A DNA stretch of 64,000 nt, from NCBI GenBank assembly GCA_049968255.1, contig JBMFRB010000005.1, positions 5,822 to 69,821 of the forward strand, in the 5' to 3' direction. The translations under genes and the position numbers were made by a program. Source of the DNA: Candidatus Sumerlaeaceae bacterium. GTDB lineage: Bacteria; Sumerlaeota; Sumerlaeia; Sumerlaeales; Sumerlaeaceae. The notes beneath the pieces were generated by a model. It was not told the origin of the DNA, ran no database searches, and saw nothing but the letters and a program-made list of their open reading frames with translations. Of the stretch, positions 1 to 64,000 are shown one piece after another; position 1 is the stretch's first letter; every line of letters begins with the position of its first letter.

Positions 1-762
1 GAGCTTTTCCTTCTGTCCGCATATGATGCAGCGTTGATGGGTGGTCACCGGCTCATTCAGCCACACGAGGCGGGTGTGCCACGTCATCAAACCGAGGATG
101 CCCGCGGGGGCACTCATCCCGGTAACCCAGGTAGGCTGACCTAACGAGCGGTCCTCCTTGTGGGCACTGGTCTCGATTTGTTGGGCGCCTCGCATAAGGC
201 GCTCCGCGAGAGCGTCGCCAGGTCGACCGGGGAACGCATAGATGGATGTTGGGCTTGGACTTGTGGTGTAACCCGATCCACCAACTAAAGAGAAGGTGCA
301 GAGGTTGAGGAGCCCTAGCACACAGCATGCGGGGCAAACACCGTAGTGGCCATCCCGAACGTGGAGGAAGTGCGCAATGTTGGTGCCTGTGGGGATTTCA
401 GGAAAGAGATAGCCGATGGCTTTGTCCTCTTTTTCTTTGGCTTCTTCGTCAAGTGGGCTTTGCAAAAAGCGAGAGCCGGTGCCAAAAAGCTCGAAATTCA
501 TGCAGTGATTTGGGAGCTCCCGAAGAATATGCGTGCGAAGAGACTCCCAATCCGAAACAGGTGTGGTCTGCGGCTTCAACCAAACGGTTACTATGGAAAG
601 CAAACGCAACACCGACAGGCGATGGGTCGGGTTTGAAGCTGCGATTTCTCGGATTTTCTCAGCCTCTTCAAAGACCTGAACAAGGGAAAGACGCCTGACG
701 TTGCCGTTGGCATAGAGCACATTGACCCACGGATCGTGAACAAGGTTGAACGAATACGTCAC
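1..762 (-). CDS. cas8e: Type I-E CRISPR Cascade large subunit Cas8e (CasA/Cse1), N-terminal ~254 aa, truncated by the window edge
   Basis: Absent from the ORF track because it is open at the window edge. Hand translation from GTG 762 (RBS GAGGAGG): MTYSFNLVHDPWVNVLYANGNVRRLSL...SVLRLL...FELFGTGSRFLQ...EIPTGTNIAHF...VCPACC...VGGSGY...MTWHTRLVWL...RCIICG. This matches Cse1 hallmarks: FNLxxxPW start, FxLxxxxxxFxQ, two CxxC Zn-ligand pairs, Gly loop and TWxxRxxxL. Confidence 0.9.
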   Translation of the reverse strand, partial: MTYSFNLVHDPWVNVLYANGNVRRLSLVQVFEEAEKIREIAASNPTHRLSVLRLLSIVTVWLKPQTTPVSDWESLRTHILRELPNHCMNFELFGTGSRFLQSPLDEEAKEKEDKAIGYLFPEIPTGTNIAHFLHVRDGHYGVCPACCVLGLLNLCTFSLVGGSGYTTSPSPTSIYAFPGRPGDALAERLMRGAQQIETSAHKEDRSLGQPTWVTGMSAPAGILGLMTWHTRLVWLNEPVTTHQRCIICGQKEKL

Positions 763-828
763 TGCTTCCTCCTCGGGCTTTAGGAATTCGGACGGCGTTG
801 CCGTTTTTTCATGTCCTTTTCACTGAGT

Positions 829-857
829 CCTATACACGCCCCCCCGAATGCTGTCAA
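829..857 (-). promoter_or_regulatory. sigma70-like promoter for the cas operon
   Basis: Minus strand reads TTGACA (857-852), 17-nt spacer, TATAGG (834-829), about 65 nt upstream of the cas8e GTG. Confidence 0.55.
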
Positions 858-972
858 TGTGGAGACCGCATTTTTCTGCACAACCCATGACCATCCTTGT
901 CACAGGGAGCCATGGGCTGCTGCGACTTCCTCCTTGACGGGGATGTTGGGGCCATGTGTGTTCAAGGGCGTT

Positions 973-1698
973 ATGAGTGAGAAGGAACGTGGGCGCTGGC
1001 GGCGGGTGCTGCTGAAGATTTCTGGCGAGGCGCTAAAAGGTGAGCAAGATTTTGGAATAGATTATCAATTTGTTCGCAACTTAGCGCGCGAGATTCACGA
1101 GACGATTGCCTGCTCGGGGGTGCAATTGGCGGTGGTCATTGGCGGGGGCAATTTTTTGCGCGGCGCCAATGAGACAGAAATTGACCGCGCGGTGGGCGAC
1201 TACATGGGGATGCTCGCGACGATGATCAACGCGATGGCCTTGCAAGCGGTGTTCGAGAAGGAAGGGATGGAGACGCGGGTGTTGAGTGCGTTGGAGATCA
1301 AGGAGGTGGCGGAAAGCTACATCCGCCGGCGAGCAATCCGACACTTGGAGAAGGGGCGTGTGGTGCTCTTCGCGTGCGGAACGGGCAACCCGTTCTTCAC
1401 GACCGATACGGCAGCGGCACTGCGCGGGGCTGAGATTGATGCGGAGGTTATTCTCAAGGCAACAAATGTGGACGGCGTGTACTCGGCCGACCCGCGACGC
1501 GACCCCACCGCCCAACGCTTTGCACGCATTAGTTTCACGGAGGCGCTGAACCGCAATTTGCGCGTCATGGATTCCACTGCAATTTCCTTGTGCCGCGAGA
1601 ACCGCTTGCCTATTGTCGTGTACAATTTGCATGTTCCTGGTAACACGAAACGCGTGATTCTTGGCGAAGAAATCGGAACTTTTGTCGGAGGAGATTGA
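973..1698 (+). CDS. pyrH: Uridylate kinase
   Basis: Motifs [47 protein letters not shown]. Start set at ATG 973. Confidence 0.97.
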
Positions 1699-1702
1699 GA
1701 CG

Positions 1703-2263
1703 ATGCCACTGAACCAGATCTTCAAAGAAACGCAGGAGAAGATGAAGAGAGCCGTGGAGGCGGTGGAACACGAATTTAGCACCCTGCGAACCGGGCGTGC
1801 TTCTGTGGCGCTTGTGGATAATATCCACGTCGAGGCTTATGGCGCATCGATGGCGCTCAAACAAGTGGCGGCGATTTCAACCCCAGATGCGCGAACGATT
1901 CTCATCACGCCGTTCGACCGGAATTTGATCGGCCCGATCGAGAAGGCGATTATGGCGGCCAATATCGGATTGACGCCGAACAACGACGGAAAAGTGATCC
2001 GCCTGACGATCCCGCAACTGACGGAGGAGCGACGCAAAGAACTCGTGAAAGTGGCGAAGAAGATGGCGGAAGATGGGCGCGTGGCCGTGCGCAACATCCG
2101 CCGCCATGCTAACGAAGAGATTAAGAAAACCGAAAAGCTTCACGAGATTACAGAGGACGATCGCGAGCGGGCCGTGGAAAAAATCCAGGAGCTGACGGAC
2201 AAGTTCATCGAGGAAATAGACAAGCTGCTGGAGCGCAAAGAGAAGGAGATTATGGAAGTCTGA
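1703..2263 (+). CDS. frr: Ribosome recycling factor
   Basis: Motifs LRTGRAS, PNNDGKVIRL, LTEERRKELVK, VAVRNIRR, KEKEIMEV. GGAGG RBS before ATG 1703; follows pyrH. Confidence 0.97.
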   Translation: MPLNQIFKETQEKMKRAVEAVEHEFSTLRTGRASVALVDNIHVEAYGASMALKQVAAISTPDARTILITPFDRNLIGPIEKAIMAANIGLTPNNDGKVIRLTIPQLTEERRKELVKVAKKMAEDGRVAVRNIRRHANEEIKKTEKLHEITEDDRERAVEKIQELTDKFIEEIDKLLERKEKEIMEV

Positions 2264-2309
2264 GGCCCCACTTGCGGGCGTGGAAGGTCAAGGGAATCCG
2301 TTTCCAAAG

Positions 2310-2350
2310 CCGCCGGTGTTCAGGCCAGCGCACACCGGCGGTGTACTTTT
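2310..2350 (+). terminator. Possible terminator hairpin after frr
   Basis: 10-bp stem CCGCCGGTGT/ACACCGGCGG followed by TGTACTTTT. Confidence 0.4.
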
Positions 2351-2612
2351 CCAAGTTGCTGAGATTGGGACGTCGCGCCAACGTGTGCCCGCCGGCTAAG
2401 CCAAGAGAGTTTGCTTGCAGGGCTTACGGGAAGGCGCGAGTTGGTTTCTTTGTGGCCGCCGCGGAGGGGGCCCGAATTTGGCACTGAGAGAACGGATGCG
2501 GAGATGCGGGGCTTTGCCGTGGGGAACGTGTTTTTGAGAGGTGGGGCATTCCCCCGCGACGGCGCCTTGTTTCGCCAGATTTGGCTGACGTTGAGTTGTT
2601 CCTGTATTTATT

Positions 2613-2640
2613 TTGACACTGACTTTTTGCCAGGTAGAGT
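2613..2640 (+). promoter_or_regulatory. sigma70-like promoter upstream of the polysaccharide deacetylase gene
   Basis: TTGACA, 16-nt spacer, TAGAGT, with an AT-rich tract immediately upstream. Confidence 0.5.
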
Positions 2641-2707
2641 GGTTTGCTAATCTGTAGGATTTGCACAGTCGCAGCAAACCCTCGAGGACTTTGGGAAGGG
2701 TAAGACG

Positions 2708-3913
2708 ATGCGTGGTGAAGCACCAGCGGCAGGTGTGGCGATTGGCAGTTTTATCACACGTCTAGCGGCGCTTGTCGTCGCTTTTGGTTTGAACCTACCT
2801 GCAGGGGGGCAGGTGCCGGTGTTGCTCTATCACTGCCACTCGTCCTTTGGCTATTCGGCCTCGCTCTTTACTCAGCACATGGATTTTCTGAAAGCGAACG
2901 GCTACAACACGATAACGCCTGATGAATTGCTGGACTGGATGGATTACAATAGTCCTCTCCCGCCCCGGCCGATACTTATCACGATGGATGATAATTACAT
3001 TCCGGTCTACGATGAGGTTTTCCCCATCCTTCAGGCTCGTGGGATGGTGGCTGTGAATTTTGCCCACACGAACTATGTGGGCGTGGTGACCGGGAGCGGG
3101 GATCATTGCGACTGGAATGAGATTGCGACGATGAAAAACGCCGGGGTGATTTTCACCGAGAGCCATACCAAAAGCCACACGAACTTGACAACTCTAGACA
3201 ATTCGGTGGCGCAGGAGGAAATCGCTGGATCGAAGTCGGTCATCGAGGCGAATCTGCCTGGGATGGTCTGCCGTTACTTAGCCTACCCCTACGGGGCCTA
3301 CAACGCGACGCATGTCTCGATGTGCTCATCAGCTGGCTACCGGGCAGCGTTTACCACCGCCAACCAAAAGGCGTATCGCACAACGCCGCGCTATGAAATC
3401 GGGCGTACCACTATCGGCAGCGATACGGTTTCGTCGCTTGCGTCAAAGATCGGTTTCAACACTCTCCCGCCGCTGCCAGGCGCTGGTTTCACTTTGGATA
3501 ATGCGGACCCCAATTGTCGCGTGGTTGGCTCGTGGAGCACGACCACATCCGGCACACCTTATGGCGCCAATGCTTTAGAAAAGAATGCGGGCAGCGGGGC
3601 TGCCAGCGTGACGTGGTCGGTAAAGCTGCGCAAGCCCTCCACATACCGTGTCTATGCGCGATGGGTCTCTTCCCCGGATCGCGCCACGAATGCCACGTAC
3701 GTGGTGACGCACGCCTTGGGCAGCGACACCGTGATTGTGAATCAGCAGGTTGGTGGCGGGCAGTGGAACGTCTTGGGGACGTGGAATTTCTCGACGACGA
3801 CCGCGGCGCAAATTCTCTTGAGCGACGTGGCGAACGGAACCGTGTCGGCCGATGCCGTTTGGTTTGAGCCGATACCGTCGTCGGTGGAAGCTGATTGGAT
3901 GCTCTACGAGTGA
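2708..3913 (+). CDS. Secreted polysaccharide deacetylase (CE4/NodB, IcaB-like) with C-terminal golvesin/Xly CBD-like domain
   Basis: Signal peptide. CE4 motifs VPVLLYH, ITMDD, SHTKSH, AYPYG. C-terminal domain LDNAD...YRVYARW...VNQQVGGGQWNVLG...ADAVWF. Ends SSVEADWMLYE. Confidence 0.85.
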   Translation: MRGEAPAAGVAIGSFITRLAALVVAFGLNLPAGGQVPVLLYHCHSSFGYSASLFTQHMDFLKANGYNTITPDELLDWMDYNSPLPPRPILITMDDNYIPVYDEVFPILQARGMVAVNFAHTNYVGVVTGSGDHCDWNEIATMKNAGVIFTESHTKSHTNLTTLDNSVAQEEIAGSKSVIEANLPGMVCRYLAYPYGAYNATHVSMCSSAGYRAAFTTANQKAYRTTPRYEIGRTTIGSDTVSSLASKIGFNTLPPLPGAGFTLDNADPNCRVVGSWSTTTSGTPYGANALEKNAGSGAASVTWSVKLRKPSTYRVYARWVSSPDRATNATYVVTHALGSDTVIVNQQVGGGQWNVLGTWNFSTTTAAQILLSDVANGTVSADAVWFEPIPSSVEADWMLYE

Positions 3914-4003
3914 CGGGCGACAGGGCCGAGTGCTCTCCACGATTTTCTGCGAATTTTTGTGCGGCGTAGTTGACAGGCGGCCTTGCGCTTCGCAAGGTTG
4001 GCC

Positions 4004-4897
4004 ATGCTCATGAGGTCAAGAGAGTCTTTGCAGAGTGCGCCTGTTTCGGTGATCATTCCCGCACACAACGAAGCGCAGGCTATTGCACGCGTAGTGAGGG
4101 AGACCAAGGCGGCTTTGACGACTGAGCAGCGTCCGGCCGAAGCCGTCGAAATTCTCGTTGTGGATGACGGCTCGACAGATGGGACGGCTGCGCTGGCTGA
4201 ATCGGCAGGCGCATGCGTGTTACGCCATGAGGAGAACCGCGGCTACGGCGCTTCGCTCAAAGCGGGGATCAGAGCTGCCAGCCATGAAATCATTGTCACG
4301 ACAGATGCCGACGGGACCTATCCAACAGCGGCCATGCCTGAGCTGATCCAACTGCTTGAGGGTTGCGATATGGCTGTTGGCGCCCGCATAGGTAAGGATG
4401 TGCACATACCCATCGAACGGCGACCGGCAAAGTGGTTGCTTACGAAAATAGCTATCTATCTGGCGCAACGCCCGATTCCCGATCTCAATTCGGGCCTTCG
4501 TGCGTTCCGCCGGACAGACGTCATGGAGTTCCTGAAGTTGTGTCCCAGCGGTTTCAGCTTTTCGACCACGATCACACTCGCATTCTTGTGCAATGACAAG
4601 CAGGTTTGCTATCTTCCCATAGATTACCACCCGCGCACAGGCAAATCGAAGATCCGTCCGATCCGAGACACGAAGAACTTACTGGTGACCATCGTGCGCA
4701 GCATTATCTTCTTTAATCCCATGCGGGTGTTCGTGCCGCTGGCGACGGTGATGTTTATCATTGCGATCTTTGTGGCGTTGTTTATTCGCGATTCCCACGG
4801 CAACATTTTGGATGGAACAATATCCATCCTGGTGCTAGGCGGCATTCAAATGATCATGCTGGGATTTTTGGCAGACGCCATTGCGCGATGGCGATGA
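4004..4897 (+). CDS. GT2 glycosyltransferase (DPM synthase/polyprenol-phosphate GT-like) with two C-terminal TM helices
   Basis: Motifs VSVIIPAHNE, VVDDGSTDGT, NRGYGASLK, DADG, DLNSGLRAF. Start could be 4004 or 4010. Confidence 0.88.
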   Translation: MLMRSRESLQSAPVSVIIPAHNEAQAIARVVRETKAALTTEQRPAEAVEILVVDDGSTDGTAALAESAGACVLRHEENRGYGASLKAGIRAASHEIIVTTDADGTYPTAAMPELIQLLEGCDMAVGARIGKDVHIPIERRPAKWLLTKIAIYLAQRPIPDLNSGLRAFRRTDVMEFLKLCPSGFSFSTTITLAFLCNDKQVCYLPIDYHPRTGKSKIRPIRDTKNLLVTIVRSIIFFNPMRVFVPLATVMFIIAIFVALFIRDSHGNILDGTISILVLGGIQMIMLGFLADAIARWR

Positions 4898-4906
4898 GGG
4901 GCATCG

Positions 4907-5221
4907 ATGCGACGGTGGAATGATTATCCTGAAGACGACGAGGTGGTATACGAGGCACATGTTGATCCGGCTGATATTCATTACGTCTGCAGCACCACCG
5001 AAGCCTATGAAGGGCTTGCCGTAGTGAGAACAAAGGATGAGAAGCTGGGTATCGTGCAGTTCTGGGTGCCCACACGTTTGCAGCACGACTTTGACGAGTT
5101 TCTAGCACGGCTCGGCGAGGACATCTCGCTGGTCGTGAAACCTCCACGCCCTCACAGGCCGGAAGATTTTCTGGTCGGCCGAAATGTTACAATCACCGAC
5201 ACTGAAGAGACTGACAAATGA
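4907..5221 (+). CDS. Small conserved protein, DUF4911-like
   Basis: DIHYVCSTTEAYEGLAVVRTKD...GIVQF resembles the DUF4911 pattern. GAGGGG RBS; ATGA overlap with the next gene. Confidence 0.65.
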   Translation: MRRWNDYPEDDEVVYEAHVDPADIHYVCSTTEAYEGLAVVRTKDEKLGIVQFWVPTRLQHDFDEFLARLGEDISLVVKPPRPHRPEDFLVGRNVTITDTEETDK

Positions 5222-8064
5222 CGAAAGCTAGCCATCATGCACCTCAACGGCCAAAACCACCGAAGCGCCCGCCCGATGCGCGGATACGGGAGCTGATTGC
5301 CCCCTTACCAAGAGAAGACTATTTTACGTTCGACTGGATGCTGCTGTTTGCCACGTACGTCGTGATGTCGCTGATTTTCTTTCTTTTCACGCCGTACACG
5401 CACCAGCTCGATGAGATAAAGAACATGTTCCTGATGTCGCTGCCTCCATTCCTTTTCGCGGCAGCGGTTTATGGGAAGGATTTTCGCCAGTTGCGCTGGC
5501 CGGAGCACGCTTCGACCTACCTGCTTGGCTTGCTGATCCTGGAGATGCTTGTTTCTTGGGTCATCAACCCCTTGCCGCGTGGCACCACAGGCTTTTTCGA
5601 CGCGATTGCTAAGTGGCTTGGGAATCCGATGCGTATGACCTCCGAGCGTGTGGTGTGGTTCCAACTGGCGTGCATGACGTTCACGATTGTTTTCGCCTGG
5701 TACATGGACAGCGAGGCTAAGCTCCGCAAGACGATGCACTTTTACGTTTGGACCGCTTTTGCTGCGGTGGTCATCGGATTGTTTCTTTTTGCCGGGCGTG
5801 GCTTCACGGATGCGATCTATGCATCGATGAAGGGCTCGAAGTTCTGGAGCCCGCAGGCAAAGAACCTTGTTCTGACGCTGGCGACGTCGAAAGAAATGTA
5901 TTCGACGATTCTCAACTCCGACTTTTTCGCGGCTTACTTGGTGATGACGCTCCCCATCCCACTTTCGATGTTCTTCATCGAGCAGCGGCTGGTGTTACGG
6001 GCCGTGGCGGCGATGACCTTTCTGCTCATGAACGTGTGTCTCGTGTTCACGAATTCCAACGATTCATTCATGTCCGTGCTTTTCATCACGTATCCGCTCT
6101 ACTTTTTACTGATTTTCCGACATTTCCGAAAAGTGAACATCTCGCCCAAGCTTATCATGACGTTCTTGGTCGGGGCTGCGATTCTCTTTTTGACGGTCTT
6201 CGTGCTGATGGTGCCGAAGTTGTCGCAGACGTGGGACTTCAAAACAGCCGCACTCGATGGCAGGAAAATTCTGTGGTCGGGAGGATTCTGGCCATGGCTC
6301 TATCGAGACGATCCGACTAAGAGCCACCTCGATATTCTCTCCATTCTTTTTGGCACGGGCCCCGGCGGCTATCGATTCTATTTCCCTATTTTTCGGCGAG
6401 CGGATTTTTTCGACAATCAAATCAACAACGTCACCACTTTTGGCCATAACTTTTATCTGGATTATTTGCTGGAGTTCGGGCTGGTGGGATTCCTGCTGTT
6501 CCTGGGCTTTTACGGACGCGTTCTTTATGACGGCATCTGGCAATCGCGTAAATCGAACAACGAACTTGTTTGCTATTATCAGGTCGCAGTCGTCGCAGGG
6601 CTGAGCGGAATCGCGCTTCAAAACTTTTTCAGCCCGAATAACCGGTGGGCTGTGTGCGGCATGATCTACTGGTCGCTTTTCGGCCTCAGCATGGGCATGC
6701 ACAACATGGAGGTCTCAGGGAGAGCAACAGCGCCGGCCCGGGGGCAAATGCCCGCCTGGGCAAAGCCCGCGGCCTACCTGCTCGCGATAGTTTTCTTCGT
6801 GCGAAGCGTTCCTCAGGGGATCACTCATTTCCAGGGAGCCATGGAGCACGGCCTGGGACTCACGTACATGGAGCTAGCGGATTATCGCGAAGAAGACAAG
6901 TCCTTGTACTTGCAGCGCGCGAAGGAACACTTCCTGAACGCTATCTCCCTCAATCCGACGTTCGCTAGCTCGTATTATAAACTGGGACACGTTCTCAACC
7001 AGCTCGGCGATATTGATGGCGCGATCAAAATCTACGAGGCACTGGATCGCGTGTTCCCTCACTATTCTGAGATTCATCTCAACCTCGGCATCATGTATTC
7101 CGTAAAAGCTAGCGACTTGGATGGCGCACAAAAGCTCGACATGCTGGAAAAAGCTTACGCGCAAATCAAAGAGGCCGCACGGCAGGAGCTCAAACCAAAC
7201 GTGCAATGGATTGCAGGGCTCATTGGCAAGCAACTTGCCGAGCTTTATGAATCGGCGGACGACGCGAAAACTTCGGACGCACTCCGTACGGCCATAAAAA
7301 AGCGCGATCCGAAAGGCACACGTGCTAAGGAGATTTACGAAGAGCTGAAAACATATTACCGCAACATTGTCGAATACGAGCCCAAGCTTGAGGAGTATCG
7401 CGTCGAGCGGAAAAAATATTACGATCGCGCCCAACGCGAGCTCGTGGCGCTAGCCCTCTTGACGGGTAAACTCGATGAGGCTGAGAAACTGCTGGCGAAA
7501 CTCTATAACGAAGATCCGTCGAAGGTGGAGTATTTGGCGCAGCTCCTCGCGCTTTACGACAAGCAGGGCAAGCAGAAAGAAAAAATCGCGTTCCTGGAAA
7601 ATGCTGTGCATGGTGCGCCGACCGATCTTGCACTGCGGCAGGTGCTCGCCGAGGCCTATCTTGAGGCTAAAGACATGCGGAATTACATCGCTGAACTGCA
7701 ACGGATAGAGATCCTTGATCCGCGAAACAAATACGCTCTTACCCATCTGCTCCAGGCATACCGTGATAAACGCGATGCACGAAAAATGGCAGAATACTCC
7801 GAGAAATTGAAAAAGTTCGGTGTGGATCCACTGGCTGAACTTGGCACGAAGAGCGTAAAAACGACTCCTACACTCGAAGCGCTGGGCGACGTGGAACAGG
7901 CACTTCTGAAGACGGAAGAGGGGAAAAGTTCGGTGTCGCAGGCGCCTCAGAGTGAGGTAGGCACCACAGCAACGTCCGAGCAGAAAACTTCGTCAGTTTC
8001 TGAACGGCGGCAAATTCTCGGCGAAGTCTTGTCGGCAACGGAACGGCAAACAAGCGCTCCCTGA
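5218..8064 (+). CDS. O-antigen ligase / O-oligosaccharyltransferase-like polytopic membrane protein with C-terminal TPRs
   Basis: About 12 TM segments. NSDFFAAYL, R..LW, LFGTGPGGY and GHNFYLDYLLEFGLVG (Wzy_C HN motif), then TPRs (YYKLGHVLNQLGDIDGAIKIYE). Confidence 0.8.
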   Translation: MTKASHHAPQRPKPPKRPPDARIRELIAPLPREDYFTFDWMLLFATYVVMSLIFFLFTPYTHQLDEIKNMFLMSLPPFLFAAAVYGKDFRQLRWPEHASTYLLGLLILEMLVSWVINPLPRGTTGFFDAIAKWLGNPMRMTSERVVWFQLACMTFTIVFAWYMDSEAKLRKTMHFYVWTAFAAVVIGLFLFAGRGFTDAIYASMKGSKFWSPQAKNLVLTLATSKEMYSTILNSDFFAAYLVMTLPIPLSMFFIEQRLVLRAVAAMTFLLMNVCLVFTNSNDSFMSVLFITYPLYFLLIFRHFRKVNISPKLIMTFLVGAAILFLTVFVLMVPKLSQTWDFKTAALDGRKILWSGGFWPWLYRDDPTKSHLDILSILFGTGPGGYRFYFPIFRRADFFDNQINNVTTFGHNFYLDYLLEFGLVGFLLFLGFYGRVLYDGIWQSRKSNNELVCYYQVAVVAGLSGIALQNFFSPNNRWAVCGMIYWSLFGLSMGMHNMEVSGRATAPARGQMPAWAKPAAYLLAIVFFVRSVPQGITHFQGAMEHGLGLTYMELADYREEDKSLYLQRAKEHFLNAISLNPTFASSYYKLGHVLNQLGDIDGAIKIYEALDRVFPHYSEIHLNLGIMYSVKASDLDGAQKLDMLEKAYAQIKEAARQELKPNVQWIAGLIGKQLAELYESADDAKTSDALRTAIKKRDPKGTRAKEIYEELKTYYRNIVEYEPKLEEYRVERKKYYDRAQRELVALALLTGKLDEAEKLLAKLYNEDPSKVEYLAQLLALYDKQGKQKEKIAFLENAVHGAPTDLALRQVLAEAYLEAKDMRNYIAELQRIEILDPRNKYALTHLLQAYRDKRDARKMAEYSEKLKKFGVDPLAELGTKSVKTTPTLEALGDVEQALLKTEEGKSSVSQAPQSEVGTTATSEQKTSSVSERRQILGEVLSATERQTSAP

Positions 8065-8106
8065 CGTAGCTTGCCAGCCGAACGGCGATTCCCAAAAGAG
8101 GTAAAT

Positions 8107-9012
8107 ATGAATATTCGCGAACTTGGAGAAAACGACCTCGCCACCATTACGGAAATAGCGCAGCAGGTGCTGGTATTTGACCCTGTCGTTGAAGACGTCA
8201 TTGCGGAGAAAACCTTGCAAGCGCCTGATTCATTTCCGCATTTGGGACTGGCATGTGAAGTGGGTGGCCAGGTTGTGGGCTTTGTTCAAGGTGCATTTGG
8301 TGTGAATGAGGAAGATCAGGGGCGCGGCTACATTCGCCTCATGGCGGTGGCGCCATCGCATCAGCGCCAAGGTGTGGGGAGCGCACTTCTCCGCGAGTTG
8401 GAGGCACGTTTGCGCGCTGCAGGCGCCTCGGAAGTGAGCGTCATGGACGTCCCCCAGAATTACTTCATGCCGGGACTAGATTTTCGCTATACCCGCGCGG
8501 TCTGTTTTCTGCTTCGCCACGGCTTTCAAATGGTGCACGAGAACCACAACATGCTCTGCGACATCGCGCCAGACCGTTGGAATGACCTCGACGAACAGGC
8601 AAGGCGCATGGGTGCAGAGGGTTTTGACATCGGGCGTGCGGCGCGGGAGGAGTGGCCGAGGATTGCATCCTTTTTAGACGCGCATTGGCCAGCCTGGCGC
8701 AACGAAGTGCAAAGAGCTTTGCACAATGAGCCGCCGGCCGTTTTTGTGGCGCGACACGAAGATCGCATCATCGCTTTCGCTGCGTATCAGGGAAACAATC
8801 GCGCTCTCAACTGGTTCGGTCCCATGGGAACAACGCCAGAATGTCGGGGACGAGGAATTGGCGCACTTTTGCTGCGGCTGTGCCTGCGCGAGTTAGCACG
8901 CCAGGGCTGGCATCAGGCCATTATCCCGTGGGTTGGCCCCATTTGCTTTTATGCGCGCTTCTGCGGTGCATGGCTTGACCGCTGCTTTTGGGTGTATCGC
9001 AAGAAGTTGTAA
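8107..9012 (+). CDS. Tandem-domain GNAT acetyltransferase
   Basis: Two acetyl-CoA motifs: VAPSHQRQGVGSALL and TTPECRGRGIGALLL. GAGG RBS before ATG 8107. Confidence 0.88.
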   Translation: MNIRELGENDLATITEIAQQVLVFDPVVEDVIAEKTLQAPDSFPHLGLACEVGGQVVGFVQGAFGVNEEDQGRGYIRLMAVAPSHQRQGVGSALLRELEARLRAAGASEVSVMDVPQNYFMPGLDFRYTRAVCFLLRHGFQMVHENHNMLCDIAPDRWNDLDEQARRMGAEGFDIGRAAREEWPRIASFLDAHWPAWRNEVQRALHNEPPAVFVARHEDRIIAFAAYQGNNRALNWFGPMGTTPECRGRGIGALLLRLCLRELARQGWHQAIIPWVGPICFYARFCGAWLDRCFWVYRKKL

Positions 9013-9105
9013 GATTGGAAGTGCCTAACGAGCAGCAGCGGATTGGTAATCATTTGAGAGCTTCGGTGGAACATCCTCTGCTCATTCGTCGTGGCGGCGT
9101 TCGTC

Positions 9106-10338
9106 TCAACGCCGCATGTGCATCTCCGAGCGAGTCGGCTGCTTAGGGCTTTGCGAAACGTTTGTTTTCCGCAGGTGCTCAAGCATGGGCGCACCATGGG
9201 TCTTTACGGCAGCAAAGTAGTTTTTCCCCCAGTAAACTGACATAAAAATAGAGACCGCTAACATAACGGAAACGAACCACCATCTCCACCAGCGGGGAGT
9301 TGCAAGGACGACAAAAGGCCAGAGGGGGAGAAGATAGCGGTCAAAATAATCGACAAGATAGATTCGGTGTCCATAGTAAACAAGACTTTCCAAGCAAAGA
9401 TGGAAAGCGAGGAAAAGTGCGGAAAAAAACGTAATCGCCCGCAAGGTGGGCATTGGCTGTTTTAGGGATTGCCCTGAAAATTTTATAACTGCTAATCCTG
9501 TGACAGCCAAGCATGTCGCGACGTATAAGCCTCGGAAAAAGCCGCGAGCAAACAGTTCACGAAATCCTGCCAAAGGCCAAGAGAAACGTGGGCTGTGAAG
9601 TGAAGTTGCATGGGTTCCCCACAGAAGATAGCTGGCCAGAAGGATTGCCATAACGGGCAGTAGGGCGCAAGCGAGATGGCCGACACATGCAACAATTCGC
9701 CGGCGAGGAGGAAGACACGCTGTGGTCGTCCAGCACAGCCATGTCAGGGGCGGAAGAAGCAAGATCGCAGGGGATCGAACAGTGGCGGCCATGCCAGCGA
9801 CGAACCCTGCCCAAACATATCTACCGTGGTGCGCAAGCAAAAGGCTCGCCAGAATGAGGGTCACAAAGAATGGCTCACTGAGCGCGAACGCTGAATAGTA
9901 AAGCGCAGCCGGATAGGCGAGAACTGCAGCAGCGGCTAGCCTCAATGAATCTTGGGGCGACACACCGAGAAGCGCGACTGCAAGAAGCGAGGTTTGAATC
10001 ACAATGGCCGCGGTCAAAGCGAGCTGGAGAACGAGAGCGGCGAGCGGTAGCGATAGAAAACGTGCCGCAAACGCGAGCAGGAGGGGCCAACCAAGGTCGT
10101 GGCGGCGCGCTTCAAGCGGAATGCTGGTGGGGGTGCCCTTTGCCAAGTGCTCCGCCATGGTCAAATATTCGACACCGTCATGGCCGGCCAACACATTCTT
10201 CCAAGAAATCCCTGCCACCATCGCCAGCAAAAAAACGAGAGCAACGCGCACCAGCATCGCCGTGCCGGTGACGCCGACTAAGCGAAGTTGATAGTTCCTG
10301 TCTGCGGTGGCTACCATGAACTCATAAACACTTCTCAC
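9106..10338 (-). CDS. GT-C fold membrane glycosyltransferase-like protein
   Basis: About 10 TM segments, HDGVEY after TM1, GWPLLL, ALSEPFF, R.P and DRYLLP, typical of PMT/ArnT/PIG-V-like proteins. Start uncertain. Confidence 0.6.
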   Translation of the reverse strand: MRSVYEFMVATADRNYQLRLVGVTGTAMLVRVALVFLLAMVAGISWKNVLAGHDGVEYLTMAEHLAKGTPTSIPLEARRHDLGWPLLLAFAARFLSLPLAALVLQLALTAAIVIQTSLLAVALLGVSPQDSLRLAAAAVLAYPAALYYSAFALSEPFFVTLILASLLLAHHGRYVWAGFVAGMAATVRSPAILLLPPLTWLCWTTTACLPPRRRIVACVGHLACALLPVMAILLASYLLWGTHATSLHSPRFSWPLAGFRELFARGFFRGLYVATCLAVTGLAVIKFSGQSLKQPMPTLRAITFFSALFLAFHLCLESLVYYGHRIYLVDYFDRYLLPLWPFVVLATPRWWRWWFVSVMLAVSIFMSVYWGKNYFAAVKTHGAPMLEHLRKTNVSQSPKQPTRSEMHMRR

Positions 10339-10541
10339 CTACTATGAGCCTCGCGAAGCATGGCTTCGGATACGCAGTGAGCTCGCCGACGACATCGTGT
10401 CATGAACAACTGCTCGTTGGCCATGCCATTTGTCGTTGAGTGTGACAAGAAGCTTTATGAACACTCCGAGATTTACTCCCGGCGAATAACTCGCCAGGCA
10501 GGCACGTGCGTTGGTTAGCGTGCTGGGCGAAAGCTACGACC

Positions 10542-10586
10542 AGAAAAAGAAGCGCGGGGAGCCAGCCGGATCCCCGCGGTTTTTTG
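10542..10586. terminator. Bidirectional rho-independent terminator downstream of pilQ
   Basis: Stem CGCGGGGA/TCCCCGCG flanked by an A-rich run and TTTTTT. Confidence 0.7.
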
Positions 10587-10604
10587 CAACATCTGAACGA
10601 CCTT

Positions 10605-12551
10605 CTATTGTTCGTCGGTTTGCATTTTCTGCGTTGGCATGCGCACAGGTTCGGGTTTGAAGGAAAGAGGATCGCTGTTGATTTCTGCTCGGTGACGGCG
10701 CTCGCGCAGCTCGACCGAATCGTCGAAGAAGTAATCCGGGAGATCCCAGTGGGCATCGAGACGTGTATAATTGTAATTCTCAGCCGCGGTGAGCACAGGA
10801 GTCTTGATGATGTGCGGCGTGACGAAGAGCATGAGGTCATTTTTGAGGAAGCCACGCGATTGCCCCTTATAAAACCAACCAATAATTGGCACCTGCCCCA
10901 GCCATGGGACCTGCGAGCGTGCATCGGAGCTATCAATTTCGCGCAATCCACCGATGACGACGGTATCCTCGTCCTTCACGATGACGTTGGTGAGAGCTTC
11001 GCGCTTATCAATGATGGGGATATTCGAACCTGTTGTTGGGTTTTTGAACTCGCCGGCGAAGATTTCTTGTCGAGGCATGAGCTTCATGCGGATATAACCG
11101 TTATCGGTGATGTTGGGGGTGACCATGAGCTCGACGCCCGATTCCTTGAATTTCACGCTTGCGGCCACGGCCTGTTGCCCTACGCCCTGCTGAGCTTCGA
11201 TGTAGGGATTGTCGCGCTTGATATTGATCTGCGCAGTTTCGTTATCGAGTGTGATGACGCGAGGATTTGCCAGGATGTTTGCAATTCGCCGTGCCTCAAG
11301 CGCATCGAGAGTAGCCGCGACATCGAAATCCTTGCCGAGGATTGAGATCACCGTGCCAAAGCTCAAGCTAGGAGCTCCACCTCCGACAAGCAAGTTGCTT
11401 ACGAGCGTGTCCACTGGCTTTGCCGGCACCGTGACCTCTTCCGTGACGATTGTCGGTTTGCCGTCATCACCAATGACCACACGGCTCACTGTCTCTTTGT
11501 GTTCGGCGTTTGTTCCTAGCTGTCCTGTGACTTGACTGTTTCCGCTCTTGTCTACACGCTCCATGACAGTCTTCGAGCCAAGCTGACGGCCGTTGTTGAT
11601 GAGCAACTCGACCATTCGGGCCTCAATCATCACCTGTTTTTGCGGGACATCGAGTTGGGCCACAAGGTCGCGCATAAGGGCCACATTCGGTGGTGTGTCA
11701 GTGATAATGAGCGTGTTGGACTCTTTGTGCGCTTTGACCTCACCGACCTTAGTTCCCACGCCGGTTCCCATAATATCCGTCAGAGTATCAGCAATCGTTT
11801 GCGCGGGAACCCAGTTGACTTTGATGTAAATGGTTTTGGTCTCCACGACCGTCTGCTGGATATCCTTGCGAGGAACAATGCGGAAGACGTTGGCTCCTTC
11901 GCGGACAATCGCAAGATCATGGGCAGCGAGGAGACTCTGGAGAGCCACACCCAGCGGAACATCGCGGAGATTGAGCGTGACCCTCCCTTTGATCACACCT
12001 TCCGCGTAGACGAAGTTGATGCCTGCACGTTCCGCGAGCAAGCGAATAACCTGAGCTAGATCTTCATCTGCGCCAGTGGTGATCGTGACAAGCTGATCAA
12101 AAATGTCGTCACCAAGAATTCCTCGAAGTTCGCGATTTGCTTCATTCGCCCGTTCGTCGGTTGTTTTTTGAATGGTGGGAGGGACAAACGCAACGCCGCC
12201 CTCTGTGGCTTTGGCCCAGGGCGACGATTCAACCTGGTCCGATGTCGGCCAGGCATCATCGCCTGCTGGCTTAGCCTTTTTCTCGCCACTGAGTGGTTCA
12301 CGTTTGACTGGTGCCAGCTCAGCCGGCGGGATCATTTTTGTCGCGGTAGATTCTTCCACCTTCACGCTGGCGGACCGCGCCACGATCTCAACGTCGTCCT
12401 TGATTCCGCCTGCAGCCGATCTCTTGGCTGGCTGGCCCATGGCCACATCAGCGCCGCAGGTCACCAGTGTAGCGGTGGCGACGCAGACCGACACTTTTAC
12501 CCACACACCTTTACTCATTTTTTCCCTCACACCGTTTTTCGCCACTGACAT
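10605..12551 (-). CDS. pilQ: Type IV pilus / T2SS secretin (PilQ-like)
   Basis: STN/N0 region (GRVTLNLRDVP), N3 region (SNTLIITD...LDVPQKQVMIEARMVE), secretin core (ILANPRVITLDNETAQI, VPWLGQVPIIGWFY, LMLFVTPHII). Confidence 0.9.
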   Translation of the reverse strand: MSVAKNGVREKMSKGVWVKVSVCVATATLVTCGADVAMGQPAKRSAAGGIKDDVEIVARSASVKVEESTATKMIPPAELAPVKREPLSGEKKAKPAGDDAWPTSDQVESSPWAKATEGGVAFVPPTIQKTTDERANEANRELRGILGDDIFDQLVTITTGADEDLAQVIRLLAERAGINFVYAEGVIKGRVTLNLRDVPLGVALQSLLAAHDLAIVREGANVFRIVPRKDIQQTVVETKTIYIKVNWVPAQTIADTLTDIMGTGVGTKVGEVKAHKESNTLIITDTPPNVALMRDLVAQLDVPQKQVMIEARMVELLINNGRQLGSKTVMERVDKSGNSQVTGQLGTNAEHKETVSRVVIGDDGKPTIVTEEVTVPAKPVDTLVSNLLVGGGAPSLSFGTVISILGKDFDVAATLDALEARRIANILANPRVITLDNETAQINIKRDNPYIEAQQGVGQQAVAASVKFKESGVELMVTPNITDNGYIRMKLMPRQEIFAGEFKNPTTGSNIPIIDKREALTNVIVKDEDTVVIGGLREIDSSDARSQVPWLGQVPIIGWFYKGQSRGFLKNDLMLFVTPHIIKTPVLTAAENYNYTRLDAHWDLPDYFFDDSVELRERRHRAEINSDPLSFKPEPVRMPTQKMQTDEQ

Positions 12552-12556
12552 GTTTT

Positions 12557-13531
12557 TTACTCCGAACGTTTGATGGAGATGGTAAATTCCTTACGCTGGC
12601 CCATGGCTTCCACTTCGATCACAACGGCTCCCTCCATCACCTTGACCACGCGGTGATTCGAGAAACCACGAATGACATCTCCCGCCCGGTAAGCCCGCCC
12701 ATTGATCATGACGCGGCTTTGCTCAGGATTATTAGCGTCGACTAAGATGCTACCGACGCGCACATTCGGGTCAACCATAATTTGGATGGGGGCAGGCGTC
12801 GGAGTTGCGCGCACAGTCACGCGCTCCTTCGGCTGCGCAGTCTCTTCCTGAAGCTTCTGAAGCAGCTCTTGAGCCTGACGAGCGTAATCCGTATTCGGGA
12901 ATTCCGTGATAATCGCCAACAGAGCTTCTCGCCCTTGCTGGATTCTATTCTGAGCTAGCAGGGCAACCGCCTCGTCGAACCGCTCTTTGAGAACAACAGC
13001 ATTGCGAACCCAGGGGATAACCATCGGATCAGGCAGTGGTTTGTTATCATAGACCACCTGGTAAACGACTGTCGGTTTGTCGCCAAGCAGACGCCGAATC
13101 TCTTCCTGCCGGAATAATTCGCTGGGAGTTGTCTCATCCGTTTCCCGCGCCCCTTTTGGCAGGACCTTCGGTGGAGCGACGATGTTGAGTTTCTTCAAAA
13201 GTTCTGTGCCGCTTTTCACGTCAACGACTTCACTGGTGCTTTCATCGCCAACGAAGAGCTTGTCGCCCTGCACCTTGACAGCCGGTGTAGGCATGACCAC
13301 TTCGCCTGGGCCGATCGTCGGTTCTTCCGTTGTTTGCACTTTGGTTCCTGGCGGAGCCACGAGTTTCTCAGCTTCTTTGGCTGCTTCTTGGCTCGCTTCA
13401 GTCTGTGCCGTTGCGGTGGTCCCGTGGGCATCAGTTGTGGGCAACTGGGCATGCGCAGACGGACACGAAAACGTAAGCGCCGCCACCATTGTTAGTGCGA
13501 GTGTTGCTTTGGCAACACGCATAGGAATCAC
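12557..13531 (-). CDS. Secreted protein in the PilP position, with a TPR-like helix pair and a PilP/GspB-like C-terminal beta domain
   Basis: Lies between pilO and pilQ. Signal peptide AHA|Q, PDPM motif, C-terminal VMINGRAYRAGDVI...VVKV..GAVVI. Confidence 0.6.
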   Translation of the reverse strand: MIPMRVAKATLALTMVAALTFSCPSAHAQLPTTDAHGTTATAQTEASQEAAKEAEKLVAPPGTKVQTTEEPTIGPGEVVMPTPAVKVQGDKLFVGDESTSEVVDVKSGTELLKKLNIVAPPKVLPKGARETDETTPSELFRQEEIRRLLGDKPTVVYQVVYDNKPLPDPMVIPWVRNAVVLKERFDEAVALLAQNRIQQGREALLAIITEFPNTDYARQAQELLQKLQEETAQPKERVTVRATPTPAPIQIMVDPNVRVGSILVDANNPEQSRVMINGRAYRAGDVIRGFSNHRVVKVMEGAVVIEVEAMGQRKEFTISIKRSE

Positions 13532-14094
13532 CCTTTCCTCACGAACATAAAGGTGGCCACTTCAATCGTCACGGGGTGAATGCTTGGTCGGTCATCCTGA
13601 TTTTCTATCGTGAAGGTTTTCACCCGCATGAAGCGTTTAGGATTTTCTTCGATGAGATTAAGAAAGTGGCCAAAATCATGATAACGGGCTTTGCATTTGA
13701 TGCTATACGGGATCTCCGTATAGATCGAGTAGGAGTTATGCTTTTGCGGCACAAGCTCCGTGTACTCGATGTTTGTGGCGCGCAGAACATCGCGGAGAGC
13801 TTCAAAAAAGCCAGGAGCATCAGGCGAGTCGGGTAACTTTGCAGCAATTTTCTCAAGGAATTCTCGTTTAGCTTTGAGTTCCTCTGGGTTGCCGAGCTGC
13901 GCTTCAATGTCGCGCAACTGCTGATCAAGCTTCTTGATCTCGGAGTTGAGCTGAGCGATCTGCTTCTGCTTCTTTTCAATGTCGACTTTGACAAAGAAGG
14001 AATAATAGTAGAATGCACCTGCGAAGAGCAGAACCGCCAGTACAAACCCCGCTTTGATGATATCTTTCTGGCCGGGTGTGAGGCTACCCATCAT
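13528..14094 (-). CDS. pilO: Type IV pilus assembly protein PilO
   Basis: TM helix, coiled coil, KLP, YTEIPYSI...YHDFGHFLNLIE...R. Operon position fits. Confidence 0.88.
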   Translation of the reverse strand: MMGSLTPGQKDIIKAGFVLAVLLFAGAFYYYSFFVKVDIEKKQKQIAQLNSEIKKLDQQLRDIEAQLGNPEELKAKREFLEKIAAKLPDSPDAPGFFEALRDVLRATNIEYTELVPQKHNSYSIYTEIPYSIKCKARYHDFGHFLNLIEENPKRFMRVKTFTIENQDDRPSIHPVTIEVATFMFVRKG

Positions 14095-14897
14095 TTTTTG
14101 GTTCCTCCTGAGGCGGGAGCATTGGTCGCTGCAGGCTGGCGACTGGTCTGCGGCTCAGCGTTGACCACAAAACCAAATCGCATCACCTCGATGCCACCGA
14201 CGATTGCGACTTTTTGAGGCAATTGGGAGAATTCAGGATTTAAGCCATCGAGAAAACGAACGATAGTTGCGTTTTCGCGACGCCATTTGAGGTTTTTCAA
14301 AGCATTTTGAAAAGCGACCACATTGTTGAGCTTTTCCTGAGCATCCCGACCATAGGCAATAGCCTCAATCGTGAGCGACTGATTGATAATGGGACGCTTG
14401 ACCGGTGCGGGCTCGGGACCGGGCAGTTTTTTATCGCGGTGTTCCTGGCGTTTCTTCACAGATTCAGGGGTTTCGACTTCATCAACTTTCTCGGAGAGGT
14501 TGATTTTTGTTACATAGACCGCCAAGTCACGACGTGCCAGCGCTAGCATATTGAGTTTCTCAGACCAGTAGATGCGGTTTTCTGGGCTGAGAGCTCTGGC
14601 CACCTCGTAGCGGCGCTCAATATCTTCGAGCTCCGCAGATTTTTCGAGGAGCTCTTTTTTGCGACGATCCACTTCCTTTTGCTTCTTTTCCTTGCGGTTT
14701 TTCACTTCTTGGAAGGCGCGATTAGCCTTGGCACTTTCGCTATAAGCCCAGAAAAAGGCGAATGCCCCCACCACATAAAGAAGCACCAGTATCGCAGAGA
14801 AAACAAACATGGGATTGACGGCCAAACCTTTCGGTCCGGCTGCAGATCCCGGTGCTTTCTTCCCCGCTTCGCGTGGTAGCAGATTGATTTTTATCAT
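14091..14897 (-). CDS. pilN: Type IV pilus assembly protein PilN
   Basis: N-terminal MIKINLLP motif, TM helix, coiled coil. Confidence 0.85.
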   Translation of the reverse strand: MIKINLLPREAGKKAPGSAAGPKGLAVNPMFVFSAILVLLYVVGAFAFFWAYSESAKANRAFQEVKNRKEKKQKEVDRRKKELLEKSAELEDIERRYEVARALSPENRIYWSEKLNMLALARRDLAVYVTKINLSEKVDEVETPESVKKRQEHRDKKLPGPEPAPVKRPIINQSLTIEAIAYGRDAQEKLNNVVAFQNALKNLKWRRENATIVRFLDGLNPEFSQLPQKVAIVGGIEVMRFGFVVNAEPQTSRQPAATNAPASGGTKK

Positions 14898-14915
14898 GGG
14901 ACTTGCTACTCTCCC

Positions 14916-16070
14916 CTATTCATCGAAGACTCGTAATCCGAGGCCAACGGCTACTCCAAGGAGCCGGCGCACTTTCTCGACTTTTTGTTTGTCGAGTCCC
15001 GCCACGCCGATGCCTCGCAAGGGATCCATTTGCTCGACGGGGATGCCAAGCTCGTGCATGAGAAACTCGCACAAGTTCTTCGTCTGAGAACTGCCTCCGC
15101 CCACATAGAGTTTCTGGACCGACAATCCTGACTGATTTTCAAAGAACTGGAGTGAGCGCTTTACTTCTTGCGCCAGGTTCTGGAAGATTCGGCGAATGAC
15201 GGTGGAGGCGATAAACTCCGGCGTTTCCTCCGTGAGAGCCTCGCCAGTGATCTTCTCGACTGTGCCGCGGATGGTATCGAGCAGAGACGTGTCCGCTCCG
15301 AACTCGGTGTCAAGATCGTCGCTGACAGGCGCCGGAAGACCTTCTTTTATCTTTAGCTCCTCGGCGCGTTGAAAACTGCACCCCACGCGCTGTTGGATGC
15401 CCGTTGTCACTGTGTCGCCAGCGATGCTAATGTCACGCGAAAAGCGCGACCCTCCGGCGTGATAGATATTGATGCTAGAGATTTCCGACCCAATGTCAAG
15501 CAGCCCAACGACGTCGCTGGCGGGGGGCATGTAGTTGACTTCGAAACAGTTGAGGAAGGCAAACGAGTTAACATCTACAATAGCGGGCTGAAGTTCGAGC
15601 TCTTTAAGCATGGCAACATGGTCGGTGACGAGCTCTTTCTTTGCAGCCACAAGAAGAATGTCGATTTTGGTCTGGCCACTGACTTCCGAACGGCCCAGGA
15701 CGACCCAGTCGAGGTTCACCTCATCCAGCGGAAAAGGGATATAATCCTCTGCTTCCCAACGCACCGCACCCTCCAGCTCGTTTTCCGGCATGTCGGGAAG
15801 CTGAATGTAGCGGACCAGAATTGATTCGCCACTGACGGCGGAGACGGCAAATTTGGCCGATATGTCGCCCTCTGCGAGTGCCTGGCGGACCGCCTCAAGC
15901 TTGGCCGAGCGCCGATCCGCCGCAGTCATCTTTGCGTCGATGGTTGGATAAATCTCCGCGAATCCAAATTTTTCGAGTTCGTAAGCACGGCCAACTCTTC
16001 GCAGTTGAACGGCTTTAACCGTGCTGGAGCCAAGATCCAGCGCAACTGTCCTTTTGGGATTTAAGGCCAA
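14916..16070 (-). CDS. pilM: Type IV pilus assembly protein PilM
   Basis: Actin-like fold motifs ALDLGSSTVK, EAEDYIPFPLDEVNLD, LLVAAKK, LDIG, VGGGS, VAVGLGLR. Confidence 0.93.
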   Translation of the reverse strand: MALNPKRTVALDLGSSTVKAVQLRRVGRAYELEKFGFAEIYPTIDAKMTAADRRSAKLEAVRQALAEGDISAKFAVSAVSGESILVRYIQLPDMPENELEGAVRWEAEDYIPFPLDEVNLDWVVLGRSEVSGQTKIDILLVAAKKELVTDHVAMLKELELQPAIVDVNSFAFLNCFEVNYMPPASDVVGLLDIGSEISSINIYHAGGSRFSRDISIAGDTVTTGIQQRVGCSFQRAEELKIKEGLPAPVSDDLDTEFGADTSLLDTIRGTVEKITGEALTEETPEFIASTVIRRIFQNLAQEVKRSLQFFENQSGLSVQKLYVGGGSSQTKNLCEFLMHELGIPVEQMDPLRGIGVAGLDKQKVEKVRRLLGVAVGLGLRVFDE

Positions 16071-16401
16071 GGCTCGTCCTCCCGGAACGAGATCCGCACG
16101 GGCACGTTGGCCCGTAGCGTCCTTATAATGCAGACTCGCGAACCTTTGTCTGAACTCAAAACGTGTGTCATTCCGGCGGAGTTTTGCGCCACCATGGCCA
16201 TGCCATGCAAGCTAAAAAGATGCTAACGCGACGCAGCGGCACGCCTCTTATCCGACCGACTTGCTCTTGTTCGTCGTCGAGCTGGTCCGCACAGTGCGGC
16301 GACATTCTAAACTTTGATTCTGCTACGTCTGTTGCTGCGTGGCCGAGCTGGCCCATATCTTTTTCTTGCGCTCTTTGCCCACGCGCCAGTGTGATAAGAC
16401 C

Positions 16402-17634
16402 ATGAGCGGACAAATTTTTCCTACTGATGACGATCCTCTTTTTCTTCCGCAGGGTTTTCGCTGGGCTGCGGTGGAAGCGGGGATTCGCTATCAGGGACGG
16501 CCAGACGTTGCACTGATCGACGGCGGCGTGAACACCATTGCTGCGGCGATGTTCACACGAAATGGATTTGCTGCGGCGCCCGTGATCATTTCTAGGCAAG
16601 TGCTTGCCGAAACCGGCGGAATCATCCGCGGGGTTGTTGCCAACGCGGGCTGTGCCAATGCAGCAACGGGCGAAAGAGGACTGGAAGCGGCGCGCAAGAT
16701 GGCGGAGAAAGCGACCAAAGCCGTCGGAGCTAGGGGGTCAGCGAACTTTCTGGTTTGCTCAACCGGCACCATTGGGGTGCATCTCCCGATGGAGAAAGTC
16801 CTGCCTGCCATCGAAAAGGCGGCGGCTCAGCTTGGTTCGACCTCCGAAAATTTCCGCGCGGTGAGCCGAGCTATCCTGACCACTGACACGCGCCCCAAAT
16901 ATGCAAGTATAGAGGCTAAGAGTGGCGACAAAACATTCCGCATTGCGGGTTGCGCCAAGGGCTCGGGGATGATCTATCCTCGTATGGCGACGCTGTTGGC
17001 CTTCATCGCTACGGATGCCACAGTTAGGCCTGACATTCTTGAGCAATGCTTTAGAGAGGCTGTGGACAGAACCCTGAACTGCCTGACGGTTGACGGCGAT
17101 ACAAGCACCAACGACACCGCTATCATTCTGGCCAACGGCGCGAGCGGGGCAAAGATTGACCCCTCGAATCCTGAAGCTTTGGATACTTTTGCCGCAGCGC
17201 TTCGCACAGTACTAGAAAGCCTGACACTGCAGCTTGCCCGTGATGGCGAAGGGGCTACGAAGCTAATCGAAGTAGAAGTCAATAACGCACGCAACTTTTC
17301 CGAGGCAAAGCGTGTCGCTCTCGCTGTCGCGAATTCTAATCTTGTGAAAACAGCGATCCACGGCTGCGATGCGAACTGGGGCCGCATTGCGTGCGCTGTC
17401 GGTAACTCGGGCGTCGAAATTGTGCCCGAGCGTGTGGAGATCGCGATTGGCGATCTGCTGCTATTCGCCGGCGGTGCGCCCTTGCGTTTCTCAGAAGAAC
17501 GGGCGTTGGAGATTTTGCGTGAAGAGACCGTCCGGATTCGGGTTTCGCTCGGCTTGGGAGAAGCAAGCGCCAAGGCCTGGACGTGTGACCTTACGGCAAA
17601 GTACATTGAGATCAACGGAGCATACAGGACCTGA
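16402..17634 (+). CDS. argJ: Bifunctional ornithine acetyltransferase / N-acetylglutamate synthase
   Basis: Motifs NAGCANAATG, STGTIG, TTDT, AKGSGMIYPRMAT, VDGDTSTND, DGEGATK, WTCDLT, NGAYRT. Confidence 0.96.
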   Translation: MSGQIFPTDDDPLFLPQGFRWAAVEAGIRYQGRPDVALIDGGVNTIAAAMFTRNGFAAAPVIISRQVLAETGGIIRGVVANAGCANAATGERGLEAARKMAEKATKAVGARGSANFLVCSTGTIGVHLPMEKVLPAIEKAAAQLGSTSENFRAVSRAILTTDTRPKYASIEAKSGDKTFRIAGCAKGSGMIYPRMATLLAFIATDATVRPDILEQCFREAVDRTLNCLTVDGDTSTNDTAIILANGASGAKIDPSNPEALDTFAAALRTVLESLTLQLARDGEGATKLIEVEVNNARNFSEAKRVALAVANSNLVKTAIHGCDANWGRIACAVGNSGVEIVPERVEIAIGDLLLFAGGAPLRFSEERALEILREETVRIRVSLGLGEASAKAWTCDLTAKYIEINGAYRT

Positions 17635-17639
17635 AGGAA

Positions 17640-19049
17640 GTGGCCTCATCCGCCTACAGTTCTTTGACGCCGGCCCGTGCGCAGGGCCGGCGTGTGCTGG
17701 TCATTACGCCTGAGCCTTTGCCTTTGCCCGGTCAAGCGACAACGGGCGCGGGCTTGCGGGCATGGGGACTTACGATGGGGCTGCGCATGCGCGGATTCGA
17801 CGCGATCGTCGCTTCATGTAATGTCGCATTTTCCGACACCTATCTGACGGGTCAGCAACCACTTCCTGGTCACGTGCGCATGTTCCAGCGCAACCGCGCG
17901 GATGTGTTGCTGGAGGAAGTGAAACCGCAAGTGGTCGTGCTGCAACATTGGGGGATGGCTCACGAGCTCCCCGATATAAATGTCCCTCTGGCCATAGACC
18001 TGGCCGGCCCCCACCTGCTCGAGCGACTCTACTGGGGAAGCCCCGATATTATCGCTGACGCCGAAGCGAAGCTTGCCGCGCTTCGTCGCGCGGATTTCGT
18101 CGTGTGCAGTGGCGAATATCAGCGCCACTACTTTTACGCGTGGCTGGCGATGGCCGGTTTCGACCTACGTAAAACCGAGGTCCCTGTGATCCCATTTTCC
18201 GTGCCGCCGGTCGAGCAGCTCCCAGGCGATACAAGCCGCGAGCCTTATTCGATGGTCTACGGTGGGATGCTTCTCGCGTGGCAGGACCCATCACGCGCTT
18301 TGCGGGTCGTGCTTGAGGAGATGGAGCGAGCCGGACGGGGACGGCTCCACGTCTACACAGGCACGCATCCGGTGCTAGACGCTTCGGGCGACCATTTGGC
18401 ATCCTTGATGACAGAACTGCGCAACCATCCTCGCGTGGAACTTCATGGAATCCAGCCGTTCGACAAGCTTTTGCAGGAGTACGCGCGCTATGAAGTGGCA
18501 CTGGACCTCATGGCGCGAAATCCTGAGCGTGAGCTGGCATTTACGACGCGCACCATGATCTATTTGGCCTGTGGCCTGCCCGTGATTCACAACGATTATT
18601 CGGAGCTAGCTGGACTCGTGCGGCGGTATGGCGGCGGCTGGACCCTCTCGCCGGATGACGAGGGGGGGCTAAGAAATCTCTGCCGCATGCTCTTAGGCGA
18701 AAGTCGGCAATTGGAATCCGTGAGAGCTCAAGCGCGAGCATTAGCGGAACAGTTTACGTGGGATAAGACCATCGAACCGCTGGCGAGTTTTTGCCAAGCT
18801 CCAGCACTTCGTGCAGATAAACGGACGACACTTTTACGGGTCGAAACGTTAACCGCTGAGCTTCAGCATGAGCGCGAAAAGCGGATCGCGGTCGAGCAAG
18901 AACTCGCTGCATTGCGGGGAAAGCTCTTCGTGCGCCTTGCTGTGACATTGTCAGGACTCAAGAGGCACATGGCGCCATTGGTGTGGTTTGCCGCGTGGCC
19001 AATTGCCCGTGGCATCGAATGGATTCTACGGCGCCAATCCGCACGATGA
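17640..19049 (+). CDS. GT-B (GT4-like) glycosyltransferase
   Basis: GAGLRAW, ADFVVCSGEYQR, YGG...WQDP, FTTRTMIYLACGLPVI, FTWDKTIEPL, plus a C-terminal coiled coil. Confidence 0.75.
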   Translation: MASSAYSSLTPARAQGRRVLVITPEPLPLPGQATTGAGLRAWGLTMGLRMRGFDAIVASCNVAFSDTYLTGQQPLPGHVRMFQRNRADVLLEEVKPQVVVLQHWGMAHELPDINVPLAIDLAGPHLLERLYWGSPDIIADAEAKLAALRRADFVVCSGEYQRHYFYAWLAMAGFDLRKTEVPVIPFSVPPVEQLPGDTSREPYSMVYGGMLLAWQDPSRALRVVLEEMERAGRGRLHVYTGTHPVLDASGDHLASLMTELRNHPRVELHGIQPFDKLLQEYARYEVALDLMARNPERELAFTTRTMIYLACGLPVIHNDYSELAGLVRRYGGGWTLSPDDEGGLRNLCRMLLGESRQLESVRAQARALAEQFTWDKTIEPLASFCQAPALRADKRTTLLRVETLTAELQHEREKRIAVEQELAALRGKLFVRLAVTLSGLKRHMAPLVWFAAWPIARGIEWILRRQSAR

Positions 19050-19097
19050 TAATTCCCCTTCTCTCTTGAAAACAGCTAGAGGGGACCGCATTGTGCA

Positions 19098-21059
19098 GTG
19101 ATGATGAAACGTGATTTCTGGCGTTGGCTCTTAGTGGGAGCAGGGGTGCTCGTGCTTTATATCGCTCTGGCTGCCCTCCGGCAGCAGGTATCACGCAAAC
19201 GGGTCCACGACGAACAAGCTAACCGTCCGCCTACTGAGGAGGAACAGTACGACGAAGATTATGCGCGCCGGCGCACGCGTACGATCGTCGCTACGGAGTT
19301 CTCGCGGGGTGAAACTCCGCCGCCGAGCCTGCCCAAGACCAAAATTGTTCGCCTGGATGCCCCAGAGCGGGGCGAGAGTTTTGAAGCAGAAAAATTGCGC
19401 ACATTCGGCGAGAGCGCGATCTATGGGACAGTGCGCGGACCAAACCGCCATCCTCTGGCCGGTGTCAAAGTCGAGCTCTACGATTTGGACCCGATGACGA
19501 AATACCCCCCATTGCGCGAAGCGGTGACTGACACATCGGGCACTTACAAACTCGATCAAATCAATGCTAGCGAGCGATCTTACATTCTGATTGCCCGAGC
19601 GGAAGGCTACGCGCCCTTTGCGAAACATGTGGCCCTGCGCGCAGAGCCCCTCGAGCAAAACCTCACTCTGAGCGAGGGTGTGGAATGCGCGGGGGTCGTT
19701 GTGGATGCCCTCACCTCGCTGCCAATTGCGCGTGCTGCCGTTTATTATCCGATGCCTGGGGCATTTGTTTTTCGTCCCTTGGGAACTGTTGAGACGTCTG
19801 CAATGGGAGAGTTCCGCTTTCCTCATGTCGCACGTGGATCCGTGAAAATCCTTGTCGAGTGCGCTGGCTATGTATCGGCCATAGTTCGTGTCGACACTCC
19901 GAGCAGCGACACTGTCATTGCCCTGCGTGCTGGGGGCGCGATTATTCGGGGAGAAACAATCTCACGCCTGTCCCAGAAACCGCAAGGACGCGCGAAAGTG
20001 GCGGCAATTATGGACGGGCTGGAGTTTGTGACGACGACATTTTCCGATGAACAGGGACGTTTCGAGTTTGAGAATCTGCCGGCTGGAAACTTTACGCTGT
20101 TCGGTTACCTGGACATGTTAGGCCCTCCCGAGCGCGTGAAACTCGGCGAGCGCGAAGTGCGGGAAAACGTGCGGGTGATCGTGCCAGCCCCGCTGTTCGT
20201 CAGCGGGCGTGTGGTCCACGCGTTCAACGGAAATGCCCTGCCAGGCGTGCGAGTGTACTATCCGGCAGGCCTAGGGCGCGGAGTCGTCACTTCTGACGAG
20301 AACGGCCTCTTCGCGTTCGCAACCTATGCAGTAGATAGCTATTGGATAGAGGTCCATGAGAAAGGTTTTCTCCCCCTCCTGGAGAGACGTACCACCGGTT
20401 CGGTCGAACGAATCGAACGCAAAATCAGGCGCAGCGACGCGTCAGACCAACTTGTACTCCGCCTTCGGCCGGTTCCGTGCATTGAGGGAGTGGTAAAGTA
20501 TACCGATCGCAATGGAAAAGCAGCCGGACCAGCCGCTTCTCTCGACGTTCAAGTGGGCTACCGGCAGCGCGACATTCTGGAGCTAATTCGGACTCGCACC
20601 AATGCATTGGGAGAATTTTTCGTGAATTTGCCGAGTGGGCGCAAGGGAACAGCAAAAATTGTTGTCCCGTATCGCAACACACTAGGATTTGCAAGTTTAC
20701 GTATCCCTACGCGCCGACCTGTCGAAATTAAACTCGAACGCCAGCGCATGAACGGACGACTTTTTCTCTCCGACGCCACACCCTTAGCAGGCGTGGAGGT
20801 GTCCTCACAGTATCGCTTGCCGGACGGTTCGAAAGTTGGCGAGGCTCTTGCGCTGCGTGCCGCATCCGCATTTGTGCGCCCAAATGGCTCATTCTCTCTT
20901 GCGGTCGCGCCGAAGCAAAAAGTGGAGCTCGTGTTCACGTTGCCCGATGGCAGTTTTATCGTCAAGGCATTCGACACTGCTGATCTACTGGGCCATAGCT
21001 ACACGTTTGTTTACGACCCCCTGAGCAAAGATATCATCTACGACTCGCGAGGGAAATAA
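19098..21059 (+). CDS. Membrane-anchored protein with carboxypeptidase-regulatory-like (transthyretin-fold) repeats
   Basis: N-terminal TM helix. Repeated GxVxD...PxxGxxV...TDxxGxF units (VTDTSGTY, SDEQGRFEF, TSDENGLF, TNALGEF). Confidence 0.75.
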   Translation: MMMKRDFWRWLLVGAGVLVLYIALAALRQQVSRKRVHDEQANRPPTEEEQYDEDYARRRTRTIVATEFSRGETPPPSLPKTKIVRLDAPERGESFEAEKLRTFGESAIYGTVRGPNRHPLAGVKVELYDLDPMTKYPPLREAVTDTSGTYKLDQINASERSYILIARAEGYAPFAKHVALRAEPLEQNLTLSEGVECAGVVVDALTSLPIARAAVYYPMPGAFVFRPLGTVETSAMGEFRFPHVARGSVKILVECAGYVSAIVRVDTPSSDTVIALRAGGAIIRGETISRLSQKPQGRAKVAAIMDGLEFVTTTFSDEQGRFEFENLPAGNFTLFGYLDMLGPPERVKLGEREVRENVRVIVPAPLFVSGRVVHAFNGNALPGVRVYYPAGLGRGVVTSDENGLFAFATYAVDSYWIEVHEKGFLPLLERRTTGSVERIERKIRRSDASDQLVLRLRPVPCIEGVVKYTDRNGKAAGPAASLDVQVGYRQRDILELIRTRTNALGEFFVNLPSGRKGTAKIVVPYRNTLGFASLRIPTRRPVEIKLERQRMNGRLFLSDATPLAGVEVSSQYRLPDGSKVGEALALRAASAFVRPNGSFSLAVAPKQKVELVFTLPDGSFIVKAFDTADLLGHSYTFVYDPLSKDIIYDSRGK

Positions 21060-21198
21060 GCGGGCAGGGATAACCGTCTTCAGATTAGGATGTTGATGAA
21101 AATCAAGCCGTGCACGAGAGAAGGTACGAAAAGAAGAGATAGCACCAATTCAGTTCTGTATAGTCCGCGCGAAACTGACACCATCTTGGAGGACAAAC

Positions 21199-22050
21199 AT
21201 GATAATCAATGTTGCACGGCAAACCCGCCCAAACGTTTCTGCGACTCTCACCCAGCCAACTCAGAACTCCCTAGGTTCTCCCTTACCGATTTGCTCTTTC
21301 TCCCCGGCATTTGCCTGGAGGCGGCGGAATCGTTATCAGCGCCGTCACGCATTCACGTTGATCGAGTTGCTCATAGTGGTTGCCATCATAGCTATTTTGG
21401 CGGCTATCGCTCTGCCGAATTTCCTCGAAGCTCAAACCAGGTCTAAAGTTGCACGCGTGAAGAGTGACCTACGGGCTCTAGCTACAGCCATAGAGGCCTA
21501 CAGGGTTGATCACAATGAATATCCTGAGGGAACGGATAACCCCGCCAATTTCGATCCGCAGATTGTCGCTTACTTAGGGCCTCTGGCTGCGGGATATTAT
21601 ACGTTCCGCACCCAGGGTCCGGGTGGTCTAACAGTCGGGCGCGATTTTGCAAACATCACTACCCCTATTGCTTACATCGCGTCGATGCTCTACGAAGTGT
21701 TTTTTAAGGGTGGCCGCTCCCTCACGTATTGTTATCGCAATGCAAAGGTAACCAAGAATTTCTGGATTCTCACCAGCTGCGGCCCGGACTCGGATCTGCT
21801 TGCTCCTAACGGAAAAGGGAATTCGAACACCGCGAACCCGTTGAGCACTGCAGCCAGCGTGACGATCCCCGCCAGGCTCGCGGATATTGACGAGCGAATG
21901 GTGATTCGTTTTATCGAAGGCGATCTCGTACCGCCAGCCACGTCTGCAGATGTCCCGCGCTTCCGCGAATTCCTGACGGACTTGACCTACGATCCTACGA
22001 ACGGCACAATCTCGGATGGAGATATCTGGCGGGTTATGGGACAGAATTGA
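21199..22050 (+). CDS. Type IV pilin / PulG-like protein with N-methylation motif
   Basis: RRHA|FTLIELLIVVAIIAILAAIALPNFLEAQ. GGAGG RBS before ATG 21199. C-terminal YDPTNGTISDGDIWR. Confidence 0.88.
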   Translation: MIINVARQTRPNVSATLTQPTQNSLGSPLPICSFSPAFAWRRRNRYQRRHAFTLIELLIVVAIIAILAAIALPNFLEAQTRSKVARVKSDLRALATAIEAYRVDHNEYPEGTDNPANFDPQIVAYLGPLAAGYYTFRTQGPGGLTVGRDFANITTPIAYIASMLYEVFFKGGRSLTYCYRNAKVTKNFWILTSCGPDSDLLAPNGKGNSNTANPLSTAASVTIPARLADIDERMVIRFIEGDLVPPATSADVPRFREFLTDLTYDPTNGTISDGDIWRVMGQN

Positions 22051-22119
22051 GGCCTCAGCGACTCTTTTAAAGCTTTTTGGTCTGCCCCCATGTGCGGAGC
22101 AGATAATTTTTTTCGTGAT

Positions 22120-22389
22120 TCAATACACGACGGTGAAGTTTGGGTAGTTTTTCTCGACGTCGAAATAGCGTGCGCGCACATCGCTGACGTGGGCGAGAGC
22201 TGGTCCCTTCCACAGTAGTTTCTCGAACTCCAACAACGTTTGTTCGTCGCCCTCAGCTTCGAGCTCAACTCCCCCATCGCGCATGTTTCGTACCCACCCT
22301 CTCACACCCAAACGTTGCGCCTCTTCAACGACCCAATAACGAAAGCCGACTCCTTGAACACGTCCTCTGATCTCTGCGTGAAGAATCAT
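22120..22389 (-). CDS. acyP: Acylphosphatase
   Basis: GRVQGVGFR, GWVRN..DG.VE, GP...V. Confidence 0.95.
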   Translation of the reverse strand: MILHAEIRGRVQGVGFRYWVVEEAQRLGVRGWVRNMRDGGVELEAEGDEQTLLEFEKLLWKGPALAHVSDVRARYFDVEKNYPNFTVVY

Positions 22390-22510
22390 GTGCCAATTTG
22401 GCCACACACTGCAACTTCAGATCAAGCGTGACTTCACTTTTTGTTAAACAGGGGCGTGGCGTAATTTTTGCATAATCCTTTTGGTGTAATTAGCGGTTGG
22501 GAAAGAGAAT

Positions 22511-24028
22511 ATGGTGACAACAATGGACACTTGGTTAGGTCCCCGTCATTGGGGTTTTGCCGTGTGGTGGCGTAAAGTGACAGCTCCCTTGGCGGCCAGC
22601 GCGCTCCTCATCTTTTTGTTCAGCGGAACACGTCCGCTCATGGACACAAGCGAGGCCCGCTATGCGGAGACTGCGCGCGAGATGGCATTTGAAGGGCATT
22701 GGCTTATTCCACATCTCGGCGGCCATCCACATCTGACGAAGCCACCGTTGACGTACTGGCTGGTGGGAGCAAGTTGCCGCCTGTTCGGACAAAGCGAGTG
22801 GGCAGCGCGCCTGCCGATTGGTCTGGCCGCAGTTGCGACAACCTTGCTCACGGCATTAGTGGCTCGCTCAATGTTCGGGGGGAAAGCCGGAATTTTGGCT
22901 GCATGGTTGCAAGGTCTGGCGCTTGTGCCGCTTGCAGCGGCCAACGTCGTCACGACGGATACGCTGCTGACCATGTTCGAGCTCGGCTTCATGTGGTGTG
23001 GCTGGCAGTTACTCCTGGCGCACAAACAAGAGCGATCGCTCACGGCGTGGCAGATCGGCTTCTGGGCCTTCCTGGGAGGAGCGTTCATGACGAAGGGACC
23101 AGCAGGGATGGTTCCACTGGTGGCGCTGGGACTCTTCGCGATTGCTGCGTGGCGCGAGGTTCGCTTTCGTCCGCTTTGCAGCCTGTGGGGAATGCTGCTT
23201 TTTTTGGCGGTTGTGTTACCCTGGCCACTGGCAGTCTTGTATCGTGTGCCGAATGCAGTGAGCGTCTGGCGTGAGGAAGTCATCACGAATGTTTTCGAAG
23301 ACATTAACCACGATTTCCCGCGATGGGCATTCCCGCTACTGCTTGTGTTCGGTTCATTTCCCGCGGTGCTTGGTTTATTGTTTGTGACGTTTGTGCCGCG
23401 CAAAGAAGCTCTTGTGGCCCAAGTGCGTTTGGCTCAACTTTATCTTTTCTTTTGGGTGATCGTTTCGCTTGTGATTCTCGTCGCCCAAAAGACCCGGTTG
23501 CCACTCTATGTCCTTCCGCTTTATCCACCGCTGAGCGTATTGGGAGCACATGGCTTCCAACTGTGGCGCTCACGGCATCGTCCAAGCTGGGAGCGAGCTG
23601 CGCGGTGGGCGCCGGTTCTTGTGGCGGCATACGCAGCTTTGTTCCTCAGCGGAAAATGGTACTACAGCACCACCACTGACCGCCGCGATGCGCATCGAAG
23701 CTTTAAAGGGGTCGCAGAGCTGATTCGCAAACATCTTGGCGCCGCCGATGCAAAGCCTATCGTCTACACTGCCGAGGGACGCCTCGGTTATGGCCTCATG
23801 TACTATTTGCAATCGTCTGATCTCGTGCGCGTCGGAAAAAAAACACCTACCGGCGAGACATTATGGCCACGCACGTTTGGGGATGTGCTTGAATCAACAG
23901 CACCGCAGACACGACCCGAGTTTTTGCTTGTCGAGAGAAAGAAAGAATCGCGTTACGTAGACATGTTTTTTAAGAATGCAGACCGCGTCGGCACGACGCC
24001 GGCTTACGCAGTGTGGAAGAAACGCTAG
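22511..24028 (+). CDS. ArnT/PMT-family (GT83/GT39) membrane glycosyltransferase
   Basis: EARYAETAREM, KPPLTYW, EWAARLP, MTKGP, YVLPLYP. Confidence 0.88.
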   Translation: MVTTMDTWLGPRHWGFAVWWRKVTAPLAASALLIFLFSGTRPLMDTSEARYAETAREMAFEGHWLIPHLGGHPHLTKPPLTYWLVGASCRLFGQSEWAARLPIGLAAVATTLLTALVARSMFGGKAGILAAWLQGLALVPLAAANVVTTDTLLTMFELGFMWCGWQLLLAHKQERSLTAWQIGFWAFLGGAFMTKGPAGMVPLVALGLFAIAAWREVRFRPLCSLWGMLLFLAVVLPWPLAVLYRVPNAVSVWREEVITNVFEDINHDFPRWAFPLLLVFGSFPAVLGLLFVTFVPRKEALVAQVRLAQLYLFFWVIVSLVILVAQKTRLPLYVLPLYPPLSVLGAHGFQLWRSRHRPSWERAARWAPVLVAAYAALFLSGKWYYSTTTDRRDAHRSFKGVAELIRKHLGAADAKPIVYTAEGRLGYGLMYYLQSSDLVRVGKKTPTGETLWPRTFGDVLESTAPQTRPEFLLVERKKESRYVDMFFKNADRVGTTPAYAVWKKR

Positions 24029-24204
24029 GGACCTGCGCCAAACGCGAGTCGCCTTAGAGACAAGGAGAGCGACTAGCACGCAAGAATTATGTGGGAAACA
24101 GAGGAGCAGAAGCCAGGTCGCCACGTGCAGCGATTTTTCGCGCTTGCGCTCGGGACGCTAGACGTCGAGACGATTGCCGACCAGTGCGAAAGAAGGACGG
24201 GGAA

Positions 24205-25377
24205 ATGCGCGCAGTTCGAGAAAAGATTCCAGCAACGCTCGTTCTTGAGGACGGAACGACCCTTAGGGGTTGGAGCTTTGGTGCTCGCGGCGAAACAACG
24301 GCCGAGATTATTTTTCACACAGGGATGACCGGTTATCAGGAAGTGATCACCGATCCTTCGTACCGAGGACAGATGGTGATCATGACTTACCCGCTGATTG
24401 GCAATTATGGCGTCACCTCGCTCGACAGCGAATCGACGCGTCCCCAGGTGAGCGCCTTCATCGTCCGCGAGCTTTCGACCCTAGCGTCGAACTGGCGCGC
24501 TGAGCAAACGCTCCATGACTATCTCACCAGCCATGGGGTCATGGGAATCGAGGGCGTTGACACGCGTGGCTTGGTGCTGCACGTGCGCACGGCAGGGGCT
24601 ATGCGTGCGGCACTCTCCACCGAGCGTCACGATCCGCGGCAATTGCGCGAACTTGCGCTGCAAGAGCCGCCGATGGACGGTCGCGATCTCGTCAAAGATG
24701 TGACGACGGAGTACCCTTATGAATACCATCCGAAACCAGCGAAAGCAGAGCTGCTGCGAAAACTTGGCGGCGACGAGCCACGGCCTGTGTGGCCGCAGAC
24801 ACTAGAGGAGCGCTTTCACGTGGTGGCCTACGATTTCGGCGTAAAGCGCAACATCCTCGATTTGCTTTATGCCCAGGGCTGCCGCATTAGCGTCGTGCCG
24901 GCACGAACCAAGGCGGACCAGGTTTTGGCCATGCAGCCCGACGGCGTCTTCCTCTCAAATGGCCCAGGCGATCCAGCTGCGCTTGGCGACATTATCGAGC
25001 AGATCCGTCAACTTATTGGCAAAGTGCCGATCTTCGGCATTTGCCTCGGCCATCAATTGCTCGGCTTGGCGCTCGGCGGCCGGACTTATAAGCTCAAGTT
25101 TGGCCACCACGGCGCGAATCATCCGGTGAAAGACCTCAGTACGAACCGTGTCGAGATTACCTCGCAAAACCATGGTTTTTGCGTAGATATGAACTCGCTG
25201 CCCCCACAGTGCACTGTGACGCACATCAATTTGAATGACGCGACGGTGGAAGGGTTCCAGAACGAGGCACTACGCCTTTTCTGTGTGCAGCATCATCCGG
25301 AGGCAGCCCCAGGTCCGCACGATGCTATGTACATGTTCAGCCGATTCCGCGAGTGGATGAAAGCGCATAGGCACTAG
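24205..25377 (+). CDS. carA: Carbamoyl-phosphate synthase small subunit
   Basis: [50 protein letters not shown]. Confidence 0.97.
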
Positions 25378-25422
25378 CCCCTGGCTTTGAGCCTCCTGTT
25401 TCGGTGAGGCCGGGACTGACTG

Positions 25423-25464
25423 AAAAAAAAACGGTGGAAACACGCGCAGCTCGTGTTTCCACCG
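25423..25464 (-). terminator. Rho-independent terminator of the pilin-like gene
   Basis: Perfect 13-bp stem CGGTGGAAACACG/CGTGTTTCCACCG followed by T9 on the minus strand. Confidence 0.85.
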
Positions 25465-25496
25465 GGATATTGTGATGAGAAGAATGAATAAGTCCG

Positions 25497-26210
25497 TTAG
25501 TTGGCTGACGTGGCCAGAGGGCCTTTTCCGGGTGCGAGGCGGTCCCAGTTGCCTGAAAGCCACTGCCCCCCAAAGCGATAGATATCGCCAGCGCTCACCG
25601 TTCCATTCGTGGGGTCGTAATCCACATAAGGACCCTGTTCTGTTGGGTCGGCACTTTTCCATGGGAAGCACTTGTAGCCCATACGCTGACGCTTGCCAGT
25701 GGGTCCTGGGCTCAAAACGACGTACGCCATCACGCGGCCATGAGCCTGCATGGCTGCAAAGGCACCTTGCGAGTCAGCTGGAGCCTCGGATTGCGGGCTA
25801 CCAGGTGTGCTGCCATAGGACCACGTTCCCGATCCAATGCGGTAGCCTACAGCTGCGCCGTAGGAAGCTGTCTGCTGCTGGCCGCGGGAAAACGGATCTT
25901 CGAGTAAGCTGCTCATGTAAGCAATGGGGGTGGTGAGTTGGACCGCACCGTTGGCCTTCCAGCTAAAGTCGTAACTCGACATTGCGGGCTCACGGTCGAG
26001 GTCTGAATCGCTGTCGCGTGGCAGAGTGTTCCAGTCCACCACGTAGGCCTCGATTGCGGTGGCCTGTGCGCGTAGGTCGTTTTTCACTCGTGCCACCTTT
26101 GAGCGCACCTGCGCCTCGAGGAAGTTTGGAACCGCGATTGCTGCGAGGATCGCGATAATCGCGACCACGATAAGCAACTCAATGAGGGTAAAGCCTCTCG
26201 GATTCATCAC
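25497..26210 (-). CDS. Type IV pilin / PulG-like protein, paralog of 21199..22050
   Basis: MNPRG|FTLIELLIVVAIIAILAAIAVPNFLEAQ. AGGAGG RBS. Tail YDPTNGTVSAGDIYR. Confidence 0.9.
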   Translation of the reverse strand: MMNPRGFTLIELLIVVAIIAILAAIAVPNFLEAQVRSKVARVKNDLRAQATAIEAYVVDWNTLPRDSDSDLDREPAMSSYDFSWKANGAVQLTTPIAYMSSLLEDPFSRGQQQTASYGAAVGYRIGSGTWSYGSTPGSPQSEAPADSQGAFAAMQAHGRVMAYVVLSPGPTGKRQRMGYKCFPWKSADPTEQGPYVDYDPTNGTVSAGDIYRFGGQWLSGNWDRLAPGKGPLATSAN

Positions 26211-26423
26211 AACCTCCTAAAGTGAATTTTCCCGCACTCACGGGATGCTTCGAAATTAGAGCAGACGCATAAAAGGATCACGTGACAAAACATCGGTTTT
26301 TGTGTGAGCGGATGGGGATAGCTCTGCGACAGGCTAGTGACAAAGAAGCATTCGAGGAGCGATTTACCTTGCGAAAACCAGGACTGCTGGTAGCAATAGC
26401 CGCATACGGAGGAACTCGTCGAC

Positions 26424-27035
26424 ATGAAGGCGGTCCATAGTGTTCTGCTAGCCGGCGGGATATCCAATCGCATGGGGTTCCCAAAAGCACTGCTTCCGTT
26501 TGGCAGTTCTTTTTTCCTTCGCCGCATTTATGATGCGCTTGTGGCCGCAGAAACTGTACCAGTGCACATCGTGATTAACGCTGGATTGCAGGTATCGCTG
26601 AAGCGGCAGATGAAGCAGTTTCCGCAGGGGAATTTTGTGTTGAACAACGAGCCAGCGCGTGGTCAGATCCATTCCCTGCAGCTTGGTTTGCAAGCGGCGC
26701 GCCAGTGTGGGGCAGATGCTGCGATCGTGGCTCTTGTGGATCAACCCGCTATTGCCGTCAGCACAATGACAAAACTGCGCGAGGCTTTCTTCGTGGATCC
26801 CGAAAAACTCTGTGTTGCCTGTTACAAGGGACGTCCTGGCCACCCCATTCTCATCCCCCGCAGTTTCTTCGGCGCGTTCATCGGTGTATCGGAGGGACAA
26901 ACTGCTCGCGATATCATTGCTGCCCACGCCTCCGAAACGAAACACATCGAAACAGACGATGCGCAGGTTGTGGCAGACATAGATTCGCCGGAGGACTTTG
27001 CCCGTTTGCGCGAGATGGAAGACGAGCTCGACTGA
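26424..27035 (+). CDS. MobA/MocA-like nucleotidyltransferase
   Basis: LLAGGISNRMGFPKALL, GQIHSL, LVDQP, GHP, DIDSPED. Confidence 0.85.
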   Translation: MKAVHSVLLAGGISNRMGFPKALLPFGSSFFLRRIYDALVAAETVPVHIVINAGLQVSLKRQMKQFPQGNFVLNNEPARGQIHSLQLGLQAARQCGADAAIVALVDQPAIAVSTMTKLREAFFVDPEKLCVACYKGRPGHPILIPRSFFGAFIGVSEGQTARDIIAAHASETKHIETDDAQVVADIDSPEDFARLREMEDELD

Positions 27036-27267
27036 CGCTTTCTCTCCCCTGTTGAGGAACCGCCCGTCGGCAACTGCAGCACAATGCGAGCTGTGTGGAT
27101 TTAGCGGCGAGGAACGAAGAGGAGCGGCGAAATGAGGTGCTTTGCCTGAGATCAAACGAGCGTTGCGGGGAGATCTCATGAATAATCCGGACTGTGAGAG
27201 TGTGAATGCAAATTGGACAGTATCGGTGCTGAATTTGCTTCAGCCAATTCGTCTTGGAGGTGTGCGT

Positions 27268-27870
27268 ATGAGGTTCTTGGCAGCAAGCCGCCGCTCTGTG
27301 GCTCTCACATGTGTCGTGGTCCTTACTGTTACGGCCACACTTTGCAGCGCCGGGGTCGATGTTGGCGAAAAGGCGCCCGATTTCGCGTTGCCGGATGTTC
27401 ATGGCACCACGCATACGCTGAGTCAATTTCGGGGCAAAATTGTCGTACTCGAATGGACCAATCCGACATGTCCGTTTGTTAAGCGCCATTACAAGGCCGG
27501 CACAATGAAGAAGCTGGCCGAAAAGTACGCCGCCAAAGACGTCGTGTGGCTGGCCATTGACAGCAGTCACTTCGCCACAGCGGATGCGGACAAAGCTTGG
27601 CAGAAGGAACAAAATATCTCTTACCCGGTGCTGCTTGACCCCAGTGGGAGCGTGGGACAAGCGTACGGCGCTAAAACGACGCCTCACATGTTCATTTTGG
27701 ATAAGCAGGGATCCGTGGCTTATACCGGTGCGATTGACGACGATGCGCGTGGGGAAAAGAGCGAACCCCGTAACTATGTGGATGAGGCGCTCGCAGCTCT
27801 TGTGGCAGGCAAACAGCCAGAAGTGACGAGTACGTCGCCCTATGGGTGCTCAGTGAAATACAAGAAGTGA
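27268..27870 (+). CDS. Exported thioredoxin-fold / AhpC-TSA redoxin
   Basis: Signal peptide, APDFALPD, VLEWTNPTCPFVKRHY, YGAKTTPHMF, GCSVKY. Confidence 0.88.
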   Translation: MRFLAASRRSVALTCVVVLTVTATLCSAGVDVGEKAPDFALPDVHGTTHTLSQFRGKIVVLEWTNPTCPFVKRHYKAGTMKKLAEKYAAKDVVWLAIDSSHFATADADKAWQKEQNISYPVLLDPSGSVGQAYGAKTTPHMFILDKQGSVAYTGAIDDDARGEKSEPRNYVDEALAALVAGKQPEVTSTSPYGCSVKYKK

Positions 27871-27924
27871 TCCTCTTCCTGCGCTAGGTTCTCAGAGGAT
27901 CGGCGCCAGCATCACCGTTCATTT

Positions 27925-28848
27925 TTACCAAACGTTCGTGTTGAGCGCCACAGCGTGAGCCCGCACCTCTTCCAGGAGTCGTGGAGCGAGTGGGTCCATA
28001 GCTGCAGCGATACCTTTTTTCAAATGCTCAGTCTTGCGCGTCCCCACGAGGATACTCGAAACCGCAGGCGAGGCGAGGATGTAGCCGATGGCGAGATGAA
28101 TGAGATCCTTAGCGCAGCCATCACCGACAAACTTTTCGAAGGAGGCGATCTTTGCCCGCAGCGATTCGTCGGCAAGGTTGACGTTTTTGGGACTCAATTT
28201 GCCCCCAGCCAAGCCACGCATGATGAGCACGCCCGCGTTGCTGCGCTGGGCAAGCCCAAACACCTGCGACTCTGCGGCAAGGTTTAGCAGATTATAGGGC
28301 ACCTGGACAGTTTCATAGCCGCCTATCTCGAGCGCCCGCGCACACTCGCGCACGCCACCTGTCATTCCGATGTGGCGAACTTTGCCAGCTTCCTTCGCCT
28401 TCTGCAGAGCTGCGAGGGTCTCGCCGCGCTCGAGCACCTCGATGCTAGCGGAGTGGATCTGGATCAGGTCAATGTAATCCGTGGCGAGTCGCTGCAACGA
28501 TTGATCGACAAACTGCAGCGTGGCTTGATAAGAATAATCGTAGCGCGAACCAGAACGATCGCAGTGCTCACCAACTTTGGTGGCAAGGATCACATCCTGA
28601 CGCCGGCCGCGCAGGGCCTTGCCGAGATACTCTTCTGAGTGCCAGTAGGCAGGGGCTGTGTCGATCAAATTGATGCCCAGATCCAGCGCCTCTTGGACGA
28701 ATCTTGTTGCTTCGGCTTCGGACAAATGGTGGGGATTTGGATCAACGTCACCGGCCCAGTCGCGGCCAATTTCCAAGGCACCCAGCCCAATGACGCTAAC
28801 ATCAAGGCCCGTTGCTCCGAGTGGTCGGCGAGGGACAAAAGTGCTCAC
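27925..28848 (-). CDS. Aldo/keto reductase
   Basis: LGATGLDVSVIGLG, IDTAPAY, ATKVG, SLQRLATDYIDLIQIH. Confidence 0.92.
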   Translation of the reverse strand: MSTFVPRRPLGATGLDVSVIGLGALEIGRDWAGDVDPNPHHLSEAEATRFVQEALDLGINLIDTAPAYWHSEEYLGKALRGRRQDVILATKVGEHCDRSGSRYDYSYQATLQFVDQSLQRLATDYIDLIQIHSASIEVLERGETLAALQKAKEAGKVRHIGMTGGVRECARALEIGGYETVQVPYNLLNLAAESQVFGLAQRSNAGVLIMRGLAGGKLSPKNVNLADESLRAKIASFEKFVGDGCAKDLIHLAIGYILASPAVSSILVGTRKTEHLKKGIAAAMDPLAPRLLEEVRAHAVALNTNVW

Positions 28849-29123
28849 GAGACATCCGCTCCTTGTGCGATATGATCTTGTATCTGACTTAGTGCGCTAG
28901 TTGCGCGGTGTGTTCAACCATCAAAAGGTCACTCATGACTGGTGTTTTCCCGCAATCCAAATAAATGAAAAACCTCAGCTGGGTGGCGAGGCGTCGCGAG
29001 CATGACATTTTGCTTGTCACTGCGCTTGGGGATGAGCGCAATAGTGAACTTCAAGCGCTCCGCGGCCGAGAGTTTGTGCTGATCGCGATGCGCCGGAAAA
29101 ACTGGGACATTCGATAGAGTGAG

Positions 29124-30425
29124 ATGACTTTTACACCGGAAAGCGTGTTCGAGCGCGGCATTGTAGGAGCTGGGGGAGCTGGCTTTCCCACGCACGTGAA
29201 AATGCGCGCGCAGGCGGAATGCTTCATCCTTAATGCAGCAGAATGCGAGCCGCTGTTGCACAAGGATAAAGAACTCCTCGCGCACCACAGTGACGTAGTC
29301 ATCGAGGGGATGAAACGTGCCCGCGGCATGATTGGTGCGCGGCGTTGTGTTATCGGAATCAAAGACAAATACGTTGAGGTCATCGCACAGCTTGAACGCG
29401 TCCTGCCGGAGGGATTCGAAATCGCACGCTTGCGCGACACCTATCCGGCGGGAGATGAGTTTCTGCTGGTCTACGATGTGACCAAACGCGTGATTCCGCC
29501 TGGTGGGCTGCCGCTGAATGTTGGCTGCGTCGTGAACAATGTGGAAACAATGTTCAATCTAGGAAGCGATGAGCCGGTCATTGACAAATTTCTTACTGTG
29601 ACAGGAGCGGTAAGGCAGCCTGTGACTTTGCGTGTGCCAATTGGGACACACATTCGCGACGTCATCGCCGCAGCGGGTGGTGCAGCCATTGAATCTTTTG
29701 CGGTGCTTCTCAATGGAGTGATGATGGGGCGGCTTTGCTCCGATCTCGATACCCCCGTGACGAAAACGACCGGAGGGGTGTACGTGCTGCCGCCGGGGCA
29801 TTTCCTCGTGCGCCGCTACAGTATGAGCACGCGAGAAATCAATCGCATTGGGCGATCCGCCTGCGATCAGTGTTCCTTTTGCACGGAGATGTGTCCGCGC
29901 TACCTTCTCGGCCATCCGATCGAGCCACATAAGGCCATGCGGGCACTTGGCTTCACTATGGACAAGGCGCCTCTCATCGTGGGAACGACGTACTGCTGCG
30001 AATGCAACATTTGCACAATGATCGCTTGCCCGGAAGATCTCGATCCGCGAAATGTGTGCGTTCAGGACAAAGCCGTTGTGAAGCAAATGGGACTCAAGTG
30101 GGAGAGCTATGGACGGGCGGTCGAGCCACATCCCATGTACGAAGCACGCCGCACACCCACAAAGCGGCTCATGGTCAAACTGGGGCTGAGTCAATTTGTC
30201 AATGAGGGTCCTTTGCAGACAAAGCTCCTTAGTGTGGCGAGGGTTCGCATTCCCCTGAAACAACATGTGGGTACTCAGGCTGAAGCTGTTGTGAGTGTCG
30301 GTGATCGCGTACGGCGGGGACAACTCATCGGCCGAATTCCGAACGATCAGCTTGGAGCTCCAATCCATGCTAGCATTGAGGGAACGGTGACAAAGGTCTC
30401 AGACTTTGTCGAAATCACGGCTTGA
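29124..30425 (+). CDS. PduS-like (RnfC-related) Fe-S flavoprotein, microcompartment-associated
   Basis: GIVGAGGAGFPTHVK, NAAECEP, YPAGDE, SLBB region, CDQCSFCTEMCP, CCECNICTMIACP, and a C-terminal barrel-sandwich domain (IPLKQHVG...IHASI.G) as in PduS. Confidence 0.88.
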   Translation: MTFTPESVFERGIVGAGGAGFPTHVKMRAQAECFILNAAECEPLLHKDKELLAHHSDVVIEGMKRARGMIGARRCVIGIKDKYVEVIAQLERVLPEGFEIARLRDTYPAGDEFLLVYDVTKRVIPPGGLPLNVGCVVNNVETMFNLGSDEPVIDKFLTVTGAVRQPVTLRVPIGTHIRDVIAAAGGAAIESFAVLLNGVMMGRLCSDLDTPVTKTTGGVYVLPPGHFLVRRYSMSTREINRIGRSACDQCSFCTEMCPRYLLGHPIEPHKAMRALGFTMDKAPLIVGTTYCCECNICTMIACPEDLDPRNVCVQDKAVVKQMGLKWESYGRAVEPHPMYEARRTPTKRLMVKLGLSQFVNEGPLQTKLLSVARVRIPLKQHVGTQAEAVVSVGDRVRRGQLIGRIPNDQLGAPIHASIEGTVTKVSDFVEITA

Positions 30426-30435
30426 GGCAGAGATC

Positions 30436-30990
30436 ATGACTGATGCAATTGGAATGGTGGAGTGCTCCTCGATCGCGATGGGCTTCGAGGTAGAGGACGC
30501 GATGCTCAAGGCTGCGGAGGTGCAGCTTCTCGTTGCGCGAACGATCTGCTCAGGGAAGTTCCTTGTCGCTGTGGGCGGGCGTGTAGCCGACGTGCAGAGC
30601 AGTGTGAAAGCAGGCGTTGCAGCTGCATCGGAGGGCATCATCGATCATATTGTCATTCCGAATATCCATCCGTCCGTGTTGCCAGCAATCACAGGCTCGG
30701 TGGAGCTCAAGCCGGAAGAGGCTCGTGCGCTGGGCATCATTGAGACCTTCAGCGCCGCCAGCGCTGTCGAAGCCGCGGACGCAGCAGTGAAGGCTGGGAG
30801 CGTGACGTTATTTCGCATTCACCTGGCTATGGCTTTGGGGGGCAAAGGATTTGTACTGGTTACGGGCGATGTGGCCGGCTGTCGGGCGGCAGTAGAAGCA
30901 GGCGCTGAGGTGGCCGCCGAGCATGGTCTTCTTGTGAACCGTGTTGTGATTCCAGGACCCAGGCGTGAGCTCTTCCGCGAATTTATCTGA
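30436..30990 (+). CDS. Tandem-domain BMC shell protein (BMC-T, PduT-like)
   Basis: Two BMC domains (AIGMVE..SIA.G; ALGIIET...AADAAVKA; LGGKG). RTICSGK carries the PduT-type pore Cys. Confidence 0.92.
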   Translation: MTDAIGMVECSSIAMGFEVEDAMLKAAEVQLLVARTICSGKFLVAVGGRVADVQSSVKAGVAAASEGIIDHIVIPNIHPSVLPAITGSVELKPEEARALGIIETFSAASAVEAADAAVKAGSVTLFRIHLAMALGGKGFVLVTGDVAGCRAAVEAGAEVAAEHGLLVNRVVIPGPRRELFREFI

Positions 30991-31037
30991 GAATAGGCGC
31001 GCCCCCAAATTGTGGCCTACTCGCGGAGACGCAAATC

Positions 31038-31382
31038 GTGAGCTCTGACGCTTCAAACCTGCCCCCAGACGAGTTTGCGGACGTTCGCACAGAACTTGTT
31101 CGTGCTTCCTTCGGCCTTGAAACCGTTCCCAGCGGGTGGGATACTCTACCTGAAATTCAACGCGAACGTTTTTTAGCCGTTCTCGCTGCACGCATCGAGC
31201 AAATGATCTCCGAGTCGTTCGAACAGCTCATGGCGATTCTCTATCGGCTGGATGTAGATGAGGAGAAGGTGAGAGTGGCATTTGGAGAAAACACTCGGCC
31301 TGCGATTGCTCGGGCTTTGGCGGAACTGGTTGTCGAGCGGCAGCTTCGTACCATCCGCACGCGCCGTCAGCGTTCACGCTAA
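31038..31382 (+). CDS. Hypothetical small helical protein
   Basis: GGAG RBS. The segment [15 protein letters not shown]...LAELVVER...R looks family-like. Confidence 0.6.
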
Positions 31383-31471
31383 GCTTGCTTGTGACCGTTC
31401 CAAGCTCGCATTGGCACCGAAAACCGATTATCCTTGAAGTGCTTGTTTTCGGCCGAATGTTGAGAATCACT

Positions 31472-32494
31472 ATGAAAACAATGACCCAAACCGTACAGGA
31501 AAAAATTATCACTTTGGCGTCGCAGAAGAAGCGGCGCGTGGTGCTGCCCGAGGCAGGCGGCGACAATCGAACCCTGCACGCCGCGGCTCTGGTGCAAAAA
31601 GAAGGCTTCGCGATCCCTGTCCTCGTGGGTAACCGCGACAAGATCGCAGCACTGGCAAAAGCCGAAGGGGTGGAAATTTCGGGGATCGAGCTGGTCGACC
31701 CTCAAGTCGATAAGGTTAAACTTGAGGAATTCGCTGCTCAGTACGCCGAAAAACGTAAAAAAGAGAATCTCACGCCCGAACAGGCGAATCAGGTGGTTTC
31801 GGATCCGCTCTACTATGCAGCGATGATGGTGGCGCGTGGAGAGGCAGACGGCATGACCGCCGGTGCCATCACGACCACAGGCGATGTGTTGCGCGCCTCG
31901 ATCAAATGCATTGGGCTACAACCAGGCATCAAGACCGTCTCTAGTCATTTCATCATGGTTGTTCCGGATTGTCCGCTCGGCGAGAACGGCGTGATGCTGT
32001 TTGCCGACTGTGCGGTGCTACCGGATCCAACACCCGAACAGCTTTGCGACATTGCGCTGGCTACGGCGGAAATGATGCAGAAGCTGCTGGGCTTTGAACC
32101 ACGCGTGGCGATGCTTAGCTTCTCGACCAAAGGCAGTGCCCAGCACCCGATGGTGGATAAAGTGCGCCAAGCCACCGAGCTCGTGAAGAAGGCCAAGCCT
32201 GATCTGCTCTGCGATGGCGAACTGCAGGCCGACGCTGCACTCATCGAGAGCATCGGCAAGCGCAAAGCTCCGGACTCGCCAATGGCGGGCCGCGCCAATG
32301 TGCTCATTTTCCCAGATCTCGATGCGGGAAATATCGCTTACAAGCTTGTGCAGCGTCTGGCCAAGGCCGACGCCATCGGGCCAGTGCTGCAGGGTCTTGC
32401 GAAATCGGTGAACGATCTGTCGCGCGGTTGCAGCATTCGCGACATCGTGGACGTTGTAGCCATCACCGCGGCCAAAGCCAATTTCTTAGGCTAA
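31472..32494 (+). CDS. pta: Phosphate acetyltransferase (short PTA_PTB / EutD type)
   Basis: [59 protein letters not shown]. Confidence 0.95.
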
Positions 32495-32524
32495 AATCTT
32501 CTTAAGATAATTTGTTATGATTAT

Positions 32525-32562
32525 ACGGCTCTGCCGAGAAAAGGTGGGGCCGTTTGTTTTTC
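32525..32562 (+). terminator. Terminator after pta
   Basis: Stem ACGGCTCTGCC/GGTGGGGCCGT with G-U pairs, followed by TTGTTTTT. Confidence 0.65.
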
Positions 32563-32699
32563 TTGGGGGAGTGCGACACACCGTTTCGATCAGAAATTGG
32601 GATTTCGGCTTGCTGCCAAAAGCGATTCCACTTGCTTGCGAGTGCCATCTCCTCATAGGTTCTGCTCAGAAATCGAACCTTTAAAAGAGGGAGCGAGCC

Positions 32700-34028
32700 A
32701 TGCAGAGATTAGCGAAGCGAAAACTCGTGGGGACAAAAACATGTGCAGCAGTGCTGTGCGCCTTCCTTATGCTGAGGGGAGCTGCCTTTGCTCAGCAGAA
32801 AACTGTGATCGAGTTCTGGCATTATTTCGGTGGCGACCACGTCAAGCTGATCAAAGAGTTCATTGATGAGTTTCAGGCCAAGAATCCCGACGTCGAGATC
32901 AAGCAGGTTTTCCAAGGCCGCCCCAATGAGCTCTCCCAGAAGCTTCAGAGTGCTTTCGCGACAACACCTGCGAACAATCCGGTGCTCGCAACCGTCTACG
33001 AGAACTGGACGAGCGACTATGTGTCCAAGGGGCTAATGGATCCTGTGCAAAACTATATCGAAGGGCCGGACGGTTTCTCGAAAGAGGAACAAGAAGACTT
33101 CGTTAAGGGTTTCCGCGAGGCAAACACGTGGAACGGCAAATGGACGACAATGCCATTCAACAAGAGCATCTATCTCCTTTATGCCAACATGGACCGCTTG
33201 AAGAAGGCGGGCATGACGACGGCGCCGCGCACAATGAACGAACTGCGTGAGGCGATTATCAAATGCACAGAATCCGACGGCAAGCGGATCAAAACCTACG
33301 GCATCGGGGTGCAGCCCCAGAGCGAAGCTTTCAGCACACTTTACTTCGCTTCTGGGGGCGATCTGTTGGATGCGCAAGGAAATCCTGCGTTCAACAATGA
33401 GCTTGGCGTGAGCGTGCTAAAATTTTGGCAGGATTTGCAATATCCTGACAAGCACCTCTACGTTGACTCTAATTATATGGATGCGCCATTTGGCAATGAG
33501 CAGATTGCGATGTTTATTTACTCGAGCGCTAGCTTCCCTTACGTGCAGCGCTCGGTCGGAAATCGTTTCGAGTGGCTCGTGGCCCCTGTGCCAGGAATGG
33601 AAGGCAAGGAGCCACGCTACGTGATGCAGGGCACGAACCTTGGCATTTTCGCGAATCGGCCGGAAGCGGAACGCAAAGCTGCATGGCGCTTTGTCAAATT
33701 CCTTGTGCAACGCGAAAATTGCGTGCGTTGGGCTATGCGCACGGGCTACATGCCTATCCGCTACTCCATGCTTGAAGATCCAAAGATGAAAGAGTTCTTG
33801 GCGTCGAACCCACGCTATGCTGTGGCGGCGTCATTGGTGGTGCAAAACAAAGGCAAGCAGGAACCTAGCATTGCCGTGTGGGAAGGCGTGCGGCAAGACC
33901 TTGGGCGGATGGTGGACGATGTGCTCAACAGAAAGGCGGACCCGGCCAAGGTGCTGGCCGACACTGCCAAGCGAGCAGCCGAACGCATCGCGCGAGCTAA
34001 AGAGGCGGAACGGCGCAATAAAAAGTAG
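32700..34028 (+). CDS. ABC transporter substrate-binding protein (UgpB / sugar-binding family 1)
   Basis: Signal peptide AFA|Q, IEFWH, MPFNKS..LY.N, GT.LGIF, AAWRFVKFL, TGYMP. Confidence 0.88.
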   Translation: MQRLAKRKLVGTKTCAAVLCAFLMLRGAAFAQQKTVIEFWHYFGGDHVKLIKEFIDEFQAKNPDVEIKQVFQGRPNELSQKLQSAFATTPANNPVLATVYENWTSDYVSKGLMDPVQNYIEGPDGFSKEEQEDFVKGFREANTWNGKWTTMPFNKSIYLLYANMDRLKKAGMTTAPRTMNELREAIIKCTESDGKRIKTYGIGVQPQSEAFSTLYFASGGDLLDAQGNPAFNNELGVSVLKFWQDLQYPDKHLYVDSNYMDAPFGNEQIAMFIYSSASFPYVQRSVGNRFEWLVAPVPGMEGKEPRYVMQGTNLGIFANRPEAERKAAWRFVKFLVQRENCVRWAMRTGYMPIRYSMLEDPKMKEFLASNPRYAVAASLVVQNKGKQEPSIAVWEGVRQDLGRMVDDVLNRKADPAKVLADTAKRAAERIARAKEAERRNKK

Positions 34029-34130
34029 TCTGAAGCAGGCTCAGTCCAGATGGGCCGCGGAGGACGGTTCTTGCGAATGCAGGGGCGCACGGTTTCCCCC
34101 AAATGCCCGTGAGAAATGCGGTAAGAACGG

Positions 34131-34164
34131 GAGCCCTCGACGAAGCCACGTTTGTCGAGGGCTT
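34131..34164. terminator. Hairpin between convergent genes
   Basis: Stem GAGCCCTCGACGAA/TTTGTCGAGGGCTT. Confidence 0.55.
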
Positions 34165-34183
34165 ATTCGTCTAATCGAGACAA

Positions 34184-35566
34184 TCAGCGAGGCTCTGCTT
34201 TAGAAGAATAGCCCACACTATAGGGGCGCCATTCTTCCGTGCGGTGCGCATCGAGTTGTGCGCTTACACGGATTCCCTCTTCGGAAAAATCGGTCGCTAA
34301 GACCTTGCCTTCCTGATGAAGGCGTGCCAGGAGGTGATAGGCCGTTGGGGGAAGCAGAAGATCAAGCGTGACGGTGAGGGGCCGGGTTAGCCGCGCGACT
34401 TCCTCGAGCAAATCACGAATACCGATACGGTGACGCGCAGAAATAGCAACGGAGGGCACGTCGCTGGCTTCGAGCCGCTCGGTAGCAGCAGACACCAAGC
34501 CACGGTCGATTTTGTTGTAGACCCGTAGCAACGGTTTTTCGCTTGCGCCCAATTCCGCGAGAATTTCTTCGGTTGTTTGGATCTCTTGCTCGATGGTAGG
34601 TGAGGACGCGTCCACCACGTGGAGTAAGAGATCTGCATAGAGGACTTCTTCGAGAGTGGCCTTGAAAGCGGCAACGAGCGAAGGCGGCAAATCGCGAATG
34701 AAGCCGACCGTGTCCGTGAAGATAGCGACGCGGCTGTCGGGGAGTTGGGCACGTCGTGCTGTAGGATCCAGTGTGGCAAAAAGCTGGTCGGCCGTGGGGA
34801 CATGTGCCTTTGTGAGGACATTGAGAAGCGTGGACTTGCCCGCATTGGTGTAGCCGAGGAGAGCAACAACGGGCAGGTCCTGTCGCAGCCGTTGCTTGCG
34901 CTGCGTCTCGCGATGGCGCCGAACAGCGGTTAATTCCTTTTTTACTATGGCGATACGCTCGCCGATGCGGCGGCGGTCCATCTCGAGTTTGGTTTCACCG
35001 GGACCACGCGTGCCGATACCACCTCCTAAGCGCGACATAGCAAAGCCTTTGCCGATAAGCCGCGGTAAAACATATTGAAGCTGCGCGAGCTCGACTTGCA
35101 ACTTGCCTTCGTGCGTGCGAGCGCGACGCGCAAAGATGTCGAGGATCAGCTCCGTTCGGCCGATAATGCGCGTGCCGATTTCATCGGTGAGATTGCGCAC
35201 CTGGACTGGTGAAAAATCTCGATCAAAGACAATGCCTGTGAGCTCGAACATTTCGGCGCAGGCTTTGAGTTGCTGAACTTTGCCGCGGGTGAGGAAATAG
35301 GCAGGATCCACCGCACGCAGACGCATGACGAGCGAATCAACAACGACGCCAGATGCCGACTGCACCAGGCGCTCGAGCTCGGCCAGGGAAAGTACGGCAT
35401 GCTGGGCAGTGTCGCTAGGCAGCTGGAGTACGCAAACAAGGTAGGATTCTTCACCCGGAGAAGTGCTGCGAAAAGAAACGAATTGCGACGCAGCATTCTT
35501 TTGGCAAACGTCTAGCGCGTCTGTCGGTTCGCTCCGATTGTGTTGGCGCTGGCGCGCTGGCGTCAT
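34184..35566 (-). CDS. hflX: GTPase HflX
   Basis: LILDIFARRA, QVELAQL, GTRGPGETKLE, GYTNAGKST, LFATLD, DTVGFI, NKID. Confidence 0.96.
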   Translation of the reverse strand: MTPARQRQHNRSEPTDALDVCQKNAASQFVSFRSTSPGEESYLVCVLQLPSDTAQHAVLSLAELERLVQSASGVVVDSLVMRLRAVDPAYFLTRGKVQQLKACAEMFELTGIVFDRDFSPVQVRNLTDEIGTRIIGRTELILDIFARRARTHEGKLQVELAQLQYVLPRLIGKGFAMSRLGGGIGTRGPGETKLEMDRRRIGERIAIVKKELTAVRRHRETQRKQRLRQDLPVVALLGYTNAGKSTLLNVLTKAHVPTADQLFATLDPTARRAQLPDSRVAIFTDTVGFIRDLPPSLVAAFKATLEEVLYADLLLHVVDASSPTIEQEIQTTEEILAELGASEKPLLRVYNKIDRGLVSAATERLEASDVPSVAISARHRIGIRDLLEEVARLTRPLTVTLDLLLPPTAYHLLARLHQEGKVLATDFSEEGIRVSAQLDAHRTEEWRPYSVGYSSKAEPR

Positions 35567-35991
35567 GCTGACTTCTTTGGCTTTTTCTTGGCTTCTTCAG
35601 CCAGCCATTCTGCCTTCAGTTTGCCGATCGCCTTATTCATCATGATGAACATTGTATGCCAGTCAACGAGAAGCTGGTTGTACTGCGCCTCGCTCATTTC
35701 TTTGATGTACTGCAGGCTGACGGTATCCGTCAGCACTTTAAGGATGCCGTCGCCGTCCTTGAAATATTTTCCTGCCAACTCGAGAAAGCGATATTGGTTG
35801 CTGGCCAGCATATACATAATCTGGAAGAAAGCTTGTTCTTCCTGATCAGTGATCCGTCGGTCGCGCAGTTCTTCGGAAAAGAAGCGGAAGTAATCTTGCC
35901 AAAGCTTTGTGTATTGCTGGCATACGGCCAAGCGGTTCTCCAGCGATGTGAGTCGCAGATGGGGATCGTCTTTTTTGTGTCGCAGCGCCAC
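35563..35991 (-). CDS. Hypothetical helical protein, paralog of 39902..40468
   Basis: ATGA overlap with hflX. Pattern W..(Y/F)F...IT..EE..F...SL..I.E......L..WH..FI...KAIG.L. Confidence 0.8.
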   Translation of the reverse strand: MALRHKKDDPHLRLTSLENRLAVCQQYTKLWQDYFRFFSEELRDRRITDQEEQAFFQIMYMLASNQYRFLELAGKYFKDGDGILKVLTDTVSLQYIKEMSEAQYNQLLVDWHTMFIMMNKAIGKLKAEWLAEEAKKKPKKSA

Positions 35992-35997
35992 TCGCTA

Positions 35998-36108
35998 TTA
36001 CCCCTTTTTGAACATGTCGAGCGAATAGGCTATGTAGAGCGCATACACGAGAATACCCACGATGACGACGAGCTCGACCTTGGTGACGTAATTGAGCGTC
36101 GTAAACAC
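35998..36108 (-). CDS. 36-aa single-TM microprotein (below the ORF-track cutoff)
   Basis: GGAGAAAGGA upstream of GTG. Translation MFTTLNYVTKVELVVIVGILVYALYIAYSLDMFKKG, then TAA TAG. It fills the gap between two co-oriented genes. Confidence 0.72.
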   Translation of the reverse strand: MFTTLNYVTKVELVVIVGILVYALYIAYSLDMFKKG

Positions 36109-36133
36109 GGCTCGATCCTTTCTCCCTGGAGAC

Positions 36134-39100
36134 TCAGAAGTTCAAAATTTTTTCGGCACGAATGATCTTGGTACGCGCCTGTGGATCGATCATTTGCATC
36201 TGGACTTCGCCGCGCAACTTCTTGGCCTGGGCAATCTGATTGTAAGCAGTGTCAATAATGTCATAGGCGTCGCGTAGACTCACCTGATCGAGGATCAGGA
36301 GTTTCTGGAAATTCTCCGCCGCGACCAGAGCGTGCTTCACTGCGAGGATGACCTGCTCGTGCGTAGCTTCTTGCGATTTGGGTGGCTTGAGGTGGATAGT
36401 GCGTAGATAAATATCCCGAACAGCATCTTTGAAATCATTTGGGCTCATTTTGCCGGAGAGGCGCACAGCGCCAGCAAGGCCATTGGGCTGCTCGATGAGT
36501 TGCTTGATGAATGTCGGATCATGTGAGAGAACTACGTCGAATTTCTGGAAGCAATCGTCGAGCTGCGCCAGGAGTTCGCTGACTGCATCGAAATAGACCT
36601 GTTCTTGCAGGCGATTTTCAATTTGGTCCGTGAGTTCGATCGCTTTCTTCATATTCACATAGGACGACTGGTAATCGCCTTTTCGGAAATCGACAGCAGC
36701 GCGGTTCATGAGCGTTTTTACGTCGTCCACCTCTTGAGCCATATAGTTCTCGGCCCCGGCCTCGATTAACGCATTGAGCCGTGCCGTGTTTTCCTGCAAA
36801 TTCTGCTCGAGAACCAGCGGTGTGGTTTCAATCACGCGGGCGAGCCCAGCCTCAATGTCCTTGAGCCGCATCTCGACAGCGTCAAAGTTGCGCGTGCAGT
36901 ACTCATCGCGGGCTTGGGCGATCTCGGCAATGAGACTTTTCACCTCTTCCACGTTAAAGTAATTTGCCCCAGCGCGCAGAGCCTGGTTGAGAGCGCGATA
37001 AATGTTGTCGAGGCGCTCCTGGAATGTGTAATCGCGCGAGTGATCAAGCGCCATTTGAGCTAGCTTAACAGCTTCCTTCGCGAGTTCCTGTCCTTGCGCT
37101 GCGGTCTCCGCACTCCCTAGGAGCTCCTCTGCGACTGCTGCATTCTGTTCGGCCTCAACCAGGAGCGGATGTGCAGCTTTCCATCCCCCGTACTGCACGG
37201 ACAGGGCTGCAAGATCTTGTGCTTTGCGGACGTTGTAGAGACGCGCGTCGTCGGCAGCCGTGAGGGCTTGTTCGCTCACATCGCGCGCTTCGCGGTATTG
37301 CCCATTGGCCAAGAGTTTTTCGGCCTGTTCGTAAAGCGCAATGGCCTCAGTGAGCTGAGCCGGAGCAAACATGATGGCACCGGCTGCTTCAGCAAGGTTG
37401 ATGCGATCGGCCGCAGACTTCAGGTTAGCCTTGGCAGCGGCTCGTGCAGCATTAGTCTCGGCAGCCAAGAGGATACGTTGGGCTTCCTTGGCCGCCTCGA
37501 GTGATTTAAGGTAATCCTGGGTGATGAGGGCGTCCGACGACTCTTGCAGTTTGCGACGTGCTTCAGCAATCGCGCCTGGCTGATATTTGCGGATATCGCG
37601 CAGCCTGCGCTCGTCTTGTAACATTTGCTCTAATGCCACGCGAATCCCCTCGGCCGAATCGTTTGCAGGGGCCATTGTTGGGCTCGAAGAATTGGCTGGA
37701 TTGGAATTCGCTGCCACGAAGGGATCGCCGCGGAGTGTACCTTCGGCTTTTGGCGCAGTGCCACTGCTCACAGGGACTGGGCGTGTTCCTACGGTGGCAC
37801 CGGTGGGGGCGCCTGTCTTGCCTGCGAGATTCGAATCTACGACAGGCGTGTCGGATTTCATTATCGTGCCTGCAGGCATCCGCTCATTGGATAGTGGTAA
37901 GCTGGGGCTTGAGTCCGGACCGGCCATGATGTTCTGCTGAGCTAACTGTGCGATGACAAATGGTTTGGGAAGTAATTCCGACGCCTCTTCGTGGGCGAAT
38001 TTGTCATTTCCCTCACCCCCGCCCGGAGAGTCATTTTTCACCGTCACAACGCTAGGAACGCGTGGGGCACTCCCTTCGATGCGCCGCAGCAACTCTTCGG
38101 TGCGTTTCTGTTCTTCATGCGCGCGCTCAGCCAACAGCTGCTTGACGTTTTCCAGATACGCACGCGCTTTGGCGGTCAATTCCGCAGCCTGGCGATTCTT
38201 GTCCTGGCTGAGCAACTGCTGTGTTTCTTCGACGAGCTGTTGAACCTGACTGAGTCCCTGCGCGGCATATTCGCGCGCCCCTTTGCGTTCAAGGTCGCTC
38301 AGCTCATCCTGAACAGCGATCAGCGCGTGCTCTGCGACGATTCTGAAGGTGCGACTGACGACCTGATCAGAAATTTGCTTAGCTTCCTGGGCCAACTCAA
38401 CGGCTCGTTTGAATCGGCGCTCTGACCGGGCGCTTTTCGCATCGCGCACCTTCAAGGCGGCAGCGTCGCGTTGTGAAGCCAGGTTCTCCGCTTCCGTTTG
38501 GCGACGAACTTCAAGACGCTGGTCCACCACTGCCGACTTTGGTTGTGCCTGGAAGAATGAGTCCATTTTATCGAGCGTGCGCGAGCAGGTTTCCCAAGCT
38601 TGTTGTGCATCGAGGATGTGTTTTTCCGCGAGCTGATCAAAAGCGGCCACGATGCGATCATTCTCAATCAAGCCCTGGCTGGCCTTTTCTTTGGCTGTGT
38701 CGAAATCGTTATTGTTGAAGAGGTCACGCGCTTCCTTCAGGAGCTGCTCCATGACCTCGACGCGCCCCGGAAGGTACGTGTCCACCGCTTCATCGCGGAG
38801 AGTTTTGATGGCTTTCTCGACGGAAGCAATTTTGTCCTTTGTGGCCTCGATACGGGTGACGGTAACGAGATCTTCGATTTGCGGTTTGAGCTGCGGGATG
38901 GTGTTGAGCACCGTGTCGAACTGATTGTTGACATAGTTGACCATCAAGCTCTGAAAGGATGTTTCGGCCGCTTGCAGACGATCGGGTGCGTAGATAATAG
39001 CTTCGTCAGCGCGCGCCTCGGCAATTTTTGATTCAAGGTAGCGGAGTTCTGCCTGTGCCTTGGTTTTCTTTGTCTCGATGATGCCGTTTTCCGCATCAGT

Positions 39101-39844
39101 GATTGCTTGGCCACAAAGGATAATCGCCTGTTTGTAGTCGCGGTCTTTTTCAATTTTCTTGGTGATGTTGTCGATGTTTTCGCGGGTGCGCACGATAGCT
39201 TGCGGTTGATATTTTTCCGCTTCGGCCAATTCGAGCTCCTTGAGTTTACCCTTCAGCTCATCGAGCTTGTTGATCGCGGCGTTCTTCAAATGGGCCAGGA
39301 GTTGGTCCACTGCGACAAGTGTCTCGCGCGAAGCTTTGATAGAGTCTTCGTATTTTTGTTTTTGATATTTTTCACTTGCCGTCTGGAGGCTAGTTTCGGC
39401 CTTTTTGAATAGGTCGGGGTTTTCCTTGTCACCATCGTTGATGCGGGCAACTTCAACGGCTCGGCGCGCTTCTTGGAGAACTTGATCAGCATAGCGCGTG
39501 CGCGCATTATCGATGGCTTGCTTTGACTGGCGCACAGCTTCTTGTGCGGAGGAAAGCGCCTGAGAAAAACTCTGCCCAGTAAGGGCCTGCTGAGCTGCTT
39601 TTATGGCATTTTCGGCGGCTTCCAGAGCCCCTTTGCTCTCGTCGAATTTGTCAGCATTCCATTCGCGCGCTTGCTGCACATTGGCCGTTGCTTTCTTGAG
39701 GGAAAGCTCAGCGCGCTGTTTACTACAACCCGTTATTCCTAAAACCATTAGGATTGCGACACACCAGAGGGCCGCTTTTCGCCACCTAACGAATCCTTTC
39801 GTCACGTTGCCCGTCCTCATTTGTTTCATCACGTCAGACCTCAT
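36134..39844 (-). CDS. Giant lipoprotein built of ~70-75 aa helical (DUF4398-like) repeats
   Basis: Lipobox ITG|C. Recurrent turn motif (ADKFD, AEKYQP, AIIYAP, VDTYLP, GAREYAA, GAIMFAP, GAENYMA). Central Pro/Ser/Thr-rich linker. Start uncertain (39820-39871). Confidence 0.75.
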   Translation of the reverse strand: MRSDVMKQMRTGNVTKGFVRWRKAALWCVAILMVLGITGCSKQRAELSLKKATANVQQAREWNADKFDESKGALEAAENAIKAAQQALTGQSFSQALSSAQEAVRQSKQAIDNARTRYADQVLQEARRAVEVARINDGDKENPDLFKKAETSLQTASEKYQKQKYEDSIKASRETLVAVDQLLAHLKNAAINKLDELKGKLKELELAEAEKYQPQAIVRTRENIDNITKKIEKDRDYKQAIILCGQAITDAENGIIETKKTKAQAELRYLESKIAEARADEAIIYAPDRLQAAETSFQSLMVNYVNNQFDTVLNTIPQLKPQIEDLVTVTRIEATKDKIASVEKAIKTLRDEAVDTYLPGRVEVMEQLLKEARDLFNNNDFDTAKEKASQGLIENDRIVAAFDQLAEKHILDAQQAWETCSRTLDKMDSFFQAQPKSAVVDQRLEVRRQTEAENLASQRDAAALKVRDAKSARSERRFKRAVELAQEAKQISDQVVSRTFRIVAEHALIAVQDELSDLERKGAREYAAQGLSQVQQLVEETQQLLSQDKNRQAAELTAKARAYLENVKQLLAERAHEEQKRTEELLRRIEGSAPRVPSVVTVKNDSPGGGEGNDKFAHEEASELLPKPFVIAQLAQQNIMAGPDSSPSLPLSNERMPAGTIMKSDTPVVDSNLAGKTGAPTGATVGTRPVPVSSGTAPKAEGTLRGDPFVAANSNPANSSSPTMAPANDSAEGIRVALEQMLQDERRLRDIRKYQPGAIAEARRKLQESSDALITQDYLKSLEAAKEAQRILLAAETNAARAAAKANLKSAADRINLAEAAGAIMFAPAQLTEAIALYEQAEKLLANGQYREARDVSEQALTAADDARLYNVRKAQDLAALSVQYGGWKAAHPLLVEAEQNAAVAEELLGSAETAAQGQELAKEAVKLAQMALDHSRDYTFQERLDNIYRALNQALRAGANYFNVEEVKSLIAEIAQARDEYCTRNFDAVEMRLKDIEAGLARVIETTPLVLEQNLQENTARLNALIEAGAENYMAQEVDDVKTLMNRAAVDFRKGDYQSSYVNMKKAIELTDQIENRLQEQVYFDAVSELLAQLDDCFQKFDVVLSHDPTFIKQLIEQPNGLAGAVRLSGKMSPNDFKDAVRDIYLRTIHLKPPKSQEATHEQVILAVKHALVAAENFQKLLILDQVSLRDAYDIIDTAYNQIAQAKKLRGEVQMQMIDPQARTKIIRAEKILNF

Positions 39845-39901
39845 TGAACATCCCTTGGTTAGGGAGGTCAAGTCCTGACTCGCCTCCCGCTCTTTTATTG
39901 C

Positions 39902-40468
39902 TCAGAACAAATTTAAACGCTTCCCCACAACCCAAATTGCTGCGCCAAGAAGAACCACAACGAGAATGTATTTGCCAACTGGTGGTTTCTCTTTTTTCTT
40001 TTTCTTTTTGTCGCCGCCACCGCCACCTTTCAGCTCGGAGATATTGGGTCCGCCGCCGGTTTTTTCCTTGGCTGTCGAAGGACGGTAACCCTCCGCAATG
40101 AACTGCAGAGCGCCCACGGCCTTTGCAAGATGGATAAACACATAATGCCAACTGTTGACGAGCAGCTGGCGATCCATCTTCGGTAGTTCCCGGAGATGCT
40201 GGATGGAGATGGATTGCCGGAGAAGATCGGCCATGCGCTGCTCGCCGAAGGTAAGTCCCGCCACCATCTTGCCTCTGAGCAAGCGCTGCAACCGCTGAAC
40301 TTCGCTTTTGAGGTCGAGAAAGGTTCGTTCGTCCTCTGGTGTAATCGGCTCGTCCGAGGCTGCTTTCACAAAATAAGCTTTGATGCGCAGCCAGATTTCC
40401 AGAAGGGCTTGTGCATCTTTTAGAGCCAATTCTGCCGGTGTAGGTGGTTTTTGTTTTTCTTTAGCCAT
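39902..40468 (-). CDS. Hypothetical protein with C-terminal TM anchor, paralog of 35563..35991
   Basis: GGAG RBS. Shares the IT.EDE..F and WH..FI...KAVG.L motifs, then a Gly/Lys linker and a C-terminal TM helix. Confidence 0.8.
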   Translation of the reverse strand: MAKEKQKPPTPAELALKDAQALLEIWLRIKAYFVKAASDEPITPEDERTFLDLKSEVQRLQRLLRGKMVAGLTFGEQRMADLLRQSISIQHLRELPKMDRQLLVNSWHYVFIHLAKAVGALQFIAEGYRPSTAKEKTGGGPNISELKGGGGGDKKKKKKEKPPVGKYILVVVLLGAAIWVVGKRLNLF

Positions 40469-40542
40469 CCGTCTCCGCTAGCTCTCTTCGAGACCACAGG
40501 TGCTTTTGCGTTATTTGCTCTTTCGGGGGCAATTTCAAACCG

Positions 40543-41691
40543 CTAAACGCCGGGAACTCCCAGCACCTGGTCGCCATTGTAGATATTGGGCGTAGCCTGG
40601 GGCTGCACTTGTCCCGGCTGCTGGCCGGTGGCTCCACTCGCCCGTTTGGGCAAAGGCACGTAACCGGGGGGAAATGGATAACGGGGCAAGGCAGGTGCTT
40701 CGGGGACATAAATTTGGTAGAAGTCGCTTTGCGGGTCGTTCTTGTCAGTGCGGAAAGCCGCAAGAAATTTGTTGTTCCAGTCGCGAAGCAATTCGTCGCG
40801 CTGTTTCTCTTTCTCTAAGATGTTCGGAAACATAGGATTATCCGAGACTGGGTTCAGACTGCAGATGTGGTAGCCGAAGAAGAGCATGGTCGAAGCTTCG
40901 TCAGCGACACGTTGTGCATCAATTTCGAGCCGTTTGCGTCTGTCTGCCTCTGGCTCATAAACAAAGTAGGCTTCCTTGGCTGCTTCTCCAATTGGGGGCC
41001 GATAGAGATTCTCGGCACCGCGAATTGCCGCAATGAGTCGCTTTTTCAAATCATTGCACTCCGGGCCGATATACTTGTCTTTGATTGTCTCGACATTGCC
41101 GCGGATGTCGTCGCCAGCGACGCCGTTGTCATGGATGCCGTCATCGAAGTATTTGTCCTTATCCGTCGCCGGAACGGTGAGGTAGTAGGCATCATCGAGA
41201 AGTGTGCCACACACCGCGCAATAGACCCGACGCCCGACCAGCACTTTGATGGTCGGAATGGGAGTGGGTGTCGCTACCGCACCGGGAGCTGCGGGCGCCA
41301 CCGGTTGCGGAGCTGTGGGGCGCGACAGTCCCGGGATCACATCAGGCGGATTTTGCTCCCCACCTGTGCCCTCCACCCCAGCTGCCACTGCTCCTCCAGG
41401 AGCTGCCGCGGCCGGTGCAGCAGCTCCCAAAGGCGGCGGGGCGGAGAAACCTGCTGCGGGATTGGGCAAAGGCGCGGTCGGAGCCACCCCTGGGCGCATG
41501 TTCGCCGCTTGCACGGCTGCCTGAGCTCGGCCGGTGTAGGTGGCCGGATTCAGGCCGCCACCCGCTGCGCCGGCAGCCAACTGATCCTGCGTGGCCATAG
41601 CGGCACCAAGCTCAACCATTGTTTGGCCGATCACAATTCCACCACAGGCCATTGCACTTACAACTAGCAGGAATAGCTTTGCCTGTTTCAT
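40543..41691 (-). CDS. Secreted hypothetical protein with Pro/Ala linker, CxxC and a DDG..D..AGD (choice-of-anchor X-like) motif
   Basis: Signal peptide, ~110-aa P/A/G-rich stretch, YCAVCG, YFDDGIHDNGVAGDDI. Confidence 0.65.
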   Translation of the reverse strand: MKQAKLFLLVVSAMACGGIVIGQTMVELGAAMATQDQLAAGAAGGGLNPATYTGRAQAAVQAANMRPGVAPTAPLPNPAAGFSAPPPLGAAAPAAAAPGGAVAAGVEGTGGEQNPPDVIPGLSRPTAPQPVAPAAPGAVATPTPIPTIKVLVGRRVYCAVCGTLLDDAYYLTVPATDKDKYFDDGIHDNGVAGDDIRGNVETIKDKYIGPECNDLKKRLIAAIRGAENLYRPPIGEAAKEAYFVYEPEADRRKRLEIDAQRVADEASTMLFFGYHICSLNPVSDNPMFPNILEKEKQRDELLRDWNNKFLAAFRTDKNDPQSDFYQIYVPEAPALPRYPFPPGYVPLPKRASGATGQQPGQVQPQATPNIYNGDQVLGVPGV

Positions 41692-41822
41692 TTTTTGTCG
41701 CTCACTCGCTGCGCGTTCAGTGCAGCACTATAGTATTTCGCTAGCTAGGCCTCGGCAGGAGGCGAGTCAATGCCGTTTTCCTATCTACCAATATCTATTC
41801 AACCACCCATGAATAGCCACAC

Positions 41823-42398
41823 TCAATGGAAAAACGGGTTCGCTTGTGATTCAATTCGAACACTGGTTGGTGGGCCATGCCCTGGATAAATGACCACGGT
41901 GGGGGGCAACGCCAGCACCTTTTGCCGAAGCGCTTCGAGCTGATGGTGCTTTGCGGCTTCATTCGAGGTTCCTCCCACGCTGCCGGCAAAAAGGGCATCC
42001 CCGGAGAAGAGCACTCCGGCCGACGGAACATAAAGCACCATGTGCTCGGCCGTGTGACCTGGCACATGGAATGCCACAGCTCCGACGCTGCCAATCTCTA
42101 ACGGCGTACCATCGGACACGGTCATGGTTTTGCCCGGTGCACATGCCTGGCTCCCGCCGTAGACCTTGGCACCGGGAAACAGTCGGATGTAACTGTCCAC
42201 GGCGCCGTTGTGATCGTAGTGGGCGTGGGTGATGAATATGCCTACTACTCGCAAACGGCTCTGGCGAATCCAATCGATGAGCCGATCTGACATTTCGCCA
42301 ACATCCACCAGCCACGCCACACCTGTTGCTCCATCGCAAGCAACGTAGGTGTTGGCCAATTCGCAGGTCAGCCGAAAATGCCGAACATACAGCCCCAT
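41823..42398 (-). CDS. MBL-fold metallo-hydrolase (glyoxalase II-like)
   Basis: THAHYDH, PGHT, FSGDALF, PGHGP, NPF. Confidence 0.9.
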   Translation of the reverse strand: MGLYVRHFRLTCELANTYVACDGATGVAWLVDVGEMSDRLIDWIRQSRLRVVGIFITHAHYDHNGAVDSYIRLFPGAKVYGGSQACAPGKTMTVSDGTPLEIGSVGAVAFHVPGHTAEHMVLYVPSAGVLFSGDALFAGSVGGTSNEAAKHHQLEALRQKVLALPPTVVIYPGHGPPTSVRIESQANPFFH

Positions 42399-42424
42399 CG
42401 TGGCGCCTCTCCCACTGTTTGCAT

Positions 42425-44230
42425 CTATGTGCGCTCCGCGATAATTTTTTCTACATCTGCCATGTATTGCCGGAGTTTTTCTTCGGCGGCCATGACACGC
42501 GGCAGCACGTCCTCGCGACTTGCAAAGGGAGCGCCTTCGCGATCCGCGAGCATAAAGTAGAATTTGATTTTGGGTTCGGTGCCAGACGGACGAGCCACGA
42601 TTTGACTGCCATTGGCGAGTTCGAAGATCAATACGTTGCTACGCGGCAGGCCTGGCCCGCGTCCACGCTTGCCTGTCGCAAGCTCCAAGCGGCTGTCAGA
42701 ATCAATGTCAGTCATTGCGATCACTTTCACACCAGCAACCTCCGTGGGCGGAGCAGAACGCAATGATTGCATGAGGCGATTGATCTGCTGCATTCCCGCC
42801 ATGCCGGGCATGGTTTTTGAGAGTTGCGTCTCGAGGTAAACACCGTAACGGGCGTAAATATCATGGAGCAAGTCCACAAGGGTCAAACCATTGACTTTGG
42901 CCCACAGCGCCAGCTCAGCCGTCAGGCAAGCAGCCACCACGGAATCTTTGTCCCGCGCATGCGTTCCAGCTAAGTAGCCATAGCTTTCCTCGAAGCCAAA
43001 CAGAAAACGTTTCGATGGCTGTTCCGGCGAGCCGCTTTCCTCATACTGGCGAATGAGGGCACCGATGTATTTGAATCCGGTCAGACAATTCTCGACTTCG
43101 ACGCCGAAGTCTGCGGCAATGGCTTCAACGAGTTTGGTGCTGACAATGGTTTTGATCACCACGCCGTTGGGCGCAAGCGCACCTTGTTCCTTGAGCGTCG
43201 AGCAAATGTACCAGGTCAGAAGCGACCCAAGCTGGTTGCCGGTCAGAAGACGGTACTCACCCTTGTGGCGCACGGCGATGCCCAAGCGATCGGCATCGGG
43301 ATCTGTGGCGAGCACCAGATCGCCATTGCAGCGGGTCGCCAATGCCAGGGCCAGCTCCATCGCTGCTTTTTCTTCGGGATTTGGCGATTTCGTGGTCGGG
43401 AAGTCGCCGTTGGGCTCAGCCTGCTCTTCCACCATATGCAAGTCGAAGAATCCCCACCTGCGCAGGGCATCGGGCACAAGCTTGATACCGGTGCCATGCA
43501 ATGGCGTGTAAACAATACGCAGTTCGCCGCCGCGCTCGAAGGTGAGCTCTTTGCGCAGCCGCACCGCTTCGAGAGCTTCAAGGTAGAGGCGATCAACCGT
43601 GCCACCGATGATGTGGATTTCATCCTTTTGTACGGCTTTCTCGTAATCGGCCAGCTTGACCTGCGTCATCGAGGTAACATTGCGGACTTCCTCGATAATG
43701 GCGCGATCATGAGGTGGTACGACTTGTGCACCATCGCTCCAGTAGACTTTGTAACCATTGTATTCCTTGGGATTGTGACTCGCCGTAATCACAATTCCGG
43801 CCTTGGCCTTGAAATGCCGCACTGCAAAGGAGAGTTCTGGCGTAGGTCGAACATCTTCGAACAGATAGGCTTTTAGGCCATTGCCGGCAATGACGCGGGC
43901 AGCTTCGCGGGCAAATTCGGCACTGCGATGGCGGGAATCGTAGGCGATGCAAACACCGGCTGGTAGGCCACATTGTTTAAGAATGTAATTGACGAGCCCT
44001 TGAGTGGCCCGAGCCACAATCACACGATTCATGCGGTTCGTGCCTGCGCCCATGATTCCGCGCAAACCGCCAGTCCCAAAGTCGAGCTCCTGATAGAAGG
44101 CGTCGGCGACCGCAGTAACATCACCTTTTTCTAGGGCGTCGAGGAGAAGCTCGACAGTCTCGCGCACCGTTTCGGCATCGGCACCCTTCACAAATTCTCG
44201 GACTTTTACGGAAATCTCCTTATCTAACAT
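42425..44230 (-). CDS. pgm: Phosphoglucomutase / phosphomannomutase
   Basis: FGTGGLRG, ITASHNP, DPDADR, FEESYG, RPSGTEPKIKFY. AGGAGG RBS. Confidence 0.93.
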   Translation of the reverse strand: MLDKEISVKVREFVKGADAETVRETVELLLDALEKGDVTAVADAFYQELDFGTGGLRGIMGAGTNRMNRVIVARATQGLVNYILKQCGLPAGVCIAYDSRHRSAEFAREAARVIAGNGLKAYLFEDVRPTPELSFAVRHFKAKAGIVITASHNPKEYNGYKVYWSDGAQVVPPHDRAIIEEVRNVTSMTQVKLADYEKAVQKDEIHIIGGTVDRLYLEALEAVRLRKELTFERGGELRIVYTPLHGTGIKLVPDALRRWGFFDLHMVEEQAEPNGDFPTTKSPNPEEKAAMELALALATRCNGDLVLATDPDADRLGIAVRHKGEYRLLTGNQLGSLLTWYICSTLKEQGALAPNGVVIKTIVSTKLVEAIAADFGVEVENCLTGFKYIGALIRQYEESGSPEQPSKRFLFGFEESYGYLAGTHARDKDSVVAACLTAELALWAKVNGLTLVDLLHDIYARYGVYLETQLSKTMPGMAGMQQINRLMQSLRSAPPTEVAGVKVIAMTDIDSDSRLELATGKRGRGPGLPRSNVLIFELANGSQIVARPSGTEPKIKFYFMLADREGAPFASREDVLPRVMAAEEKLRQYMADVEKIIAERT

Positions 44231-44318
44231 GCTCCCTCCTGAGGACCTGGTGTCGAACACTTGAAGTGCACTACGAATGAGCGGAGTTGTTCAAGCAGAA
44301 GTCGCCGCAGGACAGCAT

Positions 44319-45278
44319 CTAATTTTTCGGTTCAAGAAGCGCAGGGAGGGCTACCAAGGTGAATCCGCGCTCGCGCAAGCGCGCAGCAATCTCAGGCACA
44401 GCGACACGCGTGGCTTTGACGTTGACGTGCATCAAAATGATCGCGCCATCGAGCAAATCGTCCGACTGTGCTAAGGAAGCTTTTGGATTTGTGACTCGAT
44501 CGACAAGAAACTGCGGCGACTTTGGCTCACCATAAGAATCGAGCGAATCAAGGGTCCAGTAAACCGACCGGAAGCCTGCGGCTGCAGCTGCGCGCAAAAC
44601 ATGCGCGTTGCGGTCGCCATAGGGTGGACGCCAATAAGGCCGCGTTGTGCGCCCCGTCAGTGAGGCTATCAGATCATCTGTGTTTTTTAGTTCTTTCTGT
44701 ATCTGCGCGTCGGTGAGCTTGGTGAAATACGGATGAGACCATGAATGGTTGAAGATGGGATAACCGGCGGCTGCGGCACGACAGACCCAGTCGGAATTCC
44801 TTCGGGCAAAGGCGCCCGTGACAAAGAAAGTCGCGGGAATGTGCTCGGCGATAAGGACATCGAGAAGTTCGGGCGCTGATTCGAGCTCGCCCCCAGCATC
44901 AAATGTGAGTGCTAGGGCGCGTTGGCCGCGTGGGCCGCGCCAGATTTCACGAGCCATTTGAACTCGCGGCGAAAAAAACGACGGCGATGTTGTCTCCCGG
45001 GCGAAACAATTTGGGGGCAGCCGGAGCACTTGCCCTTCACGAAGAGTCTGCCAGGTGAGATGGTTTAGCGCGAGAAGCTCGTGGCTTGTCGTGCCACAGA
45101 CCCCAGCAATCGCAGCCAGGGAATCGCTCGCGCCGAAAACATAAGGTCCGGCAAACTCGTGCTGGGCGTGGGCTTGCAGGCTGAACCAGAGAACACAAGG
45201 CACAATCGCGCACACATACGCTACACTGCCTGCGGCTGCACGGGATGAGCCATGCCTCAGTCTGCGCCCTGGCTGCAT
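44319..45278 (-). CDS. LysM-domain polysaccharide (peptidoglycan) deacetylase
   Basis: True start is ATG 45278 (TGATG overlap with the upstream gene). Signal AHA|Q, LysM (DSLAAIA...LLALN...GQVLRLP), CE4 motifs ALTFDAG, NHSWSH, WRPPYG, IILMH. Confidence 0.85.
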   Translation of the reverse strand: MQPGRRLRHGSSRAAAGSVAYVCAIVPCVLWFSLQAHAQHEFAGPYVFGASDSLAAIAGVCGTTSHELLALNHLTWQTLREGQVLRLPPNCFARETTSPSFFSPRVQMAREIWRGPRGQRALALTFDAGGELESAPELLDVLIAEHIPATFFVTGAFARRNSDWVCRAAAAGYPIFNHSWSHPYFTKLTDAQIQKELKNTDDLIASLTGRTTRPYWRPPYGDRNAHVLRAAAAAGFRSVYWTLDSLDSYGEPKSPQFLVDRVTNPKASLAQSDDLLDGAIILMHVNVKATRVAVPEIAARLRERGFTLVALPALLEPKN

Positions 45279-46243
45279 CAGGTCACCTCGATTTCCTTTT
45301 CTGGTGCCAACTCTTGGGTCCGCGCTCGGTCCAGAGTGATGAGCACCACAGCCAACACAATTAAAGCTCCGCCACCAAGCACACGCAAACCTATTGGCTC
45401 GTTGCGAATGGCCCAACCAAGCGCGACAGCAACGAGCGGATTGACGAACGCGTAAGAGGTAGCAAGGGCTGGACGTGTGTGCTCCAGAAGATAGATGTAA
45501 GAGGAGAAACCGATAAGAGAGCCAAAGACGATCAAATAGGCAAGGGCGGCGAGCGACTGCCAGCTCATCTCGCCTAGGCGCAGACGCGCTAGTTCGCCGA
45601 GCAGAAGTCCCGCCAGGCACAGCTCTACACCACCGACAAGCATTTCCAGGCCTATGGTTAAGGATTTCGAGCGCGGCAATTGCGCCCGGCGCGCCTGATG
45701 AGAGCCAATGGCCCAACCCAGTGTTGCCCCTAATGCCGCGAGGGCAGAAAGCAAGTCCACATGGAGTTCTTGAGTCCCGCGCGGCATCATGAGCCAACCA
45801 AGTCCAGCCATTCCCATGACGAGCGCGACCATCGTGAGTGGGCGCGGTGGCCCGTCCGCTCCGGCAAGCCAACCGACAAGCACCATCGACAGTGGTGTGG
45901 CCCCTACAAGCAGCGCGAGCAGGCCGCTTGGCAATTTCTGCGCCGCCCAAACGACGAGGCCGTTGCCTCCGAGGAGCAAAAATGTTCCGACGATAGCAAC
46001 ACTGCGCCATTCGTTGCGCGTTGGCATGGGAGCGCCACGCAGCCATGCATAGGTTGCGAGGATTCCGCCCGCGATCAGCATGCGCACCCCTGCCATGAGC
46101 AGCGGTGGAATCGTCTCGATGGCAATACGGATCGCCAGATAGGTTGAGCCCCAAACGAGGTAGAGCACGATCAGCGCTGTGAGAACCCAAGGTGTGAGCC
46201 CGGACTGGGGGGCAGTGGCTCGTAGGGTCACTTGAGCATCCAT
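45278..46243 (-). CDS. EamA/DMT family transporter (YedA-like)
   Basis: YLVWGSTYLAIR, PPLLMAG.R, GGNGLV, YLIVFGS, SYAFVNP.VAV.LG. About 10 TM helices. Confidence 0.92.
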   Translation of the reverse strand: MDAQVTLRATAPQSGLTPWVLTALIVLYLVWGSTYLAIRIAIETIPPLLMAGVRMLIAGGILATYAWLRGAPMPTRNEWRSVAIVGTFLLLGGNGLVVWAAQKLPSGLLALLVGATPLSMVLVGWLAGADGPPRPLTMVALVMGMAGLGWLMMPRGTQELHVDLLSALAALGATLGWAIGSHQARRAQLPRSKSLTIGLEMLVGGVELCLAGLLLGELARLRLGEMSWQSLAALAYLIVFGSLIGFSSYIYLLEHTRPALATSYAFVNPLVAVALGWAIRNEPIGLRVLGGGALIVLAVVLITLDRARTQELAPEKEIEVT

Positions 46244-46419
46244 AGCGCTGCAGCCAGCGGTGTCACAAACAGCACCCACCCCCACGGCAGCATCTTGATT
46301 GACTTGCCCATCCCCGAAAGAGCTGCCGCGTGGCGAAGTGGCTCTATCCACATCGCCTTGCAAGCTGATATGCGGCGCTGAGTGATTCACCTGTTTTTAT
46401 GCAATATTTCTACCGCGCT

Positions 46420-46446
46420 AAGCGCTCTGTGATTGACAGAGCGCTT
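46420..46446. other. Perfect inverted repeat in the divergent eamA/ileS intergenic region
   Basis: AAGCGCTCTGT-GATTG-ACAGAGCGCTT (11-bp arms). Confidence 0.6.
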
Positions 46447-46701
46447 GAATTTTCCCTCGCAACGCCTAGCGCCCGAAGAGAAAGTGGTTTTTTCTTTCGT
46501 GCGACACGTGCGCTAGTCAGAGGAAAAAAAACATGGGCGCTCTGGCGCTAACAAGTTCTATTGCTGTTGCTGGGCAACTGGTACACATTCCGGCTCGCGC
46601 AAGCTCGTGGGACTTCCCAACCACGTTTTCACGCTGCGACTAGCTCACGCTGCACATTTTTTTGTCGCTTATGTATTATTGCGCGTAATTCTGGGACAAC
46701 C

Positions 46702-49539
46702 ATGACAACGGAAGCCGATAAACGAGATTTCAAAGCTACTTTATGTTTGCCTAAGACGGATTTCCCGATGCGTGCGAATTTGGCGCAGCGGGAGCCAGAG
46801 ATTCTGGCACGTTGGAAAAAGGAAAGGCTCTACGAGAAGCTGCAGGCGCGTCCGGCGCAAGGCGAATTTATTCTCCATGATGGGCCGCCTTACGCGAATG
46901 GGCACATTCATATCGGCCACGCCCTTAATAAAATCCTCAAGGATATCGTGGTGCGCTATCACTCGATGCTGGGCAAGCGGGCGCCGTATGTTCCGGGGTG
47001 GGATTGTCATGGTCTGCCAATCGAACAAAAAGTGTCGAGCGAGCTTGGTCCTCGCAAAGCCGAGAAAACGGCACTGGAAATTCGGCACTTGTGCGAAGAG
47101 TATGCCTTGAAGTGGGCGCGCACGCAGAGTGAGGAGTTTCAGCGCTTGGGTGTACAGGGCGACTGGGAGCATCCTTATCTCACACTTCAGCCCGAGGTGG
47201 AAGTGGGCATTGTGGGCGCACTGCGTGACCTCGTGGCCGGCGGCTATATCTACAAAGGAATGAAACCGGTTTTCTGGTGCGCGGAGTGTCAAACGGCGCT
47301 GGCCGACGCTGAAGTCGAATACGAACAGCATACGTCACATTCGATTTACGTAAAATTTCCGATTATCGCGCCAGAGCAGCGTCCTGCGGTGGCTGATCTC
47401 ACACGGCCGAGCATCGTCATCTGGACGACGACCCCGTGGACCCTCCCAGCGAACTTGGCAATCTCGCTTCATCCAGATTTCGTGTATGTGGCGTTGCGCG
47501 TAAAGGGGCCAGACGGCCAGCCAGAGGACTACATTGTGGCGAAAGATCTGGCACAGAGTTTTGCGCGCGATGCACAGATTGGCGACTACGAGATCGTGAA
47601 GGAGCTCCGCGCGAGCGATCTGGAACTGCTCGAATGTGAGCATCCGGTACAACCGGATAAAACGTCCAAGGTGATTCTTGGGACACACGTGACCGCAGAG
47701 CAGGGCACCGGAGCGGTGCATACCGCGCCTGGACATGGCATGGAGGACTTCGTCGTATGCCAAGCTTACGGCATCCCAACATTCGTGCCTGTGGACGCAA
47801 AGGGTTGCTTCACGAGCGACTTTCAGCTTATGGAAGGGATGAACGTTTGGGAAGCTAACGGTCCGATTATCCGCTATCTTGACGAACGCGATCTTCTGGT
47901 GAAAGCGGGCACGATCGAGCACAGCTATCCGCATTGTTGGCGATGTCACCAGCCTATTATTTATCGGGCCACGGAACAATGGTTTCTGCGCGTGGACCAC
48001 AACGAGCTGCGCACGAAAGCGCTAAAATTCATCGATGAAGCCATTGAATGGATCCCGAAATGGGGACATGACCGCATTTACAATATGATGGCCACGCGGC
48101 CGGACTGGTGCCTCTCGCGCCAGCGCGTGTGGGGCGTTCCGATCCCGGCCGTTATCTGCAAGCAATGCCGCCGCTCTACGTTGGACGTCCAGGTCATTGA
48201 GCGTTTTATGGAGCACGTCGCAAAGCGCGGCACGAATGTCTGGTTCGAGGCACCGGTCGAAACATTCCTGCCCGATGGCTTCCAATGCCCCGCATGCGGC
48301 GCGACGCAATTCGACAAGGAAGATAATATCCTCGACGTGTGGTTCGATTCTGGCTCAACACATCTGGCGGTACTCGAACGACGGCAAGAATTGCGCTGGC
48401 CAGCGGACCTTTACCTCGAAGGAAGCGATCAACATCGCGGGTGGTTCCAGAGCAGCCTCATCGTGGCCCTCGGCACGCGCCAGGCTCCGCCGTATCGCGC
48501 GGTGCTGACACACGGGTTCGTGCTCGACGGCAAAGGCGAAGCGATGAGCAAATCCAAGGGCAACGTGATTGCGCCTGAGCAAGTCATCGCCAAGTATGGC
48601 GCCGACGTGCTGCGGCTGTGGGTGGCTTCGCAGGATTATCGTGGGGACTGTCGCGTTTCGCAGGAAATTCTCGAGCGGGTGGGCGAAGCCTATCGCCGCA
48701 TTCGAAACACATTCCGGTTCCTGCTCGGCAATCTTTCCGACTTTGATCCCGCGCAACACACAGTGCCTTACGGAGATCTCCTGGAGATTGATCGCTGGAT
48801 CCTCCACGAGCTGTTCAAGCTCAACAAGCAGGTGCGGCAGGCTTACGCTGACTACGAGTTCCACAAGATCTATCACTGGTTGCATGAGTTCTGTGTGGTG
48901 CAGCTCAGTGCAATTTACCTGGATATCATCAAGGATCGCCTTTACTGCTCGGGGGCTAATTCGCCAGAGCGTCGCGCGGCACAGACCACGCAATACTATC
49001 TGTTCCACCATCTTGTACGGCTGGCAGCGCCGATTCTTGTTTTTACCACGGACGAGGCCTTCACGCATTTGAGCGGCACCGGCCCAAGTGTCCACCTCGA
49101 CACCTTCCTTGAACCTGATCCGCAGTGGGAACAGCCTTCGCTGAGCGAAGAATGGCAACAGTTGCTAGAAGTGCGCGGCGAGGTGCTGCGCGCGCTGGAG
49201 GATGCTCGGCAGGTGAAGCGCGCCATCGGACAATCGCTTGAAGCATGCGTGGCCCTTATGCCAAAATCGCCGCAATGGCGGGCGTTGCTCGAACGCCACA
49301 CGCACCTGCTGGCAGAAATTTTCATTACGTCCCAAGCTGAAATTGTTGACGAAGCGATTCCGGAAGAGACTATAGTCACATCTTTCGAGGGAACAACCAC
49401 ACAGGTTTTCGTGGCAAAAGCTCTCGGTAACAAATGCGAGCGATGTTGGCGGGTTCTCCCGAGTGTGGGAAAAGATGCCGACTATCCGACAATCTGCGAC
49501 AGGTGCGCAAACGTCGTGCGGAGGTACTACAATGGCTAA
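46702..49539 (+). CDS. ileS: Isoleucine--tRNA ligase (type 1, C-terminal Zn finger)
   Basis: LHDGPPYANG, HIGH, PGWDCHGLPIE, WTTTPWT, EGSDQHRGWF, AMSKS, CERCWR...CDRC. Confidence 0.98.
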   Translation: MTTEADKRDFKATLCLPKTDFPMRANLAQREPEILARWKKERLYEKLQARPAQGEFILHDGPPYANGHIHIGHALNKILKDIVVRYHSMLGKRAPYVPGWDCHGLPIEQKVSSELGPRKAEKTALEIRHLCEEYALKWARTQSEEFQRLGVQGDWEHPYLTLQPEVEVGIVGALRDLVAGGYIYKGMKPVFWCAECQTALADAEVEYEQHTSHSIYVKFPIIAPEQRPAVADLTRPSIVIWTTTPWTLPANLAISLHPDFVYVALRVKGPDGQPEDYIVAKDLAQSFARDAQIGDYEIVKELRASDLELLECEHPVQPDKTSKVILGTHVTAEQGTGAVHTAPGHGMEDFVVCQAYGIPTFVPVDAKGCFTSDFQLMEGMNVWEANGPIIRYLDERDLLVKAGTIEHSYPHCWRCHQPIIYRATEQWFLRVDHNELRTKALKFIDEAIEWIPKWGHDRIYNMMATRPDWCLSRQRVWGVPIPAVICKQCRRSTLDVQVIERFMEHVAKRGTNVWFEAPVETFLPDGFQCPACGATQFDKEDNILDVWFDSGSTHLAVLERRQELRWPADLYLEGSDQHRGWFQSSLIVALGTRQAPPYRAVLTHGFVLDGKGEAMSKSKGNVIAPEQVIAKYGADVLRLWVASQDYRGDCRVSQEILERVGEAYRRIRNTFRFLLGNLSDFDPAQHTVPYGDLLEIDRWILHELFKLNKQVRQAYADYEFHKIYHWLHEFCVVQLSAIYLDIIKDRLYCSGANSPERRAAQTTQYYLFHHLVRLAAPILVFTTDEAFTHLSGTGPSVHLDTFLEPDPQWEQPSLSEEWQQLLEVRGEVLRALEDARQVKRAIGQSLEACVALMPKSPQWRALLERHTHLLAEIFITSQAEIVDEAIPEETIVTSFEGTTTQVFVAKALGNKCERCWRVLPSVGKDADYPTICDRCANVVRRYYNG

Positions 49540-50617
49540 AACAAAAGACGAGACCAATAAGAAGAAAGCTGCAGCTAAAGCCGCCGCAGCTAAGAAGTCC
49601 GGCACCTCAAAAACAAAAGTGGCCTCCGCGAAGAAGCAGTCGGCGACGAAGAACGTGAAGGCTGGTGCGGCAAAAGCAGGGGCCAAGAAAGGCTTAGCCA
49701 AACCTGCCGCGAAGAAGGCCGAGAAGGCCACAAAGAAAACAGCAGCTCGATCCACAGCTGCGGCCAAAAAAGTGGAGAAAAAACCAAAGGCGTCCGCGAC
49801 GAAGAAAAAGGTGGCCACCAAGACCTCTAAGCCCGCTGCCGCAAAAGTCTCGGCGAAGAAAGCTGTGAAGTCCACCGTGAAGAATACCGTGGCTAAAGCG
49901 GCTAAGGGCGCCCAGCCGGTCACCGCAACCAAAAATAAGGCCGTGGGCGCACCGAAAAAGGCGACAACGAAGGCAAAAGCGGCAACATCCGCAAAGAAAA
50001 CTGCGGCCAAAACGGAAGCCAAAAGCAACTCGCCTAAGGTTACTAAGAAAGCCAGCGCCAAGCCGGTGGCAAAGAAGGTTGCTCCGCAAGGAGTTAAGCG
50101 GCCGAAAACGACAGCACCAGCTCCTGGGGCCGTGACTAAGCGGCCAGTGATCCGTCGAAAGATCAAGTCCGCTCCAGAGGCACTTGCTGCTGTTCCAACA
50201 ACGCCAGTTCAGCCTCCTCCCCCAGAGCCAGTGAAACCCGTTCTTTCGCCTGAGCAACTGGAGGAGATCCGTCAGATGTTGCTTCAGGAGCGCGAGCAAC
50301 TGCTTGCCGAAGTGCGGAGCATGGACGAAAGTGCTTACTGGGAGAATCTTGGCGATTCTTCAGATTTGCGGGGCTCGCACCATGCGGACGAAGTGGACAT
50401 TGCCTCGGACGCCACAGAGTTAGAGACGGCGCTGAATTTGCGCTCGATCGAAGGCCAACAGTTGCAAGAGATCGAGATGGCGCTTCAGGCCATTGCACGT
50501 GGCAACTATGGCATCTGCGAAGAGTGCGGCAAGCCGATTGACATTGAGCGACTTCGCGTGAAACCAATGGCGCGGTTCTGCGTGCCGTGCCTTCGCCAAA
50601 AGGAAGGTAAACGCTGA
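49532..50617 (+). CDS. dksA: DksA/TraR C4 zinc-finger protein with long Lys/Ala-rich histone-H1-like N-terminus
   Basis: GGAGG RBS. About 200 aa of K/A/T-rich sequence, coiled-coil tip DEVDIAS, then YGICEECG..I..ERL...P.A.FCVPC. ileS-dksA-lspA order. Confidence 0.85.
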   Translation: MAKTKDETNKKKAAAKAAAAKKSGTSKTKVASAKKQSATKNVKAGAAKAGAKKGLAKPAAKKAEKATKKTAARSTAAAKKVEKKPKASATKKKVATKTSKPAAAKVSAKKAVKSTVKNTVAKAAKGAQPVTATKNKAVGAPKKATTKAKAATSAKKTAAKTEAKSNSPKVTKKASAKPVAKKVAPQGVKRPKTTAPAPGAVTKRPVIRRKIKSAPEALAAVPTTPVQPPPPEPVKPVLSPEQLEEIRQMLLQEREQLLAEVRSMDESAYWENLGDSSDLRGSHHADEVDIASDATELETALNLRSIEGQQLQEIEMALQAIARGNYGICEECGKPIDIERLRVKPMARFCVPCLRQKEGKR

Positions 50618-50625
50618 GAGGCTGG

Positions 50626-51177
50626 ATGTGGTTCTACGTGCCGGCGGCGTGCGTCGTCGCCGCGGATCAGATCACCAAATGGCTTGCACTCACGTGGCTA
50701 GCTGAACAACCCGGGCGACGCGTTGCGCTTATTCCCGGATTGTTTGATCTCTACCTTCAGTTCAACACGGGCGGGGCTTTTTCGCTTTTTCATGATCGGC
50801 CCGGTCTCATTCTTGTTTTCGCACTCGTGACGGTCGCCTGGATGATCTGGTATGTGCAACGCCTACCGTCCGCGAGAATCACGGAGCGCCTGGCGTTCGG
50901 CCTCATCGTTGGCGGTGCCCTAGGAAACCTCGCCGATCGCTTACGATTGGGCTTTGTCGTGGACTTCTTTCACGTCTACTGGCGCCAGTGGTACTGGCCG
51001 ACCTTCAACGTAGCGGATTCAGCAATTTGTGTGGGCGTAGGTCTTTTTTTGTATATGACGTTCGTGACATCAGCGCGTTTGGCCCAGCAGCAATCCAAGG
51101 CATCTGAGGAGCACCGACAGAGCGTTGACGACGCGCCACAAGGCGAAATAAACGAGAAGAGCTCCGACGAACGCTGA
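50626..51177 (+). CDS. lspA: Lipoprotein signal peptidase II
   Basis: DQITK, NTGGAFS, GGALGNLADR, VVDF, PTFNVADSAI. Confidence 0.96.
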   Translation: MWFYVPAACVVAADQITKWLALTWLAEQPGRRVALIPGLFDLYLQFNTGGAFSLFHDRPGLILVFALVTVAWMIWYVQRLPSARITERLAFGLIVGGALGNLADRLRLGFVVDFFHVYWRQWYWPTFNVADSAICVGVGLFLYMTFVTSARLAQQQSKASEEHRQSVDDAPQGEINEKSSDER

Positions 51178-51214
51178 CGTGTTGGACTTGCCGCAGACAT
51201 TTATGGAGGTCTGC

Positions 51215-51862
51215 TCAAGCGAATTTCGAGCCTTTACACGTCGCTCGACGAACGCTGACGCTTTCGAACAATGCAAGCAACCGTGCGCCTAGTTCGCGCA
51301 ATTCCACGCGTGCACGCACGAAGAGAGGATAGCGTCGCCGATCAGCGGCAACGCCGATGGCGTCAATGCCGCAATTGGCTGCGAGCCAGAGCGCACGCGG
51401 GAGATGAAAACTTTGTGTCACAATGAAGGCTGAATGGATGCCAGCCTGCTGCGCGTGAAGCATGGTGAGCAGCGTGCGTCGTCCCGCTGGATCGCAGACA
51501 ATATCTCCCTCCGAAACTCTACGGGCACGCAACCATTCGGCCATGGTGGTGACTTCGTGATTGCTCGCCGGGGAATCATCTCCGCTGAGAAACAGAAGTT
51601 TGGCGCATCCTTGCTGATATAGATCGAGAGCTGTAGCTAGACGATCTTCGAGCATGAGCGAAGGGCGCCCCGATGGCCACACACGAGCGCCGAGAACAAT
51701 GGCCACACCTGGCACCGAACCCGACGGGATTTCCTCGATGGATATGATGCGCTTGCGCGCTCGCCATGTCATGATTGCAGTCGCAGCCACGACCGCAACG
51801 CCACACACGGCAAATGCGCCAACAGTGGCCAATGCCCAAAATGCGTCGAGCTTGTCAGGCAC
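51215..51862 (-). CDS. SanA/DUF218 family protein
   Basis: [36 protein letters not shown]. Confidence 0.85.
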
Positions 51863-52628
51863 TGTGATAGAGCAGAATTTCCTCTGGGGTGTAGCGCCGA
51901 CTTAGTTCCTCAGCGCGCGCGATAGCTCGGACCATCTCTCGCACAGCACGCTCGAACCCTACCAAAACAGCGTGGGATACGATCGAATGGCCGATGTGAA
52001 GTTCGTGAAGGCCAGCAATCGCGGCAACGGGCAGAACATTGCGAAGATTGAGGCCATGCCCCGCATTGACGCGCATACCGAGCTCCTGCGCATAGCGGGC
52101 TCCTTCGACCAATTTCTTCAGTTCAGCCAGCCGAGCCTGCTCGCCACACGCATTCGCATAGGCGCCGGTGTGGAGTTCGAGAAAATCGGCACCGCACTCG
52201 CGTACCGCTTCGATCTGATGGCGCTCAGGATCAATAAAATGACTCACGAGCATGCCGGCAGCCTTCATGCGCTTGGTGGCATCACCTATGCGACGGAGGT
52301 TGCCGGCCACATCGAGACCGCCTTCGGTCGTGATTTCTTGGCGTCGCTCGGGAACGAACATCACCATGGAAGGACGAACCTTTTCCGCGATGGCGAGCAT
52401 TTCCTCCACTGCAGCCATCTCGAGATTGAGGCGCGTTTTCACCACTTCGCGCAACCGATAGACATCTGCATCCTGAATGTGGCGGCGGTCTTCACGCAGA
52501 TGGCAGGTAATACCTGCGGCACCGGCCAACTCTGCAAGCACGGCTGCAGCTACGGGATCAGGCTCGGTGATACGGCGCGCCTGACGTACCGTGGCCACGT
52601 GATCCACATTGACGCAAAGCTTTGCCAT
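51855..52628 (-). CDS. pdxJ: Pyridoxine 5'-phosphate synthase
   Basis: [48 protein letters not shown]. Confidence 0.97.
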
Positions 52629-52663
52629 GATGCCCTCCGGATGAAGCAAATTTTGCAAATAAA

Positions 52664-53743
52664 TTACTTTTTTTCAGGTGGTTGCTTTGCAACGTAGCGC
52701 ACTTGGATGGTTTTGGGTTCCACGGTGCGGATCGTCAACTTCGAGCGAATGTCTTCAGGCGTATTGGCACTGAAATGTGCTTCGAGCCCGACCTCGCGCG
52801 TGGTTCCTGGAATCTCTTCCGCGGGCCGAACGAAGGACACTTCGATCATGTCAGGTGTGACCTTGGGCAAGAGGCTTTGGGGGCCAAAAAGTGTGACGGT
52901 GCAATCTTTTCTATCATATTCTACGCTGACGCTTTCCGGCGCCACAGCACTCAGGTTGATCTTCACGCCGCGCAGTTCGCGAACGGTTTGAATTTCCTGG
53001 ATCTCAATGCTGACTTCCGCTGTGGTCGTCTTTGGATGAATAATTTCTAGGCCGGGCGGCACGCGCAAGGGAACGGTCATAAGCCCGCCTTGGGTGCGCC
53101 CCGCGATGTCTATGCGGTTGGTGAGAATTTTTATCTTGCTTGTTTCAGCGTCGCGTGGCACAGCAAAGAGGATTTCGGGACGCCCGGTGACCCATACCTC
53201 CGGCGGGTCCACGCGCACCGGTGGAACAAGCTGATAACCGGAAGGAAGTTTGTCCGTTCCCACAAGGTCGGGCACGATCACAGCGGGCTCAGCTTTCCAA
53301 CGAGCCTCGACGCGCACAGTGTTCGTAGGAGCGCCGACCTTGACCAGCGTCACTCGCCGCGCCCCGCGAATTTTGGCCACAAGGTTCTTCTCATTCATGG
53401 GCTCTGTCTTCGACAGCCAGTCGAGCCCGAGCTGGTCGCGTAGGTCTGAAATATCCACCGAAAACCGAAAATTCTCGCTCGTAATATAATTGCGCAACTC
53501 CTTCGGATAGCGGAGAATCACAGGCATCTGGCTGGGTGAGACTCGAATTTCGATCCGTGGGTCCTCCGGCGTGACGACAACGGGAATTGTGAGTCCCGCC
53601 TCTTCACTTTCGCTGAGCTTAGCAAAGAGCCATACCGCGACCGCAAGGCCGACAGAGACGGCAAGGAGATTGAAATTCTCACGCCAGCGCTGCGATCTAT
53701 GCGGGAACGTTCGCTTCTTCTGTGGTTTCTTCACTTCGGGCAT
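52664..53743 (-). CDS. cdaR: CdaR/YbbR-domain protein
   Basis: Single TM (LAV...AVAVW) followed by beta-rich YbbR-like repeats (V.P..V.V.G). Overlaps the end of cdaA. Confidence 0.7.
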
Positions 53744-54509
53744 CTGTTAGGTCCAATAGCTGTTTGCGCAGCGTATCAAGCGTGTGATTGCGCTCCAACT
53801 TTCCGCGGTAAGCGAGCGAAATAATTCCCGTTTCTTCTGACACGACTATTACGGCTGCGTCTGTTTCTTGGCTCAAGCCGATCGCGGCCAAATGGCGTGT
53901 GCCGTATTCCTTATTCAGTGTGGGATCGTTGGCCAAGGGCAGGATGCAAGCTGCGGCCAGGATGCGATCATTTCGCAGGATCACTGCACCGTCGTGCAGA
54001 GGACTGTAGGTCATGAAAATGGTGCGCAGCAGCTCGCTAGAGATAAGCCCGTCAATGCGCGTGCCTGTGTCAGCATACGTATCAAGTGGCGTGTGGCGTT
54101 CGATGCAAATGAGCGCTCCAATCTTTTGGCGAGAAAAAGCGCGCACGGCTTTTAGCACTTCATCCAGATGTTCGCCGCTATTTGGGGCGAAAATTCGTCG
54201 AAACAGCCGTAGCTGCCCGACATCGGTGAGCGCTTTGCGAAATTCGTTCTGAAACACGATAAGAAAAATGAGTACGATAACGATCCAAAATTTCTCGAAG
54301 AGCATCACTGTGGCGGTAAGGCCAAAAATGCGTGCAAACCCGTAGAGAAATATCGCGCCAACAATGACGCCGACTAGTCCTTGGAGGGCCGAGGAGGAAC
54401 GAGTTTCGCGCAGGATCGCTAACAAAATAAAAACAATGGCTGCCACAATGGCGATATCAAGCAGATCGCTCACTCGTATTGAATATATGAGGTCCCATAT
54501 TTGGGCCAT
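53697..54509 (-). CDS. cdaA: Membrane diadenylate cyclase CdaA/DacA
   Basis: Three TM helices, LDIAIV, VFQNEFRKAL, GALICIER, SPLHDGAV, GTRHLAA, VSEETG.IS. Confidence 0.93.
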   Translation of the reverse strand: MAQIWDLIYSIRVSDLLDIAIVAAIVFILLAILRETRSSSALQGLVGVIVGAIFLYGFARIFGLTATVMLFEKFWIVIVLIFLIVFQNEFRKALTDVGQLRLFRRIFAPNSGEHLDEVLKAVRAFSRQKIGALICIERHTPLDTYADTGTRIDGLISSELLRTIFMTYSPLHDGAVILRNDRILAAACILPLANDPTLNKEYGTRHLAAIGLSQETDAAVIVVSEETGIISLAYRGKLERNHTLDTLRKQLLDLTDARSEETTEEANVPA

Positions 54510-54696
54510 ATGTTGATCCCTTGGCCTGAAATCGATTGGCGCTGTGGTGATTTTCAAAGCGCACCGCATCGCGATGCAAGAGAAGAAACGGTGGGGCACC
54601 GCTTGCTGCTTCGAGAAATGGACTTGAAAGCAACGCTCATACAGCAATCATCGCAAGAATTGGTTATTCCCCAAAAAAATAAGGAGCCAACGAGAG

Positions 54697-55524
54697 GTGA
54701 TGACGCTGCGTGAGCAAATTCGTGAAGCAGTGGAGTTCATCCGCACAAAGTCTTGCCTTGTTCCCGAGGTGGGAATTATTTTGGGAACGGGCATGGGGGC
54801 CATGGCCAACGAGGTGCAGAGCGACGTCATCATTGATTATCGCGAAATCCCCTATTTTCCTGTTTCGACAGTGGAATCGCACGCCGGCAAACTGCATTTG
54901 GGCACCTTCGTGGGAAAGCGCGTGTTCATGATGCAAGGCCGCTTCCATTACTATGAAGGTTACACGATGCAGCAGGTGACTTTCCCTGTGCGCGTGATGC
55001 GCGCAATGGGTGCGCGCACGCTGATCGTGATGAACGCTGTGGGCTCGATGAACCCTCTCATTCCGCCCGGTTCTCTCGTGCTGGTGCAGGATCACATCAA
55101 CCTCATGGGAGACAATCCACTCATCGGCCCGAATGATGAGGAGCTGGGCCCACGCTTTCCGGACATGAGCGAGCCCTACAACCGGGAGCTCATTGCGCTG
55201 GCCGAACGGGTGGCGCTGGAGAAGCAGATCCCGAACGTCTATCGCGGCATCATGGTCGCAGTGACAGGGCCAAACCTCGAAACAGCGGCCGAGTATCGGA
55301 TGTTCCAGCGCATCGGAGCGGACATCGTCACGATGAGCACCGTACCCGAAGTGATTGTTGCAGTGCATGGCGGTATGCGCGTGTTGGCAATTTCCACGGT
55401 GACAGATGCATGTCTGCCGGACGCCCTCGAGCCAGCGTCGCTCGACAAGATTCTAAAAGTGGCCGCCGAAACCGAGCCACGGTTGGCGACGCTTGTGAAG
55501 GGGATCCTCGAAAAATTGCCATAA
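54697..55524 (+). CDS. punA: Purine nucleoside phosphorylase (trimeric PNP/MTAP family)
   Basis: IILGTG, STVESHAG, QGRFHYYEGY, DHIN, GPRFPDMS, GPNLET.AE, MSTVPE. Confidence 0.92.
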   Translation: MMTLREQIREAVEFIRTKSCLVPEVGIILGTGMGAMANEVQSDVIIDYREIPYFPVSTVESHAGKLHLGTFVGKRVFMMQGRFHYYEGYTMQQVTFPVRVMRAMGARTLIVMNAVGSMNPLIPPGSLVLVQDHINLMGDNPLIGPNDEELGPRFPDMSEPYNRELIALAERVALEKQIPNVYRGIMVAVTGPNLETAAEYRMFQRIGADIVTMSTVPEVIVAVHGGMRVLAISTVTDACLPDALEPASLDKILKVAAETEPRLATLVKGILEKLP

Positions 55525-55574
55525 GACGAAATTCATTCTTCAAGCCGCGGAGGCTAACAACAAAGGAGTCTGAT

Positions 55575-55994
55575 ATGGCCGTACAGATTGACGCCATTTA
55601 CGATGGAAATTTGATTTGCCGCGCGACTCATGGGCCGTCGCGCCAAACAGTGACAACAGATGCACCGGTGGACAACGGCGGACGTGGCTCGGCATTTTCG
55701 CCGACCGACCTTCTGGCCACCGCTTTCGCGACCTGTATGCTCACAATTATGGGGCTGGTGGCCCAGAAACGCGGTGTGGACATTGCCGGCACGCAATGTA
55801 CTGTCACCAAAGAGATGGTGGCCGACCCCGTCCGCCGAGTCGGTAAGCTCACGGCGCGCATTGTCATGCCTCAAGGAAGGCATTACGATGCGCAAACGCG
55901 CAAGGCGCTGGAAGAGGGAGCCCTATCTTGCCCGGTGAAGCAGAGTTTGCATCCGGATGTCATCCTCGACGTGGAGTTTGTTTATCCCGACTGA
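55575..55994 (+). CDS. OsmC-family protein
   Basis: TDAPVDNGG.G..FSPTDL.A....C, CPV..SL.P. AAGGAG RBS. Confidence 0.9.
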   Translation: MAVQIDAIYDGNLICRATHGPSRQTVTTDAPVDNGGRGSAFSPTDLLATAFATCMLTIMGLVAQKRGVDIAGTQCTVTKEMVADPVRRVGKLTARIVMPQGRHYDAQTRKALEEGALSCPVKQSLHPDVILDVEFVYPD

Positions 55995-56104
55995 GGGCCG
56001 ACAGCGGAAAGAGAGCGGGGAGACCTCAGGTTCGCACAGCGCTACAGATTGCGAGGGGGCTTCAGCGTTGCCTCCAGCAGAGATCCAGAGGATGCACGAA
56101 CTCG

Positions 56105-59100
56105 TTATGAATATAGAGTTTTTCTTGTGCTGAGCTCTTTTTGAATCTCCTCAAGTTCGGCAGCTGCGGATTGCGCATCGGCCGGCCGCTCATCGGGATT
56201 TTTGGCAAGACAACGCTGCACAAATTGTGCAACGATCAGGGGCACGTCCGGCACAAGATCGCTGAGAGATGGTGGCGGGACATGGAGGTGCTGAGCAAGA
56301 ACGTTTTCACCAATGAAGGGAGGGCGCCCGGCAAGCATTTCAAAAAGAACGATACCCAACGCGTAAAGGTCGGCCCGGCCATCTGACGCATTGCCCATGA
56401 TCTGTTCGGGTGCCATGTACGAGACCGTTCCCACCACGCAACCTTCGCGCGTGACCTTGGCATCCTCTGCGAGCCGCGCGAGCCCAAAATCTACCATTTT
56501 CACTGCATCGAGGGCACTAGCGATCATAACATTTTCAGGTTTCACGTCGCGGTGGATGATGTGAGCTTGGTGCGCTGCTCCGAGCGCAGAAGCCATCTGC
56601 CACGCATAGCGCAAGGCACGATCGAGCGACAACACTTTCTCGCGCGAAAGAAGGCTGCGCAACGACGGACCATCGACGTACTCCATCGTCAGGAAACACT
56701 CGTTCGGATTCGTGACAACGTCGTAGACAGCCACGATGTGCGGATGCGCAACTTGCGCAATGGCGCAAGCCTCTTGGAGGAGACGTCGCTGAAACTCGGG
56801 GTTGCCAGCAAGATGCGCTGGCAAGACTTTCCATGCCACATAACGGCCAAGGCGCGTATCCAGCGCGAGGTAAACTACACCCATGCCCCCTTGGCCCAGT
56901 TTGCGAACGATTTTGTAGCGCAAAGATTCTTGATCGACTTTTCCGCTAATCGTTGCGGCGAAGGGATCAGCGACACTGCTGCGAGCGGCAACTGCAGCCA
57001 TCTGCGTCTCATCGCGTGACGCAGTGATACGCTCGCGTGTACGCTCCAGTTTCTGCAACACATCGCGATAGCAGTAATCTACTGCGAGAATTTTGCTGTA
57101 CAGTTCCTTGGCTTCCTCGAGGCGCCCCGCGCGTTCGTAAGCGCTGGCAAGGTCGTAAACGAGCTGCAAATTGTCACGCTGGCATTTCCATTGCGGGCCG
57201 AGCGCTTCAAGTAGGCGATCTGCTGCAACCTCGTAAAGCCCTTTTTCGATAAAGCATTCCGCCATCAGCCGCAGCACATCGCGGCGATACTCTGGCACAT
57301 CCTGTATAGACTGAAGTACCTTGATGGCTTCATTGTAGCGCGCTGTCTCGGCATAGATTTTGGCAAGGTCGAAAGCCACGCCTGAGTCGTCGGGTTGCGA
57401 CTGTCGATGCCTCTCCCAATTCTCGACAGAACGTTCGAGTTGTTCGAGTTGCCGGAAAAGATAACCCGCCTGCCGAAACTTGCCAGCTTGTTCGTAAAAC
57501 TCGGCCGCAAGAAGAGTTTCGCCGAGCTGCTCATAAAGCTCGGCTGCACGCAGCGGCTGACGAGCATTCGCATAGCATTTCGCTGCACGCGGGATTTCGC
57601 CCATCTCTTCGTAAAGGAGTGCTGCACGCTCATACTTGCCAACGATCTCATAATGGCGCGCTGCTGTTCGTGTGTCGCCGACGCGCTGGATGTTGCTCGC
57701 TGCGCGCTCGTAATCGCCGAGCTGTCGAAACAGCTCGTAGGCTTGTTCATATTTTCCAGCTTCCTCAAAGAGCTCCGCTGCCCGAACGAGTTCTTGGCCT
57801 TTGGCATACCATTCGGCAGCAAGGAGTTTGCAATCTTTAACTTGATATTTTGTTATTAGCGCCTCATCGGTCGTGATGTAGATCGCAAAATCGAGCGGAT
57901 CGACGTGCAACGTCGTGATCCGCGTGGGCGATTGAAAGACGACGGATCGCCCTTTGCCCACTTTGACAAGTTCAACGATGTGCTCGCCGCAAACGATGAA
58001 GCTATCTTGCGTGCCCGGCAGGATTCCTAAATGCCGTACGGGCTCGGCAGCGTGAGTTTCCGCAACGACATCGAGGGTCTGAGAGCAACAGAAGATAAGA
58101 CGCTGGTCCCCAACGGCAGCACCGAGGATTTTGCTATTTGGCGAGAAGACGAGTTGATGGACGCGGTCTTCGAAATGGCGCGAAGCCAGGGATCTGCCTT
58201 CCGGGGAAAGTATGTACACTGTTCCGCCAAGTGAGCTTACCGCCAGCGTTTCGCTGTCAGGAGCAAACACCGCCTCCCATGCGCTGAAATCCACTTGGAA
58301 CTCCCAGCGAAGGCGCCCGGGCGCATCACACCAAACAACCTGATTCTCACAGCAGTATACGTGCGACAGAGACTTTTCGGTAACGAACGTGATGCCACGG
58401 AACGGTTCTGGCCCTGTATAGGCATGAAGCAATTTCTTCTCTTGATCGAGCAGCACTAATTGAAACTGCCCGACGTTGATGGTTGCGCTGTCGAGAACAG
58501 CGAGAAGAGCATTGCCGTCGGCTGAGAGAGCAACTTCGCGAATGGAAAACTCGCCTTCCGGACGCCACTGCCAAAGCTGCTGAAATTGACGCGATGTGTA
58601 AAAGAGCCGGCCCGATCGCAGCGCCAAAGCTGCCGCCTCCGCCCTTGAGGCAAGCGCAATCGCCACCACGGGCGCCTCGAACTGCCATTGCTGCTTCGAT
58701 TGAAGTTCGACGAGGTCTTCGTAAAGCTGCGCAGCTCTGAGCTCGCAGCCGGCGGCCCGCGTGTACGCAGTCACGGCAAGATCCACCCGCTCGGCTTTTT
58801 CGTAGGCAGCGCCAGCTTTTTCGAACTGTTCGGCCTTTTCGTAGAGCTCGCCAGCGCGAAACCATTCGCCACAGTCTTCGAGCAATTGAGCTGCCTCGGC
58901 ATATAGACCAGTCTGCTCGAAGAGCGAGGCCGCGAGCGCAAGTTGATTGGCACGACGACATTCTTCGGCGGCAGCTTGGAGATCGCCCCGCTTCAAATAC
59001 ACAGACAGCAGCGCGCGCAGGTCGTTGAGCTTTCGCAACAGCTCGATGGCCTTTTGTTCCTGCCCAAGATCGAGATAAAGTGCGGCTGCGCGGCGCAGAT

Positions 59101-59461
59101 CGCCATGGCGCTCGGCCACTTCAGCCGCTTCACATTTTCGGTCGAGCTCGACTAATAAGGCCACCGCGTCAGTTATCGCTCCGTGGTCGAGAAGCACCCG
59201 CAGGGCAGCTTCATTGTCGCCACCGCGGCGGTAGAAGCTCGCGGCGGCTGCCGCGTCCCCTGCTTGGAGAGCGGTGCGCGCTGCATCGCGGTAGGCGCCC
59301 AGTTCGGCGTAGAGTCGCATTGCTTCGAGCAACTGCCCACCCTTCTCCAGGACACGAGCCTGGGCAGAAAGATCTTGCGCCTTCTCAAAAAAGCTAGCTG
59401 CGCGCGCATACTCCTGCCGTTTTTCATAGTAGCGACCAAGTATTTCGTGCAGCCATGTCAT
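56105..59461 (-). CDS. Cytoplasmic Hanks-type Ser/Thr kinase with alpha-solenoid repeats, an inserted beta-propeller and TPRs
   Basis: C-terminal kinase motifs LGQGGMGVVY, VAWK, HRDVKPEN, DFGL, GTVSYMAPE. About 13-aa AAxxYExxG repeats. WD40-like blades (VALSADG, VFAPDS, VFSPNS). No TM helix. Confidence 0.9.
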   Translation of the reverse strand: MTWLHEILGRYYEKRQEYARAASFFEKAQDLSAQARVLEKGGQLLEAMRLYAELGAYRDAARTALQAGDAAAAASFYRRGGDNEAALRVLLDHGAITDAVALLVELDRKCEAAEVAERHGDLRRAAALYLDLGQEQKAIELLRKLNDLRALLSVYLKRGDLQAAAEECRRANQLALAASLFEQTGLYAEAAQLLEDCGEWFRAGELYEKAEQFEKAGAAYEKAERVDLAVTAYTRAAGCELRAAQLYEDLVELQSKQQWQFEAPVVAIALASRAEAAALALRSGRLFYTSRQFQQLWQWRPEGEFSIREVALSADGNALLAVLDSATINVGQFQLVLLDQEKKLLHAYTGPEPFRGITFVTEKSLSHVYCCENQVVWCDAPGRLRWEFQVDFSAWEAVFAPDSETLAVSSLGGTVYILSPEGRSLASRHFEDRVHQLVFSPNSKILGAAVGDQRLIFCCSQTLDVVAETHAAEPVRHLGILPGTQDSFIVCGEHIVELVKVGKGRSVVFQSPTRITTLHVDPLDFAIYITTDEALITKYQVKDCKLLAAEWYAKGQELVRAAELFEEAGKYEQAYELFRQLGDYERAASNIQRVGDTRTAARHYEIVGKYERAALLYEEMGEIPRAAKCYANARQPLRAAELYEQLGETLLAAEFYEQAGKFRQAGYLFRQLEQLERSVENWERHRQSQPDDSGVAFDLAKIYAETARYNEAIKVLQSIQDVPEYRRDVLRLMAECFIEKGLYEVAADRLLEALGPQWKCQRDNLQLVYDLASAYERAGRLEEAKELYSKILAVDYCYRDVLQKLERTRERITASRDETQMAAVAARSSVADPFAATISGKVDQESLRYKIVRKLGQGGMGVVYLALDTRLGRYVAWKVLPAHLAGNPEFQRRLLQEACAIAQVAHPHIVAVYDVVTNPNECFLTMEYVDGPSLRSLLSREKVLSLDRALRYAWQMASALGAAHQAHIIHRDVKPENVMIASALDAVKMVDFGLARLAEDAKVTREGCVVGTVSYMAPEQIMGNASDGRADLYALGIVLFEMLAGRPPFIGENVLAQHLHVPPPSLSDLVPDVPLIVAQFVQRCLAKNPDERPADAQSAAAELEEIQKELSTRKTLYS

Positions 59462-59479
59462 TGCTCGCCCGCCTACCAG

Positions 59480-61468
59480 CTACTCCTTCTTTGCTTGAGA
59501 CTGTTCTGCTTCGAGCCAAGCCCGAAGTCTCGCTTCCGAGAGGGAGAGATTGGAGAAGGCCTGCTGTTCGCTGTAAGAAAGAATTCCAGCCACCTCTTCG
59601 AGTGTAGTTTCTCCGGTCACTGCTTTTAAGAAACCTGCCTCCCGCAGGGAGAGGTATTGCCCACTTCGCAGGGCAATACTGCGTAGTTCGGTTGCATTGA
59701 CATTCTGCAGAATTGCATTGCGAACTGTGGGGTCAAGCGCCAGAACCTCGAAAACACCAACCCGCCCCATGAAACCTACGCCGTTGCAAGCGGGACATCC
59801 TTTACCGTGAAAGAACTCCCAAGCGTCCATATCTGAATCGACAATTTTGAACAAATTAACAAGATTCCGCGACGGTTGATATGGTTGACGGCATTGCGGA
59901 CAGATCTTGCGCACAAGACGCTGCGATATCGAAGCCAGTCCCGTGCTCGAAAGCAAATAGGTGCGCAAGCCCACATCCATGAGGCGCATAATGGCGCCAA
60001 ACGCATCATCGGCATGGATTGTGGTAAAAACTTTGTGTCCGCTGAGTACAGCATGGACGGCCGCCTCGCCCGTTTCTTCATCGCTAATCTCACCGAGCAC
60101 GATCACATCTGGATCCTGGTGCATCATCGCGCGGATATGTTCACGCACGTTTCGCCCTTGCGTCCCCCGAAGCTGGCACTGCGCAATTCCCTCGATGCTA
60201 AACTCGACGGGCTCCTCGACTGTCACAATTTTCACGTCACCGCGGTTGAGATAATTGAGGCACGCATAGAGGGAGGTGGTTTTGCCCGAGCCAGTGGGAC
60301 CGGAGAACATGACGAAGCCAGCGGGCGAATCAAGGAACTTCTTAAACATTTCAAGAACTTTGGGGTTGAGGCCGAGATCGCTCAGGTCCTTGAGGCCGAT
60401 CTCGCGCGTGAGGGTGCGGATCGTAATCGAACAACCAAGCACGGTGGGGAACATCGAGACACGCAAATCAAAGTTGGTATTGTCGAGAGTCACATAAAAG
60501 TGGCCGTCGAACATGTTGCTCGTATCGCTGATGTCCATGCCAGCCAGCACCTTGATTCGCCGAACGATACGCTCGCCAAGGTGCGCCGGCAAATCGGTTT
60601 GGAAGCTGAGTTTGCCGTCAATGCGGTAGCGCACGCGAATCTTGTTGTAGAGCGACTCAATGTGAATGTCGCTGGCGCGCTGTCGGATAGCACTAGAAAT
60701 GATGTAGTCGACAATGTTCACCACCTGGCTCTCGCTGCTGGATGGTGGTTGGAGTGTTGTTTCAGCCAGCGTATAGCGGCGGAAACCGCTGGGGGAAAGC
60801 TCTTCGGTGACTGTGTCGTGCGGAGTGAAAAGATACTGCTCTTGAAGGATTTCGCGCAGGACGCGCCGAATCAGAGATTTGGGCGCAATCGCAAGATCGA
60901 ATTTACCGCCTGTGATTTGCTCGATTTTTTGGACTGCGGCCCGATCCTCAGGATTGTGGATGAGCACCGTTACTACATCGCCATCGCGAAAAAGGGGCAA
61001 AATTGTGTGTTCGCGCAAGACGGTTTCCGGAAACATTTGAAATACTGTCCGATCAACGAGGCGCCGATTGGGAATGATGTAGGGATAATCGAGTTGCCGG
61101 CTGAGCGCCTGCGCCAGTTGTTCTTCAGTAAGCCATCCTTTGGATATGAGAATTTCGCCAATAGGCTGACGACGCATCTGCTGCTCGCGTAGGGCTTCCT
61201 CAAGCTGCTCCTCGGAGACGAGCCCTGACTCGATAAGAATTTGCCCAACAGGAACACGAAGGTTGTACTTGCGCGCGATCTCACGGAGCTGGCGCTTTGT
61301 GATGTAGCCGAGGTCTACCAGGATTTCTCCAAGCCGGCGTTTCTCCAAACCTTCCTGCTGAAGCTGCAGCGCATAGCGCAGTTGGTTCTCGGTGATGAGA
61401 CCCTCCTGGAGAAGCACTTTTCCTAGCGCTTGCGCTTGTTGATCTGCTGTACGTCGGTCCAGAGCCAT
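59480..61468 (-). CDS. PilB/GspE-family secretion ATPase with tandem MshEN (c-di-GMP-binding) motifs
   Basis: Four LGxxLxxxGxI motifs, ASDIHIE, RYRIDG, GPTGSGKTT, QDPDVI..GEI, GH...TTIH, CPQC/CPAC, G.TTLEEV. Confidence 0.92.
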   Translation of the reverse strand: MALDRRTADQQAQALGKVLLQEGLITENQLRYALQLQQEGLEKRRLGEILVDLGYITKRQLREIARKYNLRVPVGQILIESGLVSEEQLEEALREQQMRRQPIGEILISKGWLTEEQLAQALSRQLDYPYIIPNRRLVDRTVFQMFPETVLREHTILPLFRDGDVVTVLIHNPEDRAAVQKIEQITGGKFDLAIAPKSLIRRVLREILQEQYLFTPHDTVTEELSPSGFRRYTLAETTLQPPSSSESQVVNIVDYIISSAIRQRASDIHIESLYNKIRVRYRIDGKLSFQTDLPAHLGERIVRRIKVLAGMDISDTSNMFDGHFYVTLDNTNFDLRVSMFPTVLGCSITIRTLTREIGLKDLSDLGLNPKVLEMFKKFLDSPAGFVMFSGPTGSGKTTSLYACLNYLNRGDVKIVTVEEPVEFSIEGIAQCQLRGTQGRNVREHIRAMMHQDPDVIVLGEISDEETGEAAVHAVLSGHKVFTTIHADDAFGAIMRLMDVGLRTYLLSSTGLASISQRLVRKICPQCRQPYQPSRNLVNLFKIVDSDMDAWEFFHGKGCPACNGVGFMGRVGVFEVLALDPTVRNAILQNVNATELRSIALRSGQYLSLREAGFLKAVTGETTLEEVAGILSYSEQQAFSNLSLSEARLRAWLEAEQSQAKKE

Positions 61469-61608
61469 CGTCTCCGTTTTCCTCAGGACGAAATTCTTTC
61501 TCCACACCGACCAAACACAGACGTCGGTGCCATTGCTTGATTTTTTATGATAGAGCTAATGACCTGGCAAGTCAGAAGGCAGGCAGGGAACATGGCTCGT
61601 CGCCACGT

Positions 61609-63998
<2,390 letters not shown>

Positions 63999-64000
63999 TG

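Follow-up and report, generated by a model that had tools for sequence, protein, structure and literature searches.

Which protein would cut the target in a type I-E CRISPR-Cas operon that starts with cas8e and has no cas3 ahead of it? The question is raised by the left edge of the window, a stretch of 64,000 nucleotides of contig C5 of Candidatus Sumerlaeaceae bacterium (window coordinate = C5 coordinate minus 5821). A sequence-only reading had picked out an unlisted minus-strand open reading frame (ORF) there, taken it for cas8e and suggested a Cas3-independent or rearranged type I-E system, with Cas5-HNH Cascades named as an example. Here, we describe this ORF together with the rest of its locus, and hold with high confidence that it opens a complete type I-E HNH Cascade operon without cas3, as the 5' part of its first gene. 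The assignment is based on features seen directly, namely which genes are present, how they are fused, the retained catalytic and interface residues, the lack of a cas3 and the same locus in a congener.

Gene content of the locus

The window start directly adjoins a 100-N scaffold gap that sits inside cas8e, and the 5.8 kb of C5 to the left of the window carry the remaining Cas locus (Table 1), which is where the sequence-only reading had placed it. The genes run in the order fused cas8e-cas11, cas7e, cas5e-HNH, cas6e, cas1e and cas2e, followed by the CRISPR repeat or repeats, and all seven coding regions (7/7) are open. The divergent neighbor pyrH bounds the operon on its 5' side, with 210 bp (763-972) between the two starts, so that the earlier description of cas8e as the first gene, with no cas3 upstream and pyrH about 210 bp away, was accurate. 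The GAGGAGG motif reported before the start codon is likewise in place. For the reported promoter, the letters TTGACA-N17-TATAGG are there, but a scan of positions 600-1100 returned 0 sigma-70 sites, because TATAGG lacks a T at position 6.

Table 1. Positions of the features of the Cas locus and its flank on contig C5 or in the window
Feature	Position	Strand	Remarks
cas8e (cse1), N-terminal part	window 1..762	-	254 codons, GTG at 762-760, open at left edge
100-N gap inside cas8e	C5 5722-5821	-	42 codons hidden
Cas8e C-terminal part with in-frame Cas11/Cse2 domain	C5 4667-5721	-	same gene as window cas8e
Cas11/Cse2 domain of fused gene	C5 about 4694-5197	-	
cas7e	C5 3405-4670	-	421 aa
cas5e-HNH	C5 2244-3401	-	385 aa
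HNH domain of Cas5e	residues 293-331 = C5 2409-2525	-	
cas6e	C5 1381-2247	-	288 aa
cas1e	C5 432-1412	-	
cas2e	C5 173-502	-	probable start 451
Single 28-nt I-E repeat	C5 128-155	-	sense ATCGTCCCCACGCGCGTGGGGGTGAACC; 17 nt past cas2 stop
End of contig	C5 1-127		no further repeat
GAGGAGG Shine-Dalgarno-like motif	window 768..774	-	5 nt before cas8e GTG; letters only, putative
TTGACA-17 nt-TATAGG	window 829..857	-	TTGACA 857-852, TATAGG 834-829; candidate promoter, unsupported
pyrH (UMP kinase)	window 973..1698	+	TIGR02075 307 bits vs cut-off 243.9

The ORF in the window is real; its translation contains all seven motifs that had been quoted for it (FNLVHDPW, RFLQ, PTGTNIAHF, CPACC, GGSG, TWHTRLVWL and CIICG), and it matches Cse1 family PF09481, the match whose lack had been named as grounds for rejecting the call (E 2.5e-27; 96.6 bits vs a cut-off of 24.7; profile positions 1-235 of 450), as well as the PADLOC Cas8e profile (E 2.4e-31). 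With TIGR02547, scores of 39.8 and 37.3 bits are under the NCBIfam equivalog cut-off of 70.05 for Cas8e, and we therefore regard this Cas8e as divergent. Its best solved relative is 8yb6_J, the Cse1 of an HNH Cascade (E 9.1e-31), and the fold of the Cas8e part matches solved Cse1 chains, with ~27% identity in the structural alignment.

The candidate nuclease is carried on Cas5e. A single ORF contains both the Cas5 family match (PF09704, residues 5-231, E 5.2e-40) and, toward its C-terminus, an HNH domain (PF01844, 23.1 bits, above cut-off), and residues 3-379 align to the Cas5-HNH chain 8yb6_A (E 1.4e-98). The catalytic residues H310/D324/H333, as given for the solved complex in the available part of PMC11794572, align to H305/D319/H328 here, and the linker residues R275/D277/Y278 of the solved Cas5-HNH to R270/D272/Y273. 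In an alignment of 25 Cas5-HNH sequences, no variation is seen at H305, H328 or the zinc cysteines C293/C296/C324/C327; D319 is shared by the majority of them, but by fewer than 90%. The gene caller's product for Cas5 in this genome (P0007) is 320 aa long and lacks the N-terminus.

The remaining proteins agree with this assignment. Cas7e (PF09344, E 7.9e-85) and Cas6e have their best solved relatives in a Cas5-HNH Cascade (E 3.5e-75 and 2.9e-33, respectively), as do all five effector parts (5/5; entries 8yb6/8yha/8zlu). The NCBIfam I-E cut-offs are passed by Cas7e, Cas5e, Cas6e, Cas1e and Cas2e (5/5), with Pfam and PADLOC in agreement, and family searches of the locus gave no match to I-F effector proteins.

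The same locus occupies the same chromosomal site in a second species of the genus. In that genome (G002), frr-pyrH is followed by the divergent fused gene, cas7, cas5-HNH, cas6, cas1 and cas2; the fused protein has 629 aa (equal to P0003), and its Cas5-HNH shares 68% identity with the present one. A search of genome contigs with a single Cas5-HNH protein as query returned only one related locus, L002.

The repeat, the array and the search for cas3

A full-length copy of the locus repeat, allowing up to 6 mismatches, occurs once in the whole assembly, a k-mer scan of the genome found no assembled CRISPR array with this repeat, and Tandem Repeats Finder returned 0 rows for C5 1-600. The same k-mer scan picked up a mini-array of another repeat on contig C21 and three unrelated tandem repeats. 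In the congener, the identical repeat recurs at least 3 times from 17 nt past cas2 onward, with 33-nt spacers and a 61-nt period. The locus could thus be imagined as a decaying relic, with open cas genes and an array that has collapsed to a single repeat, leaving no crRNA and no immunity in this strain, as the 127 nt beyond the repeat, with no second copy where the congener has repeat-spacer-repeat, might be read. We consider this improbable, since the seven coding regions are open and the catalytic residues retained, and since two further observations at the repeat itself point to a continuing array. A shortened repeat copy with a degenerate 3' end lies exactly at the end of another contig, C18, whose flank shows homology (83% over 713 nt) to the congener array on its trailer side, next to lon, so that C18 and C5 most likely flank one unassembled array. 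In addition, a 207-nt contig from sequencing run X1 is identical over C5 128-304 and then differs in 30 letters exactly from the repeat edge, as expected if spacers vary there. Even a single repeat is reportedly enough for the uptake of a new spacer in E. coli.

When the sequencing runs were compared with the locus, X1 (share 0.12) gave 4 small pieces and X2 (no share) gave 0; the label of X1, 'hot springs metagenome', hints at the habitat weakly at best. C5 1-127 was also compared with the congener, with chance-level matches only (best E 0.64), and is therefore a different stretch from the trailer there. Across the family, the distance from the cas2 stop to the array start is 7-23 nt in 35 of 46 loci, and this short distance suggests that leader functions may lie inside cas2 and that pre-crRNA may be read through from the cas operon.

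No cas3, the signature gene of type I, is found in the locus, which is bordered by pyrH-frr upstream and by the repeat on its downstream side. Neither TIGR01587 nor PF18019 gave a match over cut-off (0 each) in the 95.75%-complete genome (31 contigs), and none of the 43 window ORFs of at least 180 aa is Cas3-like. Four places with sub-threshold cas3 scores proved to be Mfd, a DEAD helicase with a Trans_reg_C domain, an SNF2 helicase and an HD+OB protein. Nor was any cas3 over cut-off found in the congener (93% complete). It is nonetheless conceivable that the system is an ordinary type I-E in which HNH is an accessory and cas3 lies elsewhere in the genome or is unassembled: about 4% of the genome is missing and its contigs have gaps, the relative G023 with Cas5-HNH has a cas3_core match over cut-off on another contig, and the metagenome locus L083 has a shortened upstream Cas3 (HD + partial DEAD, 613 aa). 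We judge this very unlikely, given the negative searches of both genomes, in each of which pyrH-frr fill the upstream side, and given that only 1 of 36 flanking ORFs of at least 550 aa, drawn from 82 loci (80 metagenome loci, L001 and L002), is Cas3-related; the characterized homologue, moreover, cuts DNA without Cas3, according to the available text of PMC10910872. The suggestion of a Cas3-independent type I-E system of the Cas5-HNH kind has thus been borne out by the Cas5e-HNH gene and the genome-wide searches, and the outcome named against it, a normal cas3 with unfused subunits, is not what the locus holds: no cas3 was found, and both Cas5-HNH and Cas8e-Cas11 are fused.

The fused large and small subunits

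The small subunit Cas11/Cse2 is present as a domain and not as a separate gene, in a single frame that stays open from the C-terminal part of Cas8e through the Cse2 domain (C5 ORF, Pfam); beyond this fused domain, no second Cse2 match was found in the genome. The Pfam score is marginal (PF09485, 27.4 bits for the C5 fragment and 23.9 bits for P0001, cut-off 24.6), and comparison with solved Cse2 gives 8yb6_K at E 2.7e-16. W46 and R49 of Cas11 are retained, and Q53 is replaced by P.

P0001 is an intact fused protein of 646 aa from another assembly, which differs at 4 of 604 aligned residues and is identical to the window ORF over residues 2-254; because this near-identical protein is unbroken, we regard the gapped cas8e as intact. 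Structure comparison of P0001, as modelled by AlphaFold, finds both Cas8e (8zlu_C, E 6.2e-16) and Cas11 (8yb6_K, TM 0.87, rmsd 2.1 A). Four further full-length fused homologues share 32-41% identity.

Fusion of Cas8e and Cas11 is the minority form among Cas5-HNH loci, being found in 7 of 51 informative loci, the present one counted, with separate ORFs in the other 44. A Cas5-HNH tree of 46 loci, from which L056, L062, L065 and L076 were dropped for incomplete Cas5 matches, was used to ask whether the fusion arose repeatedly. In this tree, a long branch (1.49) leads to the present locus, within an unresolved clade of 15 rows that contains all fused rows (6/6); among the 31 rows of the other clade there are none.

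One sentence of the discovery paper mentions Cas8-Cas11 fusions 'in some cases' (PMC10910872), and membership in the Cas5-HNH Cascades stands despite the fused genes for this reason. That sentence, from the available text of the paper, was all that a literature search on Cas8e-Cas11 fusion with HNH found, and the fusion is uncharacterized.

A free Cas11 made by internal translation was considered. Free-standing Cas11 starts where, in the alignment, an in-frame ATG lies here, but this ATG has no clear Shine-Dalgarno upstream, and the internal Met is missing in 2 of 5 fused homologues (P0004 and P0005); compared with an internal-start Cas11, a true Cas8e-Cas11 fusion appears to be the simplest reading. 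An error of assembly or sequencing, with a missed stop codon or a frameshift in genes that are really separate as in the solved system, can be practically dismissed as the source of the fusion, although separate ORFs are the majority arrangement and the fused gene contains a scaffold gap, since the junction is about 500 nt away from that gap, within contiguous sequence, and the same single frame recurs in the independent assembly (P0001), the congener (P0003) and three more diverged homologues.

Proposed mechanism and known systems

For this locus, we infer Cascade assembly, cleavage chemistry and activity by analogy. From homology with the Candidatus Cloacimonetes system, Cas6e would cut pre-crRNA at the repeat hairpin, and Cascade would assemble on the crRNA from Cas5-HNH, about six Cas7e, Cas6e and the large subunit, which would read the PAM. 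Once an R-loop has formed, both strands would be cut a few bp beyond the PAM-distal end by the HNH domain on the Cas5 C-terminus, and the Cas3 helicase-nuclease would be unneeded for cleavage. With its single Cas11 fused to the Cas8e C-terminus, the effector would consist of four proteins, with large and small subunits in a fixed 1:1 ratio. In the solved complex, according to the available part of PMC11794572, the HNH domain takes the place of the second Cas11 of classical Cascade and one Cas11 is left, and a 1:1 Cas8e-Cas11 fusion would therefore be stoichiometrically coherent, a link that we infer ourselves. That the effector has four proteins, with Cas8e and Cas11 welded since HNH replaced the second Cas11, and that the leader lies in cas2 with read-through, we propose tentatively as a combined reading whose chances fall a little short of even. 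If true, the locus would encode a self-contained type I-E interference unit more compact than any other known, and with it a candidate for a smaller precise editor. Among the Cascades that have been solved or tested, we know of none with a permanent 1:1 ratio of large to small subunit.

HNH Cascades are, to our knowledge, alone among type I CRISPR systems in cutting both strands precisely without Cas3, and their development as genome editors is under way. The present locus is a well-preserved member that documents an uncharacterized variant with the large and small subunits in a single polypeptide. With this variant, four proteins instead of five would have to be delivered, and it offers a natural test of the finding that one Cas11 suffices once HNH fills the second Cas11 site. 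For annotation, a type I-E operon with cas8e first and no cas3 is a reason to inspect the Cas5 C-terminus.

Compared with canonical type I-E systems (E. coli / Thermobifida fusca), the locus shares Cas8e, Cas11, Cas7e, Cas5e, Cas6e, Cas1e, Cas2e and an I-E-type repeat, and differs in having no Cas3, HNH on Cas5, and fused large and small subunits. Its first repeat follows 17 nt after cas2, whereas type I-E of E. coli has a longer leader before the first repeat. In types I-B, I-C and I-D, the cas8 gene reportedly also encodes Cas11 from an internal start, so that, as here, one gene holds the sequence of both large and small subunits, and an in-frame internal ATG is present here; in those types, Cas11 is made separately and in several copies. 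In the type I-F1 Cas8-HNH Cascade (Selenomonas sp.; available text of PMC10910872 and PMC11459484), a subunit-borne HNH similarly replaces Cas3 and gives precise double-strand cleavage, but the HNH is inserted in Cas8f, while here it is on Cas5e of a type I-E system.

The closest known system is the Cas5-HNH Cascade of Candidatus Cloacimonetes bacterium ADurb.Bin088 (Altae-Tran et al., 2023, PMC10910872; structures 8YB6/8YHA/8ZLU/9JXS, PMC11794572), for which alone crRNA-guided, PAM-dependent double-strand cleavage by HNH is described in the available text of PMC10910872. It has the same gene set, with HNH on the Cas5e C-terminus and no cas3, and shares with the present locus the full-length Cas5-HNH alignment, the catalytic H/D/H, the zinc cysteines, the linker residues and a long Cas6e; the congener resembles it in having a type I-E repeat with a 61-nt period. 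The Cloacimonetes effector is encoded by five genes (cas8, cas11, cas7, cas5-HNH and cas6), in contrast to four here, where Cas11 is the C-terminal domain of Cas8e; its Cas8e is ~27% identical, its Cas11 has Q53 in place of P, and the present system is known from sequence. HNH Cascades as a kind are already published (Altae-Tran et al., 2023), with structures following in 2024-25, and this locus adds another member.

Cas operon at the left edge of the window

The sequence-only reading had proposed a hidden type I-E operon beginning with cas8e, and this observation was confirmed. All of the Cas8e motifs it named are present in the translation of the minus-strand ORF that opens the window, and the product matches Pfam Cse1 (PF09481; E 2.5e-27, 96.6 bits, cut-off 24.7, profile positions 1-235 of 450) and the PADLOC Cas8e profile (E 2.4e-31). 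Its NCBIfam equivalog score of 39.8 bits falls below the cut-off of 70.05, and the protein is therefore a divergent Cas8e. The starts of cas8e and pyrH were measured to be 210 bp apart, as had been estimated, and frr, which follows pyrH, is also divergent from cas8e. The letters of the proposed promoter, TTGACA-17 nt-TATAGG, are found at window 857-829, but its status as a promoter is unsupported because a consensus scan of window 600-1100 yielded no sigma-70-like site.

A 100-N scaffold gap (5722-5821 of contig JBMFRB010000005.1, here C5) falls within cas8e, and the window starts directly after it. The cas genes in the 5,821 bases of C5 before the window all lie on the minus strand. The recorded Cas5-HNH gene call for the source genome (P0007) has 320 aa and starts from a Met inside the 385-aa frame, to which the solved homologue aligns from residue 3 onward; the deposited gene model is probably N-terminally truncated. 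Elsewhere in the window, three side-by-side genes at 29124-32491 resemble part of a bacterial microcompartment locus, and the two ORFs after the 1245-aa ORF likewise have no Pfam match at E 1e-6.

Features of the window and of C5 to its left
Feature	Position	Strand	Details
cas8e, 5' part	window 762..1	minus	254-codon ORF, GTG start, open at left edge
GAGGAGG	window 774-768	minus	5' of cas8e GTG
pyrH	window 973-1698	divergent from cas8e	TIGR02075, 307 bits
Genes for Nuo51/RnfC-like iron-sulfur protein, tandem BMC-domain shell protein and phosphotransacetylase	window 29124-32491	plus	side by side
1245-aa ORF	window 36137-39871	minus	no Pfam match at E 1e-6
cas8e continuation	C5, left of window	minus	350 codons
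cas7e	C5, left of window	minus	421 aa; PF09344, E 7.9e-85
cas5e-HNH	C5, left of window	minus	385 aa; PF09704, residues 5-231; PF01844, residues 293-331 (C-terminal)
cas6e	C5, left of window	minus	288 aa
cas1e	C5, left of window	minus	326 aa
cas2e	C5, left of window	minus	
I-E-type repeat, single, 28-nt	17 nt past cas2 stop		C5 ends 127 nt further on

HNH Cascade and fused large subunit

The locus belongs to the Cas3-less type I-E HNH Cascade systems; it brings adaptation genes of its own and carries Cas8e and Cas11 fused into one large subunit, with activity predicted through homology only. For every effector part, the best solved relative comes from one group of entries, those of the Cas5-HNH ('type I-E HNH') Cascade of Candidatus Cloacimonetes, with E values of 1.4e-98 for Cas5-HNH (8yb6_A, residues 3-379), 3.5e-75 for Cas7, 2.9e-33 for Cas6, 9.1e-31 for Cas8e and 2.7e-16 for Cas11. 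The HNH catalytic residues reported for the solved system (H310, D324 and H333) and its linker residues that contact Cas11 (R275/D277/Y278) (PMC11794572) have as counterparts here H305, D319 and H328, and R270, D272 and Y273, respectively, by ungapped alignment to 8yb6_A. Across 25 aligned Cas5-HNH proteins, H305, H328 and four cysteines are invariant, and D319 is the majority residue only. The HNH region (residues 282-330, C5 2412-2558) also gives a weak NCBIfam match to IscB (NF040563, E 5.5e-5, far below cut-off), and this likeness to an RNA-guided endonuclease hints at the HNH lineage of recruitment.

The continuation of cas8e is a single frame whose final ~170 residues match Cas11/Cse2 (PF09485, 27.4 bits, cut-off 24.6; PADLOC Cas11e against the C-terminal part, E 2.6e-7). 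Six proteins were recovered with the complete frame as query, among them P0001, a 646-aa homologue from another assembly. Over 604 aligned residues it shows 4 differences, not counting the V given by the GTG start, and it reveals that 42 residues are hidden by the scaffold gap. Four further full-length fused proteins have 620-646 aa and 32-41% identity. The Cse2 Pfam match is found in three of five fused proteins; only P0003 (24.4 bits) is near the 24.6-bit cut-off. An AlphaFold model of P0001 (69-row alignment, mean pLDDT 77.5, residues 339-428 at low confidence) matches HNH Cascade Cas8e (8zlu_C, E 6.2e-16) and, separately, HNH Cascade Cas11 (8yb6_K, E 1.4e-8, target-normalised TM 0.87, rmsd 2.1 Å). 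Relative to the solved Cas11, W46 and R49 are retained, whereas Q53 is replaced by proline. The structure paper describes a single Cas11, with the HNH domain filling the second Cas11 place (PMC11794572); because the solved complex holds one Cas11, we infer that a 1:1 fusion with Cas8e would make stoichiometric sense.

Absence of cas3, congener locus and CRISPR array

Screening of the genome (31 contigs, 95.75% complete) gave no match over cut-offs to cas3_core (TIGR01587) or Cas3_HD (PF18019), which, with the Cas5-HNH operon found left of the window, supports the earlier suggestion of a Cas3-independent system. Four places with weak cas3-profile scores are Mfd, a DEAD helicase with a Trans_reg_C domain, an SNF2 helicase and an HD+OB protein. 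Housekeeping genes account for the other 43 large ORFs in the window, and the single matches in the genome to Cas1 and to Cse2 both lie within the CRISPR locus. The 82 Cas5-HNH loci sampled have 87 flanking ORFs of at least 450 aa; among the 36 tested (at least 550 aa; duplicates L073 and L079 omitted), one is Cas3-related, L083:785-2623, with an HD domain and a partial DEAD domain. This 613-aa ORF lies upstream of a Cas5-HNH operon at L083, of which L082 is a near-copy. With the Cas3 HD and only part of the helicase, it matches the cas3 remnants that the discovery paper (PMC10910872) mentions.

Among 60 related genomes, full-length Cas5-HNH was found in congener G002 (68% identity), G035 (55%) and G023 (53%), and four others match in the Cas5 part alone. 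G002 has the same layout (frr, pyrH, then divergent fused gene, cas7, cas5-HNH, cas6, cas1 and cas2), with no cas3 found over cut-off; the system is therefore inherited at the same site within the genus. Its fused product (629 aa, identical to P0003) is far more diverged than Cas5-HNH, at 46% versus 68% identity.

At least three copies of the exact same 28-nt repeat, with 33-nt spacers, run from 17 nt past cas2 to the contig end in G002, and a second contig opens with four more repeats, a last repeat that is 3'-degenerate, a trailer and then a lon region, which shares 83% identity with the 3' end of contig C18 in the genome studied here. This assembly holds two repeat copies, one past cas2 and one truncated, 3'-degenerate and exactly at the C18 end; from G002 synteny, the array should be flanked by C18 and C5. 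No second repeat was found in C5 1-127 (window -5820 to -5694), where G002 has repeat-spacer-repeat, and this stretch has no match elsewhere in the assembly or in G002. Its exact 127-nt length may reflect the assembler k-mer. Two palindromes lie within it, one being ATCCAGCA-ATA-TGCTGGAT. A 207-nt contig from sequencing run X1 is identical to C5 128-304 and then differs in 30 letters exactly from the repeat edge, which fits spacer variation there. This strain may have an insertion at this place, or its array may be either collapsed or complete.

The first repeat lies only 7-23 nt past the cas2 stop, often after ...CAGT, in 35 of 46 Cas5-HNH loci (L001, L002 and 44 metagenome loci from L013-L092); any leader functions would therefore coincide with part of cas2, and transcription of the cas operon may extend into the array. 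Contig C21 carries at ~4436-4740 a mini-array of a different repeat (CCCCCTTCCGCTCGCGCGTGGGGAGCCC; three copies and one degenerate, period 62), with the same spacer to either side of a 100-N gap. The mini-array adjoins a 1042-aa SNF2-family helicase ORF and has no cas genes beside it.

Distribution of Cas5-HNH and of the fusion

In environmental data, Cas5-HNH is not especially rare. A relative is encoded by 574 of the 599 pattern matches from JGI metagenomes, and among 120 clusters listed by protein search, 119 have 361-411 aa, 49-67% identity and 94-100% query coverage, the remaining one being P0007. ORFs of 82 loci (80 loci kept, L001 and L002) were scanned with own-built profiles for Cas8e (N-terminal domain) and for Cas11. 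Both domains were detected at 51 loci, in separate ORFs at 44 and in one ORF at seven, with a full Cas11 domain at the locus studied here, L056 and L087, and a shorter ORF with a partial Cas11 profile match at L069, L074, L075 and L077 (L074 and L075 are duplicates). All six fused rows in a Cas5-HNH tree of 46 loci fall within a single, internally unresolved clade of 15 rows, which fits one origin of the fusion as well as several. Metagenome loci L072 and L073 are rearranged, with cas11 upstream and cas8e downstream of cas5-HNH and a 61-nt-period array between the cas11 and cas8e parts. The Cas8e-Cas11 fusion is a minority form, noted in print for some cases (PMC10910872) without a dedicated study. 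The HNH Cascade is a known, recently characterised kind of system, to which the locus described here adds a member.
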